The notes beneath the pieces were generated by a model. It was given only the letters and a program-made list of their open reading frames with translations. It did no database searches and was not told the origin of the DNA. Positions 1 through 64,000 of a DNA stretch of 64,000 nt are shown here, in pieces. The first letter of the stretch is position 1. Every line of letters starts with the position of its first letter. This stretch comes from Shigella phage ESh32, in sequence record ON528742. The stretch is one strand, 5' to 3'. A program made the position numbers and the translations under genes.

Positions 1-228
1 GCACCTGCTCGTCATGCGTATTATGAAGCTATCGATCGTGAAGTAAGTAATAAATGGATTGAACTAATGCGCAAACATACTGCAGAATCCCTAAACGCCG
101 GTGCTAAATTTATTATGACTTCATGTGGTGAACGCCTTGAAGATGATTATTGCGGTAATGCAGATGAACGCCTAATTGTTGCTGCTCAAATTGTTGCGGA
201 AACAATTGCGGCTGATTTTAATCGTTAA
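1..228 (+). CDS. 3' end of upstream ORF, partial (position matches rpbA upstream of gene 45)
   Basis: Open frame from window edge to TAA at 226-228; identity by synteny only. Confidence 0.4.
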
Positions 229-283
229 TTGCTTTATTAAATTAGTTATAAAATTAAATCTCATTTGAATTGAAGGAAATTAC

Positions 284-970
284 ATGAAACTGTCTAAAGA
301 TACACTGAATATTTTGAAAAATTTCGCTACTATTAACTCCGGTATTATGCTTAAATCCGGTCAATTTATTATGACTCGCGCAGTTAATGGTACAACTTAT
401 GCGGAAGCAAATATTTCTGACGTTATTGATTTTGATGTAGCAATTTACGATTTGAACGGTTTTCTCGGTATTCTGTCTCTAGTTAATGATGATGCAGAAA
501 TTTCCCAGTCAGAAGATGGAAATATTAAAATTGCTGATGCTCGCTCAACAATTTTTTGGCCAGCAGCCGATCCGAGTACAGTAGTTGCTCCTAATAAACC
601 AATTCCATTCCCGGTAGCATCTGTTGTTACTGAAATTAAAGCTGAAGACCTTCAACAGCTGTTGCGTGTATCTCGTGGTCTGCAAATTGATACAATTGCT
701 ATCACGGTAAAAGAAGGTAAAATCGTAATTAACGGTTTTAATAAAGTAGAAGATTCTGCTTTGACTCGTGTTAAATATTCTTTGACTCTTGGTGATTATG
801 ATGGTGAAAATACATTTAATTTCATTATCAATATGGCAAATATGAAAATGCAACCAGGAAATTATAAACTTCTGCTCTGGGCAAAAGGTAAACAAGGTGC
901 TGCTAAATTTGAAGGTGAACACGCGAATTATGTAGTAGCTCTTGAAGCTGATTCTACCCACGATTTTTAA
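284..970 (+). CDS. 45: DNA polymerase sliding clamp gp45
   Basis: 228 aa; sequence recognised as T4 gp45; followed by hairpin. Confidence 0.95.
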   Translation: MKLSKDTLNILKNFATINSGIMLKSGQFIMTRAVNGTTYAEANISDVIDFDVAIYDLNGFLGILSLVNDDAEISQSEDGNIKIADARSTIFWPAADPSTVVAPNKPIPFPVASVVTEIKAEDLQQLLRVSRGLQIDTIAITVKEGKIVINGFNKVEDSALTRVKYSLTLGDYDGENTFNFIINMANMKMQPGNYKLLLWAKGKQGAAKFEGEHANYVVALEADSTHDF

Positions 971-1021
971 TAGAGGGCTTCGGCCCTTTATAATTTACAC
1001 TAAAACTTGAATGAGGAAATT

Positions 1022-1981
1022 ATGATTACCGTAAATGAAAAAGAACACATTCTTGAACAGAAATATCGTCCATCTACTATCGATGAATGTATTCTTCCCG
1101 CCTTTGATAAAGAAACCTTTAAATCTATTACAAGTAAAGGTAAGATTCCACATATTATTCTTCATTCTCCTTCTCCAGGAACAGGTAAAACAACTGTAGC
1201 AAAAGCATTGTGTCATGATGTAAATGCTGATATGATGTTTGTGAATGGATCAGATTGTAAAATTGATTTCGTTCGTGGTCCTTTGACTAATTTTGCCAGT
1301 GCAGCTTCATTTGATGGTCGTCAAAAAGTAATCGTTATTGATGAATTTGACCGCTCAGGTTTAGCAGAATCTCAGCGACATCTTCGTTCCTTTATGGAAG
1401 CTTATAGTTCAAACTGTAGTATTATTATTACTGCTAACAATATTGATGGTATTATTAAACCGCTTCAGTCACGCTGCCGAGTTATTACATTCGGTCAACC
1501 GACCGATGAAGATAAAATTGAAATGATGAAGCAGATGATTCGTCGATTGACTGAAATCTGCAAGCATGAAGGAATTGCTATAGCTGATATGAAAGTTGTA
1601 GCAGCTTTGGTTAAAAAGAATTTTCCTGATTTTCGTAAAACTATTGGCGAGCTCGATAGTTATTCATCTAAAGGTGTTTTGGATGCTGGTATTTTATCAC
1701 TGGTTACTAACGATCGTGGTGCTATTGATGATGTTCTTGAGTCTCTCAAAAATAAAGATGTTAAACAACTCAGAGCTTTAGCACCAAAATATGCAGCTGA
1801 TTATTCGTGGTTCGTGGGTAAACTTGCCGAAGAAATCTATTCACGTGTAACTCCACAAAGTATTATTCGTATGTACGAAATTGTTGGTGAAAATAATCAG
1901 TATCATGGTATTGCAGCTAACACTGAATTACATTTAGCTTATCTTTTCATTCAATTAGCATGTGAAATGCAGTGGAAGTGA
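1022..1981 (+). CDS. 44: clamp loader large subunit gp44 (AAA+ ATPase)
   Basis: 319 aa from ATG after GAGGAAA; Walker A GTGKT; synteny. Confidence 0.93.
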
Positions 1982-1982
1982 T

Positions 1983-2546
1983 ATGAGCTTATTTGAAGAT
2001 GATATTCAATTAAACGAGCATCAAATTGCTTGGTATTCAAAAGATTGGACAGCTGTCCAATCCGCTGCTGATTCTTTTAAAGAAAAAGCTGAAAATGAGT
2101 TTTTTGAAATAATTGGAGCTATTAATAATAAAACTAAATGCTCTATTGCTCAAAAAGATTATTCAAAATTCATGGTTGAAAATGCATTATCACAATTTCC
2201 AGAGTGCATGCCAGCTGTATATGCTATGAATTTAATTGGATCAGGCTTAAGTGATGAAGCTCATTTTAATTATCTAATGGCTGCAGTTCCTCGTGGTAAA
2301 AGATATGGTAAATGGGCAAAACTAGTTGAAGATTCCACCGAAGTATTGATTATTAAGTTACTTGCTAAGCGGTATCAAGTTAATACAAATGATGCAATTA
2401 ACTATAAATCAATTCTTACTAAAAATGGAAAACTACCTTTAGTATTAAAAGAACTTAAAGGATTAGTCACGGATGATTTTTTGAAAGAAGTGACTAAGAA
2501 CGTAAAAGAACAGAAACAACTCAAAAAACTAGCATTGGAATGGTAA
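1983..2546 (+). CDS. 62: clamp loader small subunit gp62
   Basis: 187 aa; start overlaps gp44 stop; synteny. Confidence 0.88.
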
Positions 2547-2547
2547 A

Positions 2548-2916
2548 ATGATTGAAATTACTCTTAAAAAACCTGAAGATTTTCTGAAAGTAAAAGAAAC
2601 TTTGACTCGTATGGGAATTGCTAATAATAAAGATAAAGTTCTGTATCAGTCCTGTCATATTCTTCAGAAAAAAGGACTATACTATATCGTTCATTTTAAA
2701 GAAATGCTTCGTATGGATGGCCGTCAAGTTGAAATGACAGAAGAAGATGAAGTTCGTCGTGATTCAATTGCATGGCTATTAGAAGATTGGGGACTGATTG
2801 AAATCGTCCCTGGTCAAAGAACTTTTATGAAAGATTTAACTAATAACTTCCGAGTTATTTCTTTTAAACAAAAACATGAATGGAAACTCGTTCCTAAATA
2901 TACGATTGGTAATTAA
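2548..2916 (+). CDS. regA: translational repressor RegA
   Basis: 122 aa; position between 62 and 43. Confidence 0.88.
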   Translation: MIEITLKKPEDFLKVKETLTRMGIANNKDKVLYQSCHILQKKGLYYIVHFKEMLRMDGRQVEMTEEDEVRRDSIAWLLEDWGLIEIVPGQRTFMKDLTNNFRVISFKQKHEWKLVPKYTIGN

Positions 2917-2926
2917 GGTAAATTAT

Positions 2927-3163
2927 ATGACACAATCAGAGATTCAGTTTACCGAAGCTTTTCTAATATTCGAAAATCTAAAACAAGCATATGGTCTGTC
3001 TTCTACTCAACTGGTTTTTGACCTCCCGGAAGATAAACAAATAGAATTCCAAAAAGAATTCCAACGATTAGTTTACCCACGCCAACGCGCATTTCATGCG
3101 ATTATCAAAACCACAAATAAAGATGGCAAGTCCGTTATATCGCGTCGTACAATAGAAATTTAA
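2927..3163 (+). CDS. hypothetical small protein (78 aa) between regA and 43
   Basis: ORF with ATG, followed by hairpin. Confidence 0.5.
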   Translation: MTQSEIQFTEAFLIFENLKQAYGLSSTQLVFDLPEDKQIEFQKEFQRLVYPRQRAFHAIIKTTNKDGKSVISRRTIEI

Positions 3164-3167
3164 AGCA

Positions 3168-3185
3168 AAGGGGCTTCGGCCCCTT
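3168..3185 (+). terminator. GC-rich hairpin AAGGGGC-TTCG-GCCCCTT
   Basis: perfect inverted repeat with TTCG loop after stop codon. Confidence 0.6.
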
Positions 3186-3204
3186 ATTTGGAGTATAATA
3201 TATC

Positions 3205-3243
3205 AAGAGCCTAATAACTCGGGCTATAAACTAAGGAATATCT
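3205..3243 (+). promoter_or_regulatory. gene 43 translational operator (hairpin plus SD)
   Basis: AGAGCCTAATAACTCGGGCTATAAACTAAGGAATATCTATG matches remembered T4 gp43 operator. Confidence 0.6.
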
Positions 3244-5940
3244 ATGAAAGAATTTTATATCTCTATCGAAACAGTCGGAAATAATATTGTTGAACGTTAT
3301 ATTGACGAAAATGGAAAGGAACGTACTCGCGAAGTAGAATATCTTCCGACTATGTTTAGACATTGTAAGGAAGAATCAAAATACAAAGACATTTACGGTA
3401 AAAACTGCGCTCCTCAAAAATTTCCATCAATGAAAGATGCACGAGATTGGATGAAGCGAATGGAAGACATCGGTCTCGAAGCCCTCGGTATGAACGATTT
3501 TAAACTCGCTTATATCAGTGATACATATGGTTCAGAAATTGTTTATGACCGAAAATTTGTTCGTGTAGCTAACTGTGACATTGAGGTTACTGGTGATAAA
3601 TTTCCTGACCCAATGAAAGCTGAATATGAAATTGATGCTATCACTCATTACGATTCAATTGATGATCGTTTTTATGTTTTCGACCTTTTGAATTCAATGT
3701 ATGGTTCAGTATCAAAATGGGATGCAAAGTTAGCTGCTAAGCTTGACTGTGAAGGTGGTGATGAAGTTCCTCAAGAAATTCTTGACCGAGTAATTTATAT
3801 GCCATTCGATAATGAGCGTGATATGCTCATGGAATATATCAATCTCTGGGAACAGAAACGACCTGCTATTTTTACTGGTTGGAATATTGAGGGATTTGAC
3901 GTTCCGTATATCATGAATCGCGTTAAAATGGTTCTCGGTGAACGTAGTATGAAACGCTTCTCTCCAATCGGTCGAGTAAAATCTAAACTTATCCAAAATA
4001 TGTACGGTAGCAAAGAAATTTATTCTATTGATGGCGTATCTATTCTTGATTATTTAGATTTGTATAAGAAATTCGCATTTACTAATTTGCCGTCATTCTC
4101 TTTGGAATCAGTTGCTCAGCATGAAACCAAAAAAGGTAAATTACCATACGACGGTCCTATTAATAAACTTCGTGAGACTAATCATCAACGATACATTAGT
4201 TATAACATCATTGACGTAGAATCAGTTCAAGCAATTGATAAAATTCGCGGGTTTATCGATCTAGTTTTAAGTATGTCTTATTACGCTAAAATGCCTTTTT
4301 CTGGTGTAATGAGTCCTATTAAAACCTGGGATGCTATTATTTTTAACTCATTGAAAGGTGAACACAAGGTTATTCCTCAACAAGGTTCGCATGTTAAACA
4401 GAGTTTTCCGGGTGCATTTGTATTTGAACCTAAACCAATTGCTCGTCGATATATTATGAGTTTTGACTTGACGTCTCTGTATCCGAGCATTATTCGTCAG
4501 GTTAACATTAGTCCTGAGACTATTCGTGGTCAGTTTAAAGTTCATCCAATTCATGAATATATCGCAGGAACAGCTCCTAAACCGAGTGATGAATATTCTT
4601 GTTCTCCGAATGGATGGATGTACGATAAGCATCAAGAAGGTATCATTCCAAAGGAAATCGCTAAAGTATTTTTCCAGCGTAAAGATTGGAAAAAGAAAAT
4701 GTTCGCTGAAGAAATGAATGCCGAAGCTATTAAAAAGATTATTATGAAAGGCTCAGGGTCTTGTTCAACTAAACCTGAAGTTGAACGATATGTTAAGTTC
4801 AGTGATGATTTCTTAAATGAACTATCGAATTATACTGAATCTGTTCTCAATAGTTTGATTGAAGAATGTGAAAAAGCGGCTACACTTGCTAATACAAATC
4901 AGCTGAACCGTAAAATTCTTATTAACAGTCTTTATGGTGCTCTTGGTAATATTCATTTCCGTTACTATGATTTGCGAAATGCTACTGCTATCACAATTTT
5001 CGGCCAAGTTGGTATTCAGTGGATTGCTCGTAAAATTAATGAATATCTGAATAAAGTATGCGGAACTAATGGCGAAGATTTCATTGCAGCAGGTGATACT
5101 GATTCGGTATATGTTTGTGTAGATAAAGTTATTGAAAAAGTTGGTCTTGACCGATTCAAAGAGCAGAACGATTTAGTTGAATTCATGAATCAGTTCGGTA
5201 AGAAAAAGATGGAACCTATGATTGATGTTGCATATCGTGAGTTATGTGATTATATGAATAACCGCGAGCATCTGATGCATATGGACCGTGAAGCTATTTC
5301 TTGCCCTCCACTTGGTTCAAAGGGCGTTGGTGGATTTTGGAAAGCGAAAAAGCGTTATGCTCTGAACGTATATGATATGGAAGATAAGCGTTTTGCTGAA
5401 CCGCATCTAAAAATCATGGGTATGGAAACTCAGCAAAGTTCAACGCCTAAAGCAGTTCAAGAAGCTCTTGAAGAAAGTATTCGTCGTATTCTTCAAGAAG
5501 GCGAAGAGTCTGTTCAAGAATATTATAAGAACTTTGAGAAAGAATATCGTCAACTTGACTATAAAGTTATTGCTGAAGTAAAAACTGCGAACGATATAGC
5601 GAAATATGATGATAAAGGTTGGCCAGGATTTAAATGCCCGTTCCATATTCGTGGGGTGCTAACTTATCGTCGAGCTGTTAACGGTTTAGGTGTAGCTCCA
5701 ATTTTGGATGGAAATAAGGTAATGGTTCTTCCATTACGTGAGGGAAATCCATTTGGTGACAAATGCATTGCTTGGCCGTCGGGTACAGAACTTCCAAAAG
5801 AAATTCGTTCTGACGTACTGTCTTGGATTGACTACTCAACTTTGTTCCAAAAATCGTTTGTTAAACCGCTTGCAGGCATGTGTGAATCGGCTGGTATGGA
5901 CTATGAAGAAAAAGCTTCGTTAGACTTCCTGTTTGGCTGA
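3244..5940 (+). CDS. 43: DNA polymerase gp43 (family B, 3'-5' exonuclease)
   Basis: 898 aa; motifs DxE, YGDTDS, KKRY. Confidence 0.97.
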   Translation: MKEFYISIETVGNNIVERYIDENGKERTREVEYLPTMFRHCKEESKYKDIYGKNCAPQKFPSMKDARDWMKRMEDIGLEALGMNDFKLAYISDTYGSEIVYDRKFVRVANCDIEVTGDKFPDPMKAEYEIDAITHYDSIDDRFYVFDLLNSMYGSVSKWDAKLAAKLDCEGGDEVPQEILDRVIYMPFDNERDMLMEYINLWEQKRPAIFTGWNIEGFDVPYIMNRVKMVLGERSMKRFSPIGRVKSKLIQNMYGSKEIYSIDGVSILDYLDLYKKFAFTNLPSFSLESVAQHETKKGKLPYDGPINKLRETNHQRYISYNIIDVESVQAIDKIRGFIDLVLSMSYYAKMPFSGVMSPIKTWDAIIFNSLKGEHKVIPQQGSHVKQSFPGAFVFEPKPIARRYIMSFDLTSLYPSIIRQVNISPETIRGQFKVHPIHEYIAGTAPKPSDEYSCSPNGWMYDKHQEGIIPKEIAKVFFQRKDWKKKMFAEEMNAEAIKKIIMKGSGSCSTKPEVERYVKFSDDFLNELSNYTESVLNSLIEECEKAATLANTNQLNRKILINSLYGALGNIHFRYYDLRNATAITIFGQVGIQWIARKINEYLNKVCGTNGEDFIAAGDTDSVYVCVDKVIEKVGLDRFKEQNDLVEFMNQFGKKKMEPMIDVAYRELCDYMNNREHLMHMDREAISCPPLGSKGVGGFWKAKKRYALNVYDMEDKRFAEPHLKIMGMETQQSSTPKAVQEALEESIRRILQEGEESVQEYYKNFEKEYRQLDYKVIAEVKTANDIAKYDDKGWPGFKCPFHIRGVLTYRRAVNGLGVAPILDGNKVMVLPLREGNPFGDKCIAWPSGTELPKEIRSDVLSWIDYSTLFQKSFVKPLAGMCESAGMDYEEKASLDFLFG

Positions 5941-5953
5941 TAGAATAAATCTA

Positions 5954-5974
5954 GGGACCTCCGGGTCCCTTTTT
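5954..5974 (+). terminator. stem-loop GGGACC..GGGTCCC plus T-run
   Basis: inverted repeat followed by TTTTT. Confidence 0.7.
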
Positions 5975-6057
5975 CATACAAGTAATATAAATCTATACTT
6001 ATGAAAAACAGATGATTCTGGACCTTTAGAATTCATTAAAAATTTTTTCACAAAACT

Positions 6058-6087
6058 GTTTACAAGACTGTTCTTCCATGGTACTAT
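6058..6087 (+). promoter_or_regulatory. early promoter (GTTTAC, 18 bp, TACTAT)
   Basis: -35 GTTTAC 6058-6063, -10 at 6082-6087. Confidence 0.65.
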
Positions 6088-6124
6088 ATCAATATCAACT
6101 ACTGATACGGATTTGGAGAATGAA

Positions 6125-6505
6125 ATGAAAATCGCTATTTTGGTTATTGCATTAGGTCTTACTGGTTGTGTGGCTCAAGGACCGGTAGTAAATCAGTCTG
6201 ATGTAGGAAAAATTGTAAACTGTTCAAGCAAATTTTATAATCCTAATGTCAAGTGTTATAAAGAAGCTCCAAATCAAACAGTCGAACAAATGCAGGCGAA
6301 TTTTGACGAAGCTATTCGTCCAGATGAATCTGCTCAAGCATATCGTAATTCTGATGTAATTACACGCGAAGAAAAAATTGAAAACTACTGCGCCGAGCTT
6401 TGGGCTAATTGGGCTAATAATTACCAATGGCGTACTGGTAAAAATGCTCCGATGGAGTATGTAGTGAATTCTTATAATTCATGTGTAAAAAATTTGACTA
6501 AGTGA
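6125..6505 (+). CDS. predicted lipoprotein (imm.1-like position)
   Basis: N-terminal signal with lipobox LTGC; SD GGAGAA. Confidence 0.6.
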   Translation: MKIAILVIALGLTGCVAQGPVVNQSDVGKIVNCSSKFYNPNVKCYKEAPNQTVEQMQANFDEAIRPDESAQAYRNSDVITREEKIENYCAELWANWANNYQWRTGKNAPMEYVVNSYNSCVKNLTK

Positions 6506-6512
6506 GGAAAAC

Positions 6513-6764
6513 ATGGAAACTTTAGTAGCAGGTTCAATTTTTATGGTTTTAGTTTCAGGTGTGTTGGCTATTATTATATACATGCTTCCATGGTTCATTG
6601 CCTTGATGCGTGGGTCAAAATCGACAGTAGGAATCTTTTTCACATCTTTACTGTTTAACTGGTCAATTATTGGTTGGTTTATTACATTTATTTGGTCAAT
6701 TGCGGGTGAAACTAAAAAGTCTGCACAACCAAATCAGGTAATTATCATCAGAGAGAAGGAATGA
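6513..6764 (+). CDS. imm: superinfection immunity membrane protein Imm
   Basis: 83 aa, two TM helices, synteny 43-imm-42. Confidence 0.85.
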   Translation: METLVAGSIFMVLVSGVLAIIIYMLPWFIALMRGSKSTVGIFFTSLLFNWSIIGWFITFIWSIAGETKKSAQPNQVIIIREKE

Positions 6765-6910
6765 AAAGCAAAATTATAGCAGTGTTGCTTTTAATCTTGA
6801 TGATTATAATAAGTATATACTATAGTGTAACGGTTCCTCTTATGATTCCAACTATTATTTTAGGTTGGGGTTTATTACTGTTACAAGTTAAATATGAATG
6901 TATCAATTGA
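6761..6910 (+). CDS. small hydrophobic protein (49 aa)
   Basis: ATGA overlap with imm stop; TM-like. Confidence 0.45.
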   Translation: MKSKIIAVLLLILMIIISIYYSVTVPLMIPTIILGWGLLLLQVKYECIN

Positions 6911-6917
6911 GGTTTAA

Positions 6918-7658
6918 ATGATTAGTGACTCTATGACAGTTGAAGAAATCCGTCTTCATTTGGGGCTTGCATTAAAAGAAAAAGATTTCGTAGTTGATAA
7001 AACTGGTGTTAAAACTATTGAAATTATTGGCGCATCATTTGTAGCAGATGAACCGTTTATTTTTGGCGCTCTTAATGATGAATACATTCAGCGTGAACTT
7101 GAATGGTATAAATCTAAGAGCTTGTTTGTTAAAGATATTCCAGGTGAAACACCAAAGATTTGGCAGCAGGTCGCATCTTCTAAAGGCGAAATTAATTCGA
7201 ATTACGGTTGGGCTATTTGGTCAGAAGATAACTACGCCCAGTATGATATGTGTTTAGCTGAACTTGGTCAAAACCCTGATTCTCGACGTGGTATTATGAT
7301 TTATACTCGTCCATCCATGCAATTTGACTACAATAAAGATGGTATGTCAGATTTCATGTGTACTAATACAGTACAGTACCTGATTCGTGATAAGAAAGTC
7401 AATGCAGTAGTAAGCATGCGCTCAAATGACGTGGTCTTCGGATTCCGTAATGATTATGCATGGCAAAAATACGTATTAGATAAATTAGTATTTGATTTGA
7501 ATGCCGGCGATTCAACTCGTCAGTATAAAGCAGGTTCTATTATATGGAATGTCGGAAGTCTTCATGTATATTCTCGTCATTTTTACTTGGTTGATCATTG
7601 GTGGAATACTGGCGAAACTCATATTGTGAAAAAAGACTATAAAGGTGAGTGGAAATGA
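6918..7658 (+). CDS. 42: dCMP hydroxymethylase gp42
   Basis: 246 aa; thymidylate-synthase-like fold; synteny. Confidence 0.93.
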   Translation: MISDSMTVEEIRLHLGLALKEKDFVVDKTGVKTIEIIGASFVADEPFIFGALNDEYIQRELEWYKSKSLFVKDIPGETPKIWQQVASSKGEINSNYGWAIWSEDNYAQYDMCLAELGQNPDSRRGIMIYTRPSMQFDYNKDGMSDFMCTNTVQYLIRDKKVNAVVSMRSNDVVFGFRNDYAWQKYVLDKLVFDLNAGDSTRQYKAGSIIWNVGSLHVYSRHFYLVDHWWNTGETHIVKKDYKGEWK

Positions 7659-8497
7659 TTCAATTCGTAATTCCAAGTTATCAGCGTGTCGGGGCAGTTT
7701 CTGCCCTTGATATGTTTCCGACTGATTATGAACCCCATATTGTAGTGCGTGAACATGAAGAAAAAGCTTATTATGATGCCTATGGGTCTAGAGCTAAAAT
7801 TATAACTATTCCTGATGATGTAAACGGAATTGCCGGTACTCGTAAAGCAATTACTGATATGTATGCAGGTCAACGAATCTGGATGATTGACGATGATACT
7901 ACTATTCGTATGAGTTCAATGCGAAAAAGAGATGACCGTCGTTGTGTGGATAAAGTCAATCAATTAACCCGTGAACAGTTCTATGAATTGATTCAATACG
8001 TCGAAGATGCCATGGATTGTGGGTATTATCACGGTCATGCTCGTCTACCTATTTTTAAAATTACTTCATCTTGGGGTAATTATCGTGAAAATTCATATGG
8101 ATTCACGAATACATGGTATGACCTCGGAAAACTTACTACAGAACAAATTGGGTATGGAAAAATTGATTTGTGCGAAGATATGTATGCATTTCTCAATTTA
8201 ATTAATCAAGGTTATCCGCATTTGGCCTTGTTCAAATATCTGGTTGTATCTGGAAAAGCACAAGCTCCTGGCGGGTGCAGTTCAATTCGTAGTAATTCTA
8301 AACATAATAGAGCGCTTGAGCAAATCAATAGAGAGTTTCCAGAGCAAGCTCGTTGGAAAACTTCTAATATTGAAAAACGAAAATCGTTGGGTGAAGAAGA
8401 CGAGCCATTAAAGGTTCTTCGCATGTGTGTTTCGCGCAAAGAAAAATCAGAAGCATTTCATAAGTTTAATGCTATTCATCCGATAGCAGTTGATTAA
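7655..8497 (+). CDS. putative HMC-DNA glucosyltransferase, T2/T6 type (280 aa) at the locus where T4 has beta-gt
   Basis: position between 42 and uvsX; size unlike the 351-aa T4 beta-gt as remembered. Confidence 0.5.
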   Translation: MIQFVIPSYQRVGAVSALDMFPTDYEPHIVVREHEEKAYYDAYGSRAKIITIPDDVNGIAGTRKAITDMYAGQRIWMIDDDTTIRMSSMRKRDDRRCVDKVNQLTREQFYELIQYVEDAMDCGYYHGHARLPIFKITSSWGNYRENSYGFTNTWYDLGKLTTEQIGYGKIDLCEDMYAFLNLINQGYPHLALFKYLVVSGKAQAPGGCSSIRSNSKHNRALEQINREFPEQARWKTSNIEKRKSLGEEDEPLKVLRMCVSRKEKSEAFHKFNAIHPIAVD

Positions 8498-8574
8498 TGC
8501 CTAAATTTATTGTGTTATAATTACTCTATCTTTAACCAGTGAGGAAAATATAATGATGCCTATGGAAAAAATGA

Positions 8575-9756
8575 ATGTCTATTGCAGATTTAAAATCCCG
8601 TTTGATTAAAGCTTCAACTTCTAAAATGACTGCTGAACTGACTACATCTAAATTCTTTAATGAAAAGGATGTAATCCGTACAAAAATCCCAATGCTTAAT
8701 ATTGCTATTTCTGGTGCGATTGATGGCGGCATGCAGTCTGGTTTAACTATTTTCGCAGGGCCTTCTAAACACTTTAAATCAAATATGTCTTTGACTATGG
8801 TTGCGGCATATTTGAACAAATATCCTGACGCGGTTTGTCTATTCTATGATAGCGAATTTGGTATCACTCCAGCTTATTTGCGATCTATGGGAGTTGACCC
8901 GGAACGAGTAATTCATACACCAATCCAGTCAGTTGAACAGCTGAAAATTGATATGGTGAACCAGCTTGAAGCTATTGAGCGTGGTGAAAAGGTTATTGTA
9001 TTCATCGACTCAATTGGTAATATGGCTTCTAAGAAAGAAACGGAAGATGCCTTGAATGAAAAATCTGTGGCAGATATGACTCGTGCTAAATCACTGAAGT
9101 CATTATTCCGTATTGTTACTCCTTACTTTAGCATTAAAAATATTCCATGTGTTGCGGTTAACCATACAATTGAAACAATTGAAATGTTTAGTAAAACCGT
9201 GATGACAGGCGGTACAGGCGTAATGTATTCGGCTGATACTGTATTCATTATCGGTAAACGTCAGATTAAAGATGGTTCTGATCTTCAGGGATATCAATTT
9301 GTTCTAAATGTAGAAAAATCTCGTACCGTTAAAGAAAAAAGTAAATTCTTTATTGATGTTAAATTTGACGGTGGTATCGATCCTTATTCTGGATTGTTAG
9401 ATATGGCTCTAGAATTAGGATTTGTAGTAAAACCTAAAAATGGCTGGTATGCTCGTGAATTTCTTGACGAAGAAACCGGTGAGATGATTCGCGAAGAAAA
9501 ATCTTGGCGTGCAAAAGATACCAACTGCACTACATTCTGGGGTCCTTTATTTAAGCATCAACCATTCCGAGATGCTATTAAACGTGCTTATCAGTTAGGT
9601 GCTATTGATAGTAATGAAATTGTTGAAGCTGAAGTTGATGAATTGATTAACTCAAAGGTTGAAAAATTTAAATCTCCAGAAAGTAAAAGTAAATCAGCAG
9701 CTGATTTAGAAACTGACCTCGAGCAGTTAAGTGATATGGAAGAATTTAATGAATAA
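8575..9756 (+). CDS. uvsX: recombinase UvsX (RecA-like)
   Basis: 393 aa; Walker A GPSKHFKS; synteny. Confidence 0.95.
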   Translation: MSIADLKSRLIKASTSKMTAELTTSKFFNEKDVIRTKIPMLNIAISGAIDGGMQSGLTIFAGPSKHFKSNMSLTMVAAYLNKYPDAVCLFYDSEFGITPAYLRSMGVDPERVIHTPIQSVEQLKIDMVNQLEAIERGEKVIVFIDSIGNMASKKETEDALNEKSVADMTRAKSLKSLFRIVTPYFSIKNIPCVAVNHTIETIEMFSKTVMTGGTGVMYSADTVFIIGKRQIKDGSDLQGYQFVLNVEKSRTVKEKSKFFIDVKFDGGIDPYSGLLDMALELGFVVKPKNGWYAREFLDEETGEMIREEKSWRAKDTNCTTFWGPLFKHQPFRDAIKRAYQLGAIDSNEIVEAEVDELINSKVEKFKSPESKSKSAADLETDLEQLSDMEEFNE

Positions 9757-10093
9757 AGATGATTTAGACTTAGATCTAGAAATTATCGATGAATCCCCCT
9801 CTTCGGAGGGGGAAGAAGAAAGAAAAGAACGTCTTTTTAATGAGTCTCTTAAGATAATTAAATCCGCTATGGAAAATGTTATCCAGGAGATTGTCATTAA
9901 ACTAGAAGATGGTTCTACACACATTGTGTATGTGACAAAATTAGATTGGGTTAATGGAAAAGTCGTAATGGACTTTGCTGTTCTTGACCAAGAAAGAAAA
10001 GCTGAGTTAGCTCCTCATGTAGAAAAATGTATTACAATGCAACTACAAGATGCATTTAATAAAAGGTCAAAGAAAAAGTTTAAATTCTTTTAA
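9749..10093 (+). CDS. 40: gp40 head vertex assembly protein
   Basis: 114 aa between uvsX and 41. Confidence 0.65.
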   Translation: MNKDDLDLDLEIIDESPSSEGEEERKERLFNESLKIIKSAMENVIQEIVIKLEDGSTHIVYVTKLDWVNGKVVMDFAVLDQERKAELAPHVEKCITMQLQDAFNKRSKKKFKFF

Positions 10094-10102
10094 GGAGTAA
10101 GT

Positions 10103-11530
10103 GTGGTAGAAATTATTCTTTCTCATCTCATATTTGATCAAGCTTATTTTTCAAAAGTTTGGCCATATATGGATTCAGAATATTTTGAAAGTGGTCCAGC
10201 TAAAAATACATTCAAATTAATTAAATCTCATGTTAATGAGTACCATAGCGTTCCATCTATTAATGCGTTAAATGTTGCATTAGAAAATAGTTCATTTACT
10301 GAAACAGAATATTCTGGTGTAAAAACACTTATTTCAAAACTAGTTGATTCTCCAGAAGATCACAGTTGGTTAGTAAAAGAAACTGAAAAATATGTTCAGC
10401 AACGAGCAATGTTTAATGCTACGTCTAAAATAATCGAAATTCAAACTAATGCTGAGCTTCCTCCGGAAAAACGAAATAAGAAAATGCCGGATGTTGGTGC
10501 TATTCCTGACATCATGCGTCAAGCATTATCAATTTCATTTGATAGCTACGTTGGTCATGATTGGATGGATGACTACGAAGCACGTTGGCTATCTTATATG
10601 AATAAAGCTCGTAAGGTTCCATTTAAACTCAGAATTCTAAACAAAATTACTAAAGGCGGAGCTGAGACTGGAACACTGAACGTTTTAATGGCTGGTGTTA
10701 ACGTTGGTAAATCATTAGGACTTTGTTCATTAGCAGCAGATTATTTGCAGCTTGGTCATAACGTTCTTTATATCTCCATGGAAATGGCAGAAGAAGTCTG
10801 TGCTAAGCGTATTGATGCTAATATGCTTGATGTTTCTCTTGATGACATTGATGATGGGCATATTTCTTACGCTGAGTATAAAGGAAAAATGGAAAAATGG
10901 CGTGAGAAATCTACTCTCGGTCGTTTAATCGTTAAACAATATCCTACTGGTGGAGCAGACGCTAATACATTCAGGTCTCTCTTGAATGAATTGAAGCTCA
11001 AAAAGAATTTTGTTCCAACAATCATTATTGTCGACTATCTAGGTATTTGTAAATCTTGCCGCATTAGAGTTTATTCAGAAAATAGTTACACAACTGTTAA
11101 AGCTATTGCAGAGGAATTACGTGCTCTGGCTGTTGAAACCGAAACCGTTCTTTGGACTGCAGCACAGGTTGGTAAACAAGCTTGGGACTCTTCCGATGTT
11201 AACATGAGCGATATTGCAGAATCTGCTGGTCTTCCAGCAACAGCTGATTTTATGCTTGCGGTCATTGAAACCGAGGAGCTAGCAGCTGCTGAACAACAAC
11301 TCATTAAGCAAATCAAATCACGATATGGCGATAAGAATAAGTGGAATAAGTTTTTGATGGGTGTTCAAAAAGGAAATCAGAAATGGGTAGAAATTGAACA
11401 AGATTCTACTCCAACCGAAGTGAACGAAGTAGCAGGTTCACAACAGATTCAGGCTGAGCAGAATCGCTATCAAAGAAATGAATCAGCTCGAGCTCAGTTA
11501 GATGCTTTGGCGAATGAATTAAAATTTTAG
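10103..11530 (+). CDS. 41: replicative DNA helicase gp41
   Basis: 475 aa, GTG start after AAGGAG; DnaB-like Walker A GVNVGKS. Confidence 0.95.
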   Translation: MVEIILSHLIFDQAYFSKVWPYMDSEYFESGPAKNTFKLIKSHVNEYHSVPSINALNVALENSSFTETEYSGVKTLISKLVDSPEDHSWLVKETEKYVQQRAMFNATSKIIEIQTNAELPPEKRNKKMPDVGAIPDIMRQALSISFDSYVGHDWMDDYEARWLSYMNKARKVPFKLRILNKITKGGAETGTLNVLMAGVNVGKSLGLCSLAADYLQLGHNVLYISMEMAEEVCAKRIDANMLDVSLDDIDDGHISYAEYKGKMEKWREKSTLGRLIVKQYPTGGADANTFRSLLNELKLKKNFVPTIIIVDYLGICKSCRIRVYSENSYTTVKAIAEELRALAVETETVLWTAAQVGKQAWDSSDVNMSDIAESAGLPATADFMLAVIETEELAAAEQQLIKQIKSRYGDKNKWNKFLMGVQKGNQKWVEIEQDSTPTEVNEVAGSQQIQAEQNRYQRNESARAQLDALANELKF

Positions 11531-11559
11531 TTTACAAGCTGACAAGACTATGGTATAGT
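11530..11559 (+). promoter_or_regulatory. early promoter (GTTTAC, 18 bp, TATAGT)
   Basis: consensus hexamers. Confidence 0.6.
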
Positions 11560-11587
11560 AGTCTTGTTGGTTAATGAGGAGATTGTT

Positions 11588-11770
11588 ATGGAATTGGTAA
11601 AGGTAGTTTTTATGGGGTGGTTTAAGAATGAAAGCATGTTTACTAAAGAAACCACAATGATGAAAGATGACGTTCAATGGGCTACTACTCAGTATGCTGA
11701 AGTTAATAAAGCATTAGTTAAAGCTTTCATTGATGACAAGAAAGTATGTGAAGTGGATTGCCGAGGATAA
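11588..11770 (+). CDS. dmd: Dmd antitoxin (inhibitor of RnlA/LsoA)
   Basis: 60 aa, position immediately after gene 41. Confidence 0.75.
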   Translation: MELVKVVFMGWFKNESMFTKETTMMKDDVQWATTQYAEVNKALVKAFIDDKKVCEVDCRG

Positions 11771-11771
11771 T

Positions 11772-12029
11772 ATGCATATTGTTTTATTTAAACCTACTCC
11801 GTATAACGTCAGGAAAAATACACAATTTAAGGCACTTATTGCGGATACGTGGGAATTGGTGTTAGATATTCCAGCAGAAGAAAGTCCTCCATTTGGTCGA
11901 GTGGAATTTATTAAGTTTGCTGTACGTCCTACGAAGCGACAGATTCGTCAATGCAAAAGATACTTTCGTAAAATCGTCAAGTTAGAGAAACAGTTTGTAA
12001 CATGTGATTATGCAGAAGTTTTAAAATAA
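11772..12029 (+). CDS. hypothetical basic protein (85 aa), 61.4-like position
   Basis: ATG overlapping dmd stop; SD GAGGA. Confidence 0.5.
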   Translation: MHIVLFKPTPYNVRKNTQFKALIADTWELVLDIPAEESPPFGRVEFIKFAVRPTKRQIRQCKRYFRKIVKLEKQFVTCDYAEVLK

Positions 12030-12031
12030 CT

Positions 12032-12061
12032 GTTTACTTTTGTTGGAAATTGAGATACTAT
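12032..12061 (+). promoter_or_regulatory. early promoter (GTTTAC, 18 bp, TACTAT)
   Basis: consensus hexamers. Confidence 0.6.
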
Positions 12062-12089
12062 ATAAACATAAACTACTGAGGAGATTATC

Positions 12090-12383
12090 ATGAAAAAATT
12101 TGTTTTTGCTGCAATTTTTGCTTTAGCTTCTTGTGCTGCTCAGCCTGCTATGGCAGGTTATGATAAAGATTTGTGTGAATGGTCTATGACTGCGGATCAG
12201 ACTGAAGTTGAAACTCAGATTGAAGCAGATATTATGAATATCGTTGAGCGTGATCGCCCTGAAATGAAAGCTGAAGTACAAAAACAGCTTAAGTCTGGTG
12301 GTGTAATGCAGTATAATTATGTTTTGTATTGCGATAAAAACTTTAATAACAAAAATATCGTAACTGAAATCACAGGTGAATAA
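12090..12383 (+). CDS. sp: Spackle (periplasmic inhibitor of gp5 lysozyme)
   Basis: 97 aa with signal peptide; synteny. Confidence 0.8.
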   Translation: MKKFVFAAIFALASCAAQPAMAGYDKDLCEWSMTADQTEVETQIEADIMNIVERDRPEMKAEVQKQLKSGGVMQYNYVLYCDKNFNNKNIVTEITGE

Positions 12384-12384
12384 T

Positions 12385-13017
12385 ATGATTTATTATATGC
12401 ACAAAAATCCACCGTTTAAATACGGTAAATTTCCTGATGCACAATGTTATAATATAACGCCTGATGAAAATAACCGTGGATATCTTATTGGCACAATTTT
12501 TGTAATTGTTAAAGATAACGAAATCGTTGCCTGGGCAGATTTTAAAGGTACAACACATGATGTTAATCCGGTGCCTTTCACATATTACAATATAATGGAT
12601 TTGGCATATGATTATAATTGGTTTAATCATGACACGTTGGCTCATATTGAAGGTGTAGGATTTGACATCTCTTATTCTAGCTACTCGTTGTGTCCTATGA
12701 GTCGGGCTCATAAAGAACCTGAATATTTTTCATTTAGGAAACGTGTAAACTTTAAACGCAACACAGAGTATGTCGGTGGAATCTTTGTTAAAGATAATCG
12801 AATTATTCGTATTAATTATCCTTTGAGCGTTAGTCAAAAAGATATTGATGTTGATTTAGATTTCACTGAAAATAATATTAATCATATTGCTTCTGTGTAT
12901 TTTGGTATCGATCACAAAATTGTAATATGTGGATATGAATTACCGTTTGAAGAACAGTCTAAAGTAAATGTTTCTATTGACGATCAAATTTTTAATGCTT
13001 TTATGAATAAAGGTTAA
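12385..13017 (+). CDS. hypothetical protein with two internal repeat units (210 aa)
   Basis: repeats of G-x-I-F-V-(V)-K-D-N; C-terminal tail IDDQIFNAFMNKG. Confidence 0.6.
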   Translation: MIYYMHKNPPFKYGKFPDAQCYNITPDENNRGYLIGTIFVIVKDNEIVAWADFKGTTHDVNPVPFTYYNIMDLAYDYNWFNHDTLAHIEGVGFDISYSSYSLCPMSRAHKEPEYFSFRKRVNFKRNTEYVGGIFVKDNRIIRINYPLSVSQKDIDVDLDFTENNINHIASVYFGIDHKIVICGYELPFEEQSKVNVSIDDQIFNAFMNKG

Positions 13018-13018
13018 T

Positions 13019-13375
13019 ATGTATAGTTCTGAATTTTCATATTTAAAAATGGAAAAAATTTCATACGATTTTATAGATGAAAAGGTTTATTATAGTTTCC
13101 ATGAACCACGTTTTAATAGTGAGGTTGGGTTTATTGTAGTAAAAGACAATTTCATTTTAAAGATATATTCGGCATTAAAGGATTTTCACTACGAAAATAT
13201 TAACCTAAAATTTGATAAAGAAAACGTTCGTAATTGTGCAGTAACAATTACAGGAAATAAAGGTACGTGTGTTATGTTATCTGATGAAATTAATGATTTG
13301 CTAAATGATGCCGAAAAGGTTGCTATTCCATCTATTGATGACCAAATTTTTAATGCTTTTATGAATAGAGGTTAA
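13019..13375 (+). CDS. hypothetical protein, single repeat unit (118 aa), paralog of preceding ORF
   Basis: same VKDN motif and near-identical C-terminal tail. Confidence 0.6.
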   Translation: MYSSEFSYLKMEKISYDFIDEKVYYSFHEPRFNSEVGFIVVKDNFILKIYSALKDFHYENINLKFDKENVRNCAVTITGNKGTCVMLSDEINDLLNDAEKVAIPSIDDQIFNAFMNRG

Positions 13376-13376
13376 T

Positions 13377-13541
13377 ATGAAAACATATAAAGAATTTATT
13401 AAAGAAGATATGGTAGCTGGAGATTCAGGTGGTAATCCTGAAAATATCTCTACTGGAACAACATCAGGTGCTGTAGTAAATAAAGGTCCTGAACAGATTC
13501 CTAAAAAGAAAAAAGAGGAATCTAAAGAAAAAGAAGAGTAA
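13377..13541 (+). CDS. hypothetical small Lys/Glu-rich protein (54 aa)
   Basis: ATG 2 nt after preceding stop. Confidence 0.4.
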   Translation: MKTYKEFIKEDMVAGDSGGNPENISTGTTSGAVVNKGPEQIPKKKKEESKEKEE

Positions 13542-13543
13542 AA

Positions 13544-14572
13544 ATGTCATCAATACCTTGGATTGATAATGAGTTTGCATATCGTGCATTAGCTCATTTA
13601 CCTAAATTCACACAAGTAAATAATAGTTCAACTTTTAAATTACGGTTTAGATGCCCTGTTTGTGGAGATTCAAAAACCGATCAGAATAAAGCTCGTGGAT
13701 GGTATTATGGTGATAATAATGAAGGAAATATTCATTGTTATAACTGTAACTATCATGCACCAATCGGAATATATTTAAAGGAGTTTGAACCCGATTTATA
13801 TCGTGAGTATATCTTTGAAATAAGAAAAGAAAAAGGTAAAAGTCGTCCAGTAGAAAAACCTAAAGAACTTCCTAAACAACCTGAGAAGAAAATAATTAAA
13901 TCTCTTCCGTCATGTGTTAGATTAGATAAACTGGCGGAAGACCATCCAATTATAAAATATGTAAAAGCTCGTTGTATTCCAAAGGATAAATGGAAATATC
14001 TTTGGTTTACAACCGAATGGCCTAAATTAGTTAATAGCATAGCACCGGGAACATACAAAAAGGAAATTTCTGAGCCTCGTCTTGTTATTCCAATTTATAA
14101 TGCTAACGGAAAAGCTGAGTCTTTTCAAGGACGTGCATTAAAGAAAGATGCTCCTCAAAAATATATCACCATTAAAGCTTATCCTGAGGCAACAAAAATT
14201 TACGGTGTTGAACGAGTTAAAGATGGTGATGTATATGTTCTAGAAGGACCTATAGATTCACTTTTTATTGAAAATGGTATAGCTATTACAGGTGGTCAAT
14301 TAGACCTAGAAGTTGTTCCATTTAAAGATAGACGAGTGTGGGTTTTAGATAATGAACCTCGTCACCCTGACACTATCAAACGAATGACTAAATTAGTTGA
14401 TGCAGGAGAAAGGGTTATGTTTTGGGATAAATCTCCCTGGAAATCAAAAGATGTCAATGATATGATTAGAAAGGAAGGTGCAACCCCTGAACAAATTATG
14501 GAATATATGAAAAATAATATTGCCCAGGGGTTAATGGCTAAAATGCGGTTATCTAAATATGCTAAGATTTAA
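13544..14572 (+). CDS. 61: DNA primase gp61
   Basis: 342 aa; zinc ribbon CPVC...CYNC; Toprim. Confidence 0.93.
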   Translation: MSSIPWIDNEFAYRALAHLPKFTQVNNSSTFKLRFRCPVCGDSKTDQNKARGWYYGDNNEGNIHCYNCNYHAPIGIYLKEFEPDLYREYIFEIRKEKGKSRPVEKPKELPKQPEKKIIKSLPSCVRLDKLAEDHPIIKYVKARCIPKDKWKYLWFTTEWPKLVNSIAPGTYKKEISEPRLVIPIYNANGKAESFQGRALKKDAPQKYITIKAYPEATKIYGVERVKDGDVYVLEGPIDSLFIENGIAITGGQLDLEVVPFKDRRVWVLDNEPRHPDTIKRMTKLVDAGERVMFWDKSPWKSKDVNDMIRKEGATPEQIMEYMKNNIAQGLMAKMRLSKYAKI

Positions 14573-14769
14573 ATCAACCCAACTAAAGCAAATGCTAAAT
14601 CTACAAATGTATCAAGAGTAACTACTGGAATATTAACACCATGCGCAATTGCAATTGGTGATAAAATAAAGTTCCAGAGTAAAATTCCTACCATAGCAGA
14701 AATAGTAAAAGCTATACGTTTCTTATTACCTTTTATGGCATTAACAAGTGCCATTAATTTTTGTACCAT
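14569..14769 (-). CDS. small two-TM membrane protein (66 aa) on late strand
   Basis: AGGAGG 4 nt upstream of ATG; AATAAATA late-promoter-like box upstream. Confidence 0.45.
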   Translation of the reverse strand: MVQKLMALVNAIKGNKKRIAFTISAMVGILLWNFILSPIAIAHGVNIPVVTLDTFVDLAFALVGLI

Positions 14770-14782
14770 ATGTCCTCCTTAT

Positions 14783-14806
14783 TGCTTTATATATTTATTG
14801 TATAAT
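14783..14806 (+). promoter_or_regulatory. putative middle promoter (MotA box TGCTTTA plus TATAAT)
   Basis: TGCTTTA 14783-14789, TATAAT 14801-14806, 11-bp spacing. Confidence 0.45.
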
Positions 14807-14840
14807 TAATCTACTAACCCATGAATTGAAAGGAAAAATA

Positions 14841-15359
14841 ATGGCTTACTTTAACGAATGTTCACAACTGATTGAAGGCGCTGATAAAGCTCAAAATGAA
14901 TATTGGGATATTCTCGGTGATGAAAAAGACCCGCTGCAGGTAATGCTCGATATGCAGAAATCTCTGCAAGTTCGTTTAGCTAAAGATAAACCTGAATATA
15001 ATCGTCATCCTGATGACTTGGCTACTGCAGGTGAAGTTGTTGATTGGTTGCGTAATCAGAAAGATTATATTGACGATGAATTCCGTGAACTTCTGACTTC
15101 TCTTGGTGGTATGAGCAATGGTGAAAAAGATGCATCTGCTGTATGGAAACCTTGGAAGTCGCAGCATGGTGAACGTCGTGAAACTCTGATTACTGATTTG
15201 TCTCCACAAGACCAATTGGAAATTAAATTTGAAATGATTGATATTCTCCATTTCGTTCTGAACATGTTCCAAGGTCTTGGTCTTACAGCAGAAGAAATCT
15301 TTAAACTTTATTATCTAAAAAATGCCGAAAACTTTGCTCGTCAAGACCGAGGTTATTAA
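14841..15359 (+). CDS. 56: dCTPase/dUTPase gp56
   Basis: 172 aa from MAYFNE; MazG-like; synteny. Confidence 0.85.
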   Translation: MAYFNECSQLIEGADKAQNEYWDILGDEKDPLQVMLDMQKSLQVRLAKDKPEYNRHPDDLATAGEVVDWLRNQKDYIDDEFRELLTSLGGMSNGEKDASAVWKPWKSQHGERRETLITDLSPQDQLEIKFEMIDILHFVLNMFQGLGLTAEEIFKLYYLKNAENFARQDRGY

Positions 15360-15389
15360 CAGCTCGTCTTAAAAGCCGCGAGAATTTAT

Positions 15390-15397
15390 TATAAATA
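15390..15397 (+). promoter_or_regulatory. late promoter TATAAATA
   Basis: exact TATAAATA 30 nt upstream of soc ATG. Confidence 0.65.
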
Positions 15398-15427
15398 ATC
15401 ATGTAATTTAAATAAAAGGAGAATTAC

Positions 15428-15673
15428 ATGGCTAGTACTCGCGGTTATGTTAATATCAAAACATTTGAGCAGAAATTAGATGGAAATAAGAAAATTGAAG
15501 GAAAGGAAATTTCAGTAGCTTTCCCTCTTTATTCTGACGTTCACAAAATTTCTGGCGCTCATTACCAGACATTCCCTTCAGAAAAAGCAGCATATACTAC
15601 TGTATATGAAGAAAATCAACGTGCTGCATGGATTGCTGCAAATGAAGATTTGTGGAAAGTAACTGGTGAATAA
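15428..15673 (+). CDS. soc: small outer capsid protein Soc
   Basis: 81 aa, recognised sequence. Confidence 0.9.
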   Translation: MASTRGYVNIKTFEQKLDGNKKIEGKEISVAFPLYSDVHKISGAHYQTFPSEKAAYTTVYEENQRAAWIAANEDLWKVTGE

Positions 15674-15679
15674 ATTCAA

Positions 15680-15703
15680 GGACTCCTTCGGGAGTCCTTT
15701 TTT
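15680..15703 (+). terminator. intrinsic terminator GGACTCC-TTCG-GGAGTCC plus T6
   Basis: perfect 7-bp stem, TTCG loop, T-run. Confidence 0.8.
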
Positions 15704-15712
15704 CATTTTATG

Positions 15713-15742
15713 GTTTACTTTCCAAAATGAGTATGGTATAAT
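15713..15742 (+). promoter_or_regulatory. early promoter (GTTTAC, 18 bp, TATAAT)
   Basis: consensus hexamers. Confidence 0.65.
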
Positions 15743-15768
15743 AAAAATATCTTATAGAGGAGAACACC

Positions 15769-15981
15769 ATGTTAAATCGTTGGATTAAACCAAATGAAGA
15801 CCTCCAGAAGGTTCTTGATAAAGCTATCTCTGATAAATGGGGTATGAAAAGCTGGGATTGTGATATCGTCACGCATTCATTCATGATGCATGCAGATGGT
15901 TCAGTCGAGTTCAATGCTGAAATGCGATACACTGACTGGGGTGGATTTCAAAGAGTCGAATTTCAAAGAGGCTTTTTGTAA
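15769..15981 (+). CDS. hypothetical protein (70 aa)
   Basis: SD GGAGAA; ORF. Confidence 0.55.
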   Translation: MLNRWIKPNEDLQKVLDKAISDKWGMKSWDCDIVTHSFMMHADGSVEFNAEMRYTDWGGFQRVEFQRGFL

Positions 15982-16313
15982 TGTTTATCTTTAATTGGTT
16001 TAAAAGTTTCTTTACGGATTTTTTCTCTACGACTCCTGGAGAAGGTGTAGTTCCTATTTCAAATGACTATCTTCCTTTAACTGTAGTTGAATATGTTTAT
16101 ATGGGAGATGGAACAGTAGAAGCAGTTACTATGACTTATGAAGAAGCCCAAGAATATTATAAAAATCCTTGGCGCTGGTCAGTACCTACTACATCATCTA
16201 ACGCGCAGTCTAGTTCTGATTCATATGACACTAATGTTCCTGTTCATGTATGGGCGGGTGATTCATGTGGAAGTTCTTGTGATTCTAGTTGTTCATCTAC
16301 ATCTTGCGATTGA
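15981..16313 (+). CDS. hypothetical protein with Cys/Ser-rich C-terminal tail (110 aa)
   Basis: C-terminus [16 protein letters not shown]. Confidence 0.55.
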
Positions 16314-16321
16314 GGAAAATT

Positions 16322-16807
16322 ATGGAAGCAATTTTGTTTGAAATGTATATTAGCAGTAATAGTATGTCGTTTGCTAAAGACGTTCCAATTACCGTAGCAG
16401 TAATGATTGATAAGGGTTATTGTGACCCAATGTATCTCGTAGAAAATTTCGTTTCAATGCCAGTTCCAGAAGATGCTGAAATAAAACTTAAAAAGATCGG
16501 AATTATTGAAACTGTACCAAATATTCCATTTAGAGCAATTGAAGCATTTACTAAATCCGAATACATTAATGTTAGCGCAGAACAATATAATGATAAACCC
16601 TTATCTTTTTATTCGTACGATTCAATATATAACTGGAAAATAGATAAAGGAAACAAATTTATAATTGCGAGTGAAGATGCGTTATCATACTTTATTTCTT
16701 CTGTATGGAATAGTTTACATCCAAATTTGCTAAAAATTCATGAATTTGACGGTGTCCATACTATTGTTTTAGGTAAAATAAATGAAAGCTCTCAAGAAGA
16801 TTCTTGA
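16322..16807 (+). CDS. hypothetical protein (161 aa; mrh-like by position and size)
   Basis: GAGGAAAATT-ATG. Confidence 0.55.
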
Positions 16808-16985
16808 ATGGTTCAATAGACCAAACTCAATGTATATTGATGATGGTTGGGTTGAACAAGCAAATAAAGAAATGCAGAACGAGTCAGAAGAATGGATGAA
16901 ATCAATGATTAGTGCTGAGAAAGAAAAGAAATTAGAACGCTCAGTGCTTAAATTGATGAGAGACATCTATGGTGATAAATCATGA
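16782..16985 (+). CDS. hypothetical protein (67 aa)
   Basis: ORF. Confidence 0.45.
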
Positions 16986-17146
16986 CCAAAGATATGACGT
17001 TAGAAGAGGCAAAGGCTAAAGCAAATGAAGCTTTGGATTTGCTTCTTAAAATTGGTAGTAAAATGATGGAAGAAAATGAGAAATATATCCAGGAAAACAA
17101 AATTCCTGATGGTCCATTAGTAGGCAAGAGGAAATCACATGATTGA
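16982..17146 (+). CDS. hypothetical protein (54 aa)
   Basis: ATG overlapping previous stop. Confidence 0.4.
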
Positions 17147-17609
17147 AGTAGCAAAACTGTATTCAATAGGATTTATGTCTAAAGAAGGTAAATCAGTAAA
17201 TACACTTGATAAAAAATGCTCGTTAATTATTCCTTTAGCAGAAAATCCGGATATTTTAATTAAAGATATAAAAGAAAGAAAATATCCAGAAAATGTTATT
17301 CTAATTATAAAGCATACTGAAGATATTTTGCAGAATACTGATTCACCGTTTTCTTCTTCCGAAGCTTTAACTATTAAAGGCTATAAAAGAGCTCATGAAT
17401 ATGGTCTTTTTGACATGTTTGAAGACGATAAAGTTAAATTAGCGAGTCAACCTTCTAAAAGTAAAACATTCATTATTGAAGATATTAAAGATATAAATGC
17501 ATTTGTTAAGATGGTCTGGGCTCATTTTGATGTTGGACTACGCTGGAGAATGTCCGAAGAAGAAAGAAAGATTATTGAAGCTAATCGTCAATTTGGTTTT
17601 TATCGCTAG
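17139..17609 (+). CDS. hypothetical protein (156 aa)
   Basis: ORF. Confidence 0.55.
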
Positions 17610-17617
17610 GAATTAGT

Positions 17618-17800
17618 ATGGATTTATTTGAGATGTTAGAAGATAATCATTCTACGAATATCCAGAATGATTCTAGTGATTATAAGAAAGAATACCGTAT
17701 AGTATTACAGAATTATGGAATTGAAGCCCCAGATGCTCTTCTAGAAGAACTAGCTTCATACCATCTTGACCCTCCGCCTTGGGCTCCCTGGGCAAAATAA
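17618..17800 (+). CDS. hypothetical protein (60 aa)
   Basis: ORF. Confidence 0.45.
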   Translation: MDLFEMLEDNHSTNIQNDSSDYKKEYRIVLQNYGIEAPDALLEELASYHLDPPPWAPWAK

Positions 17801-17811
17801 TTCAAAAAGTT

Positions 17812-17841
17812 GTTTACTTTCCTTTCTAACGATGATATGAT
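17812..17841 (+). promoter_or_regulatory. early promoter (GTTTAC, 18 bp, TATGAT)
   Basis: consensus hexamers. Confidence 0.55.
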
Positions 17842-17867
17842 AGCTTCTGAAGTATACGGAGGCTATC

Positions 17868-18491
17868 ATGATTATTAATCCTGCAGATGTTGAACAGTTA
17901 TCTATAAAAGCTGAAAGCGTTGATTTTCAATATGATATGTATAAAAAAGTCTGTGAAAAATTTACTGACTTTGAGCAGTCTGTTCTTTGGCAATGTATGG
18001 AAGCCAAAAAGAATGAAGCTCTTCATCGGCAATTGAATAAAATCATTAAAAAGCATTTAACTAAATCACCTTATCAGTTATATCGCGGTATATCAAAATC
18101 GACAAAAGAACTTATTAAAGATTTACAAGTTGGAGAAGTGTTTTCAACGAACAGGGTAGATTCATTTACTACTAGTTTGCACACAGCATGTTCTTTTTCT
18201 TATGCTGAATATTTCACTGAAACAATACTTCGTTTAAAAACTGATAAAGCTTTTAATTACTCTGACCATATCAGCGATATTATACTTTCTTCTCCTAATA
18301 CTGAGTTTAAGTATACATATGAAGATACTGATGGGCTAGATTCAGAGCGTACTGATAACTTAATGATGATTGTGCATGAACAAGAATGGATGATTCCAAT
18401 TGGAAAGTATAGAATAACTTCTATTTCAAAAGAAAAATTACACGATTCATTTGGAACATTTAAAGTTTATGATATTGAGGTAGTTGAATGA
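17868..18491 (+). CDS. modB: ADP-ribosyltransferase ModB-like (207 aa)
   Basis: R-S-ExE motifs: YRGI, STN, EQEWMIP. Confidence 0.7.
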   Translation: MIINPADVEQLSIKAESVDFQYDMYKKVCEKFTDFEQSVLWQCMEAKKNEALHRQLNKIIKKHLTKSPYQLYRGISKSTKELIKDLQVGEVFSTNRVDSFTTSLHTACSFSYAEYFTETILRLKTDKAFNYSDHISDIILSSPNTEFKYTYEDTDGLDSERTDNLMMIVHEQEWMIPIGKYRITSISKEKLHDSFGTFKVYDIEVVE

Positions 18492-19090
18492 AATACTCAG
18501 TAATGCAACTAAAAGATTTTAAAATAAAATCAATGGATGCATCGGTGCGTGCTTCTATTCGTGAAGAATTACTTTTTGAAGGGTTTAATTTATCTGAAAT
18601 TGAACTTTTAATTCATTGTATTACTAATAAGCCAGATGACCATACTTGGTTAAATGAAATAATCAAATCTCGTTTGGTTCCAAACGATAAACCTCTTTGG
18701 AGAGGTGTTCCAGCTGAGACTAAGCAAGCGTTAAATCAAGGAATTGATATTATTACATTTGATAAAGTCGTATCAGCTTCATATGATAAAAATATAGCTC
18801 TACATTTTGCTTCCGGTTTAGAGTATAACACACAGGTTATTTTTGAATTCAAAGCTCCTATAATATTCAATTTCCAGGAGTATGCTATAAAAGCTCTACG
18901 CTGTAAAGAATACAATCCAAACTTTAAGTTTCCGGATAGCCATCGTTATCGTAATATGGAATTAGTTTCAGATGAACAAGAAGTAATGATACCAGCTGGA
19001 AGTGTATTTAGAATTGCAGATAGATATGAGTACAAAAAGTATTCAACATACACTATCTATACTCTTGATTTTGAAGGATTTAATCTATAA
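18488..19090 (+). CDS. modA: ADP-ribosyltransferase ModA-like (200 aa)
   Basis: R-S-ExE motifs: WRGV, SAS, EQEVMIP; paralog of preceding ORF. Confidence 0.7.
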   Translation: MKYSVMQLKDFKIKSMDASVRASIREELLFEGFNLSEIELLIHCITNKPDDHTWLNEIIKSRLVPNDKPLWRGVPAETKQALNQGIDIITFDKVVSASYDKNIALHFASGLEYNTQVIFEFKAPIIFNFQEYAIKALRCKEYNPNFKFPDSHRYRNMELVSDEQEVMIPAGSVFRIADRYEYKKYSTYTIYTLDFEGFNL

Positions 19091-19146
19091 TGGAAGGACT
19101 TAGATTCATTATACCATGAAAGTTTTAAAGCATTTTTCATAAAGTT

Positions 19147-19176
19147 GTTTACAAGTTAAAGTAAAAATGTTATAGT
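19147..19176 (+). promoter_or_regulatory. early promoter (GTTTAC, 18 bp, TATAGT)
   Basis: consensus hexamers. Confidence 0.6.
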
Positions 19177-19212
19177 ATAGTAGTCAAACCGTCCGTAAGA
19201 TGTGAGAAAAAT

Positions 19213-19959
19213 ATGAAACTGTCTAATAATCAAATTCGTAAAATTAAACGTCGTTTAGAGCATACTCAGGCATCTGCAAAAAGACGTTCTAAAGATTTTA
19301 ACTTAGACTTCAATTACATTAAGAACATTTTAGATCAGAAAGTTTGTGCTTACTCGGGAGAACCTTTTGATAATCGTATTGAAGGAGAGAAATTATCATT
19401 AGAACGTTTTGATAATAACGTTGGATACATTAAAGGGAATGTTATTGCAGTAAAGAAAAAGTATAATACATTTCGTTCTGATTATACTTTAGAGGAGTTA
19501 ATTGAAAAACGTGATTTGTTTGCTTTGCGAATTGGTCGTTCATCTGCGAAAAAAGTTCATAAACTAAATTTAGATGAAAAGAAATGGGCTAAAATCAAAA
19601 AGACTTATAATCAAATTAAAGCTATACAGAAAAAACGTGAAAACCGAATTGAACACATTTCTCAGCTTTCTAAATCAAAACAGACCTCTGACGTTAAGCT
19701 AACGATTATAGCGCTTAAAGCTCGTATTGATGGTTCTCGCATAGCAGAAGGCGCTGAAGTTGTTAAACTGAACGTTCTTCTTAAAGGCTCGGATTGGAAA
19801 ATTGTGAAAAAGTTATCAGAAGCAGAAATGCAATATGATATGTGTGATAAAATTATTCAAGGTGTAGAGCGGTATCAAAACTTGTCTTTTATTGATAAAC
19901 TTAAACTGAAAAGAGGATACCCGCTAAATTGTTCAATTTTTAAACTTATCCGAGGATAA
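19213..19959 (+). CDS. hypothetical basic protein (248 aa; Srd-like by position)
   Basis: ORF; synteny upstream of dda. Confidence 0.5.
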   Translation: MKLSNNQIRKIKRRLEHTQASAKRRSKDFNLDFNYIKNILDQKVCAYSGEPFDNRIEGEKLSLERFDNNVGYIKGNVIAVKKKYNTFRSDYTLEELIEKRDLFALRIGRSSAKKVHKLNLDEKKWAKIKKTYNQIKAIQKKRENRIEHISQLSKSKQTSDVKLTIIALKARIDGSRIAEGAEVVKLNVLLKGSDWKIVKKLSEAEMQYDMCDKIIQGVERYQNLSFIDKLKLKRGYPLNCSIFKLIRG

Positions 19960-19960
19960 T

Positions 19961-20272
19961 ATGGTTTATGTATATGCGATAGTTTACCGAGACAAAGACG
20001 GATTTACTGCGCCAGTTCCGCTTGATGAACATCGTCCTGCTGTATTTTTTGAATGGAAGATTGCTGATAAAGTATTTACCACTCTTAAAGAGCAGTATCA
20101 ACTAGCTTTAGGTAAGGGAATTCCAAGATTAGTTGAGACTCCACGTAAATTTTGGTTTAATAAAATAGAAGTTAAACATGTTAAGCCTGACGTAGACACA
20201 CAAAGATTATATCAGCGAATTTTAGATACTGGGCGTATTGTTAGTATACCAATTGCAGGGAATTTACGATGA
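19961..20272 (+). CDS. hypothetical protein (103 aa; dda.1 position)
   Basis: ORF. Confidence 0.55.
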   Translation: MVYVYAIVYRDKDGFTAPVPLDEHRPAVFFEWKIADKVFTTLKEQYQLALGKGIPRLVETPRKFWFNKIEVKHVKPDVDTQRLYQRILDTGRIVSIPIAGNLR

Positions 20273-21588
20273 CATTTGATGATTTGACCGAAGGCCAGAA
20301 AAATGCCTTTAACATTGTTATGAGGGCTATTAAAGAAAAGAAACATCATGTAACTATTAATGGACCTGCTGGTACCGGTAAGACTACTCTTACTAAGTTC
20401 ATCATTGAAGCTTTAATATCTACGGGTGAAACTGGTATTATTTTAGCAGCTCCTACACATGCGGCTAAAAAGATTCTTTCAAAACTATCAGGGAAAGAAG
20501 CGAGTACTATTCATAGTATTCTTAAAATTAACCCGGTAACATATGAAGAAAATGTTCTTTTTGAACAAAAAGAAGTACCAGATTTAGCTAAATGCAGGGT
20601 ATTAATCTGCGACGAAGTGTCAATGTATGATAGAAAGCTATTTAAAATTCTGCTTTCAACTATTCCACCTTGGTGTACTATAATTGGAATAGGGGATAAT
20701 AAGCAAATCAGACCTGTTGACCCAGGAGAAAACACTGCTTATATCAGTCCATTCTTTACACATAAAGATTTTTATCAGTGTGAACTCACTGAAGTTAAAC
20801 GCAGTAATGCTCCTATTATTGATGTAGCTACTGACGTTCGTAACGGTAAGTGGATTTATGATAAAGTTGTTGACGGGCATGGAGTACGTGGATTTACTGG
20901 TGATACAGCTTTACGCGATTTTATGGTAAATTATTTTTCAATCGTCAAATCTCTAGATGATTTGTTTGAAAATCGCGTAATGGCATTTACGAATAAATCT
21001 GTTGACAAGTTAAATAGCATTATTCGTAAAAAGATTTTTGAAACTGATAAAGATTTTATTGTCGGTGAAATTATTGTAATGCAGGAACCATTAATTAAAA
21101 CATATAAAATTGATGGAAAGCCTGTGTCAGAAATTATTTTTAATAACGGACAATTAGTTCGTATTATAGAAGCAGAGTATACATCAACCTTTGTTAAAGC
21201 TCGTGGTGTTTCTGGGGAATATCTAATTCGTCATTGGGATTTAACAGTAGAAACTTACGGTGATGATGAATATTATCGTGAAAAGATTAAAATAATTTCA
21301 TCCGATGAAGAGCTATATAAGTTTAACCTATTTTTAGGTAAAACGGCAGAAACTTATAAAAATTGGAATAAAGGCGGAAAAGCTCCGTGGAGTGATTTTT
21401 GGGATGCTAAATCACAGTTTAGTAAAGTGAAAGCGCTTCCTGCATCAACATTCCATAAAGCTCAGGGTATGTCTGTAGACCGTGCTTTCATTTATACGCC
21501 TTGTATTCATTATGCAGATGCTGAACTAGCTCAGCAGCTTCTTTATGTTGGTGTAACACGTGGTCGTTATGATGTGTTTTATGTGTGA
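20269..21588 (+). CDS. dda: Dda DNA helicase (SF1B)
   Basis: 439 aa; Walker A GPAGTGKT. Confidence 0.93.
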   Translation: MTFDDLTEGQKNAFNIVMRAIKEKKHHVTINGPAGTGKTTLTKFIIEALISTGETGIILAAPTHAAKKILSKLSGKEASTIHSILKINPVTYEENVLFEQKEVPDLAKCRVLICDEVSMYDRKLFKILLSTIPPWCTIIGIGDNKQIRPVDPGENTAYISPFFTHKDFYQCELTEVKRSNAPIIDVATDVRNGKWIYDKVVDGHGVRGFTGDTALRDFMVNYFSIVKSLDDLFENRVMAFTNKSVDKLNSIIRKKIFETDKDFIVGEIIVMQEPLIKTYKIDGKPVSEIIFNNGQLVRIIEAEYTSTFVKARGVSGEYLIRHWDLTVETYGDDEYYREKIKIISSDEELYKFNLFLGKTAETYKNWNKGGKAPWSDFWDAKSQFSKVKALPASTFHKAQGMSVDRAFIYTPCIHYADAELAQQLLYVGVTRGRYDVFYV

Positions 21589-21594
21589 GGCTAT

Positions 21595-21855
21595 ATGATT
21601 AACATCAATTCAAAATATTTAAATCGTCTAATAGATGGTATAAGGAAGCATACTAATAAGCAAGATAATCTCGATGTTATGGTAACAGGAGCTGAGCTCC
21701 TTCATAAGCTTTATCTTATAAGTGATACTATATTAGCAATTAAACGAATTGAAAAACAATCATATCACAGTAATACAGATACGGTAATTACACTAGATGA
21801 AAGTGTCTGTAAATTACTAATTAAATTTGAGGAAGCTATTCGTGGAAATAACTAA
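21595..21855 (+). CDS. hypothetical small protein (86 aa), first of three tandem paralogs
   Basis: ORF. Confidence 0.5.
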   Translation: MININSKYLNRLIDGIRKHTNKQDNLDVMVTGAELLHKLYLISDTILAIKRIEKQSYHSNTDTVITLDESVCKLLIKFEEAIRGNN

Positions 21856-22087
21856 AGATCAGTTTTATCTGCTTCAAGATAAAGTGAGCGAAATTTATGA
21901 AATAGCTTATAGTAAAAATCGTAGAAATGTAAAAATTGAATCTGGCAAGTTAATGCTTCAATTAGAAGAAATTGAACGAGATTTAATTGCGTTAGAATTC
22001 TTTTGTGGTGAAGTGAAAACTGTCACAATCAGTGATTATGTTTTAGGTGAAATTAGCCATCTTTATAAGGCGGTTATTAATGATTGA
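21842..22087 (+). CDS. hypothetical small protein (81 aa), tandem paralog
   Basis: GTG start after GAGGAAG. Confidence 0.45.
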   Translation: MEITKDQFYLLQDKVSEIYEIAYSKNRRNVKIESGKLMLQLEEIERDLIALEFFCGEVKTVTISDYVLGEISHLYKAVIND

Positions 22088-22322
22088 ATTAAGTTTGCAT
22101 CAGTTTAAATCTCTTATGACAAATGTTAAAGCTGTCATTGAGGAAAATTCTAGTCCTGAAAATATTACTATTCGCGAAAAAGCTTTAAAGATAGTATACA
22201 GTCTTGAAGAGATACAAAAAGATATTGAATCTATGGCAAAATTTATTGATGAGCCTATTAATAAAGTTTATATCCAAGATTATACTGTAGGTCAAATTCG
22301 CGATTTAGCAAGGAAAATTTAA
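22080..22322 (+). CDS. hypothetical small protein (80 aa), tandem paralog
   Basis: ATG; C-terminal motif similar to preceding ORF. Confidence 0.45.
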   Translation: MIELSLHQFKSLMTNVKAVIEENSSPENITIREKALKIVYSLEEIQKDIESMAKFIDEPINKVYIQDYTVGQIRDLARKI

Positions 22323-23005
22323 TGTTTGATTTTATTATAGATTTTGAAACAATGGGAAGCGGTGAAAAAGCAGCTGTTATTGATTTGGCTGTAATTGCTT
22401 TTGACCCTAATCCAGAAGTCGTTGAAACATTTGATGAATTAGTTTCACGTGGCATTAAAATCAAATTTGATTTAAAAAGCCAAAAAGGACATCGTCTTTT
22501 TACTAAAAGCACTATCGAATGGTGGAAGAATCAATCTCCTGAAGCTCGAAAAAATATTGCACCATCCGATGAAGATGTAAGCACTATCGATGGTATTGCA
22601 AAATTTAATGATTACATCAATGCACATAATATCGATCCTTGGAAATCTCAAGGCTGGTGCCGTGGAATGTCGTTTGATTTTCCAATTTTAGTCGATCTCA
22701 TTCGTGATATTCAACGTCTTAATGGTGTTTCTGAGAATGAGCTTGACACATTTAAGTTAGAACCATGTAAATTCTGGAATCAGCGTGATATTCGTACCAG
22801 AATTGAAGCACTTCTGCTTGTTCGTGATATGACAACATGTCCTCTTCCAAAGGGAACCTTAGATGGATTCGTTGCGCATGATTCTATTCATGACTGTGCG
22901 AAAGACATCCTGATGATGAAGTATGCTTTGCGATATGCTATGGGTCTTGAAGATGCTCCGTCAGAGGAAGAATGCGATCCTCTATCTCTTCCAACAAAAC
23001 GATAA
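22322..23005 (+). CDS. dexA: exonuclease A DexA (DEDD)
   Basis: 227 aa; N-terminal DFET motif. Confidence 0.9.
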   Translation: MFDFIIDFETMGSGEKAAVIDLAVIAFDPNPEVVETFDELVSRGIKIKFDLKSQKGHRLFTKSTIEWWKNQSPEARKNIAPSDEDVSTIDGIAKFNDYINAHNIDPWKSQGWCRGMSFDFPILVDLIRDIQRLNGVSENELDTFKLEPCKFWNQRDIRTRIEALLLVRDMTTCPLPKGTLDGFVAHDSIHDCAKDILMMKYALRYAMGLEDAPSEEECDPLSLPTKR

Positions 23006-23011
23006 AAAGTT

Positions 23012-23041
23012 GTTTACTTCCTCGGTTAGTTGTGGTATTAT
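23012..23041 (+). promoter_or_regulatory. early promoter (GTTTAC, 18 bp, TATTAT)
   Basis: consensus hexamers. Confidence 0.6.
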
Positions 23042-23068
23042 AACACCATAGCTACTGAGGATAATAAA

Positions 23069-23581
23069 ATGAAAATTTATCGTGTTGAATCATCGTTTAG
23101 CGCATTAAATGATGATAGTGGTATAATGAAAATTAGGCAAGAGTTATGCGTCCAATCGACTCCTTATCGTGGATTTGATTCTATGAAAACTCGAACTTGG
23201 TTAAAATTTTGTGGTATTAATTCATCATCATTTCATCATCATAGCGATAATTATGAAAGCCATGAAAGTATTCCTATTCCACACGATGATAAGTTATTAG
23301 TTGAAAATGCTAATGATGTTATTAAAACTAAATGGAATAAAGATTATTCACGAATTGAAAATTATATTCCATTGTGGTTTATTGCATTATATCATTTTGC
23401 TTTCGCTAGTGAATATGATATGATGAGATGGTTCACTCGAGAAGAGCGTGAAGACTTAAAAGAACGTGGAATGTACATTGCGATTTATGAAGTGCCAGAT
23501 GACCAAGTTATCATTGGCGGACATCAAGTAATGTTCCGCAAATCGCATGCCGAATTAAAAGGCTTTATTACCTTAGATTAA
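23069..23581 (+). CDS. hypothetical protein (170 aa; motB-like position)
   Basis: ORF after early promoter. Confidence 0.5.
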   Translation: MKIYRVESSFSALNDDSGIMKIRQELCVQSTPYRGFDSMKTRTWLKFCGINSSSFHHHSDNYESHESIPIPHDDKLLVENANDVIKTKWNKDYSRIENYIPLWFIALYHFAFASEYDMMRWFTREEREDLKERGMYIAIYEVPDDQVIIGGHQVMFRKSHAELKGFITLD

Positions 23582-23591
23582 AGAGAAAATT

Positions 23592-24095
23592 ATGATTAAA
23601 AATAATGCTGTTTATCAATTGAAAAAATTTGATGAAATTAAGAATTTTCCGGTACTGTCTAATACAGCTCATAATAAGTTTTGTGAACTTCTTGCTTTAA
23701 CTGGCGGATATCCTTTTACTGTTATTAGTGTTAATAGCGGAATTCTTATCGGCATGATGTATATTGAAATTAGAAACTATTATGGAATGGTGTCATCGCT
23801 TATTATTTATGAAAAAGATTTTAGTCTATTGACAGAAATTGAAAAAGAAGAACAGGAAAAATCCCATATTGATATGGATTTAGTTTCTATGTATGTGGCA
23901 CCAGTTGAAAAAATTGAAGACCCGACTGATTTGTTGTGTAAGGCAGTTTACATTCGTCGTCCATTCGCGAATCCGGTCGGCGGTTGGGTAACTGACCAGT
24001 GGATTGAAGATGGCGTTGAACTTCTTAATGTAGTTCATGCTGGAGAGTATTCTGTCGTTCCTCGCAGCGCAGTGATTAATGTTCGTGTAAGCTAG
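23592..24095 (+). CDS. hypothetical protein (167 aa)
   Basis: C-terminal TDQWIEDGVEL motif shared with next ORF. Confidence 0.55.
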   Translation: MIKNNAVYQLKKFDEIKNFPVLSNTAHNKFCELLALTGGYPFTVISVNSGILIGMMYIEIRNYYGMVSSLIIYEKDFSLLTEIEKEEQEKSHIDMDLVSMYVAPVEKIEDPTDLLCKAVYIRRPFANPVGGWVTDQWIEDGVELLNVVHAGEYSVVPRSAVINVRVS

Positions 24096-24124
24096 TTTAC
24101 AAACTCTTGGGATCAGAGTATAAT
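24095..24124 (+). promoter_or_regulatory. early promoter (GTTTAC, 18 bp, TATAAT)
   Basis: consensus hexamers. Confidence 0.65.
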
Positions 24125-24168
24125 GGTCCTGTGGAGTATAAAACCTTTTTAACAAGTGAGAGATAATT

Positions 24169-24660
24169 ATGAATATTAATATCGGCGAAATTGCTCGTGT
24201 ATCTGATAAATCCCGTTCTAAAGCAGCAGGAAAATTGGTCGAAGTTGTAAGCATTCAGCTTAAACACGGTGTTAAAGATGAAGATTCTGAAGTAAAAGTA
24301 CGTATCATTGCTAAAGATGGAATGTCTAAGCCCCAGTTTGGTTATGTTCGATGGAAATTTCTTGAGCCTGCGTTTTTGAAAGCTGTTCCTGCTAAAGGAA
24401 TTGAAACGATTGATACTTCGCATGTAGGTGTAGACTTTAAGTGGAAACTTGGTCAAGCTATCAAGTTCATTGCTCCTTATGAGTTTGAATTTACCGAAGG
24501 TGGACAACCACTTCCTCGGCGTACTCGCGCTATGTGTGCATACATTACTGATCAATGGGTAGAAGATGGCGTTAAGTTATACAACGCGGTATTTTTAGGA
24601 ACATACAAAGTCATTCCTGAAAGTTGGATTAAACACTATAGCAAAGCTCGCTATGCATAA
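24169..24660 (+). CDS. hypothetical protein (163 aa), paralog of preceding ORF
   Basis: shared C-terminal domain. Confidence 0.55.
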   Translation: MNINIGEIARVSDKSRSKAAGKLVEVVSIQLKHGVKDEDSEVKVRIIAKDGMSKPQFGYVRWKFLEPAFLKAVPAKGIETIDTSHVGVDFKWKLGQAIKFIAPYEFEFTEGGQPLPRRTRAMCAYITDQWVEDGVKLYNAVFLGTYKVIPESWIKHYSKARYA

Positions 24661-24690
24661 AGTTTAAAATTTTTTCATAAAACTATATAC

Positions 24691-24733
24691 ATCAGTAGTT
24701 GATTATGGTACTATATCAATATCAACTACTGAT
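24691..24733 (+). repeat. 13-bp inverted repeat flanking a promoter -10 like element
   Basis: ATCAGTAGTTGAT ... ATCAACTACTGAT around TATGGTACTATATCAAT. Confidence 0.7.
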
Positions 24734-24832
24734 ATAGAAAATAATTTGGAGAATAAAATGGAAAATTTGCCAAAGGTGCTGCTACTCTTCTGAAATGCAT
24801 CGCTCCAATGTTCAATTAACGAGGAAATTGTA

Positions 24833-25048
24833 ATGAAACGTAAAATTGTTCAGAACTGCACTAATGACGAATTTGAAGATGTGTTATTCGATCCAGATTT
24901 GGTAGTAGTTCAAAAGGAACACACTGCTAAGTTTACTCACTTGACTTCGGTTTATGTGTATGAAAAGGTTGGGGATAAACAACCAATTTACGGTGTATTT
25001 CGTGAAATCACTGAAGATGGTACAACTTACTGGAAGGAAATTTATTAA
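24833..25048 (+). CDS. hypothetical protein (71 aa; cef-like by position and size)
   Basis: SD GAGGAAA. Confidence 0.5.
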
Positions 25049-25473
25049 TGGCTATTAAATTTGAAGTTAATAAATGGTATCAATTTAAAAATAAACAAGC
25101 TCAAGAAGATTTTATCAAGGACCATACTGAAAACGGAATTTATGCACGACGTCTTGGTATGGAACCTTTTAGAGTTACAGATATTGACTATCTTGGTCGT
25201 CCTACTAAACTTGTGACATCTAGTGGAAAATTGGCGTTATCTTCTGGTAAAGATATTTTGGATGAAGATTTTATCTGGCTTTCAACGAGTGAAGCCGTGT
25301 TCTTTGATGAAGTGGAAAATCCATACCAGGCAGCTGAAGAGCAAGAGCAGGAAGAGAAAGAGCAAGAACAAATAGAAGATTTCACAGAATTCCCGGTCAT
25401 GAAAGTTACTATTGAAAATAATGAACAGGCATGGTCTTTGTATCAGATGTTGAAAGCACACTTTAAGGAATAA
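25048..25473 (+). CDS. hypothetical acidic protein (141 aa; goF-like by position and size)
   Basis: ORF. Confidence 0.5.
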
Positions 25474-25475
25474 TT

Positions 25476-25652
25476 ATGCCAATGTATGATTATAAATGCC
25501 AATCCGAAGATTGCGGGCATGAATATGAAAAAATTAAAAAGATTTCTGAACGAGAAAATGATGTTTGCCCTAAATGTCATCGTTTGTCTACTCGTCGGCC
25601 TTCTGCTCCTAAGCATGTGAATGGCGGTTTTTACGATTTACTTAAAGGGTGA
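25476..25652 (+). CDS. zinc-ribbon protein (58 aa)
   Basis: CxxC...CxxC motifs. Confidence 0.5.
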   Translation: MPMYDYKCQSEDCGHEYEKIKKISERENDVCPKCHRLSTRRPSAPKHVNGGFYDLLKG

Positions 25653-25654
25653 TT

Positions 25655-26029
25655 ATGTTTAAAATCGGTAAGAAATATCGTGTTCGCGAAGGTGAAGAAA
25701 AGAAATATCTACTTTCTACTAGTAATAGGAGTGGTTCTATTAATGCCGTAATATCTACAAGCGAATTTATCGTTGAAGATATGAAAGGTCATAATGTTAC
25801 AATGATTAGTACAGCAACTAGCAGAAATGCTGGAAAAATTCTTCACAGTTTTCAGAGTAATGTTCTAATTTATGATGAAGAATTTGACTTCTTCGAAGAA
25901 GTTCCTGAAGATTTTGATTTTGAATGCACTATTACTATGAAATCTGGTGACCCTCTTTCTTTTACAGTTAAAGATGAAAGAAGCCGTTTGAGAATTATTA
26001 GTCTCCTTCAAGCCATTAAATTTAAGTGA
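25655..26029 (+). CDS. hypothetical protein (124 aa)
   Basis: ORF. Confidence 0.55.
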   Translation: MFKIGKKYRVREGEEKKYLLSTSNRSGSINAVISTSEFIVEDMKGHNVTMISTATSRNAGKILHSFQSNVLIYDEEFDFFEEVPEDFDFECTITMKSGDPLSFTVKDERSRLRIISLLQAIKFK

Positions 26030-26034
26030 AAATT

Positions 26035-26295
26035 ATGAAATATGTTAATCGTTCTATCGCAGCATTAGTATTAGCAGTATCTTTAGTAGGATGTACTGAT
26101 GCTGATAATGCAACCAAAGTTTTATCTTCAAGTGGTTTTACTAATATTGAAATCACTGGATATAATTGGTTTGGTTGTTCTGAAAATGATTTCCAACATA
26201 CTGGATTTCGTGCTATTGGACCTACTGGGCAGAAAGTAGAAGGAACCGTGTGTTCTGGTCTATTCTTCAAGGATTCGACTATCCGTTTTAAATAA
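26035..26295 (+). CDS. predicted lipoprotein (86 aa)
   Basis: signal peptide with lipobox LVGC; followed by hairpin. Confidence 0.55.
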   Translation: MKYVNRSIAALVLAVSLVGCTDADNATKVLSSSGFTNIEITGYNWFGCSENDFQHTGFRAIGPTGQKVEGTVCSGLFFKDSTIRFK

Positions 26296-26364
26296 AAGGC
26301 CTTCGGGCCTTTAGCTTTATGATTGCCGGAGTATAATATTCCCGAAACCAAACGAGGATAAGTG

Positions 26365-28182
26365 ATGATTAAGAATGAAATTAAAATTCTGAGCGATATT
26401 GAACATATCAAAAAGCGTAGTGGCATGTATATTGGCTCTTCTGCTAATGAAATGCATGAGCGCTTTCTGTTTGGTAAATGGGAAAGTGTTCAGTATGTAC
26501 CTGGTCTTGTTAAGCTTATTGATGAAATTATCGATAACTCAGTAGATGAAGGTATTCGTACTAAGTTTAAATTCGCAAATAAAATTAATGTTACTATTAA
26601 AAACAATCAAGTAACAGTTGAAGATAACGGTCGCGGTATTCCACAGGCGATGGTTAAAACACCTACCGGTGAAGAAATTCCTGGTCCTGTTGCTGCATGG
26701 ACTATTCCAAAAGCAGGTGGTAACTTTGGTGATGATAAAGAACGTGTCACCGGTGGTATGAATGGTGTTGGTTCTAGTTTAACTAACATTTTTTCTGTGA
26801 TGTTTGTCGGTGAAACTGGCGATGGTCAAAATAATATTGTAGTTCGTTGTTCAAATGGCATGGAAAATAAATCCTGGGAAACTATTCCAGGAAAATGGAA
26901 AGGAACCCGTGTTACTTTCATTCCTGATTTTATGTCATTTGAAACTAATGAGCTGTCCCAAGTTTATCTTGACATTACACTAGATCGTCTCCAGACACTT
27001 GCTGTTGTTTATCCTGATATTCAATTTACTTTTAATGGTAAAAAGGTTCAGGGCAATTTTAAGAAATATGCACGACAGTATGATGAACATGCTATTGTTC
27101 AAGAACAAGAAAATTGTTCTATTGCGGTTGGTCGTTCACCGGATGGTTTTCGTCAATTAACTTACGTGAATAACATTCATACTAAGAATGGTGGCCATCA
27201 CATTGACTGTGTTATGGATGATATTTGCGAAGACCTTATTCCACAAATCAAACGTAAATTCAAAATTGATGTAACTAAAGCACGCGTTAAAGAATGTTTG
27301 ACTATCGTTATGTTTGTTCGTGATATGAAAAACATGCGATTTGATTCTCAAACTAAAGAGCGTTTGACTTCTCCATTTGGCGAAATTCGTAGTCATATTC
27401 AGCTTGATGCTAAAAAGATTTCACGCGCTATTCTAAATAATGAAGCAATTTTAATGCCGATTATTGAAGCTGCTTTAGCACGTAAATTGGCGGCAGAAAA
27501 AGCAGCAGAAACTAAAGCAGCTAAAAAGGCTTCTAAAGCTAAGGTTCATAAACATATCAAAGCGAATCTTTGTGGTAAAGATGCTGACACTACTCTTTTC
27601 TTGACTGAGGGTGATTCTGCTATCGGATATCTTATTGATGTTCGTGATAAAGAACTTCATGGTGGTTATCCATTGCGCGGTAAAGTTCTTAATAGTTGGG
27701 GTATGTCATATGCTGATATGCTTAAAAACAAAGAACTATTTGATATTTGCGCAATCACTGGATTAGTTCTTGGTGAAAAAGCTGAAAACTTGAATTATCA
27801 TAATATTGCTATTATGACCGATGCTGACCATGATGGTTTAGGAAGCATTTATCCTTCTCTGCTCGGATTTTTTAGTAATTGGCCAGAACTGTTTGAACAA
27901 GGAAGAATTCGCTTTGTCAAAACTCCTGTAATCATCGCTCAGGTCGGTAAAAAACAAGAATGGTTTTATACAGTCGCTGAATATGAGAGTGCCAAAGATG
28001 CTCTACCTAAACATAGCATCCGTTATATTAAGGGACTTGGCTCTTTGGAAAAATCTGAATATCGTGAGATGATTCAAAACCCAGTATATGATGTTGTTAA
28101 ACTTCCTGAGAACTGGAAAGAGCTTTTTGAAATGCTCATGGGAGATAATGCTGACCTTCGTAAAGAATGGATGAGCCAGTAG
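26365..28182 (+). CDS. 39: topoisomerase II large subunit gp39, undivided (605 aa)
   Basis: GHKL ATPase plus Toprim in one ORF; C-terminus equals T4 gp60 region. Confidence 0.93.
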   Translation: MIKNEIKILSDIEHIKKRSGMYIGSSANEMHERFLFGKWESVQYVPGLVKLIDEIIDNSVDEGIRTKFKFANKINVTIKNNQVTVEDNGRGIPQAMVKTPTGEEIPGPVAAWTIPKAGGNFGDDKERVTGGMNGVGSSLTNIFSVMFVGETGDGQNNIVVRCSNGMENKSWETIPGKWKGTRVTFIPDFMSFETNELSQVYLDITLDRLQTLAVVYPDIQFTFNGKKVQGNFKKYARQYDEHAIVQEQENCSIAVGRSPDGFRQLTYVNNIHTKNGGHHIDCVMDDICEDLIPQIKRKFKIDVTKARVKECLTIVMFVRDMKNMRFDSQTKERLTSPFGEIRSHIQLDAKKISRAILNNEAILMPIIEAALARKLAAEKAAETKAAKKASKAKVHKHIKANLCGKDADTTLFLTEGDSAIGYLIDVRDKELHGGYPLRGKVLNSWGMSYADMLKNKELFDICAITGLVLGEKAENLNYHNIAIMTDADHDGLGSIYPSLLGFFSNWPELFEQGRIRFVKTPVIIAQVGKKQEWFYTVAEYESAKDALPKHSIRYIKGLGSLEKSEYREMIQNPVYDVVKLPENWKELFEMLMGDNADLRKEWMSQ

Positions 28183-28211
28183 TTTACTTTACCACAAGGA
28201 TGTGGTATAAT
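28182..28211 (+). promoter_or_regulatory. early promoter (GTTTAC, 18 bp, TATAAT)
   Basis: consensus hexamers. Confidence 0.6.
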
Positions 28212-28236
28212 TAATTGGGCAAATGAGGATATTGGA

Positions 28237-28440
28237 ATGAAATCATATAGAGTAAATTTAGAACTTTTTGATAAAGCAGTTCATCGAGAATATAGAATCA
28301 TTCAACGCTTTTTCGATATGGGAGAAGCCGAAGAATTTAAAAACCGCTTTAAAGATATTAGAGATAAAATTCAATCCGACACCGCAACTAAAGATGAACT
28401 ACTAGAAGTTGCTGAAGTTATTAAGCGTAATATGAATTAA
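28237..28440 (+). CDS. hypothetical protein (67 aa; rIIA.1 position)
   Basis: ORF. Confidence 0.55.
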
Positions 28441-28450
28441 TGAGGAAATT

Positions 28451-30628
28451 ATGATTATCACCACTGAAAAAGAAACAATTCTTGGTAATGGTTCTAAATC
28501 AAAAGCATTTAGCATCACAGCATCTCCTAAAGTATTTAAAATTCTGTCATCTGATTTGTATACAAACAAGATTCGTGCAGTAGTCCGTGAATTGATTACC
28601 AACATGATTGATGCCCATGCACTCAATGGAAATCCTGAAAAATTTATCATTCAAGTTCCTGGACGTTTAGATCCACGATTTGTTTGCCGAGATTTTGGTC
28701 CGGGTATGAGTGATTTTGATATTCAGGGTGATGATAATTCTCCTGGTCTGTATAATTCATACTTCAGTTCATCTAAGGCTGAATCTAACGATTTCATTGG
28801 CGGATTTGGTTTAGGTTCTAAATCTCCGTTTAGTTATACTGATACATTTAGTATTACTTCGTGTCATAAAGGTGAAATTCGTGGTTATGTAGCTTACATG
28901 GATGGCGATGGTCCACAAATTAAACCTACATTCGTGAAAGAAATGGGTCCAGATGATAAAACTGGTATTGAAATCGTAGTTCCAGTTGAAGAAAAAGACT
29001 TTAGAAACTTTGCTTATGAAGTTTCTTATATCATGCGACCGTTCAAAGATATGGCTATTATTAATGGTCTTGACCGTGAAATTGATTATTTTCCGGATTT
29101 TGATGATTATTACGGTGTAAATCCAGAAAGATACTGGCCTGATCGTGGTGGATTATATGCTATCTATGGCGGTATTGTTTATCCTATCGATGGTGTTATT
29201 AGAGACCGTAACTGGCTAAGCATTCGCAATGAAGTGAATTACATTAAGTTTCCAATGGGTTCACTTGATATTGCTCCATCACGTGAAGCTCTTTCATTGG
29301 ATGATCGTACTCGTAAAAATATTATTGAACGAGTTAAAGAGCTTAGTGAGAAAGCATTTAATGAAGATGTAAAACGATTTAAAGAATCTACATCTCCCCG
29401 TCACACATATCGTGAATTGATGAAGATGGGGTATTCTGCTCGAGATTATATGATTAGTAATTCAGTCAAATTCACGACTAAAAATCTGTCATATAAAAAG
29501 ATGCAGAGCATGTTTGAACCTGACAGTAAGTTATGTAATGCAGGCGTGGTGTATGAAGTAAATCTTGACCCTCGACTGAAACGCATTAAGCAAAGCCATG
29601 AAACTTCAGCCGTTGCATCAAGTTATCGTCTGTTTGGTATTAATACAACAAAAATTAATATCGTTATTGATAATATTAAAAATCGTGTTAATATTGTCCG
29701 TGGATTAGCACATGCGTTAGATGATAGTGAATTTAATAACACTTTAAATATTCATCACAATGAGCGTCTTCTGTTTATTAATCCGGAAGTAGAATCGCAG
29801 ATTGATTTACTACCTGATATTATGGCAATGTTTGAAAGTGATGAAGTTAACATTCATTATTTGTCAGAAATTGAAGCTTTAGTTAAAAGCTATATTCCAA
29901 AGGTAGTTAAAAGTAAAGCTCCTCGTCCTAAAGCTGCTACAGCATTTAAATTTGAAATTAAAGATGGACGATGGGAAAAAGAGGAACTATTTACGCTCAC
30001 ATCAGAAGCAGATGAAATTACTGGTTATGTAGCGTATATGCATCGTTCTGATATTTTCTCTATGGATGGTACTACATCGCTTTGTCATCCATCTATGAAT
30101 ATTTTGATTCGTATGGCTAATCTTATTGGCATTAATGAATTTTATGTTATTCGTCCGCTTTTACAGAAAAAGGTAAAAGAACTCGGTCAGTGCCAATGTA
30201 TTTTTGAAGCTTTGCGTGATTTATATGTAGATGCTTTTGATGATGTAGATTATGATAAGTATGTAGGTTATTCAAGTTCAGCTCAACGATATATTGATAA
30301 AATTATCAAGTATCCTGAGCTAGATTTTATGATGAAGTACTTCAGTACAGATGAAGTTTCTGAAGAATATACACGACTCGCTAATATAGTTAGTTCATTG
30401 CGCGGTGTATATTTTAATGGTGGAAAAGATACCATCGGTCATGATATCTGGACAGTAACTAATCTTTTTGATGTATTATCAAATAATGCTTCAAAAAACA
30501 GTGATAAAATGGTTGCTGAGTTTACCAAGAAATTCCGTATTGTTTCCGACTTCATCGGATATCGCAACTCTTTAAGTGATGATGAAGTTTCCCAAATCGC
30601 TAAAACTATGAAGGCCCTTGCGGCCTAA
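28451..30628 (+). CDS. rIIA: rIIA protein
   Basis: 725 aa; synteny 39-rIIA-rIIB. Confidence 0.92.
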
Positions 30629-30639
30629 TAAGGAAAATT

Positions 30640-31578
30640 ATGTACAATATTAAATGCCTGACCAAAAACGAACAAGCTGAAATTGTTAAACTGTATTCAA
30701 GCGGTAATTATACTCAGCAGGAATTGGCTGATTGGCAAGGTGTATCGGTTGATACAATCCGTCGTGTTTTGAAAAATGCTGAAGAAGCTAAACGCTCTAA
30801 AGTTACTATTAGCGGTGATATTACAGTTAAAGTTAATAGCGATGCAGTTATTGCTCCAGTTACTAAATCTGACATTATTTGGAATGCATCTAAAAAATTC
30901 ATTTCGATTACTGTCGATGGTGTAACTTATAATGCAACACCTAATACTCATTCAAACTTCCAGGAAATTCTCAATCTGCTTGTAGCGGATAAGCTGGAAG
31001 AAGCGGCACAAAAAATTAATGTTCGTCGCGCTGTTGAAAAATATATTTCCGGCGATGTTCGAATTGAAGGTGGAAGCTTATTCTATCAAAATATTGAATT
31101 GCGGTCTGGTTTGGTTGATCGTATTCTTGATTCGATGGAAAAAGGCGAAAACTTTGAATTTTATTTTCCGTTCTTGGAAAATCTGCTGGAAAACCCAAGC
31201 CAGAAAGCGGTATCTCGACTTTTTGATTTCTTGGTAGCAAACGATATTGAAATTACAGAAGATGGTTACTTCTATGCTTGGAAAGTAGTTCGCAATAATT
31301 ACTTTGACTGTCACTCAAATACCTTTGATAACAGTCCTGGTAAAGTAGTTAAAATGCCGCGTACTCGTGTGAATGACGATGATACACAAACTTGTTCTCG
31401 TGGTCTGCATGTGTGTTCTAAATCTTATATTCGTCACTTCGGTGGTTCAACCAGCCGAGTTGTAAAAGTTAAAGTTCATCCTCGTGATGTAGTATCAATT
31501 CCGATTGATTACAACGACGCTAAAATGCGTACCTGCCAATACGAAGTAATTGAAGACGTTACTGAACAATTTAAATAA
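30640..31578 (+). CDS. rIIB: rIIB protein
   Basis: 312 aa; AAGGAAAATTATG start region. Confidence 0.9.
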   Translation: MYNIKCLTKNEQAEIVKLYSSGNYTQQELADWQGVSVDTIRRVLKNAEEAKRSKVTISGDITVKVNSDAVIAPVTKSDIIWNASKKFISITVDGVTYNATPNTHSNFQEILNLLVADKLEEAAQKINVRRAVEKYISGDVRIEGGSLFYQNIELRSGLVDRILDSMEKGENFEFYFPFLENLLENPSQKAVSRLFDFLVANDIEITEDGYFYAWKVVRNNYFDCHSNTFDNSPGKVVKMPRTRVNDDDTQTCSRGLHVCSKSYIRHFGGSTSRVVKVKVHPRDVVSIPIDYNDAKMRTCQYEVIEDVTEQFK

Positions 31579-31592
31579 GGGCTTCGGCCCTT
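31573..31592 (+). repeat. 20-bp direct repeat copy 1 with hairpin AAGGGCTTCGGCCCTT
   Basis: identical to 31801-31820. Confidence 0.8.
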
Positions 31593-31606
31593 AACTAAGG
31601 AAAATT

Positions 31607-31801
31607 ATGTTAGGTTATCAAGCACGAGTAAAAGAAGAATACGATCAATTAATGCTCAAAATTAATGCACTGAGCAAATTTTTAGAAAGCGCAAAGTTTC
31701 TAACGGTTAGTGCAGTTGAGCAAGAACTGCTGCTTTCACAGTTCATCTCAATGAAATCTTATGCTGAGTGTCTAGAGAAAAGAATCGCACAATTCAAATA
31801 A
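31607..31801 (+). CDS. hypothetical protein (64 aa) bracketed by identical hairpins
   Basis: ORF ends QFK-stop like rIIB. Confidence 0.5.
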   Translation: MLGYQARVKEEYDQLMLKINALSKFLESAKFLTVSAVEQELLLSQFISMKSYAECLEKRIAQFK

Positions 31802-31820
31802 AATAAGGGCTTCGGCCCTT
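31801..31820 (+). repeat. 20-bp direct repeat copy 2 with hairpin
   Basis: identical to 31573-31592. Confidence 0.8.
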
Positions 31821-31864
31821 TTGTTTTAAGAGAAATTATGATTCCGACATAAAGGAAAGTCTAA

Positions 31865-32422
31865 ATGCAGAAAACGAATCCAGGTTTACAGAGACTATTT
31901 CAGATTCCGTCATTTACCCTATCGAACGGTGACTTGACCAATGAAATGAAGGTCAAAATTGCTGATACTGCAAGATACTCTTTAAAACAAAACCCGAACC
32001 AGGATAAAGCAGAAGTTATCGAAAGATGCCGTATCGCTGTGTACGCAGAGTTTTTTGTGGCAGATTGGCTAAGCGGATATGTCAATAAAGGCCAAGAAAA
32101 TGTCGATGATCCGTACACGTATGCATGGGATGTTTTAGCGCATCCAAAATATTGCGGGCTTCGTGTAGAAGTCAAAACACATCAAACTGACTCGCGTTGG
32201 ATTTCGGTAACAACGGGATGCAGCGGAGAGTATCCATATGGTTCTGGAATAAATTTAGGGCCCATTCTAAATCATCAAGTCGCTGACTGTATAATTATAT
32301 TCAACACTAAAGAAATTCATCCAGGTGTCATCCAGTACACTCCGAAGTTCATCGGTGACAGAGAAGACCTTCGTAAGGTTGTAAGAAAAAGCAACTACAA
32401 CGGATGGTATCTTTCCATTTAA
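31865..32422 (+). CDS. denB: endonuclease IV DenB
   Basis: 185 aa; synteny after rIIB. Confidence 0.75.
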   Translation: MQKTNPGLQRLFQIPSFTLSNGDLTNEMKVKIADTARYSLKQNPNQDKAEVIERCRIAVYAEFFVADWLSGYVNKGQENVDDPYTYAWDVLAHPKYCGLRVEVKTHQTDSRWISVTTGCSGEYPYGSGINLGPILNHQVADCIIIFNTKEIHPGVIQYTPKFIGDREDLRKVVRKSNYNGWYLSI

Positions 32423-32438
32423 AAATTTTCACAAAACG

Positions 32439-32468
32439 GTTTACATACCACAAGGACTGTGGTAATAT
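32439..32468 (+). promoter_or_regulatory. early promoter (GTTTAC, 18 bp, TAATAT)
   Basis: consensus hexamers. Confidence 0.6.
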
Positions 32469-32502
32469 ACAACTATCAACTGATACGGATTTGGAGAATA
32501 AA

Positions 32503-32709
32503 ATGTTTACTACAGCTGAATTAAAACGAGCAAAAGCTAAGAAAGGGCAAGGAAAATATAAAGCTGAATTAGTTAAAGAACTTCAGTTTGCTGAGGCTGA
32601 ATTGAATTCAATGATTATTCAAAATGCTCCAGAAACTGAAATTGCTCTTAAACGTATTGCGAATAAGTGTCTTCGTGATGCAATCGTCGATCTTTTAGCG
32701 GATTATTGA
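32503..32709 (+). CDS. hypothetical protein (68 aa)
   Basis: ATG after conserved leader GGAGAATAAA. Confidence 0.5.
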   Translation: MFTTAELKRAKAKKGQGKYKAELVKELQFAEAELNSMIIQNAPETEIALKRIANKCLRDAIVDLLADY

Positions 32710-32820
32710 GTAAAATGAAAATCGTTGAGATTGAACTATGAGTTCATTATGGTGGTGTTTTGTTTGGTTAATTAGTATTCCATTAATTTGTTTAACATTT
32801 ACTTTTGTGATGAGGTTATT

Positions 32821-32919
32821 ATGAAAATTTTTAATTCTGTACTTATTGCTTGCGCGTGGTGGGTTGCGCAAGTTTCAGCGGTAGTAGTTGGTATTCACAT
32901 TTATTACGAATATTTTTAA
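32821..32919 (+). CDS. hydrophobic micro-ORF (32 aa)
   Basis: SD GAGG; TM-like. Confidence 0.35.
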   Translation: MKIFNSVLIACAWWVAQVSAVVVGIHIYYEYF

Positions 32920-32925
32920 AAAGTG

Positions 32926-32955
32926 GTTTACAAGACTGTTCCTCCGTGGTACTAT
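32926..32955 (+). promoter_or_regulatory. early promoter (GTTTAC, 18 bp, TACTAT)
   Basis: consensus hexamers. Confidence 0.6.
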
Positions 32956-32983
32956 TACCCTATCAACTACGGAGGAACAGAAA

Positions 32984-33097
32984 ATGAAAAAGATTATTAA
33001 AGCTATATGGAATGTAGTTATAATACTAATAGTTTTGAGTATATTCCCAATCGTTTTAATGATTGATGTATTAAACGTTTATTTTGGATTTATGTGA
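32984..33097 (+). CDS. hydrophobic micro-ORF (37 aa)
   Basis: SD GGAGG; TM-like. Confidence 0.4.
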   Translation: MKKIIKAIWNVVIILIVLSIFPIVLMIDVLNVYFGFM

Positions 33098-33104
33098 GGA
33101 AAAT

Positions 33105-33302
33105 ATGAAGCGTAAACGCAGTGCTTTTACATTTATTGAATGGTTTTTCGATAATATTTTTCCGGCTTTATTCATTTTCATGCTGATTTTTGCCTTAGGT
33201 TCAGTTGTAGTTGGAATCTATTTGATGGCGGTAGTCGGAATGGACATTCATCAAAATGGTTTAAAATCCGTAGTTGAAACAATTTGGAATGGTGTAAAAT
33301 GA
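33105..33302 (+). CDS. small membrane protein (65 aa)
   Basis: SD GAGGAAAA; TM-like. Confidence 0.45.
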   Translation: MKRKRSAFTFIEWFFDNIFPALFIFMLIFALGSVVVGIYLMAVVGMDIHQNGLKSVVETIWNGVK

Positions 33303-33409
33303 TGAATTTGCTGAGCGGTTGGTTTTATATTCTTATGTTTTACATTGGTGCAAATTTTCCATATTGGATGGGATGGTCAACAACTGCATTTGGGTTTTAT
33401 ACTCCCTGA
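33299..33409 (+). CDS. hydrophobic micro-ORF (36 aa)
   Basis: ATG overlapping previous stop. Confidence 0.35.
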   Translation: MMNLLSGWFYILMFYIGANFPYWMGWSTTAFGFYTP

Positions 33410-33417
33410 GGTGAATT

Positions 33418-33633
33418 ATGAAAATTTTTAAAGATGTAAAAGTTGGCGAAATTTTTTGCTTGAATAGTGGTGATCAGTTAATTCGTATTTCACCTCTTAA
33501 GAGCACCAGCGAGAAAATGACAGTTAACGCTACTTTAGCAAATAACAGTAATGAACGTTTCTGTATTGAAAATGATACTGAAACTTATACCGTAGAAGAA
33601 TTCTGGGAATTGAGCGTCGACTGCGACGAGTAA
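33418..33633 (+). CDS. hypothetical protein (71 aa)
   Basis: SD GAGGTGAATT-ATG. Confidence 0.5.
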   Translation: MKIFKDVKVGEIFCLNSGDQLIRISPLKSTSEKMTVNATLANNSNERFCIENDTETYTVEEFWELSVDCDE

Positions 33634-33693
33634 TTTAATGGCCGTGTGTATTCATGCGGCCTTGGAGTAGAAAATAATTTAGAGGAAATTAAT

Positions 33694-34152
33694 ATGAAAT
33701 ACATGACTGTTACTGATCTGAATAATGCAGGCGCTACTGTTATTGGCACAATCAAGGGCGGTGAATGGTTTTTGGGAACTCCGCATAAAGACATTTTATC
33801 TAAACCTGGATTTTACTTTTTAGTAAGTAAATTAGATGGTCGTCCATTTAGTAATCCATGTGTGTCTGCACGATTTTATGTAGGTAATCAGCGTTCTAAG
33901 CAAGGATTCAGTGCAGTTCTAAGTCATATTCGTCAACGTCGGTCTCAGCTTGCACGTACTATTGCAAATAACAATGTTCCATACACAGTATTTTATCTGC
34001 CTGCTTCTAAGATGAAACCTCTGACGACGGGATTTGGAAAAGGACAGTTAGCTTTAGCGTTTACTCGTAATCATCATTCTGAGTATCAAACACTTGAAGA
34101 AATGAACCGTATGTTGGCTGATAATTTTAAATTCGTTTTGCAGGCATATTAA
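33694..34152 (+). CDS. ndd: nucleoid disruption protein Ndd
   Basis: 152 aa; synteny. Confidence 0.75.
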
Positions 34153-34232
34153 TGAGTAATTTCCACAACGAACACGTGATGCAGTTCTATCGTAATAATC
34201 TTAAAACTAAAGGCGTCTTCGGACGCCAGTGA
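34152..34232 (+). CDS. stp: Stp peptide (26 aa)
   Basis: [26 protein letters not shown] recognised as T4 Stp. Confidence 0.8.
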
Positions 34233-34239
34233 GGAAAAT

Positions 34240-34398
34240 ATGAATATCGCAAAATTATTAGGAGTTATTTCATTTATTTGTTGGATAGTAGCATGTGTTT
34301 TAACTATCTGTATCGATGCCAGCAGCGTGTTTTCGCAAGCTTTAGCCCAGGGTATGTGTGCATATTTAACATTTGTGTTGTTATCTACTAATGATTAA
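34240..34398 (+). CDS. small membrane protein (52 aa; ac-like position)
   Basis: SD GAGGAAAA; TM-like. Confidence 0.5.
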   Translation: MNIAKLLGVISFICWIVACVLTICIDASSVFSQALAQGMCAYLTFVLLSTND

Positions 34399-34531
34399 GA
34401 AAATCTTGGGCTATTCATTAGCCCTTGCTACTTTATTGGTAGCACTATATTATGGAGTAATATTCGGATTAATTCAAGTCGTGCTTTTCATTTCTGATGT
34501 TATTATGGCACTACATTCACTAGTATGGTAA
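34391..34531 (+). CDS. hydrophobic micro-ORF (46 aa)
   Basis: overlapping start, TM-like. Confidence 0.4.
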   Translation: MIKKILGYSLALATLLVALYYGVIFGLIQVVLFISDVIMALHSLVW

Positions 34532-34535
34532 ATTT

Positions 34536-35864
34536 ATGCAACTGAATAATCGCGATTTAAAAAGTATCATTGATAATGAAGCATTGGCTTATGCTATGTA
34601 CACGGTTGAAAATCGTGCTATCCCAAATATGATTGATGGATTTAAGCCAGTTCAACGATTTGTTATTGCTCGAGCTCTTGATTTGGCACGAGGAAATAAA
34701 GATAAGTTTCACAAACTCGCTTCTATCGCAGGTGGTGTAGCGGACCTTGGATATCATCATGGCGAAAACTCTGCACAAGACGCAGGTGCTTTGATGGCTA
34801 ACACTTGGAATAATAACTTTCCTCTGTTAGATGGTCAAGGAAACTTCGGTTCTCGTACCGTTCAAAAAGCAGCGGCAAGTCGTTATATTTTTGCTCGTGT
34901 AAGTAAAAATTTCTATAACGTATATAAAGATACTGAGTATGCTCCGGTACATCAAGATAAAGAACACATTCCGCCTGCTTTCTATTTGCCTATTATTCCT
35001 ACTGTTCTTCTTAATGGCGTTTCCGGTATTGCAACTGGTTATGCAACTTACATTCTTCCTCATAGCGTTTCTTCTGTTAAGAAAGCTGTATTACAAGCTC
35101 TTCAAGGAAAGAAAGTAACTAAACCGAAGGTAGAATTCCCAGAATTTCGTGGTGAAGTCGTTGAAATTGATGGGCAATATGAAATTCGTGGAACATATAA
35201 GTTTACTTCACGAACTCAAATGCATATCACTGAGATTCCGTATAAGTATGATCGTGAAACTTATGTGAGTAAAATCTTAGACCCACTTGAAGATAAAGGC
35301 TTCATTACATGGGATGATGCTTGTGGTGAGCACGGCTTCGGCTTTAAAGTTAAATTCCGTAAAGAATATTCTTTGAGCGATAACGAAGAAGAACGCCATG
35401 CAAAAATTATGAAAGACTTTGGGTTGATTGAGCGTCGTTCTCAGAATATTACCGTCATTAATGAGAAAGGAAAGCTACAAGTTTACGATAACGTAGTTGA
35501 TTTAATTAAAGATTTCGTTGAAGTTCGTAAAACTTATGTCCAAAAACGAATTGATAACAAAATTAAAGAAACTGAGTCAGCTTTTCGTTTAGCCTTTGCC
35601 AAGGCACATTTCATTAAGAAAGTAATTTCAGGTGAAATTGTTGTACAGGGTAAAACTCGTAAAGAACTGACCGAAGAACTTTCGAAAATCGATATGTATT
35701 CTTCTTATGTTGATAAATTAGTTGGAATGAATATTTTTCATATGACTTCCGACGAAGCAAAGAAACTTGCTGAAGAAGCTAAAGCTAAAAAAGAAGAAAA
35801 CGAATATTGGAAAACTACTGATGTAGTTACTGAATACACCAAAGATTTAGAGGAAATCAAATGA
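34536..35864 (+). CDS. 52: topoisomerase II medium subunit gp52 (GyrA-like)
   Basis: 442 aa. Confidence 0.92.
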   Translation: MQLNNRDLKSIIDNEALAYAMYTVENRAIPNMIDGFKPVQRFVIARALDLARGNKDKFHKLASIAGGVADLGYHHGENSAQDAGALMANTWNNNFPLLDGQGNFGSRTVQKAAASRYIFARVSKNFYNVYKDTEYAPVHQDKEHIPPAFYLPIIPTVLLNGVSGIATGYATYILPHSVSSVKKAVLQALQGKKVTKPKVEFPEFRGEVVEIDGQYEIRGTYKFTSRTQMHITEIPYKYDRETYVSKILDPLEDKGFITWDDACGEHGFGFKVKFRKEYSLSDNEEERHAKIMKDFGLIERRSQNITVINEKGKLQVYDNVVDLIKDFVEVRKTYVQKRIDNKIKETESAFRLAFAKAHFIKKVISGEIVVQGKTRKELTEELSKIDMYSSYVDKLVGMNIFHMTSDEAKKLAEEAKAKKEENEYWKTTDVVTEYTKDLEEIK

Positions 35865-36010
35865 GTCCATTCATTGGTATTACAAGCGCTGCATTAGTAT
35901 CTGGTAGCATTTTACTGGCGGGTTTAGGCGTTGTTCCAGCCGTAGCAGGAGGTCTTCTTGCGTTCGGAATTCAACGTGTTATCATGACAGTTATCACAGT
36001 CATGCAGTAA
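35861..36010 (+). CDS. small membrane protein (49 aa)
   Basis: ATGA overlap with gp52 stop; followed by terminator. Confidence 0.45.
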   Translation: MSPFIGITSAALVSGSILLAGLGVVPAVAGGLLAFGIQRVIMTVITVMQ

Positions 36011-36066
36011 TTTTAGGGAGAGCCTCGGCTCTCCCTTTTTTATTTTAAAATTTTTTTCACAAAACG

Positions 36067-36096
36067 GTTTACAACCAAAGCATACTGTGGTACTAT
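36067..36096 (+). promoter_or_regulatory. early promoter (GTTTAC, 18 bp, TACTAT)
   Basis: consensus hexamers. Confidence 0.6.
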
Positions 36097-36137
36097 ACAA
36101 CTATCAACTACTGATACAGAATTACGGAGATTAGAAA

Positions 36138-36773
36138 ATGTCTAAAGTAACTTACATCATCAAAGCTTCTAACGATGTTCTGAATGAAAAAACTGCTGCG
36201 ATTTTAATTACTATTGCTAAGAAAGATTTCATTACAGCTGCAGAAGTTCGTGAGGTGCATCCATATTTAGGTAACGCAGTAGTTAATAGTAATATTGGGG
36301 TATTGATTAAAAAAGGCCTGGTGGAGAAATCTGGTGATGGATTAATCATTACAGGTGAAGCTCAGGATATTATTTCAAATGCAGCAACTTTATACGCACA
36401 GGAAAATGCTCCGGAACTGCTGAAAAAACGAGCAACTCGTAAAGCTCGTGAGATTACTTCCGATATGGAAGAAGATAAAGACCTCATGTTAAAACTTTTA
36501 GATGAAAATGGATTTGTTCTTAAAAAGGTTGAAACTTACCGCAGTAACTATCTCGCTATTTTAGAAAAACGTACTCACGGAATTCGTAATTTTGAAATTA
36601 ACAACAATGGAAATATGCGAATTTTTGGATACAAAATGATGGAACATCATATTCAGAAATTTACTGATATCGGAATGTCATGTAAAATCGCTAAAAACGG
36701 TAATGTGTATCTTGACATTAAACGCTCGGCAGAAAACATTGAAGCTGTAATCACTGTAGCATCTGAACTGTGA
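36138..36773 (+). CDS. motA: middle transcription activator MotA
   Basis: 211 aa, recognised sequence. Confidence 0.9.
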   Translation: MSKVTYIIKASNDVLNEKTAAILITIAKKDFITAAEVREVHPYLGNAVVNSNIGVLIKKGLVEKSGDGLIITGEAQDIISNAATLYAQENAPELLKKRATRKAREITSDMEEDKDLMLKLLDENGFVLKKVETYRSNYLAILEKRTHGIRNFEINNNGNMRIFGYKMMEHHIQKFTDIGMSCKIAKNGNVYLDIKRSAENIEAVITVASEL

Positions 36774-36783
36774 GGAATAAATA

Positions 36784-37113
36784 ATGAACAAGTTAGAAAT
36801 TGTTAATGAACTTCGTCGTTGCGCAGAACCTACTCAAGAGGGTTGGGATATTTGGTACCATGGAGCTTATCTTGGAACTATCGTAAAGATTAAGACTGGT
36901 AAATACATGATTATTCGTGAAAGTAAAGATGCTCCAGTAGGTATTCGCAATAATTTTATGGCAGCGATAAGTTCATTTACGGATGCAGCTTACGAAATTT
37001 ACCTTGCCGATTATAAAGAATTCCAGGAATCTCAACCAGTTATTCGTTCAATTGGTGTCAACAAAGCTCAGCAGAAAACTTTGTGGCAGCGTATTAAAGG
37101 ATGGTTTAAATGA
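36784..37113 (+). CDS. hypothetical protein (109 aa)
   Basis: ORF. Confidence 0.55.
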
Positions 37114-37571
37114 ACCCATTTATTAATCGTTTAAAAATGCTGAATGTGCCTTTATCTCGTGAGACTCCGGAGAGTCTTGTTCAAAAATTTAAAGCGCATG
37201 GTTATAAATGCACAGAAGAAGATATTCTGAAAGAAGTTCCTGAAATCTGTTGGCAGACTGCATACTGGGATGAAAATCAAAAGTATCAACGACGAATTGT
37301 CTGTGCAGCTAATCGTTTTAAATTAAAAGATGGACGAACTCTTATTATTCCAGGTGCTCGTCATTATTCTAAAGATATGGCAGAAGTTTTAGATGTAGTT
37401 AAACCTCAGTTAGTTACTCAACAAGTTTGTGATGATGACCAAGGGTTTATTGACCAATATAGTAATTATTGGACACGTGAAGAAGCAATGATTATTGCAA
37501 CTTATGCTGGGCAGGTGCGTATTGAACGTGGTGGTAGTGAAAAAGAACTTTACTCTGAGGACCTTTACTAA
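37110..37571 (+). CDS. hypothetical protein (153 aa)
   Basis: ORF. Confidence 0.55.
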
Positions 37572-37867
37572 TGAATATTAAAAAGTTTCAAATTGATGGA
37601 ATTAAGAATCAAATCCAGGCGTTGGAATATGCCAATAAAATGATGTCAACTAATTGGGGAATTTATGCTAATGAGCCTGCATTTCAGTTTTGTGATATGG
37701 AATTAACTAAAAAGCTTGTAGGAAAAGATTATGTGTGTCCATTTAGTTCTCCAGTAAATGGAATGCTAAAACCTGCTTTACGCGATCTTTATATTGCGAT
37801 GAACGAAGAGATGATAAAAGAGATAAAACGTCAACTGAAGGTGATTCAATTTGGCCAGGGAAATTAA
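37571..37867 (+). CDS. hypothetical protein (98 aa)
   Basis: ORF. Confidence 0.55.
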   Translation: MNIKKFQIDGIKNQIQALEYANKMMSTNWGIYANEPAFQFCDMELTKKLVGKDYVCPFSSPVNGMLKPALRDLYIAMNEEMIKEIKRQLKVIQFGQGN

Positions 37868-38069
37868 TTCAAAATCTGATTATTTTAATTCTCTCAATGA
37901 TAAAGATAAAAATCTAATACGGCATTTTATTGTTGAGATGGGATATACCGATACAAACGATTTAAGAGAACATATATTTGAATGTGGTGTAGCTAAAAAG
38001 TTTTCATTCACATGCAAATGTTTAAGAGAGGTAATTCAGCATTATGAACAATTTAGTCGCAAAACATAA
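37851..38069 (+). CDS. hypothetical protein (72 aa)
   Basis: ORF. Confidence 0.45.
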   Translation: MAREINSKSDYFNSLNDKDKNLIRHFIVEMGYTDTNDLREHIFECGVAKKFSFTCKCLREVIQHYEQFSRKT

Positions 38070-38152
38070 TTTTAATAAAGCTTCTGTTCATAAGGATAAG
38101 AAGAAAGCGTTTAAAGAATCTAATCGCAAACAGAAACATAAGGGGAAGGTCT

Positions 38153-38431
38153 ATGATTATTGATTCTCAGTCCGTGGTTCAATACACAATCAAAATTGAT
38201 ATTCTAGAAAAGCTATATAAGTTTCTACCAAATTTATACCACTCAATTGTTAATGAATTAGTTGAAGAACTACATCTTGAGAATAATGATTTCTTGATTG
38301 GAACTTATAAAGACCTCTCAAAAGCAGGATATTTTTATGTAATTCCAGCTCCAGGAAAAAGTATTGATGATGTATTAAAAACTATAATGATTTACGTCCA
38401 TGATTACGAAATTGAAGATTATTTCGAATGA
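38153..38431 (+). CDS. arn: anti-restriction protein Arn
   Basis: 92 aa; synteny next to asiA. Confidence 0.75.
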   Translation: MIIDSQSVVQYTIKIDILEKLYKFLPNLYHSIVNELVEELHLENNDFLIGTYKDLSKAGYFYVIPAPGKSIDDVLKTIMIYVHDYEIEDYFE

Positions 38432-38580
38432 GTCATAATCTTGAAATGGTAATCGAGCATAATGTAGCTCAGGAACGTGAGTCGTTCAAGGAATTCGTAG
38501 AAAAAATTTTTGAAGAAAATAACACAGACCAGTTTACAAATCAAGCGTCTGATGATATTATAACAAAGTCAACTAATTGA
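38428..38580 (+). CDS. hypothetical protein (50 aa)
   Basis: ATGA overlap. Confidence 0.4.
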   Translation: MSHNLEMVIEHNVAQERESFKEFVEKIFEENNTDQFTNQASDDIITKSTN

Positions 38581-38592
38581 GTGGTATAGTTA

Positions 38593-38865
38593 ATGAATAA
38601 AAATATTGATACAGTTCGTGAAATTATTACTGTTGCGTCTATTTTGATTAAATTTTCCAGAGAAGATATTGTTGAGAATCGTGCTAATTTTATTGCATTT
38701 CTGAATGAGATTGGAGTAACGCATGAAGGTAGAAAATTAAATCAGAATTCATTCCGTAAAATTGTTTCTGAATTAACCCAAGAAGATAAGAAAACCCTCA
38801 TCGACGAATTCAACGAGGGTTTTGAGGGTGTATATCGATATCTAGAGATGTATACAAACAAATAA
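38593..38865 (+). CDS. asiA: anti-sigma-70 factor AsiA
   Basis: 90 aa, recognised sequence. Confidence 0.9.
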   Translation: MNKNIDTVREIITVASILIKFSREDIVENRANFIAFLNEIGVTHEGRKLNQNSFRKIVSELTQEDKKTLIDEFNEGFEGVYRYLEMYTNK

Positions 38866-39522
38866 TTATTTAGCCCTTCCTAATATTCTGGCCGCCTGAG
38901 AACATATTGATTCAAGGCGGTCATTACTTATATGATCATTTCTATACCAGTACATGGTTATTGTTCCAGCATAGATGTTATCCAAATTAAAATATGGACA
39001 ACTGTACATGTAGTTTATTTCGGGAGTAGGCTTTTTAGTTGGTAAAAAAGCAAATTTTGAGTTGGAATAATAATGACGTCCATTTAAATGAACTGTATAT
39101 TCATCCATAGTTTTATCAACAGGATATCCTCCAAGTGATTTTTCACTTATTGTTGAAGGTAATTTTCCTTCATATGCTATAATATCAACAAAATAGTTTA
39201 AGTTTTTAGGGCGGAAAGAATACACCGCACTAAAGTCTGCCTCAGATGATATGTGAACTATCTGGAGTTGTTCCAGGGCGACAGATTCAAAGCGTGCGTT
39301 TCTTTCCTTTTCAATAATTTCACTGTATGTTTCATACTTTGATTGCTTATAGTACTCAAAGAAACTATCTCCCCTATACCAAACAATCGCCATCATAAAT
39401 AAAAGAATTACGACAGCTACCCGGGAAGCAAGAACTTTCCCGGTAGCGTTATCTTTGAACAAGCGATCTAGAACACCAAATAGAATATCAGAGGGCGAAA
39501 ATGATATTCTAGGTGCTGCCAT
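38866..39522 (-). CDS. t: holin T
   Basis: 218 aa, single N-terminal TM, recognised sequence. Confidence 0.92.
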   Translation of the reverse strand: MAAPRISFSPSDILFGVLDRLFKDNATGKVLASRVAVVILLFMMAIVWYRGDSFFEYYKQSKYETYSEIIEKERNARFESVALEQLQIVHISSEADFSAVYSFRPKNLNYFVDIIAYEGKLPSTISEKSLGGYPVDKTMDEYTVHLNGRHYYSNSKFAFLPTKKPTPEINYMYSCPYFNLDNIYAGTITMYWYRNDHISNDRLESICSQAARILGRAK

Positions 39523-39552
39523 AGACCCTCCTTTTAAGGATATTTATTCAAA

Positions 39553-40329
39553 TTATACTCTTGGACCATATATTGCTCCAACATTTATCCACGTTGGAGC
39601 AGACCCTATAACAGCATAACCAGCATCGCCGCCATTATATTCAGATCCTTGACCGCGAATATTGCATCTACCTCCCGCGGAACCTACTTCACCACCGTTT
39701 CCACCATTATAGATACCATTCACGGATCCTGAGCCAGGTGCAGAAATAGTACCGCCAGTCGCTCCTGATTGCATATCAATAGATCCGCCAGGTGCACCAA
39801 ACGGACGCCCACCGCCGCCGCCAAAGGTCAATCTCATTTGTGAAAAAGGAGAATAATATCCGCCGCCGCCGCCGCCACCGCCGCCTGCAATAGCTCCACC
39901 ATTATTAATTCTTAGTCTCCCACCAATATCGTTTTGAATACAATGACCTCCAGCTGAGCCAGGACTATTGCTACCGCCATTACCGCCACGACCATACATC
40001 GTTACGCCGTGTATATTCAACTGAACATATTCATTGGGTGTATCTCCATACATGAAGAATAAAGGAACATCTTTAGAATATGATACTAAATCTCCAGTGA
40101 TATTAAACACTATAGGTGCACTACCTGCCTCAAAACATCTATCTCGGAACCATTGACCATTGAAGTTATGGTCTGCTCCAAGCGTGTGAATTATTTCAAC
40201 AGATCGACCTATCATATTACTCATCCAAAACGGAATTCCCATTCTCAATCTCTGCGCGGCACCACCCATCCAATTTTGTCCTGTATTAACTACTGCAGAC
40301 GATCCTACCCACGGTCCTGTTACTGCCAT
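39553..40329 (-). CDS. 38: tail fibre adhesin gp38, T2/T6 type with glycine-rich motifs
   Basis: 258 aa from ATG after GGAGG; poly-Gly blocks separated by variable segments. Confidence 0.85.
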
Positions 40330-40360
40330 ATAAACCTCCAAGGGGCCGAAGCCCCTCTTA

Positions 40361-43300
40361 TTATTTTAACAATGATTTAACTAATGCTTTAAGTTCTTCA
40401 ATTTCTGATTTAAGTTCCGCAATTTCTGCAGTATGCTCATTGATTGCAGCTGTATTTAAACCAATTACACCGTTATAGTTCAAACGAAGTAAAGCTTCAC
40501 CATCCGGGTCGCCTTCAACTAATTCTGGTAAAATAGCTTGAACTTCTTGAGCAATTAACCCAGCGTTTGGTTCCCATTTCTGATTGCCTTCTTCGTCCGT
40601 TCCACGTTTCTGCATATAAGTGTAACCGTTAATTTTAGAAAGCTTCTGAGAAGCATTTTCAAATTTAACGAGGTCTTTTTTAACACGAATATCAGAACGG
40701 ACATAAACATCACGGACAAACGTTGAATAACTATCATTTGCCTGAACGAGATGCCCATGAGAAACGATAGCTCTTCCAACTTCTGTCCAAAAAGCACCGG
40801 TTGAATCCCAAAGCCCAGGATGAGATTGATAGCCTGCTCCCCAGTTTGCAATATGTATACCATTGGCAACCATATTGATTCGGCCGTCACCGCCATGAAC
40901 TAACCCAGTGTCATTATCACCAATAACAACGCATGCGCCTGTCCATGCAGGGTCACCTCCACCAGCTGATAATCTTACTCCAGCTTTAACCATGTCAGGA
41001 ACGTACATGTTTCCATTATGGTGGAATTCGAAGATAGCTTGCGGATCGCTAGCATTTTCCTGATTACCTACACGGATAATACCTTGTGCCCAGTTATTAG
41101 TAATGCGTCGCATACCGAAATCAACACCAGATACGTACCCTTCATTAGTAATAACAGATTTTCCTTTAATAATAGGATAATAGCAGTCATTGCCGACACT
41201 ACCAAAATCCACAAATATAGGAGCTTCTTGATGCCATTGGTTTCCCCAGTCACCAGCTTGATGCGCAGTCCATTGAGTCCCATTTATATGGAGACGATCG
41301 CGGTTAAAGTTAAATGTTGCAGCACCTTGTGGAATCAGCGCGATTTCACCAGTAGAGTTAATTTGCACAGCCCCATTGGTTTTATAGTTGTAGAATGATA
41401 CGGTATTATCAGCGCCGCCTTTACCAATATACCATTGATTTTCTCCACCGCCAGTAGAAAGAAGGTAGCTTGCATCAGTCGCTGAAGGCGCAGCTAAGTT
41501 AATAGCATCAGAATCTCTTCTAATAATCAACTTGCCGGTCATCGTGTCGCCTTCTTTCGAAACACGAGTCGCAATAGCATCGCGAATATTAGTTACGTCG
41601 CCAGCTGAAGTAAACGTTTTCCAGATATCAGACCAGATATTACCATTGCGAGCAATAGTAGCTTCACCGCCGCCGACAGCAACGTTATCTGGGAAGTTAA
41701 CAGTACCGTCTTGATTAAAACGAGACGTATGGCCTTGTGAACCATCTTCTTTCAGATGATGAATAACGAATGTACCCGAATTAATTTCAGTACCTAAAGA
41801 CCAAACGCATTTACCGTTTAAGAATTTCTGTTTAACAATAGGATAATATTTGCTTACAGCATCATCATCGATTTCCTGGAAAATAGGAGCCGCTTGAGCA
41901 TATTGAATGTCATAACCGCCGGCACCCGCTCCATGACCAACAAATTTAATATAACCGTTAGCAGCGAACGTATTGTAACTTGATTGTAAATCTGGAATAG
42001 TAACTTTACCAGTATCTAAAGCCATACTAAACGGGCGAAGTGGACCGATATCGCCGTGTTTACCTTCACCGTAAGCAGTTGGAATAATATGAAGACTACC
42101 TTCTGAACGTCTAAAAATGGCTCCATAATCTGCGTTCCAAATACGAAGCGCATTCACTGCTCCAGATGAAATTTCGCCTGTTGTGTGAACTCCTCTATTT
42201 CCAGCAGTAACACCAGATGATTCAAATGAACCGTTAACGTTCATTTCTACTTCACCTGTTGTAAGTCTTTGAATATAGCTCATCCAACTAGTTGCATCAG
42301 AAATTTCCATGACATTTTTACGATTACCTACGCTAGGATTAGTAAACGTATTGCCCCAAACGGAAATTGTCATATTATCAACTGAACTGCTACCAGTTGT
42401 GTTACCTCTAAACAACAGCGTAGAAGAATTATTTCTACCATCGATATTAACCGAACCACCAATAACGTCAATATTGCCTGGAGTAACTAACAAACCGCCA
42501 TGAGTATTAATGTTTGTGGTACCCTTACCGCGGAAATAGTGATGATAGTTACCGCCTTGATAATATCCTAAAAGAGTTTGACCGTCGCCGTATGCGTTAT
42601 TATCATGGTAAGTAACAACAGTGGCCAAAGCATAGTTTTCTGTCGGCGGCGTTGTCATAAGAATCCCGTCCGGAGAATAACCCATAACCATTTTTCTAAG
42701 GCTTTGTGTTTCCGCAGGGCCGTAGATGAAAGTTCTTGTTCCATTGTTTACTGTATGAAAATATCCGTCCTGATGCCATTTAAATCCGGTGTCATTATCA
42801 CCAAGAGCAATTGAGGCCGTTCCTAATTCAGAATATCCTTTAGAGCCACCCGGAAGACCTACAGAAATAGAATGACCGGCTTTCAATCCACCTGACCAGG
42901 TAAACGACCAAAGATATGCGTCAAGTCCATCTCCAGCATACCAAGTTATTCCATCATTATCTTTAACTTCATGGAAAATGCCAGAACCGACTGCATTACG
43001 CATAATACGGAGATGGTTAATAGCCGTTTCGCTTTCTGTCAATGGAGTGTTATTTGCTAATGAATAGATATCATAATCTCCTGTCTTCTTCCCATTTGTA
43101 ATAACTTTGTCGGTCAGAATTTGCGGAGACGAAATAGATTTCCATGCTGATACTTCGGGTGAAGTAAATAGGCCACTGCCTGAAAATGCATAAGTGCTTT
43201 CGCTACCAGCGGCGTAGTCTTGAACCCTGATATTAAGTACTTGTGTAGTTAAACCATCATTAGCCGGGGCATAAATGATTCCACGTTCGCGACTATTGCC

Positions 43301-43675
43301 ATCGAAAAAACGAACATGCGCTGTACCTGAGCTTTTTGTAATAAGTTCTCCGCCTTCAGTCATAATTTGCCCGGCGGCAATAATATCGCGAGTTACTCGA
43401 GCAATACCAGTTAAATTAAAATTACCTGTCTGAGTGAAGGTGCCATTTAAAGTATAATCGCCAGTTTGGTTATAATTACCTGTATGAATAACATTCCCGT
43501 CAATACTACCGCCTTTAGCAAAACCCAGATCAATAATATTTCCTTGGTCATCTTTAGTAAAAAGTACACGGTCTTTTAAGTTTATAGCCAATTCACCTTC
43601 GGCTAATACTGAAGCGGCAGGACGTGCTCCTGCAGTTTTGCTTCTTTTAAATTGTATTTGTTTTAAAGTAGCCAT
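40361..43675 (-). CDS. 37: long tail fibre distal subunit gp37 with C-terminal chaperone-like domain
   Basis: 1104 aa; C-terminus [15 protein letters not shown]... plus coiled coil. Confidence 0.9.
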
Positions 43676-43683
43676 AAGTCCTC

Positions 43684-44340
43684 TTAATAATAGCCGAAAT
43701 CTTGAACAGAATCCTTAATAACAATTTGGTCAAATCGTGGAACATGTGAGGGTTGAGATGCAGGATTCTGTGAAAAAAGGTTTGGCGCAGTTAAATTTCC
43801 TGTCATAGTATCTCCAGAGCGTAATACCCTAGAGTTTGCGTTTGCTGTAACAATATTTATTGCTCCATCAACATAATCTTTCCGCGTAAGGTCATAATTA
43901 TTTACTGGTGATAACGAAGTTACACGGATTTGTGATGCTTCAATTACGCCCTTTGAGCTAATATCTCCATTTCGTGCGTTAATTACTACAGTTCTACCTG
44001 CTGTTCCTTGTGATGATTTAAAACCAATACCATACCACGAAACAATATCCATATTTGTAGTATCATACGTGGCACTATCACCAGGACCAGCAAAAATACC
44101 ATTATCACCTGACCCTGCGCCAGGAACAGTCATTCCTTTATTAAAAATTACTTTATTTAAATAAGTACCGCCATTAGCTTTAGAAACGAAATCGTTATCA
44201 GCAGCTTGTGGTTTATTATATTCTGAATATATTTTAAATGATTTATAGAGTACATCGTCACCGGCTGGATTCAATGGAAAATTTCCTTGATGCCAAATGA
44301 CAGAGCCTCCGGTTGTTGAACCTACTTTTAAATCAGCCAT
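43684..44340 (-). CDS. 36: long tail fibre gp36
   Basis: 218 aa; synteny. Confidence 0.85.
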   Translation of the reverse strand: MADLKVGSTTGGSVIWHQGNFPLNPAGDDVLYKSFKIYSEYNKPQAADNDFVSKANGGTYLNKVIFNKGMTVPGAGSGDNGIFAGPGDSATYDTTNMDIVSWYGIGFKSSQGTAGRTVVINARNGDISSKGVIEASQIRVTSLSPVNNYDLTRKDYVDGAINIVTANANSRVLRSGDTMTGNLTAPNLFSQNPASQPSHVPRFDQIVIKDSVQDFGYY

Positions 44341-44363
44341 TGTATGCCCCTTTATTTTAATAG

Positions 44364-44371
44364 TATTTATA
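44364..44371 (-). promoter_or_regulatory. late promoter TATAAATA for gene 36
   Basis: TATTTATA on + strand upstream of gene 36 start. Confidence 0.65.
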
Positions 44372-44379
44372 AAGAAAAA

Positions 44380-44397
44380 GGGAACCCGAAGGCTCCC
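44380..44397 (-). terminator. hairpin plus U-run after gene 35
   Basis: GGGAGCC-TTCG-GGTTCCC with one mismatch, then T-run. Confidence 0.55.
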
Positions 44398-44402
44398 TCA
44401 AT

Positions 44403-45518
44403 TTAAACTTCTCTAAATTCTTGTCCAAACACTTTACCAGTTTTAGACGATGCTTGTGTAGGAAGTACCATTATATCTGGAGGTGAAGCAGATTCACAGA
44501 CATAATTAACTCGAATACCATTGACGCCAAATTCTGCAGGTTTTGAAATTCCGCCATTTCTTGATACTTCAGAAAAACTTAAATTCCTCATGCCACCTTG
44601 ACCTGCTTGGGCAGTTCTTTGTGCATATATCGTAAATCCCATGGCGTTTTCTGGAATAACTACATAATCTTCCTTTAATTCCCATGACTCAGCTTGTCCA
44701 GTAAACTCAGCATGTGTTGAAGAAATATATCCATTCGATTCGTCATAAAAACGGATAGATATATTTGTAGTTCCAAGCGCAAGTAAATCGGCATCGGCAT
44801 ATAACTGTGCTTTAAGATAAAGAACATCACCAGGAATTAAATTATAATCAGATAATTTACTTATCGCGGATGAAGTTGGTAGACGTGCAATTTCGTTATT
44901 AGTTCCACCAACCGCTGACATAAATTGCTCAACGCTTTCATACGTTCTTCTTGGAAACCCGGTAGCTCCAACGTCTTCTAAACTATCAAATACAACATCT
45001 AAAACAGTTTGATAATCATCTGTGCTTTTTCTATTACTTAGTTTAACATGTTCTAATGCAATAGCTCTTTTAGAAGAAGTATAAAAGGCAGCATATGATA
45101 CGTCAAATCTTGACAATATAGAATCAGATGGAAAAGCAGACGTTCCCGCGGCTCTTAGCCAAGATACTACCTCAGGAGGAAAATTAACCTTTCCGCTAGT
45201 TAATATAGCAACAAGTCTATTACTTGAAAAAGAATTCATGAAACTAACAAAGGCAGCTGATGTAGTATCATTTGAAGTCGAAAAAGCATATGACTTACTA
45301 TCAACTAATGCTCCGGTGGAAGGGTCAAAAACTCTTAAATGAAGGCCTGCGCTAAATGTTTGACTTCCAACAGGATTATCCTGAAATTTGACATATGGTC
45401 CTGCTGTAGAAAGCGGGCAAGAACCCGCTATACTTATTTTATATCTTACTGAATTACTTTCCGATAAAAATGGCGTTTGGACATATCCTTGTCCAAACTT
45501 TGCCATAAATTTTTCCAT
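44403..45518 (-). CDS. 35: long tail fibre hinge gp35
   Basis: 371 aa; synteny. Confidence 0.85.
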   Translation of the reverse strand: MEKFMAKFGQGYVQTPFLSESNSVRYKISIAGSCPLSTAGPYVKFQDNPVGSQTFSAGLHLRVFDPSTGALVDSKSYAFSTSNDTTSAAFVSFMNSFSSNRLVAILTSGKVNFPPEVVSWLRAAGTSAFPSDSILSRFDVSYAAFYTSSKRAIALEHVKLSNRKSTDDYQTVLDVVFDSLEDVGATGFPRRTYESVEQFMSAVGGTNNEIARLPTSSAISKLSDYNLIPGDVLYLKAQLYADADLLALGTTNISIRFYDESNGYISSTHAEFTGQAESWELKEDYVVIPENAMGFTIYAQRTAQAGQGGMRNLSFSEVSRNGGISKPAEFGVNGIRVNYVCESASPPDIMVLPTQASSKTGKVFGQEFREV

Positions 45519-45526
45519 AATACCTC

Positions 45527-48500
45527 TTATTCAACCCATTCAAATTTAACCGTTTTATTCACTGGGTCAGGAACAATGCGAACATTACCAATTCGTAAGA
45601 AATCACGAATAGTAAGATTACCCATTATAGCATTATCAGATGGTAAAGCACCAATATCAGACGGTTGAGGAGGGTTACCTCCGTCAAATACCTGAACAAA
45701 ACTTGACCAAGAGTTTTTGGTTTTCTGCCATGTGCGTGTCCAACGAGTGGTACGAGCTTCTGGGGTCGTTGGATAAGTAATCCAATCTTGGTAAAGCGAA
45801 TCAAGTGTATTACCAAACTGAGTCAATGTACCAGGAGATTTAACTTCTTCGCCACGTTCTAAGTATGGAAGTCCAGTCACTTCATTAGTTTTTTCAACCA
45901 TTTTAAAATAACCAGGGAATTGATTATAAGTGGCCGAATCGTTAATATCAATTGACCAGAATCCTACAGTATCAGATGTTGGTGCGCGGGTATATAAATC
46001 AGATGTTTTAGTGCCCTGAGAACGAATTCTCGAGTTAACAGTCAAACCACCTGAATTTATAGTAGCACCTTTGGCAATGATTAAGCTTTCACCAATCGTT
46101 ACTTGACCAGATGCATTATTAATAGCTAAAGGACGTAATCCATTAAATCCACCAGTCTGATCACCCGATGCAGTAAGCATAAAATAGGTGTTAGCAGCAT
46201 CATTACGAATAAAGAATCCATAATCACCGTTTATTGCTCTAAAAGCATTCGACGATTTACTGATAAATTCGCCATTAGCAGTAACTGAACTACCGAATGT
46301 TGCAACGCCGTTCGCATTCAAAGAACCTAAAGCATTCACATTTATTGGCATTACAGTACCATTAATGCTAAATGCTATATTACCATCTTTATCGCGTTGA
46401 GAATAAAAGTGATAAGATGTTTCATCACTAACTTCAAATACAGTAGAACGCGTTGCATCTGATTCACCACTAAATTGATTACCCCACACTCTAATAGTCA
46501 CCGTCTGTGCTTGGTTAGTTCCAGTTTGAGGTCCTTTCTCAAAAATCAGATGAGTTTCTGTTCCAGTATTAGAAATAGTTAGTACACTATTTGCCGAAAC
46601 TGAACCACCAAACGTAGCAGTACTAGATGATACAAGAGGGGCACTCAGATTCGTTTGTTGGGTTAAGGTTAGTGAACCATTAACTGTCTGTGCAATATCC
46701 CTACGAATGAACTGAGATGAATCTAGACCATCTAATAAATTACTATCTACCGCTTTTGCTTTTAACGGCAGATAATTTGCTAATACACGGTTTAATTCAT
46801 ATGGTGATACTGCATAGTTATTTTTCTCATACAGTTCTAAATCTTGGGTAGAACCGGCTGTATCATTACCAACGAATGTAATTGAACCAGACGAAGTTTT
46901 AACAAAACCTCTTACTAGGGTAGTAGCTGCCCAGGTAGGTTCACTCTGCACGATCCATTTTAAATTTTTTGGAGATACAGCAGTATTTGCCGATGTTCCA
47001 GCAACAGTTTCGGTTTGTGTTGCAACTTTAATAACACCTTCTTGTGCTTCAGTAGATTTAGTACCTAAAAGCTTTTTAGGAGTTATTAAAACATTATCTA
47101 ATGTTCCTGCAGCAGCTTCGACCTGTGTAGCTACACGAAGTGTACCACGTTGTGTCTCATTTGCTTCAAGAATATTAAGGGTATAATGGTCCCAGAGAGT
47201 TCCTGATTCAATTAATCCAGATAGAGCAACAACAGAAGTACGATCAGTACTATTAAATCTGGTTTTAATTTTTAATGGTGTAGAGATACGAGTATCGTCG
47301 ACGCCTGCGTCGAATTCAACTTGTGTCGCAATTTCAGCTATACCACTTAAACTTTCAGTTGCTCTACGGTCATTTAAAGTTTTAGGAGTGACTGCACGAG
47401 TATAATCAGTTCCTGTATTAACTTCACTTTGCGTAGCAATTTCAATTAATCCAATTCTTCCATCAGTTGATGTCTTTTTATGTAACGTTTCTGGTGTTAC
47501 AACCGCATTTGCCCATCCTTCTTGACTCTGTCCAGCAATTACTTCGCTTTCAACTGCTAAAATTACTGCACCTTGTTGCGTTGGAGTAGCTTTATATTGA
47601 TCTAAAGCTTTAGGTGAAACAACTAAATTATTAGTGTTTTTATTATAAACGTTTGTACCATTTAATTCACGACTAGAAGCTGGAGTAGCACCTGCAGTAG
47701 ATACAAAGGTTACAATACCAGATAATGATTCAGAACCTTGACGAGCTTGAAGCTTTTTAGGAGTGATGATTGTAGTATCATCGGTTCCTGCATTAGTTTC
47801 TTGCTGTGTAGCAATTTCAGCAACACCTCTGCGAGTTTCAGTAGCTGTTCTTTCATTCAGCTTTTTAGGAGTGATGATAATATCATCAGCAAAAGAGAAT
47901 GTAGTATCCTGGTTAACTTGAGCAGTAGTTGCTATTCTTGCGATACCTCTACGAGTTTCAGTAGCAGTACGGTTAGCTAACGTTTCTGGAGTAATTGCTA
48001 ATTCTTTTTGCGGAGAATTTTCTAAATCGACGTTAGCTTGAGCCTGTGTAGCTAAAGCAATTACGCCTAATCTTGCTCTAGTAGAATCATTTAAAGAATC
48101 TACTCTTTCTACGGTTGGAACATTTTGCTGTACAACCCAATATTTTCCATCAGAATCTTCAATATAAGCGAGCTGTAAAACTGGAACATAATTAGTTTCA
48201 CCATTAAAAACTAATTCTTGGACTGTAACCCATTCAGCTTCAGGCGGATATTCTGAGCGTTTTGGGAATTGCAGCAATTGAACTGAAGAAGCAATTTTAT
48301 CTTCACCTGCAGCTTTGATTTTAACCGTTTGTCCTTTTCTCATGTAATTCATGGAAATTTTGACAGTATCACCAACAGAAATATCAGTCGGAAGCTGAAG
48401 TTCAATTGTCTGAGCTGTTCCGTTATTCGCGCCAAATACCATGACTTCTTCATTTGGACGAATATTAGAATTAGTCGTTATAATGCGTAAACGTGCTTTA

Positions 48501-49396
48501 CTATCCCCGTCAAACAATCTCCACAATTTCTCATTATCATCAAACATTAAGAAACCATCAATAGATGTACGGCCTTCAATGGAATGAGTTCCAACTTCTT
48601 GTACTGAAGTTGTTTCATCATATGTAGTAACAATTGTGTGATAAAGAGGATTTAATTTATCCAAATCAACGAAATTAATAATATCGCCATGATTGGCAAA
48701 TCTTGGAAGTTTAATATTAATTGCTGAAGCAGAAGTAAATCTACGTACGATAAAATCGTTTGATTGCGCCTGATAGAGACTCGCAGGCGTTACAACTACA
48801 GCTTCTCTACTATAATCAGCGACATACATTTGCCACAGACGATTACTAAAAATTAAAACTATCTGTGATTTTGGATGAGTCATTAGTACTGAACGTACTT
48901 GCTGACCTCTAAAATTTACAATGCTTTGTACCGGAGCTGTAATTAAAACTTGATTAACTCCAGGTTTTCCTCCAATATCTTGGAGAACGATAGTATCACC
49001 GTCAATTGGGGTAGATGGTAAAGTAAATGTAATGTCATTACCAGCTGCAGTATCAACTGAAATTGATTCACCCGATTTTAATTGATAAGGTCCTGATGAA
49101 ACAGTTGTCCAGTTTGCATCAGTACGTAACGCTCTCCAGCGTACGCTATTAAAAGCTCCTGCTGGTTTTGGAATATCATTTATAGCAGCCCAAAAGCGGT
49201 TATCATAAATGATTACAAAATCTTTTAAATATCCACGAGTTGGATCGTATTGTTGAACTGTGTTTTCTTGAATTAAGTAATCAACGTTAACACCGTCAGT
49301 TCCTACGGCACGATCAGCTAAAGCTACGTTGATTATTTTATCACCACCTGCGTCCAGACCATCTTCTGCTCTGAACTTTCTTTTAATCTCGGCCAT
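45527..49396 (-). CDS. 34: long tail fibre proximal subunit gp34
   Basis: 1289 aa; synteny. Confidence 0.93.
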   Translation of the reverse strand: MAEIKRKFRAEDGLDAGGDKIINVALADRAVGTDGVNVDYLIQENTVQQYDPTRGYLKDFVIIYDNRFWAAINDIPKPAGAFNSVRWRALRTDANWTTVSSGPYQLKSGESISVDTAAGNDITFTLPSTPIDGDTIVLQDIGGKPGVNQVLITAPVQSIVNFRGQQVRSVLMTHPKSQIVLIFSNRLWQMYVADYSREAVVVTPASLYQAQSNDFIVRRFTSASAINIKLPRFANHGDIINFVDLDKLNPLYHTIVTTYDETTSVQEVGTHSIEGRTSIDGFLMFDDNEKLWRLFDGDSKARLRIITTNSNIRPNEEVMVFGANNGTAQTIELQLPTDISVGDTVKISMNYMRKGQTVKIKAAGEDKIASSVQLLQFPKRSEYPPEAEWVTVQELVFNGETNYVPVLQLAYIEDSDGKYWVVQQNVPTVERVDSLNDSTRARLGVIALATQAQANVDLENSPQKELAITPETLANRTATETRRGIARIATTAQVNQDTTFSFADDIIITPKKLNERTATETRRGVAEIATQQETNAGTDDTTIITPKKLQARQGSESLSGIVTFVSTAGATPASSRELNGTNVYNKNTNNLVVSPKALDQYKATPTQQGAVILAVESEVIAGQSQEGWANAVVTPETLHKKTSTDGRIGLIEIATQSEVNTGTDYTRAVTPKTLNDRRATESLSGIAEIATQVEFDAGVDDTRISTPLKIKTRFNSTDRTSVVALSGLIESGTLWDHYTLNILEANETQRGTLRVATQVEAAAGTLDNVLITPKKLLGTKSTEAQEGVIKVATQTETVAGTSANTAVSPKNLKWIVQSEPTWAATTLVRGFVKTSSGSITFVGNDTAGSTQDLELYEKNNYAVSPYELNRVLANYLPLKAKAVDSNLLDGLDSSQFIRRDIAQTVNGSLTLTQQTNLSAPLVSSSTATFGGSVSANSVLTISNTGTETHLIFEKGPQTGTNQAQTVTIRVWGNQFSGESDATRSTVFEVSDETSYHFYSQRDKDGNIAFSINGTVMPINVNALGSLNANGVATFGSSVTANGEFISKSSNAFRAINGDYGFFIRNDAANTYFMLTASGDQTGGFNGLRPLAINNASGQVTIGESLIIAKGATINSGGLTVNSRIRSQGTKTSDLYTRAPTSDTVGFWSIDINDSATYNQFPGYFKMVEKTNEVTGLPYLERGEEVKSPGTLTQFGNTLDSLYQDWITYPTTPEARTTRWTRTWQKTKNSWSSFVQVFDGGNPPQPSDIGALPSDNAIMGNLTIRDFLRIGNVRIVPDPVNKTVKFEWVE

Positions 49397-49430
49397 TCTC
49401 CCGGGCTCCTATTGTGTTTTCAATAATAAG

Positions 49431-49438
49431 TATTTATA
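49431..49438 (-). promoter_or_regulatory. late promoter TATAAATA for gene 34
   Basis: TATTTATA on + strand 35 nt upstream of gene 34 ATG. Confidence 0.65.
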
Positions 49439-49500
49439 CTTGTTTACTTTAAGATTTGGATGGTATATAATAGAAATCTCACTAATTGAACGAGGTTCAT

Positions 49501-50418
49501 ATGGATTTAGAAATGATGCTGGATGAAGATTACAAAGAAGGAATTTGCTTTATTGACTTTAGTCAAATTGCGCTTTCAACTGCTTTAGTAAACTTCCCAG
49601 ATAAAGAAAAAATTAATTTATCAATGGTTCGTCATTTGATATTGAACTCAATTAAGTTTAATGTCAAAAAAGCAAAAACGCTTGGATACACTAAAATTGT
49701 ACTGTGTATTGATAACGCGAAATCTGGATACTGGCGTCGTGATTTCGCGTATTATTACAAGAAAAACCGTGGAAAAGCACGAGAAGAATCGACTTGGGAC
49801 TGGGAAGGTTATTTTGAATCCAGCCATAAAGTTATAGATGAATTGAAAGCTTATATGCCATACATTGTTATGGATATTGATAAGTATGAAGCAGATGACC
49901 ACATTGCTGTTCTTGTTAAAAAGTTCTCTTTGGAAGGACACAAGATTTTAATCATTTCATCGGATGGTGACTTCACTCAGCTTCACAAATATCCAAATGT
50001 TAAGCAATGGTCACCGATGCATAAGAAATGGGTTAAAATTAAAAGCGGTTCTGCTGAAATTGACTGTATGACTAAAATCCTTAAAGGCGACAAAAAGGAT
50101 AACGTTGCTTCAGTTAAAGTACGATCTGACTTTTGGTTTACCAAAGTTGAAGGTGAACGAACCCCTTCAATGAAAACTTCAATCGTTGAAGCTATTGCTA
50201 ATGACCGTGAGCAAGCTAAGGTGCTTCTCACAGAATCTGAATATAATCGTTATAAAGAAAATTTAGTTCTAATTGATTTTGATTATATTCCTGATAATAT
50301 TGCTTCAAACATTGTGAATTACTATAATTCATATAAATTACCACCGCGTGGCAAAATTTATTCATATTTTGTAAAAGCGGGTCTTTCTAAATTAACTAAT
50401 AGCATTAATGAATTTTGA
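49501..50418 (+). CDS. rnh: RNase H (5'-3' exonuclease, FEN family)
   Basis: 305 aa from MDLEMM. Confidence 0.9.
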   Translation: MDLEMMLDEDYKEGICFIDFSQIALSTALVNFPDKEKINLSMVRHLILNSIKFNVKKAKTLGYTKIVLCIDNAKSGYWRRDFAYYYKKNRGKAREESTWDWEGYFESSHKVIDELKAYMPYIVMDIDKYEADDHIAVLVKKFSLEGHKILIISSDGDFTQLHKYPNVKQWSPMHKKWVKIKSGSAEIDCMTKILKGDKKDNVASVKVRSDFWFTKVEGERTPSMKTSIVEAIANDREQAKVLLTESEYNRYKENLVLIDFDYIPDNIASNIVNYYNSYKLPPRGKIYSYFVKAGLSKLTNSINEF

Positions 50419-50426
50419 GGTGAATA

Positions 50427-50696
50427 ATGGCTAAAAAAGAAATGGTTGAATTTGATGAAGCTATCCATGGCGAAGACTTGGCTAAATTTATTAAAGAAGC
50501 ATCTGATCATAAACTGAAAATTTCCGGTTATAATGAATTGATTAAAGATATTCGAATTCGTGCCAAAGATGAACTTGGTGTTGATGGCAAGATGTTTAAT
50601 CGTCTTTTGGCTCTATATCATAAAGATAACCGTGATGTGTTTGAAGCTGAAACTGAAGAGGTAGTTGAACTTTATGACACAGTTTTCTCTAAATGA
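50427..50696 (+). CDS. dsbA: dsDNA-binding late transcription protein DsbA
   Basis: 89 aa; synteny. Confidence 0.75.
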   Translation: MAKKEMVEFDEAIHGEDLAKFIKEASDHKLKISGYNELIKDIRIRAKDELGVDGKMFNRLLALYHKDNRDVFEAETEEVVELYDTVFSK

Positions 50697-51012
50697 TATT
50701 CGTCCGGTCGATGAGGCCGGGCTTTCAGAAAAAGAACTTTCAATTAAGAAAGAAAAGGATGAAATTGCAAAGCTTCTTGACCGCCAAGAAAATGGATTTA
50801 TTATTGAAAAAATGGTAGAAGAGTTTGGAATGAGTTATCTTGAAGCTACAACAGCATTCTTGGAAGAAAACTCTATTCCTGAAACTCAATTTGCTAAATT
50901 TATTCCTTCGGGTATAATTGAAAAAATTCAGTCAGAAGCTATTGACGAAAATCTTTTACGTCCTTCTGTTGTTCGTTGTGAAAAAACTAATACATTAGAT
51001 TTTCTACTATGA
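50674..51012 (+). CDS. 33: late transcription co-activator gp33
   Basis: 112 aa. Confidence 0.85.
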   Translation: MTQFSLNDIRPVDEAGLSEKELSIKKEKDEIAKLLDRQENGFIIEKMVEEFGMSYLEATTAFLEENSIPETQFAKFIPSGIIEKIQSEAIDENLLRPSVVRCEKTNTLDFLL

Positions 51013-51662
51013 TTAAACTCCGCATGCCTGCTGGTGGTGAAAGATACATTGATGGTAAATCAGTTTATAAATTATACTTAATGATAAAACAGCATATGAA
51101 TGGAAAGTATGATGTAATTAAGTATAATTGGTGCATGCGGGTGTCTGATGCCGCTTATCAAAAGCGAAGGGATAAGTATTTTTTTCAGAAGTTATCAGAA
51201 AAATATAAATTAAAGGAACTTGCTTTAATCTTTATAAGTAATTTGGTTGCTAACCAAGATGCTTGGATTGGTGACATCTCTGACGCTGATGCACTTGTGT
51301 TTTATCGTGAATATATCGGACGCTTAAAGCAAATTAAATTTAAGTTTGAAGAAGATATTCGCAACATTTATTATTTTAGTAAAAAAGTTGAAGTTTCTGC
51401 TTTTAAAGAAATTTTTGAATATAATCCAAAAGTTCAATCAAGTTATATTTTTAAACTACTTCAATCGAATATAATTTCGTTTGAGACGTTTATCTTGCTT
51501 GATTCGTTTTTAAATATAATTGATAAACATGATGAACAGACTGATAATTTAGTCTGGAATAATTATTCTATAAAGTTAAAGGCTTATAGAAAAATTTTAA
51601 ATATTGATTCACAGAAAGCCAAAAGTGTTTTCATTGAAACTGTGAAATCTTGTAAGTATTGA
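51009..51662 (+). CDS. 59: helicase loader gp59
   Basis: 217 aa. Confidence 0.9.
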   Translation: MIKLRMPAGGERYIDGKSVYKLYLMIKQHMNGKYDVIKYNWCMRVSDAAYQKRRDKYFFQKLSEKYKLKELALIFISNLVANQDAWIGDISDADALVFYREYIGRLKQIKFKFEEDIRNIYYFSKKVEVSAFKEIFEYNPKVQSSYIFKLLQSNIISFETFILLDSFLNIIDKHDEQTDNLVWNNYSIKLKAYRKILNIDSQKAKSVFIETVKSCKY

Positions 51663-51663
51663 T

Positions 51664-52296
51664 ATGAATATAGTATATTGGTTTACATTTGAAGACCGTG
51701 TCAAAAATAAGACTCCGCCATACTACTATATCGGTAGTAAATTAAATTGCTCATTTGAGAACGGAATAATATATGACTCTTCCGGAAAGGAATACTGGAG
51801 CTCATGTAAACAAAAAAGATTTTTGAATGCGCTAATGCTTCAAAAACCGAGCGTTAAAATAATTCAAATTGATGATGACTTGGATGTTATTGAAGCAGAA
51901 CGAAAATACCAACTTGAAGTAAATGCCAGAGATAATCCAGACTATTTTAATCTGGTATATGCTGGTGGTGGATTTGGTGTGAGTGGTGAAACTCATCCAG
52001 CCAAAGACCCGGAAGTTAGAGAGCATATGAGATTGGCTAATTATATGAACCGTGACGATTTTAGACCTTGGAAAACATCACGAGCTAATATAGAGTCTTG
52101 GAAATTATCTCATATTGCTTACGAGAATTATGTGTTATTATTATCCTCTAATCTGTACGGTAAAACTCCCGGATGGCGAAGAGTTAAAGGTAATATAAAT
52201 ATAACTGATACAACTGCTAAATCGATGGTAAAGTATTTCAACTCAGGTTGGATACCTCTCGAAGACCCAGAGTATTGCGAATTATGCCAGCTATGA
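51664..52296 (+). CDS. segG: GIY-YIG homing endonuclease, SegG-like
   Basis: IVYWFT...YYYIGSK motif; position between 59 and 32. Confidence 0.6.
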   Translation: MNIVYWFTFEDRVKNKTPPYYYIGSKLNCSFENGIIYDSSGKEYWSSCKQKRFLNALMLQKPSVKIIQIDDDLDVIEAERKYQLEVNARDNPDYFNLVYAGGGFGVSGETHPAKDPEVREHMRLANYMNRDDFRPWKTSRANIESWKLSHIAYENYVLLLSSNLYGKTPGWRRVKGNINITDTTAKSMVKYFNSGWIPLEDPEYCELCQL

Positions 52297-52350
52297 GGTA
52301 AAGTGTCATAGCACCAACTGTTAATTAAATTAAATTAAAAAGGAAATAAA
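52297..52350 (+). promoter_or_regulatory. gene 32 translational operator (A/U-rich repeats)
   Basis: TTAATTAAATTAAATTAAAAAGGAAATAAAATG. Confidence 0.6.
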
Positions 52351-53256
52351 ATGTTTAAACGTAAATCTACTGCTGAACTTGCTGCACAAATGGCTAAACT
52401 GAATGGCAATAAAGGTTTTTCTTCTGAAGATAAAGGCGAGTGGAAACTGAAACTCGATAATGCGGGTAACGGTCAAGCAGTAATTCGTTTTCTTCCGTCT
52501 AAAAATGATGAACAAGCACCATTCGCAATTCTTGTAAATCACGGTTTCAAGAAAAATGGTAAATGGTATATTGAAACATGTTCATCTACCCATGGTGATT
52601 ACGATTCTTGCCCAGTATGTCAGTACATCAGTAAAAATGATTTGTACAACACTGACAATAAAGAGTACGGTCTTGTTAAACGTAAAACTTCTTACTGGGC
52701 TAACATTCTTGTTGTAAAAGACCCAGCTGCTCCAGAAAATGAAGGTAAAGTATTTAAATATCGTTTCGGTAAGAAAATCTGGGATAAAATCAACGCAATG
52801 ATTGCAGTTGATGTTGAAATGGGTGAAACTCCGGTTGATGTAACTTGTCCGTGGGAAGGTGCTAACTTTGTACTGAAAGTTAAACAAGTTTCTGGATTTA
52901 GTAACTACGACGAATCTAAATTCCTGAATCAATCTGCGATTCCAAACATTGACGATGAATCTTTCCAGAAAGAACTGTTCGAACAAATGGTTGACCTTTC
53001 TGAAATGACTTCTAAAGATAAATTCAAATCGTTTGAAGAACTGAATACTAAATTCGGTCAAGTTATGGGAACTGCTGTGATGGGCGGTGCCGCTGCAACT
53101 GCTGCTAAGAAAGCTGATAAAGTTGCTGATGATTTGGATGCATTCAATGTTGATGACTTCAATACAAAAACTGAAGATGATTTTATGAGCTCAAGCTCTG
53201 GTAGTTCATCTAGTGCTGATGACACGGACCTGGATGACCTTTTGAATGACCTTTAA
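52351..53256 (+). CDS. 32: ssDNA-binding protein gp32
   Basis: 301 aa; acidic Ser/Asp-rich C-terminus. Confidence 0.95.
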
Positions 53257-53278
53257 CAGATTATATTACTAATTAATT

Positions 53279-53297
53279 GGGGACCTCTAGGGTCCCC
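53279..53297 (+). terminator. terminator GGGGACC-TCTA-GGGTCCCC plus T-run
   Basis: perfect stem plus T6. Confidence 0.75.
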
Positions 53298-53327
53298 TTT
53301 TTTATTTCAAAAATTTTTCACAAAACA

Positions 53328-53357
53328 GTTTACATCCTTGTCCTTCCATGGTACTAT
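53328..53357 (+). promoter_or_regulatory. early promoter (GTTTAC, 18 bp, TACTAT)
   Basis: consensus hexamers. Confidence 0.6.
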
Positions 53358-53400
53358 ACAACTATCGGCAATACTGCTGATGATTAAAGAGGAAAATAAT

Positions 53401-53631
53401 ATGGCTAAAGTTGATATTGACATCATTGATTTTGAATATATTGAAGAGATTATTCGTAATCGTTATCCTGAACTTAGTATCACAAGTATTCATGATGATC
53501 CCAATTATTGCAATTTTTCTATTGTCATTGAAGGTCCTCTTGAAGACCTTACCCGCTTTATGGCTAATGAATATTGCGATGGCATGGATTCTGAAGACGC
53601 AGAATTTTACATGGGACTGATTGAACAATAA
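53401..53631 (+). CDS. hypothetical acidic protein (76 aa)
   Basis: SD GAGGAAAA. Confidence 0.5.
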
Positions 53632-53677
53632 TTATCAAGGGGCTATTTGATAGCCCCGTTAAAATGAGGAAATCAAA

Positions 53678-54064
53678 GTGGAAGTTGGAAAAACTTATAT
53701 CATTAACCCTTTATTTAAAAATGACTTTGCTAACGAGTGCCGTTGCAATGTAATGATGCTAAATTTAATAGAGAAGCACGGACCTAGTTTTGTTGTAGAT
53801 GAAATGGAAAGTGATGATTGTGCTGGTGACTGTGTGGTACGTGTAACTATGGAAGACGGCACTGAATACATGGCGGGTGGCCCACTTGAGACGTATTTTG
53901 AGATTTACTCTGAAGAATTCAAATACTTTACTGAGGTAACTTTAGAAAAGCCTCAATCCGCTAATGAAGGTATAGTTTCTGGCGTAACAAAAATTCACTG
54001 CATTGTTGACGAAAACAATGTAGATGAAATCATTGAACTTTTGCGAAAAACTTTTAAGGCCTAA
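53678..54064 (+). CDS. hypothetical protein (128 aa)
   Basis: GTG start after GAGGAAA. Confidence 0.5.
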   Translation: MEVGKTYIINPLFKNDFANECRCNVMMLNLIEKHGPSFVVDEMESDDCAGDCVVRVTMEDGTEYMAGGPLETYFEIYSEEFKYFTEVTLEKPQSANEGIVSGVTKIHCIVDENNVDEIIELLRKTFKA

Positions 54065-54065
54065 T

Positions 54066-54326
54066 ATGACTAAAGATGATTTCCTGGATGCGGTAGAAAA
54101 AGCTAGTGAGAAATTTGAAGTGATGGGTGTACGGGTCCATAAAGACAGAAATTACGGACTCGATATTCAAACGTATTCATTATGGCTTGTGGGTGAACAC
54201 AGTCTTGTAACCAGTTTAGTTATGGGTGTCGATACCTATCCTCTATTGGTTAAGTTCAGAAATATGGAAAAGGCTACTAAAGAAATGATTAAGCTTGGTA
54301 AGTGGCTCGATAAAATTCAAAAATAA
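54066..54326 (+). CDS. hypothetical protein (86 aa)
   Basis: ORF. Confidence 0.5.
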   Translation: MTKDDFLDAVEKASEKFEVMGVRVHKDRNYGLDIQTYSLWLVGEHSLVTSLVMGVDTYPLLVKFRNMEKATKEMIKLGKWLDKIQK

Positions 54327-54327
54327 T

Positions 54328-54357
54328 TGTTTACAACAGGGTAGTAGTGTGATACTA
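54328..54357 (+). promoter_or_regulatory. early promoter (GTTTAC, 18 bp, TACTAT)
   Basis: consensus hexamers. Confidence 0.6.
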
Positions 54358-54386
54358 TTACCCTATCAACTACTGAGGAGAATAAA

Positions 54387-54629
54387 ATGAGATTACAACG
54401 CCAAAGCATCAAAGATTCAGAAGTTAGAGGTAAATGGTATTTTAATATCATCGGTAAAGATTCTGAACTTATTGAAAAAGCTGAACATCTTTTACGTGAT
54501 ATGGGATGGGAAGATGAATGCGATGGATGTCCTCTTTATGAAGACGGAGAAAGCGCAGGATTCTGGATTTACCATTCTGATGTTGATCAGTTTAAAGCTG
54601 ATTGGAAAATTGTGAAAAAGTCTATTTGA
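54387..54629 (+). CDS. hypothetical protein (80 aa)
   Basis: ORF after conserved leader. Confidence 0.55.
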   Translation: MRLQRQSIKDSEVRGKWYFNIIGKDSELIEKAEHLLRDMGWEDECDGCPLYEDGESAGFWIYHSDVDQFKADWKIVKKSI

Positions 54630-54639
54630 GGAAAATATT

Positions 54640-54995
54640 ATGTCTGACATTCATGTAGCTGGAATTGCTCGAGTAAGTATTCGTTGCCAACTTAAAACTG
54701 CGCCTGGGACGGCTTATATTAATTTATCACACGACCTATGTTCTAGTGAAAGACCATTAACTGGTGTAATTACGTTTTACGCTGGAGTTGGCGGAAACGA
54801 ATTTACTGTAGGCGAATTTGTTGGCTGTAAATTAAAAGTTCAGAAAAATGTGTTAGAACTTTTTAGCGATCTTTATGGTGATAGTGATGAAGTTTTTGAT
54901 GAAATCGCGCAAGCAGTTAACAGAGGAATGGTAATTTTAGTTAAAATGATTAAAGATAGCGGATTTGCTTCTGGCCCCTTTCAGTGGGAGGTAAT

Positions 54996-54999
<4 letters not shown>
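54640..54999 (+). CDS. hypothetical protein (119 aa)
   Basis: SD GAGGAAAA. Confidence 0.55.
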
Positions 55000-55825
<826 letters not shown>

Positions 55826-55845
55826 AATAACGCGTGGCGGAAAAT

Positions 55846-56193
55846 ATGAACTTTAATTATTACCCTATTCTATTAGAAAAAGACGCGAAACAACCAAAAT
55901 GGCAGGGTCCTCAGTTTATTAAAGGCGTCTATCAATTAGTAGTTCCTAAAGACAAGATTTATAGTAGTTGTTTCACTGAATCCGCTTGCAGTATTTTCGG
56001 TAATAGTTCTCCGTATTGGAATTTTGATATAAAACTGGATAGAAATATCGATATTTGGTTGAAAGCCATGGATATTGGCAATATTACGTTTGATGAGAAT
56101 AATTATCATATTATTGGTCGCTTTTCTAAACGCGGTAAAGAATTATATTTCACTCCTGAAATCGAAAGAAAATTTGATGCTAAACCGTATTGA
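55846..56193 (+). CDS. hypothetical protein (115 aa) in insertion between frd and td
   Basis: ORF inside a 409-bp segment flanked by AAATGAAA direct repeats. Confidence 0.5.
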   Translation: MNFNYYPILLEKDAKQPKWQGPQFIKGVYQLVVPKDKIYSSCFTESACSIFGNSSPYWNFDIKLDRNIDIWLKAMDIGNITFDENNYHIIGRFSKRGKELYFTPEIERKFDAKPY

Positions 56194-56238
56194 TTATTTA
56201 GCTTCATAAAATGTATTATAATTTATATAAGGTACTAA

Positions 56239-56787
56239 ATGAAACAATACCAAGATTTAATTAAAGACATTTTTGAAAATGGCTATGAAACCGATGACCG
56301 AACAGGCACAGGAACAATTGCTTTGTTCGGTACTAAATTGCGCTGGGATTTAACTAAAGGTTTTCCTGCGGTAACAACTAAGAAGCTCGCCTGGAAAGCT
56401 TGCATTGCTGAGCTAATATGGTTTTTATCAGGAAGCACAAATGTCAATGATTTACGATTAATTCAGCATGATTCGTTAATCCAAGGCAAAACAGTCTGGG
56501 ATGAAAATTACGAAAATCAAGCAAAAGATTTAGGATACCATAGCGGTGAACTTGGTCCAATTTATGGAAAACAGTGGCGTGATTTTGGCGGTGTAGATCA
56601 AATTATAGAAGTTATTGATCGTATTAAAAAACTGCCAAATGATAGGCGTCAAATTGTTTCTGCGTGGAATCCAGCTGAACTTAAATATATGGCATTACCG
56701 CCTTGTCATATGTTCTATCAGTTTAATGTGCGTAATGGCTATTTGGATTTGCAGTGGTATCAGCGATCAGTAGATGTTTTCTTGGGT
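56239..56787 (+). CDS. td: thymidylate synthase exon 1
   Basis: 183 codons ending at GGT immediately before intron TAATTGAGGCCTGAG. Confidence 0.95.
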
Positions 56788-57803
56788 TAATTGAGGCCTG
56801 AGTATAAGGTGACTTATACTTGTAATCTATCTAAACGGGGAACCTCTCTAGTAGACAATCCCGTGCTAAATTGTAGGACTGCCCTTTAATAAATACTTCT
56901 ATATTTAAAGAGGTATTTATGAAAAGCGGAATTTATCAGATTAAAAATACTTTAAACAATAAAGTATATGTAGGAAGTGCTAAAGATTTTGAAAAGAGAT
57001 GGAAGAGGCATTTTAAAGATTTAGAAAAAGGATGCCATTCTTCTATAAAACTTCAGAGGTCTTTTAACAAACATGGTAATGTGTTTGAATGTTCTATTTT
57101 GGAAGAAATTCCATATGAGAAAGATTTGATTATTGAACGAGAAAATTTTTGGATTAAAGAGCTTAATTCTAAAATTAATGGATACAATATTGCTGATGCA
57201 ACGTTTGGTGATACATGTTCTACGCATCCATTAAAAGAAGAAATTATTAAAAAACGTTCTGAAACTGTTAAAGCTAAGATGCTTAAACTTGGACCTGATG
57301 GTCGGAAAGCTCTTTACAGTAAACCCGGAAGTAAAAACGGGCGTTGGAATCCAGAAACCCATAAGTTTTGTAAGTGCGGTGTTCGCATACAAACTTCTGC
57401 TTATACTTGTAGTAAATGCAGAAATCGTTCAGGTGAAAATAATTCATTCTTTAATCATAAGCATTCAGACATAACTAAATCTAAAATATCAGAAAAGATG
57501 AAAGGTAAAAAGCCTAGTAATATTAAAAAGATTTCATGTGATGGGGTTATTTTTGATTGTGCAGCAGATGCAGCTAGACATTTTAAAATTTCGTCTGGAT
57601 TAGTTACTTATCGTGTAAAATCTGATAAATGGAATTGGTTCTACATAAATGCCTAACGACTATCCCTTTGGGGAGTAGGGTCAAGTGACTCGAAACGATA
57701 GACAACTTGCTTTAACAAGTTGGAGATATAGTCTGATCTGCATGGTGACATGCAGCTGGATATAATTCCGGGGTAAGATTAACGACCTTATCTGAACATA
57801 ATG
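56788..57803 (+). mobile_element. group I self-splicing intron (td intron, 1016 nt) carrying I-TevI
   Basis: 5' and 3' intron ends match the remembered T4 td intron; interrupts TS reading frame. Confidence 0.9.
56919..57656 (+). CDS. I-TevI: homing endonuclease I-TevI (GIY-YIG)
   Basis: 245 aa; GIYQIKN...VYVGSA motif; inside td intron. Confidence 0.93.
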   Translation: MKSGIYQIKNTLNNKVYVGSAKDFEKRWKRHFKDLEKGCHSSIKLQRSFNKHGNVFECSILEEIPYEKDLIIERENFWIKELNSKINGYNIADATFGDTCSTHPLKEEIIKKRSETVKAKMLKLGPDGRKALYSKPGSKNGRWNPETHKFCKCGVRIQTSAYTCSKCRNRSGENNSFFNHKHSDITKSKISEKMKGKKPSNIKKISCDGVIFDCAADAARHFKISSGLVTYRVKSDKWNWFYINA

Positions 57804-58115
57804 CTTCCATTTAATATTGCATCATATGCTGCGTTAGTTCATATTGTAGCTAAGATGTGTAATCTTATTCCTGGAGATTTGATATTTTCTGGCGGTAATA
57901 CTCATATCTATATGAATCACGTAGAACAATGTAAAGAAATTTTACGTCGTGAACCTAAAGAGCTTTGTGAACTGGTAATAGGCGGATTGCCTTATAAATT
58001 CCGTTATCTTTCTACTAAAGAACAATTGGAATACATTCTTAAACTCAGGCCTAAAGATTTCGTTCTCAAAGATTATCAGTCCCACGGTGTCTTGAAAGGA
58101 AAAATGGCGGTATAA
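57804..58115 (+). CDS. td: thymidylate synthase exon 2
   Basis: continues LPFNIASYA...; exon1 plus exon2 gives 286 aa. Confidence 0.95.
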   Translation, partial: LPFNIASYAALVHIVAKMCNLIPGDLIFSGGNTHIYMNHVEQCKEILRREPKELCELVIGGLPYKFRYLSTKEQLEYILKLRPKDFVLKDYQSHGVLKGKMAV

Positions 58116-58138
58116 TTTTAATTTAATTGCGAGGATAT

Positions 58139-58402
58139 ATGATTTTACGATTTAAAGATACTTCTGGTGTCGTTCTTTTTACACTTCCTAATCCAAGTGA
58201 GTTAGAAGTTCCAGGACCAAATCAGCCTATTATCATTTATGGCAAAAAATATTATACTCATAAAATGACCCGTGAGTATTTTGATAATAAAATTTCTACA
58301 GTTAAAACTTCTTCAGATTGTTACTATGATATTACTGTTTTAACGGAAAAACAATATGACGAATTATCACCGCGCGGGCCGTCTATGCCAGGTAGTGAAT
58401 AA
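58139..58402 (+). CDS. hypothetical protein (87 aa)
   Basis: SD GAGGA. Confidence 0.5.
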
Positions 58403-58682
58403 ATATAAATCTGACTTTGATGTTAATATTCACCGCGGTACATTTTGGGGAAATTACGTCGGTAAAGATGCTGGCAGCCGGGAGGCTGCCATTGAATTAT
58501 TCAAAAAAGATTTTATACGTCGAATTAAATCCGGAGAAATAACTAAAGCACATTTAGAGCCTTTACGTGGAATGAGGCTAGGATGCACATGTAAACCAAA
58601 GCCGTGTCATGGTGATATAATAGCTCATATAGTTAACCGATTGTTTAAAGACGATTTTCAAGTTGAGGACTTATGCAATTAA
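58356..58682 (+). CDS. hypothetical protein with CxC...CH motif (DUF4326-like, 108 aa)
   Basis: motifs FWGNY and [11 protein letters not shown]; overlaps previous ORF by 47 nt. Confidence 0.5.
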
Positions 58683-60937
58683 TTAATGTTATCAAAAGTA
58701 GTGGTGTTTCTCAGAGCTTTGACCCGCAAAAAATTATTAAAGTTTTATCTTGGGCAGCTGAAGGAACATCTGTAGATCCTTATGAATTATATGAAAATAT
58801 TAAATCATATCTCCGTGATGGAATGACCACTGATGACATTCAAACCATTGTAATTAAGGCTGCTGCGAATTCTATTTCAGTTGAAGAGCCTGATTATCAA
58901 TACGTAGCTGCACGCTGTTTAATGTTTGCTCTTCGTAAGCATGTTTACGGACAATATGAACCGCGTTCATTTATTGACCATATTTCTTACTGCGTAAATG
59001 AAGGTAAATACGACCCTGAATTATTGTCAAAATATTCAGCAGAAGAAATTACATTTTTAGAATCAAAAATTAAGCACGAGCGGGATATGGAATTTACTTA
59101 TTCCGGGGCGATGCAATTAAAAGAAAAATATCTAGTTAAAGATAAAACCACTGGTCAAATTTATGAAACTCCACAGTTTGCATTTATGACTATTGGAATG
59201 GCATTGCATCAAGATGAACCTGTTGATAGATTAAAACATGTTATCCGTTTTTATGAAGCGGTATCTACTCGACAGATTTCATTGCCAACTCCTATTATGG
59301 CTGGTTGCCGTACTCCAACCCGGCAGTTTAGTTCATGCGTTGTTATTGAGGCAGGTGATTCATTAAAGTCTATCAATAAGGCTTCCGCTTCAATTGTTGA
59401 ATATATCTCTAAACGCGCTGGAATTGGTATTAACGTTGGTATGATTCGTGCTGAAGGTTCTAAGATTGGCATGGGTGAAGTACGCCATACTGGTGTTATT
59501 CCTTTTTGGAAACATTTTCAGACTGCTGTTAAATCATGCTCACAGGGTGGAATTCGTGGCGGCGCTGCTACTGCTTATTATCCTATTTGGCATTTGGAAG
59601 TTGAAAATCTTCTTGTTTTGAAAAATAACAAAGGCGTAGAAGAAAACCGCATTCGTCATATGGATTATGGTGTTCAACTGAATGATTTGATGATGGAACG
59701 TTTTGGAAAGAACGATTACATTACTTTGTTTAGTCCCCATGAAATGGGCGGAGAGCTTTATTATTCTTATTTTAAAGACCAAGACCGTTTCCGTGAATTA
59801 TACGAAGCAGCAGAAAAAGACCCTAATATTCGTAAAAAGCGTATTAAAGCTCGTGAACTATTTGAATTGCTCATGACTGAACGCTCAGGAACAGCAAGGA
59901 TTTATGTACAGTTCATTGATAATACGAATAACTATACTCCGTTTATTCGTGAAAAGGCACCTATTCGTCAGAGTAACTTGTGCTGTGAAATTGCTATTCC
60001 AACAAATGATGTGAATAGTCCTGATGCTGAAATTGGATTGTGTACTCTCTCTGCATTCGTACTGGATAATTTTGACTGGCAAGACCAAGATAAAATTAAT
60101 GAATTGGCAGAAGTCCAGGTTCGTGCTCTTGATAATCTTTTGGATTACCAAGGATATCCAGTTCCTGAAGCAGAAAAAGCTAAAAAGCGTCGTAACCTCG
60201 GTGTAGGTGTTACTAACTATGCAGCTTGGTTGGCAAGTAACTTTGCTTCTTATGAAGATGCTAACGATTTAACACATGAACTATTTGAGAGATTACAGTA
60301 TGGACTCATTAAAGCATCCATTAAACTCGCCAAAGAAAAAGGACCTTGTGAATATTATTCAGACACTCGTTGGTCTCGAGGCGAATTACCTATCGACTGG
60401 TACAATAAAAAGATTGACCAAATCGCAGCTCCAAAATACGTTTGTGACTGGTCGTCGCTGCGGGAAGACCTTAAGCTCTTTGGCATCCGTAATAGCACAC
60501 TATCAGCACTTATGCCATGTGAGTCATCTTCCCAAGTTTCTAACAGTACAAACGGTATCGAGCCTCCACGTGGACCAGTCTCTGTTAAAGAATCAAAAGA
60601 GGGTTCCTTTAATCAAGTCGTGCCCAATATTGAACATAACATAGACCTATATGATTATACATGGAAATTAGCTAAGAAAGGTAATAAACCTTATCTTACG
60701 CAGGTAGCTATTATGCTGAAATGGGTGTGTCAATCAGCTTCAGCGAATACATATTATGACCCACAGATTTTTCCAAAAGGAAAGGTTCCAATGTCAATAA
60801 TGATTGATGACCTTTTGTATTTTTGGTATTTTGGCGGAAAAAATTTCTATTATCATAATACCCGTGATGGTTCTGGTACTGATGATTATGAAATAGAAAC
60901 TCCAAAAGCTGAAGATTGTTCATCCTGTAAATTATGA
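58673..60937 (+). CDS. nrdA: ribonucleotide reductase large subunit NrdA
   Basis: 754 aa; ATP-cone and class I RNR motifs. Confidence 0.95.
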   Translation: MQLINVIKSSGVSQSFDPQKIIKVLSWAAEGTSVDPYELYENIKSYLRDGMTTDDIQTIVIKAAANSISVEEPDYQYVAARCLMFALRKHVYGQYEPRSFIDHISYCVNEGKYDPELLSKYSAEEITFLESKIKHERDMEFTYSGAMQLKEKYLVKDKTTGQIYETPQFAFMTIGMALHQDEPVDRLKHVIRFYEAVSTRQISLPTPIMAGCRTPTRQFSSCVVIEAGDSLKSINKASASIVEYISKRAGIGINVGMIRAEGSKIGMGEVRHTGVIPFWKHFQTAVKSCSQGGIRGGAATAYYPIWHLEVENLLVLKNNKGVEENRIRHMDYGVQLNDLMMERFGKNDYITLFSPHEMGGELYYSYFKDQDRFRELYEAAEKDPNIRKKRIKARELFELLMTERSGTARIYVQFIDNTNNYTPFIREKAPIRQSNLCCEIAIPTNDVNSPDAEIGLCTLSAFVLDNFDWQDQDKINELAEVQVRALDNLLDYQGYPVPEAEKAKKRRNLGVGVTNYAAWLASNFASYEDANDLTHELFERLQYGLIKASIKLAKEKGPCEYYSDTRWSRGELPIDWYNKKIDQIAAPKYVCDWSSLREDLKLFGIRNSTLSALMPCESSSQVSNSTNGIEPPRGPVSVKESKEGSFNQVVPNIEHNIDLYDYTWKLAKKGNKPYLTQVAIMLKWVCQSASANTYYDPQIFPKGKVPMSIMIDDLLYFWYFGGKNFYYHNTRDGSGTDDYEIETPKAEDCSSCKL

Positions 60938-60988
60938 TATAATTTGACTCACGGACGAGTCACCAACTATTAACTAAGCGGAAAATTT

Positions 60989-62167
60989 ATGAGCACAGTT
61001 TTTAATACAAATCCAGTTGATGTTTTAAAAGAACCTATGTTTTTTGGTTCAGGTCTTGGTATTGCGCGTTATGATATTCAACGTCATAAAGTTTTTGAAG
61101 ATTTAACCGAAAAGCAGTTGTCATTTTTCTGGCGTCCTGAAGAAGTAAACTTAATGATGGATGCTGCACAGTTTAATAAGCTTCCTCAATATCAGCAGAA
61201 TATTTTTACTAATAATCTGAAGTATCAATCACTTCTAGATAGCATTCAGGGTCGTGCACCGTCTGCTGTACTTATGTCATTGATTTCAGACCCAAGCCTT
61301 GATACATGGGTTGCTACATGGACTTTTAGTGAAACCATTCACAGTCGTTCATACACTCATATTATGCGAAATCTTTATACTGATCCGTCAAAGGTATTTG
61401 ATGAGATTGTATTAGATAAAGCTATCATGAAACGTGCTGAATCTATTGGTCGTTATTATGATGATGTTCTGGACAAGACACGTATTTGGGAAAACGCCAA
61501 AGAAAACTTTAGTTATTTTGCTGAAAATGAATATGATTTAGAAGCATATTCAAACAGTCTCACTCATTTGGAAGAATGTAAACGAGACCTGATGAAGTCG
61601 CTTTATCTCTGTCTGCACGTTATCAATGCTCTGGAAGCTATTCGTTTTTATGTATCTTTCGCATGTACCTTTAACTTCCATAAGAACATGGAAATCATGG
61701 AAGGTAATGCCAAGATTATGAAGTTCATTGCACGTGATGAGCAGCTTCATCTTAAAGGTACACAATATATTATTCGTCAACTTCAATCTGGTACTGATGG
61801 CGATGAATGGGTTAAAATTGCTCAAGAGTGTGAACAAGAAGCAGTTGATATTTTCATGGAAGTTAACCGCCAAGAAAAAGATTGGGCAGTTCATTTATTT
61901 AAAGATGGCGATGTTCCTGGATTAAATACAAATAGCATGTGGAGCTTTATTGATTACTTAACTGTATCTCGTATGAAACAGTGTGGTCTTCCATGCCCAA
62001 TTACCGATGCTCCGGTTAAACATCCGTATCCTTGGATTCGTGAATACCTTAATTCTGATAATGTTCAATCCGCGCCGCAAGAAGTAGAATTGTCATCTTA
62101 TCTTGTTGCACAGATTGATAATGATGTTGATGATAAAGTTATGATGAGTTTTAAAAAATACTTTTAA
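60989..62167 (+). CDS. nrdB: ribonucleotide reductase small subunit NrdB, intronless
   Basis: 392 aa continuous ORF; di-iron ligands. Confidence 0.93.
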   Translation: MSTVFNTNPVDVLKEPMFFGSGLGIARYDIQRHKVFEDLTEKQLSFFWRPEEVNLMMDAAQFNKLPQYQQNIFTNNLKYQSLLDSIQGRAPSAVLMSLISDPSLDTWVATWTFSETIHSRSYTHIMRNLYTDPSKVFDEIVLDKAIMKRAESIGRYYDDVLDKTRIWENAKENFSYFAENEYDLEAYSNSLTHLEECKRDLMKSLYLCLHVINALEAIRFYVSFACTFNFHKNMEIMEGNAKIMKFIARDEQLHLKGTQYIIRQLQSGTDGDEWVKIAQECEQEAVDIFMEVNRQEKDWAVHLFKDGDVPGLNTNSMWSFIDYLTVSRMKQCGLPCPITDAPVKHPYPWIREYLNSDNVQSAPQEVELSSYLVAQIDNDVDDKVMMSFKKYF

Positions 62168-62194
62168 GGAGTGGGCCGCAAGGCCCATTTTATT

Positions 62195-63782
<1,588 letters not shown>

Positions 63783-63785
63783 GCT

Positions 63786-63815
63786 GTTTACAAGTCCCTC
63801 GTGTTGTGTTATAGT
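63786..63815 (+). promoter_or_regulatory. early promoter (GTTTAC, 18 bp, TATAGT)
   Basis: consensus hexamers. Confidence 0.6.
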
Positions 63816-63843
63816 AGTCTTACTGACATAACATGAGGACTTT

Positions 63844-64000
63844 ATGATGGATTTGCAGCTTATTACTACTGAAATGGTCGTTGAAGCATACGGTGATACT
63901 ACAGATGGGATTTCTGTATTCAAAGGAAATCGTCGAGTTGGATATATCACCGATCTTAAGAAAGATTTAGCTAAGCAAGTCAAGCGGAAAACGACCATTA
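63844..64000 (+). CDS. 5' part of ORF running off window (alc-like position)
   Basis: ATG after early promoter; open to window end. Confidence 0.4.
   Translation, partial: MMDLQLITTEMVVEAYGDTTDGISVFKGNRRVGYITDLKKDLAKQVKRKTTI

Follow-up and report, generated by a model that had tools for sequence, protein, structure and literature searches.

The denB-52 early region of Shigella phage ESh32: known T4 micro-genes, predicted inner-membrane peptides and a possible translational gate at ndd.4

Introduction

The Stp peptide of bacteriophage T4 binds the type IC restriction complex EcoprrI and blocks DNA restriction, by which the PrrC tRNA-Lys anticodon nuclease is unmasked; the activity resides in the N-terminal 18 residues, and loss-of-function mutations cluster at residues 4-14 (PMC3014915). 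T4 counters PrrC with Pnk and Rnl1. The stp gene lies between denB and gene 52, among a series of micro-genes whose T4 transcripts all belong to the early class. Mass spectrometry of T4 detected Ndd and Ndd.1 as early proteins and none of the micro-proteins, and we found no ribosome profiling of T4 infection in the literature. The T4 sa-delta-9 deletion of the whole region is viable and abolishes the T4-induced stimulation of phospholipid synthesis; it also removes denB and ndd.

Two further systems bear on this region. In T4 gene e and I-TevI, a leader hairpin was shown to block translation by sequestering the ribosome-binding site in long transcripts. The Escherichia coli protein AcrZ, of 49 aa, resides in the inner membrane and binds AcrB. 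T4 Ac sensitises infected cells to acriflavine and has been proposed in a preprint to block the AcrAB-TolC efflux pump (bioRxiv 10.1101/2025.06.30.662393).

Results and Discussion

The denB-52 interval is collinear with that of T4

We analysed a window of 64,000 nucleotides from phage ESh32 (ON528742); positions are those of the window, and every feature described here lies on the + strand. The window is Tequatrovirus DNA, 97.5-98.9% identical to phages PP01 and ESh25 across the denB-52 interval, and at least 80% of the region is covered in 493 phage records. The gene order is that of T4: denB, ndd.6, ndd.5, ndd.4, ndd.3/2a, ndd.2, ndd.1, ndd, stp, ac, 52.1 and 52. The upstream boundary is denB, the endonuclease IV gene (31865-32422), whose 185-aa product is 98% identical to T4 and PP01 DenB and which is named denB in collinear records; the downstream boundary is gene 52, for the topoisomerase II medium subunit (34536-35864), which has no Shine-Dalgarno (SD) sequence of its own. 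The nucleoid disruption gene ndd (33694-34152; 152 aa, 98-99% identical to T4 and PP01 Ndd) is the one constant gene of the interval, being found in 37 of the 38 intervals compared, the window included. It is preceded by ndd.1 (33418-33633), which encodes a soluble protein of 71 aa (phrog_2183, E = 3e-37; pN/pS 0.09), and a GC-rich 9-bp hairpin without a U tract separates the two genes (33640-33661; z = -2.65 for the 71-nt segment). Rfam, searched at gathering thresholds, returned no RNA family in the whole window.

An initial annotation of this DNA had listed, besides Stp, a cluster of hydrophobic micro-ORFs that it took for a membrane-targeted accessory module. The seven ORFs that it named are all present at 32821-32919, 32984-33097, 33105-33302, 33299-33409, 34152-34232, 34240-34398 and 34391-34531; all of them are already annotated in T4 and belong to a PHROG or Pfam family. 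Since the micro-ORFs are ndd.2-ndd.5, ac and 52.1, genes already named in T4 that the annotation did not recognise as such, their finding is not new. The content of Stp and the cluster is already known, and the membrane micro-genes are real but ordinary; because annotated T4 genes were rediscovered, the main value of the comparison is a clean negative, namely that no new claim is needed for Stp or the cluster. What we see is probably the classical early region from denB to gene 52, known as the 'sa' deletion region, with T4 genes that would encode independent early inner-membrane micro-proteins and, among them, a gated ndd.4.

The micro-genes lie on one strand, chained by overlapping stops and starts, behind early-type promoters assigned by consensus (32440 and 32927), and neither MotA boxes nor late promoters turned up on the + strand in a scan of 31500-36200. 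The overlaps reported initially are real: ATGA at ndd.6/ndd.5, ATGATG/TGA at 33299, TAATG at ndd/stp and 8 nt at ac/52.1. The accompanying statement that every ORF has a ribosome-binding site went too far, as stp and 52.1 (and also ndd.6) have no SD and ndd.2 has only a weak GGTG; the start codons of ndd.6, stp and 52.1 overlap the preceding ORF.

Genes upstream of ndd.4

The first gene after denB is orf68 (32503-32709), which encodes a soluble protein of 68 aa (phrog_4535, E = 4e-24). A consensus scan placed an early-type sigma-70 promoter before it (32440-32468; GTTTACA and a TG-extended TAATAT), for which no spacer-to-SD hairpin was detected (z = -0.28). The gene is present in PP01 and T2 and is missing from T4 at a clean indel; the slot is variable, as other Tequatroviruses carry an 87-aa ORF instead, or both. 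An 8-codon mini-ORF, MKIVEIEL (32715-32741), is the 3' remnant of that 87-aa ORF, and likely acts as a coupling leader for ndd.6, whose start its stop overlaps (ATGA).

The initial annotation missed ndd.6 (32738-32824), a gene of 28 codons with one predicted transmembrane (TM) segment (phrog_8851, E = 3e-17; Kyte-Doolittle maximum 2.31; pN/pS 0.15) and homologues in other genera. It is followed by ndd.5 (32821-32919), of 32 aa and likewise with one TM segment (phrog_5011, E = 9e-26; pN/pS 0.10), in which the variable sites are distributed 2/1/10 over the three codon positions.

Stp is identical to that of T4

The 26-aa stp gene (34152-34232) begins within the stop codon of ndd. Its product matches PF08133 over positions 1-26 of 26 (E = 2e-21; 75.3 bits against a cut-off of 25) and also phrog_6763, and it is 100% identical to T4 Stp, including the N-terminal 18 residues, which are invariant. 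The position, after ndd and before ac, is also that of T4, with no detectable difference, so the initial call of Stp was right. The exact sequence is common to 15 of 18 Tequatroviruses. From the 100% sequence identity we infer that ESh32 Stp would inhibit EcoprrI/EcoR124I and activate PrrC. The peptide is hydrophilic and soluble by Kyte-Doolittle, and a PDB sequence search returned nothing meaningful for it.

Codons 21-25 of stp contain a C(UUCG)G tetraloop hairpin, GGCGUC-UUCG-GACGCC (34212-34227; z = -3.1), situated just 5' of the ac SD. The hairpin is kept with G-U wobbles in two other loci (L007 and L052), whereas Stp of T2 and fFiEco06 has a different C-terminal tail without the embedded CUUCGG hairpin. 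A link between the membrane ORFs and Stp/PrrC was considered and rejected, the distributions being discordant across 37 T4-like loci.

Ac and 52.1

The ac gene (34240-34398; phrog_2501, E = 4e-25), between stp and 52.1, encodes 52 aa with two hydrophobic segments. Its product is 96% identical to T4 Ac, which is encoded at the same position with the same 8-nt overlap with 52.1; T4 Ac has 51 aa, and the ESh32 protein carries an extra Thr near the C-terminus, an allele found in 10 of 18 Tequatroviruses. Judged by this match, the gene is recognisable as the acriflavine-sensitivity gene ac, the phenotype being known from T4. AcrZ resembles Ac in size and membrane character and offers an obvious analogy for the proposed action on AcrAB-TolC; unlike AcrZ, which tunes the pump, Ac is proposed to inhibit it. 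No PDB chain matched Ac even at E = 10. In phage KIT03 the ac slot is filled by a different family, of 53 aa.

The 46-aa product of 52.1 (34391-34531), also with two hydrophobic segments, matches PF24129 (DUF7396) over positions 1-46 of 46 (81.3 bits against 27). The gene ends 4 nt before gene 52. It is present in 30 of the 38 intervals, immediately 5' of gene 52 in 30 of 30, and its product is still 91-93% identical where gp52 is 81% identical.

The leader of ndd.4 contains a conserved hairpin that overlaps a predicted promoter

The 37-aa product of ndd.4 (32984-33097) has N-terminal lysines followed by one TM segment (phrog_3098, E = 5e-21; Kyte-Doolittle maximum 3.06), and its family occurs in 24 of the 38 intervals. 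In T4 the gene is annotated as 42 aa from an ATG that lies inside the SD and that ESh32 lacks. A consensus scan identified an early-type promoter at 32927-32955, with the -35 element TTTACA at 32927-32932 and a TG-extended -10 element TACTAT at 32950-32955, and the same GTTTACA / TG-n-TAnnAT layout precedes ndd.4 homologues in all lineages.

A 15-bp hairpin (32936-32980) overlaps this promoter: its 5' arm (32936-32950) comes from the promoter spacer, and the 3' arm (32966-32980) holds the ndd.4 SD, GGAGG (32971-32975). The calculated free energy is -25.4 kcal/mol (z = -5.8), and 0 of 200 shuffled sequences were equally stable. Among 25 unique ndd.4 leaders, 24 have their GGAG base-paired. Because column-wise MAFFT alignment of the leaders failed to bring the helices of the different lineages into register, pairs were anchored on GGAG and an arm-swap permutation test was used. 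Across lineages, several Watson-Crick pair types were found at 8 flanking positions of the helix, and cognate arms paired at -16.5 kcal/mol versus -8.7 kcal/mol for swapped arms (p = 5e-5). At least six T4-like lineages thus preserve the helix through covarying pairs.

With the promoter placed by consensus match, the -10 element ends at 32955 and the 5' arm at 32950, and in every lineage but one the predicted start site falls downstream of the 5' arm. The hairpin probably confines translation of ndd.4 to the start of infection. If the ndd.4 ribosome-binding site is base-paired with sequence from the spacer of the gene's own promoter, as the promoter and start predicted from the consensus suggest, only transcripts begun at the ndd.4 promoter would be translatable, and upstream read-through would not. 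Translation would then be restricted to the gene's own immediate-early transcript, with none from the abundant read-through (delayed-early) RNA, and the outcome would be a brief burst of a small membrane peptide that limits itself. The ndd.4 leader shares with T4 gene e and I-TevI a helix that contains the SD, and transcripts from the proximal promoter are predicted to lack the 5' arm. Gene e and I-TevI, however, embed a late promoter (TATAAATA), whereas ndd.4 embeds one of the early sigma-70 type with no late motif, so that the predicted effect is 'immediate-early only' and not 'late only'. An early-promoter version of the sequestering hairpin is not described in two reviews of T4. We tentatively put forward the possibility, itself open to considerable doubt, that the ndd.4 leader is an undescribed use of a known T4 trick, in which the hairpin that masks the ribosome-binding site has an early promoter nested within it. 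Other early promoters of the phage (23012, 63786 and 17812) show the same promoter/hairpin layout, so that 'immediate-early-only' gates could form a general class. With ndd.4 we have a simple, testable case of a way in which phages might keep the production of a potentially toxic membrane peptide to the opening minutes of infection.

One could envisage instead that the inverted repeat is an element of RNA stability or RegB protection, or a feature of the promoter DNA, with no translational gate. Consistent with this, RegB cleaves GGAG in early leaders and secondary structure gives protection from it, stable intergenic hairpins are numerous in T4, and other early promoters of the window have spacers of like sequence (CTGTTCTTCCATGG), so that part of the ndd.4 complementarity may stem from the promoter consensus. 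Against it, the SD is part of the helix in every case, and the 5' arm precedes the predicted start in all lineages but one; the stem sequences are wholly different between lineages while their complementarity is kept; and the layout is that of the translation-blocking hairpins of gene e and I-TevI. We regard this alternative as unlikely.

Function of the hydrophobic micro-proteins

TM segments were called from the best 19-residue Kyte-Doolittle mean, a crude scale. By this measure ndd.6, ndd.5, ndd.4, ndd.3-2a, ac and 52.1 reach maxima of 2.2-3.1 and carry N-terminal K/R. The initial prediction of a TM segment in each ORF failed for ndd.2 (33299-33409), an aromatic-rich gene of 36 codons (phrog_4135, E = 2e-24; pN/pS 0.12) with a best mean of 1.17. 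Membrane targeting is plausible for six of the seven hydrophobic ORFs, in line with their long-standing T4 annotation as predicted membrane proteins; for ndd.2, membrane association is plausible though the protein falls below the TM threshold. Within the window, 29% of the ATG ORFs of 22-80 aa on the + strand and 15% of those on the - strand pass the same crude test. Hydropathy as a stand-alone statistic was rejected on account of this high base rate in an AT-rich genome, and because of it hydrophobicity alone is weak evidence.

The interval holds small TM ORFs in 36 of 36 comparison loci that have ndd. The membrane ORFs of denB-52 look like a pool of independent early inner-membrane peptides. 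We predict that synthesis of the hydrophobic micro-proteins begins within minutes of infection and that they enter the inner membrane of the host; most of them have a basic N-terminus followed by one or two helices. Each peptide would act alone, its target being some function of the host envelope, for instance efflux, permeability or lipid synthesis, and perhaps also envelope-linked exclusion or defence; the genes would be interchangeable accessories and not the subunits of one machine.

A narrower version of this explanation holds that the peptides act chiefly in counter-defence or superinfection exclusion, each neutralising or triggering one membrane-associated immunity system of the host or a prophage. 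Their neighbours all interact with the host (rIIA/rIIB against prophage exclusion, denB, ndd, and stp against type IC restriction), the genes are dispensable on laboratory strains, and the families turn over like cassettes from one phage to another of different host, as is typical of arms-race accessory genes; 52.1 and ndd.4, however, are too widely and strongly conserved for typical fast-evolving anti-defence genes. The papers that we found give no defence-related phenotype for the membrane peptides, and the phenotypes that are documented are dye sensitivity and lipid synthesis. This narrower view seems to us rather improbable.

The initial proposal of a module is supported only partly. Were the hydrophobic micro-proteins to function together as one complex or pathway, possibly with Stp, tight packing, a common strand, early transcription and overlapping stops and starts that suggest coupled translation would be readily understood, as would the conserved gene order where families co-occur and the loss of the membrane-lipid phenotype through a single regional deletion. 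Against this, the families are present or absent independently in 37 T4-like loci, so that their co-occurrence across relatives does not bear out a functional unit. Among the 38 intervals compared, ndd.5 is found only in Tequatrovirus; ndd.3-2a occurs without ndd.2 and vice versa; the slot after ndd carries differing combinations of the Ac, F1, F3 and 52.1 families; and Stp, present in just 11 of the 38 intervals when the window is counted, is absent from most loci that keep membrane ORFs. Natural nonsense alleles of ac and ndd.3-2a occur in the T2 reference, where the other members are intact, and KIT03 has its replacement in the ac slot. A single co-functioning module is accordingly very improbable, and we retain the reading of independent peptides.

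The micro-ORFs are conserved as reading frames

Conservation of the frames in related phages, which the initial annotation had proposed as a check, was found, with homologues in 37 T4-like loci. Among 18 Tequatroviruses, pN/pS was 0.07-0.15 for ndd.6, ndd.5, ndd.3-2a, ndd.2 and stp and 0.30-0.34 for 52.1 and ac. The ratio of 1.24 for ndd.4 is uninformative, because there are only 5 variable sites and almost no synonymous variation (pS 0.014 within Tequatrovirus). Variable sites cluster at third codon positions (for example 3/5/22 by position in the 65-aa ORF), and the reading frames are intact in 15-18 of the 18 genomes. Homologous families extend to T4-like loci in which gp52 identity is as low as 61%, and in other genera, where the DNA has diverged, the protein homologues are 40-60% identical. 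By these comparative measures the micro-ORFs, with the ratio of ndd.4 set aside, are real protein-coding genes under purifying selection, and the initial view that they are not noise was correct. That they are chance open frames in T-rich DNA, annotated by habit, might be argued from the 15-29% of the window's short ORFs that are TM-like by hydropathy, from the failure of mass spectrometry to detect any micro-protein and from the several ORFs without SD, but this is already effectively refuted by the conservation data (pN/pS well below 1 with third-position variation, intact frames, homologous proteins amid diverged DNA) together with full-length Pfam and PHROG family matches, and has next to no probability.

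The 65-aa ORF (33105-33302; phrog_2401; pN/pS 0.07) represents the intact form of T4 ndd.3 plus ndd.2a. Residues 6-63 match positions 4-57 of the 58 in PF23906 (DUF7248; 71.9 bits against a cut-off of 27), and the protein has a basic N-terminus, a hydrophobic core and a conserved C-terminal tail, DGLKSVVETIWNG; a PDB sequence search gave nothing meaningful. The T4 locus is the same and is 98% identical in the shared frame. The T4 reference NC_000866 has a 1-nt deletion at ndd.3, one G being missing after ATGAA, and the two-gene annotation ndd.3/ndd.2a results from it; the resequenced T4 genome MT984581 has an intact CDS of 198 nt. A single 65-aa ORF is present in 16 of 18 Tequatroviruses, T4 MT984581 included, and the DUF7248 homologues of other genera have 64-71 aa. 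The ndd.3/ndd.2a pair of the T4 reference should be annotated as one gene of 65 codons.

The comparative data provide firm evidence for tiny genes that automatic annotation routinely drops. Several phage records omit stp, ndd.6 or 52.1.

Gene content of the denB-52 interval

The initial annotation placed Stp among hydrophobic micro-ORFs between denB and gene 52, and this observation is confirmed. By megablast, positions 32400-34600 were 97.5% identical to Escherichia phage PP01, with 559 phage records matching; in a more sensitive search, Shigella phage ESh25 matched at 98.9% identity, and at least 80% of the cluster was covered by 493 records. The window is collinear with the annotated PP01 and T4 records. 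A three-way alignment of these sequences identified denB (31865-32422), a 68-aa ORF not found in T4 (32503-32709), ndd.6 (32738-32824), ndd.5 (32821-32919), ndd.4 (32984-33097), a single ORF for ndd.3/ndd.2a (33105-33302), ndd.2 (33299-33409), ndd.1 (33418-33633), ndd (33694-34152), stp (34152-34232), ac (34240-34398), 52.1 (34391-34531) and gene 52 (34536-35864). Given this collinearity, all of the ORFs listed earlier exist and are named T4 genes; the list left out ndd.6. The micro-gene cluster is therefore not new but already known in T4.

The slot between denB and ndd.6 (32503-32741) is variable: it holds the 68-aa ORF (phrog_4535) in ESh32, PP01 and T2, is empty in T4, and in other phages carries an 87-aa ORF (phrog_2390) or both ORFs. 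Eight codons of the 87-aa ORF, MKIVEIEL (32715-32741), remain in the window with an ATGA overlap at the ndd.6 start; this remnant may act as a leader that couples translation to ndd.6, which lacks a Shine-Dalgarno (SD) sequence. Downstream of the cluster, the 49-aa TM micro-ORF motA.1 (T4 name; within 35861-36036) has an ATGA overlap with the gene 52 stop. Beyond it lie a strong intrinsic terminator (36015-36036) and, ahead of motA, an early-type promoter (36068-36096). In many Tequatrovirus genomes automatic annotation misses stp, ndd.6, ndd.5 or 52.1, or assigns spurious labels to micro-genes, among them 'naphthalene 1,2-dioxygenase', 'baseplate wedge subunit' and 'outer membrane protein' (phage records L044, L047 and L049-L053).

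Identity of Stp

The 26-codon ORF was correctly recognized as Stp, as its product is identical to the T4 peptide and matches Pfam PF08133 over its full length (E 2e-21). Stp is necessary and sufficient for activation of the latent PrrC anticodon nuclease; it targets the type IC restriction complex EcoprrI, inhibiting DNA restriction, and likewise inhibits EcoR124I (PMC3014915). The N-terminal 18 residues, which are required for activity (PMC3014915), are invariant in the window peptide. Exactly this peptide is encoded by 15 of 18 Tequatrovirus sequences, and the T2 and fFiEco06 variants share its N-terminus but have a different C-terminal tail. Beyond Tequatrovirus, stp was found only in some loci of a lineage with approximately 81% gp52 identity.

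A C(UUCG)G tetraloop hairpin (34212-34227) lies within stp codons 21-25 (G-V-F-G-R), directly 5' of the ac ribosome-binding site. It is retained, with G-U wobbles, in distant stp genes and is missing from the T2/fFiEco06 variant with the altered C-terminus; thus, the conserved tail may partly reflect an RNA constraint.

Evidence that the micro-ORFs are genes

Hydrophobicity by itself is weak evidence for genes, because a crude TM test was passed by 29% (plus strand) and 15% (minus strand) of the 22-80 aa ORFs in this AT-rich window. The evolutionary evidence is strong. In an alignment of the window with 17 other Tequatrovirus sequences, pN/pS was 0.15 for ndd.6, 0.10 for ndd.5, 0.07 for the 65-aa ORF (ndd.3-2a), 0.12 for ndd.2, 0.09 for ndd.1, 0.10 for ndd, 0.09 for stp, 0.30 for 52.1 and 0.34 for ac, the last inflated by one replaced allele; the value for ndd.4 (1.24) is uninformative because it rests on five variable sites. 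Most variable sites were third positions of codons (2/1/10, 3/5/22 and 4/3/15, for instance), every ORF matched a PHROG family, and full-length Pfam matches were obtained for the 65-aa ORF (DUF7248) and 52.1 (DUF7396). The frames are thus conserved in relatives, with homologous families across T4-like loci, which bears out the earlier view that the cluster is not noise. In T4 omics data, transcripts of all these genes are of the early class, and two of the products, Ndd and Ndd.1, were seen as early proteins; the micro-proteins were undetected by mass spectrometry (PMC9697503, Table S2), as is to be expected of peptides so small and hydrophobic.

Across ndd.4 and the beginning of the 65-aa gene (33000-33160), synonymous sites vary very little (pS 0.014 versus 0.15-0.27 in neighbouring genes), which could reflect a recent sweep, recombination or nucleotide-level constraint.

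Membrane segments and expression signals

Kyte-Doolittle hydropathy assigned a single clear TM segment each to ndd.6, ndd.5 and ndd.4, a KRKR N-terminus followed by a long hydrophobic core to the 65-aa protein, and two hydrophobic segments each to Ac and 52.1. The aromatic-rich ndd.2 product fell below the TM threshold, and Stp, ndd.1 and the 68-aa ORF are hydrophilic. An SD sequence precedes ndd.5, ndd.4, the 65-aa ORF, ndd.1, ndd and ac; none was found for ndd.6, stp and 52.1, and ndd.2 has only a weak GGTG. The initial annotation had credited every listed ORF with both features, which is true of ndd.5, ndd.4, the 65-aa ORF and ac; 52.1 has the TM prediction without an SD sequence, and ndd.2 falls short on both. 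The starts of ndd.6, stp, 52.1 and ndd.2 overlap the preceding ORFs, which points to translational coupling. A consensus scan found two early-type promoters (GTTTACA, 17 nt, TG-extended -10) at 32440-32468 and 32927-32955, and a motif scan of the region detected no MotA box or late promoter motif on the gene-cluster strand.

Nucleotide diversity among the 18 Tequatroviruses is near zero at 34455-34544 (the 3' half of 52.1 and the gene 52 start). Gene 52 has no SD sequence and starts 4 nt past the 52.1 stop, and 52.1 keeps 91-93% identity in a lineage whose gp52 is just 81% identical. These features suggest that gene 52 is coupled to 52.1 or that recombination occurred recently. Between ndd.1 and ndd, a GC-rich hairpin of 9 bp that has no U tract (33640-33661) may act in RNA processing or stability.

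Probably independent accessory genes rather than one module

An IMG/VR search with gp52 gave 41 loci (gp52 identity 47-100%), 37 of which have denB as well as gene 52; ndd is present in 36, and in each of these the interval consists of ndd and small TM ORFs. ORF families, obtained by BLAST clustering followed by HMM merging, form a shared pool of ndd.6, ndd.4, ndd.3-2a, ndd.2, Ac, 52.1 and families not in the window (three, including F1, of 57-72 aa and located after ndd, and F3, of approximately 53 aa). Their order is consistent and their presence varies independently across loci. The most constant is 52.1, found in 30 of 38 intervals (window counted) and in every case directly 5' of gene 52; ndd.5 and Stp have narrow distributions. 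In KIT03 (NC_054923), the ac slot is occupied by a 53-aa TM ORF of the F3 family, and in the T2 reference (LC348380) nonsense codons interrupt ac at codon 11 and the 65-aa gene at codon 33, which indicates cassette-like exchange at the slot. The KIT03 ac-slot family adjoins 52.1 in other genera.

The proposed membrane-targeted accessory module was half right. The ORFs are real, probably membrane-located accessory genes; their independent presence speaks against a single multi-subunit module, and nothing in the family distribution ties the membrane ORFs to Stp. The pattern fits independent accessory genes in a plastic region.

The T4 deletion sa-delta-9, spanning 52.1 through denB, is viable with a burst size of about half, and phospholipid synthesis, that of phosphatidylglycerol in particular, is no longer stimulated by the infecting T4 (PMC6071114). 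Functional Ac renders infection sensitive to acriflavine, and its loss confers resistance (bioRxiv 10.1101/2025.06.30.662393; cited in PMC13250531). Escherichia coli expressing ac is sensitized to acriflavine and ampicillin, and Ac was proposed to insert into the membrane and block AcrAB-TolC; the same preprint describes three clusters of predicted membrane-protein genes in T4, with ac in one of them (bioRxiv 10.1101/2025.06.30.662393), so the cluster itself is established knowledge. We infer, as the best explanation, that the micro-genes would encode early-made inner-membrane peptides, each acting independently on some host envelope function.

A single 65-aa gene in place of ndd.3 and ndd.2a

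T4 NC_000866 is annotated with two genes, ndd.3 and ndd.2a, whereas the window has one 65-aa DUF7248 gene. The three-way alignment showed that one G is missing from NC_000866 after ATGAA at the ORF start, and the annotation is split for this reason into a 26-aa out-of-frame ndd.3 and an ndd.2a with an internal start. The frame is intact in the window, PP01, resequenced T4 (MT984581, annotated as a 198-nt CDS) and 16 of 18 Tequatroviruses. The motif DGLKS-V-ETIWNG at the C-terminus is common to the homologues from other genera, which are 64-71 aa long. This correction is a modest addition.

A promoter-embedded hairpin upstream of ndd.4

The ndd.5-ndd.4 spacer folds into a helix of 15 bp without mismatch, in which 32936-32950 pairs with 32966-32980 (-25.4 kcal/mol, z -5.8). 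Its 3' arm contains the ndd.4 SD sequence, and its 5' arm lies within the spacer of the early-type promoter at 32927-32955. Transcripts from this promoter, with a start predicted near 32962, would not include the 5' arm and could be translated; in upstream read-through transcripts the ribosome-binding site would be sequestered. The layout recurs in 24 of 25 distinct leaders of ndd.4 homologues from at least six lineages, with wholly different stem sequences. With the leaders anchored on GGAG, eight flanking positions were paired in several Watson-Crick combinations, z was -3.7 or lower in five of eight lineage representatives, and swapping arms between promoter/SD pairs weakened the mean from -16.5 (cognate) to -8.7 kcal/mol (permutation p = 5e-5). 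The hairpin is conserved by compensatory changes in at least six T4-like lineages.

The same design is documented for T4 gene e and I-TevI (PMC3014915), but there the embedded promoter is late, whereas that of ndd.4 is early-type; ndd.4 is thus likely translated only from the proximal immediate-early transcript, given the predicted start site. Such an early gate is unmentioned in the T4 reviews consulted, PMC3014915 among them, and we regard it as a modest addition. At 11530-11592, a helix spans the -10 element and not the SD sequence. Spacer-to-SD helices were absent at the promoters at 32439 and 36067 in the same-window test, and similar ones were found at the early-type promoters at 23012 (23012-23072, z -5.2), 63786 (63786-63848, z -5.5) and 17812 (17812-17872, z -3.6), which suggests that T4-type early promoters use this design repeatedly.

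Follow-up and report, generated by a model that had tools for sequence, protein, structure and literature searches.

A glycine tract in the T6-type adhesin gp38 of Shigella phage ESh32: probable polyglycine-II helix and candidate site of in-frame indels and recombination

The gp38 locus

The analyzed window comprises 64,000 nucleotides of Shigella phage ESh32 (sequence record ON528742). On its minus strand, the gene of the adhesin gp38 is situated between gene 37 and the holin gene t; this canonical order 37-38-t was found in every relative fetched as well. The relevant features are listed below with their coordinates in the window and the evidence for each.

38866..39522, minus strand: holin gene t, directly downstream of gp38 (Pfam Phage_holin_T, E=2e-117)
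39553..40329 including stop, minus strand: coding sequence of gp38, receptor-recognising adhesin of the T6 type, 258 aa (ORF, translation, Pfam/PDB/PHROG matches)
39808..39822, minus strand: Gly tract 2, GGC GGC GGC GGT GGG, Gly170-174 of the invariant GGGGGRPFG motif (translation)
39823..39858, minus strand: putative loop B, hypervariable segment between the Gly tracts, aa 158-169 (position relative to loop B of PP01)
39859..39885, minus strand: Gly tract 1, GGC GGC GGT (GGC)5 GGA, Gly149-157 (sequence and S16 alignment)
39868, minus strand: synonymous T>C, which turns codon 154 (gene nt 462) from GGT into GGC and makes the (GGC)5 run (relatives carry T)
[quoted passage not shown]
40340..40357, minus strand: intercistronic stem-loop (loop UUCG), downstream of the gp37 stop and upstream of the Shine-Dalgarno sequence of gp38 (MFE fold)
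40361..43675, minus strand: gp37, distal long-tail-fibre subunit of 1104 aa, its tip capped by gp38 (ORF and Pfam)

In the minus-strand ORF translation, gp38 starts with the ATG at 40327-40329, with GGAGG seven bases upstream. The mechanical ORF list reaches further to a TTG at 40341, which would give 262 aa, but we prefer the shorter version because the 258-aa product exactly equals the deposited proteins, i.e. the entries of Shigella phage ESh32 and Escherichia phage vB_Eco_CP. The gene is 100% identical at the DNA level to that of Shigella phage ESh34, and the surrounding 20 kb are 98.0% identical to this phage. The neighboring gp37 contains the Pfam domains Gp34_trimer and Peptidase_S74, the latter at aa 994-1053 as C-terminal intramolecular chaperone domain. 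The intercistronic stem-loop has a 7-bp stem in the MFE structure, while its z-score of -2.66 refers to the whole 56-nt fold; the homologous position in phage G2133 is annotated as putative terminator. The late-promoter motif TATAAATA was not enriched and had no copy directly before gp38. One copy on the strand of gp38 was found upstream of gene 37, at 44364-44371.

An earlier note on this DNA had claimed a T2/T6-type adhesin and not a chaperone of the T4 type, and the database searches bear this out. The Pfam models GP38 (PF05268; 240.1 bits, E=3e-71) and Gp38_N (PF21721; 76.6 bits, E=1e-21; cut-off 25 bits in both cases), the family phrog_2056 ('tail fiber protein; host specificity', E=1e-109, full length) as well as the solved structures of gp38 from phages PP01 (9V85_A, E=1e-78) and S16 (6F45_D, E=7e-53) were matched; thus, it is the adhesin families to which the protein aligns over its full length. 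A search of the protein against NCBIfam returned no model. T4 gp38, an assembly chaperone that is not part of the virion, occupies the same slot downstream of gene 37 but is without Gly-rich motifs, polyglycine-II (PGII) domain and receptor binding. The 181-position profile phrog_1121 matches aa 1-59 of our gp38 only; presumably it represents the T4-type gp38, and the N-terminal approximately 60 residues of the two proteins appear to be related.

Structural position of the glycine tracts and probable receptor

The authors of the S16 gp38 structure described an N-terminal three-helix attachment domain, the tryptophans of which plug into gp37, then a beta-helix, and finally ten PGII helices arranged as a sandwich of three layers, with the hypervariable segments making up the distal loops. 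The longest run, 151-GGGGGGGG-158, makes up helix 3, a long helix at the center whose H-bond network is saturating. Both S16 (6F45) and PP01 (9V85) gp38 are whole-length homologues of the protein studied here, which by this homology would have the attachment domain of three helices, the beta-helix and also the PGII sandwich with the longest Gly run as helix 3. However, they bind OmpC, carry other loops and have 8 Gly in the helix-3 run compared to 9 here. The residues W7, W20 and W35 of our gp38 align with W7, W20 and W36 of S16, and Trp7 and Trp20 are nearly invariant in the family alignment. Further invariant positions, separated by variable stretches, are G113-G118, G127-128, G150-154, G170-174 and RP175-176. 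The poly-Gly blocks quoted in the earlier note were both found in the protein, at aa 149-159 and aa 170-182.

Gly149-157 aligns with S16 151-158, i.e. PGII helix 3, and therefore the repeat would encode a core strand of the sandwich. A PGII-sandwich fold with Gly149-157 in a central position is supported by the homology to two solved structures and by the descriptions of their authors. In PP01, loop B follows directly after the Gly run and is needed for OmpC-dependent infection. By its position relative to this loop, the segment aa 158-169, which is identical in FL23, T4_ev151 and RB27, is predicted to be a distal receptor-contact loop. Accepting these alignments, tract 1 would be a structural core strand leading into a receptor loop rather than a variable segment. 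Tract 2, on the other side of loop B, is the direct-repeat partner of tract 1.

Regarding the receptor, the closest comparison is with the Tsx-binding adhesins of T6, FL23/FL44, RB5 and RB27, which belong to the same length class, have the same five Gly-rich motifs and stand in the same gene order 37-38-t. Over the specificity domain (aa 113-258), gp38 shares 145/146 residues with FL23/FL44 (99%), 138/146 with RB27 and RB5, and 140/146 with T6 (96%). The four or five loops are near-identical to those of T6 and FL23, the latter differing by one loop-region substitution (D235). In contrast, the N-terminal attachment region differs from that of T6 (85/115 identical), because the gp37 partner is a different one, and the (GGC)5 run belongs to the lineage of our gp38 only. 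The receptor of T6-like adhesins is Tsx, and phages FL23 and FL44 do not plate on a tsx deletion mutant. Since its specificity domain is near-identical to that of the Tsx-dependent FL23, it is most probable that our gp38 uses its distal loops to bind Tsx, the nucleoside channel of E. coli.

Codon structure and age of the repeat

In codon register (39859-39885), tract 1 reads GGC GGC GGT GGC GGC GGC GGC GGC GGA and encodes nine Gly; TRF placed it at 39860-39885 with a period of 3 and 8.7 copies. The repeat had been described before as (CCG)5 CCA (CCG)2 on the plus strand, which is correct for the sequence, whereas the position was about one base off (39860-39883, not 39861-39886). According to the tandem-repeat scan, the 64 kb window has no other tandem repeat with a period of 3, and matches to (GGC)5 with up to two mismatches occur inside gp38 only, compared to 0.01 matches expected from shuffles. 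For a window with a GC content of 35%, such a repeat by far exceeds what chance would give. GGC makes up 16% of the Gly codons in the long ORFs of the window. At this frequency, at least seven GGC in nine codons have a chance of p ~ 7e-5 (hand calculation), while at the in-family frequency of 42% GGC the same richness has a chance of approximately 3%. The 33 distinct tract sequences of the family consist of GGT (50%) and GGC (42%), almost without GGA or GGG, and the share of GGY is 92% in the Gly tracts compared to 69% elsewhere in the same ORFs.

In the relatives, the order of GGC and GGT within tract 1 shifts freely, while the length is constant. Adjacent identical codons are rarer than expected (81 observed vs 103 ± 6.3; only 1 of 1000 within-tract shuffles was as low), a statistic which counts related sequences as independent. 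The longest run of identical codons is typically 2 in the family; with a run of 5, tract 1 ranks fourth of 33. Gene nt 462 is a T in vB_Eco_CP (99.6% nucleotide identity), T4_ev151, B1.1 and FL23. The first three of them read (GGC GGC GGT)2 GGC GGC followed by GGA or GGT, and FL23 has the T as well, but another GGC/GGT order earlier in the tract. Because the single T>C at nt 462 separates gp38 from its closest relatives, the near-perfect repeat is young: the (GGC)5 run is lineage-specific and one synonymous SNP old, and its purity is neither conserved nor selected.

Two mechanisms that could have made the tract variable were considered and dropped. Single-strand folding of the tract region was not significant (z = -1.57), which speaks against a hairpin-driven instability. 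For diversification by a DGR, no obvious reverse transcriptase was found when reading the list of ORFs at 36000-43000, and the variation in the tract is synonymous or consists of indels and is not adenine-directed.

Constraint on tract length and natural variants

The length survey was based on cluster representatives and members of a protein collection plus translated loci. Both anchors were present in 397 sequences, which yielded 122 distinct alleles of the segment from tract 1 via loop B to tract 2, with 49-93% identity to our gp38. The length of tract 1 was altered in five of the 122 alleles, namely P0070 (-3 Gly), P0164/P0166 (-2), P0187 (-2), P0113 (-5) and L021 (+3), and the spacing was otherwise constant within each loop-B type. 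Tract 2 had five Gly in 115/122 alleles. Differences in run length between gp38 types result from end substitutions in a fixed slot and not from indels. Moreover, when Gly-rich motifs (GRMs) or hypervariable segments (HVSs) of T6 gp38 were deleted by engineering, no viable phage resulted. The length of the tract is strongly constrained, and about 95% of the alleles have the modal value.

Nevertheless, natural variants exist. Among the best 60 T6-type records listed, 57 have the 9-codon tract, and the Yersinia phages PYps14T and PYps32T and the E. coli phage AV121 have a tract slot of 12 codons. The four closest relatives of our gp38 all carry 9 Gly. PYps14T and AV121 are independent phages with an identical tract, (GGC GGC GGT)3 GGC GGC GGA, which encodes 12 Gly. 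The complete genomes of PYps14T (166,935 bp) and PYps15T (166,925 bp) do not differ by any substitution and have only three indels: the first is the 9-nt unit of tract 1, which in PYps15T reads (GGC GGC GGT)2 GGC GGC GGA and encodes 9 Gly; the second is a 3-nt Asn codon lost from a later gp38 loop of PYps15T; and the third affects a run of T (T5/T7) in the tk region. The expanded unit is one of 9 nt and not the triplet, and it corresponds to one turn of a PGII helix. In spot assays, PYps14T lysed 78/128 and PYps15T 85/128 strains of Y. pseudotuberculosis, a small gap in host range that may equally stem from the second gp38 indel. Besides the three cultured isolates with 12 residues, all records with an altered tract length are metagenome or WGS assemblies. 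Variants with ±1 Gly in tract 1 were seen neither among the 122 alleles nor among the 60 best-listed records.

Several other candidates were rejected. The HP3 record is frameshifted in the tract compared to HP3.1, yet the corresponding paper reports only two SNPs; hence, the frameshift is probably a sequencing error. The gp38 indels reported for PYps35T and PYps55T are not tract changes: a later loop has lost QYGN, GGQ is duplicated within the first Gly motif, and one Ser is affected after the tract. AV121 and G4500 do not form a second isogenic pair, because G4500, although the nearest genome, has a different gp38 type.

In-frame changes in the length of tract 1 are real, and they are viable in some phages. 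The earlier note had suggested slippage as a route to altered Gly numbers and had regarded missing length variation as evidence against it. In-frame variants do occur among the database records, which here take the place of the sequencing reads that the note had wanted to see compared, but the expansions comprise a 9-nt unit and not single Gly codons. As far as the databases allow, slippage is supported as the probable mutational mechanism behind the length variants.

The tracts as junctions of exchange

Our gp38 is 99.3% identical to that of B1.1 over gene nt 1-444 and only 71% from nt 472 on; a similar drop, from 98.6% to 73%, was observed between T4_ev151 and G2133. In both pairs the mosaic break is found at the 3' end of tract 1. 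As cited in later papers, Tetart, Desplats and Krisch (1998) proposed that gp38 alleles exchange at conserved Gly-rich motifs, and the junctions reported here fall exactly at tract 1. Exchange at Gly-rich motifs of gp38 has been used experimentally by Trojet et al. (2011).

Furthermore, the copy number of loop B varies. In two Yersinia phages, the tract together with loop B is present as an exact tandem duplication, which measures 51 nt in ZN18 and 54 nt in PYps47T and has a different junction register in each. In the 1.5 kb around gp38, PYps47T differs from PYps32T by a 45-nt indel and one SNP only, and the two genomes differ in length by exactly 45 bp. The authors of PYps47T noted the insertion without explanation; this phage lyses 52/128 strains compared to 78-87/128 for its siblings. 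The reciprocal deletions of loop B were found in three gp38 backgrounds (L080, L081/L082 and L083), and one loop-B-less allele was assembled independently from two samples with different assemblers. A junction search for more duplications gave a one-piece match for ZN18 only, which is a weak test given that the tool joins two pieces.

Crossover for the swapping of loop cassettes and the duplication or deletion of loop B are the better-documented roles of the tract at the DNA level. The latter resembles the host-range (His-box) duplications in T4 gp37 of Tetart et al. (1996), as cited in later papers: a small receptor-binding segment is duplicated in tandem between conserved motifs. According to these citations, the two Tetart papers deal with allele exchange and His-box duplication in gp37, in contrast to tract slippage and loop-B copy change in gp38; the loop-B duplications were found in phages plating on Yersinia. 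Neither unit slippage in tract 1 between otherwise identical genomes nor a change in loop-B copy number bounded by two Gly tracts is described in the literature searched, which covers the field incompletely and does not extend to the 1987-1998 Henning/Krisch papers.

Interpretation

Starting from what is demonstrated at the locus (gene identity, structural homology, length conservation, natural variants and mosaic junctions), we favor the following reading with a probability of roughly 0.6: gp38 is a T6-type adhesin and probable Tsx binder, its Gly run is structural, and the GGC repeat is an incidental hot spot of indels and recombination. Gly149-157 would be the central PGII helix of the three-layer sandwich that holds the receptor loops. 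The GGC-rich repeat would be a by-product of a long Gly run written in GGY codons, which the recent synonymous T>C made unusually pure in this lineage. Because the tract is a short repeat, it would be unstable at the DNA level: slippage by a unit would change the number of Gly in frame, the 3' end of tract 1 would be a favored crossover at which whole sets of loops are swapped between gp38 alleles, and unequal exchange between tract 1 and tract 2, 51-54 nt downstream, would duplicate or delete loop B. Selection would remove most of these products, so that the modal length is kept in the large majority of alleles, with viable exceptions such as 12 Gly, two copies of loop B and perhaps its complete absence. 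Such viable variants probably retune the reach and flexibility with which loop B is presented, and in this way tract length may affect host range.

A bolder version can only be put forward tentatively, and we regard it as rather doubtful. It states that the two GGY-coded Gly tracts form a built-in hot spot of in-frame indels, giving 9 to 12 Gly and zero, one or two copies of loop B, which outpaces point mutation, supplies standing host-range variation and would be a so far undescribed route.

Among the alternatives, a purely structural role survives best, though we still consider it unlikely. According to this explanation, the fold dictates the number of Gly, all variants are sequencing artefacts or accidents of a deleterious or neutral kind, and host range changes via loop substitutions and cassette exchange only. 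It is in line with the strong conservation of length, with the non-viable GRM and HVS deletions of T6, with the probable error in HP3, with the fact that the known host-range changes concern a few HVS residues, and with the reduced number of strains lysed by PYps47T, the carrier of the duplication. However, while it may still hold as regards phenotype, it is weakened because cultured isolates carry variants: two laboratories have cultured phages with 12-residue alleles, three in total, loop B is duplicated in two cultured Yersinia isolates whose junctions differ, and two independent samples, processed with different assemblers, yielded the same allele without loop B.

The opposite assumption, that the triplet repeat is selected as a hypermutable contingency locus and populations are always mixed in Gly number and host range, is even harder to maintain in this strong form. 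[quoted passage not shown] Bacterial SSR contingency loci likewise have a short tandem repeat within the coding sequence of a protein for surface recognition, and their length is naturally polymorphic. In gp38, however, the changes are in frame and there is no on/off switch, the repeat is short and usually interrupted, and neither purity nor length polymorphism is maintained, which makes this explanation unlikely. As mentioned above, the longest identical-codon run is typically 2 with GGC/GGT alternation above chance, a single synonymous SNP gave rise to the (GGC)5 run, the modal length is found in about 95% of alleles across 49-93% protein identity, no ±1 variants were seen among the alleles and records surveyed, and the expansions are of a 9-nt unit. 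Polymorphism is restricted to 5/122 alleles and to 3 of the best 60 isolate records listed, yet it occurs between two genomes with zero substitutions. Receptor switching by a change in length is without support.

A function at the level of RNA or translation, in which the GGC run causes ribosome pausing for co-translational PGII folding or forms a structured or regulatory RNA, is very improbable. In its favor, the tract is almost wholly GGY and avoids GGA and GGG, which would be compatible with avoidance of GGAGG-like Shine-Dalgarno sequences and G runs and with use of the abundant host tRNA-Gly(GCC). Against it, Rfam gave no match on either strand of 38800-41000, the folding of the tract region was not significant (z = -1.57), and no specific RNA sequence or structure appears to be maintained, because the GGC/GGT pattern varies among relatives.

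Hence, a structural Gly run with an incidentally unstable repeat remains our preferred reading, and it is necessary to state what is new in it. The gene is already in GenBank, and the family, the fold and the motif-mediated recombination have been published; gp38 itself offers nothing new, and its receptor Tsx is predictable. The slippery behavior of the Gly tracts as a hot spot is a modest new detail.

Implications for T-even phages

The adhesin gp38 is the main determinant of host range in most T-even phages and a target for the engineering of therapeutic phages. As a probable core helix, the Gly tract would not be a neutral linker. It is at tracts 1 and 2 that true in-frame indels concentrate, together with recombination junctions and errors of sequencing. 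If tract length or loop-B copy number indeed tunes binding, both would provide a simple handle for engineering and could explain in part the rapid drift of host range among otherwise identical isolates. If the bolder version is true, every large T-even population would hold adhesins with longer or shorter tracts and with a doubled or missing loop B, and the phages would possess a route of host-range tuning beside loop substitution and cassette swapping.

Rearrangements at the Gly tract

The 27-nt Gly tract of gp38 (tract 1, Gly149-157) coincides with breaks in sequence similarity between relatives. When the gp38 gene of vB_Eco-B1.1 (locus L070) was compared with window 39553-40329, the identity of approximately 99% fell to approximately 72% precisely where the tract ends on its 3' side, and the same drop at the same place was found between G2133 (L071) and T4_ev151 (L075). 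The two mosaic pairs are independent of each other. Moreover, the tract borders duplications and deletions of the adjacent hypervariable loop B (aa 158-169), located as follows within the loci of relatives.

L002:601-1434, Yersinia phage vB_YepM_ZN18: exact tandem duplication of Gly tract and loop B, 51 nt
L084:601-1437, PYps47T: exact tandem duplication of Gly tract and loop B, 54 nt
L080:1201-1917: intact gp38 ORF without loop B
L081:309-1037 and L082:143-871: intact gp38 ORF without loop B
L083:1201-1785: intact gp38 ORF without loop B

The junctions of both duplications lie within tracts of GGY glycine codons, and both carriers were isolated on Y. pseudotuberculosis. These duplications are reminiscent of those in gp37 of T4, which reportedly extended the host range to Yersinia. 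In the ORFs lacking loop B, which represent three gp38 backgrounds, the whole loop is absent and tract 1 is joined to tract 2 (Gly170-174); two independent samples each yielded an assembly of one such allele. Because engineered removal of loops from T6 gp38 reportedly abolishes viability, the loop-B-less alleles may be defective or use another receptor.

Besides tract 1, gp38 has further small in-frame repeats, in PYps55T and phage M1, and a 21-nt tandem repeat was found in the final codons of gp37. The latter encodes a heptad-like stretch of 14 residues with which the intramolecular chaperone domain ends.

L078:4168-4977, PYps55T gp38: a duplicated GGQ within the first Gly motif and one additional Ser directly after tract 1
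Protein P0029, phage M1 gp38: RYRYRY in loop B, a single RY in relatives
Window 40388-40428, gp37: 21-nt repeat, two copies, 90% match

Start and N-terminal module of gp38

The position of the Shine-Dalgarno sequence and exact database matches support the ATG at 40329 as the start of gp38, giving 258 aa, over the TTG at 40341 (262 aa) from an automated ORF listing; the two starts differ by window 40330-40341 (-). A stem-loop is situated upstream.

Window 40340-40357 (-): 7-bp stem with UUCG loop, after the stop codon of gp37 and before the Shine-Dalgarno sequence of gp38

The entire 56-nt fold containing it reached z = -2.66, and in G2133 a putative terminator is annotated at the matching spot. 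The second PHROG match of gp38 (window 39553-40329, minus strand), to the 'tail fiber adhesin' profile phrog_1121 with its 181 positions, is restricted to aa 1-59, which suggests that the protein has its N-terminal module in common with the short T4-type gp38.

Database variants and a natural near-isogenic pair

Variants of the Gly tract in databases should be regarded with caution, as the case of Escherichia phage HP3 illustrates. Its RefSeq gp38 (P0142) is frameshifted within the tract and comprises 187 aa, whereas gp38 of HP3.1 (P0143) is intact with 260 aa. An error in sequencing the repeat probably accounts for the frameshift, because the published paper gives only two SNPs between HP3 and HP3.1, both located elsewhere.

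The Yersinia phages PYps14T and PYps15T are independently named isolates without any substitution between their whole genomes (approximately 167 kb), which differ by three small indels.

PYps14T (MT526905) versus PYps15T (MT515752), whole genomes: loci L087/L086, L090/L091, L092/L093 and L094/L095

Two indels affect gp38, a 9-nt unit in the Gly tract and one Asn codon in a later loop, and the third lies in the tk region, at a T5/T7 run. Hence, nature provides a near-isogenic pair with which the effects of the gp38 indels can be tested.
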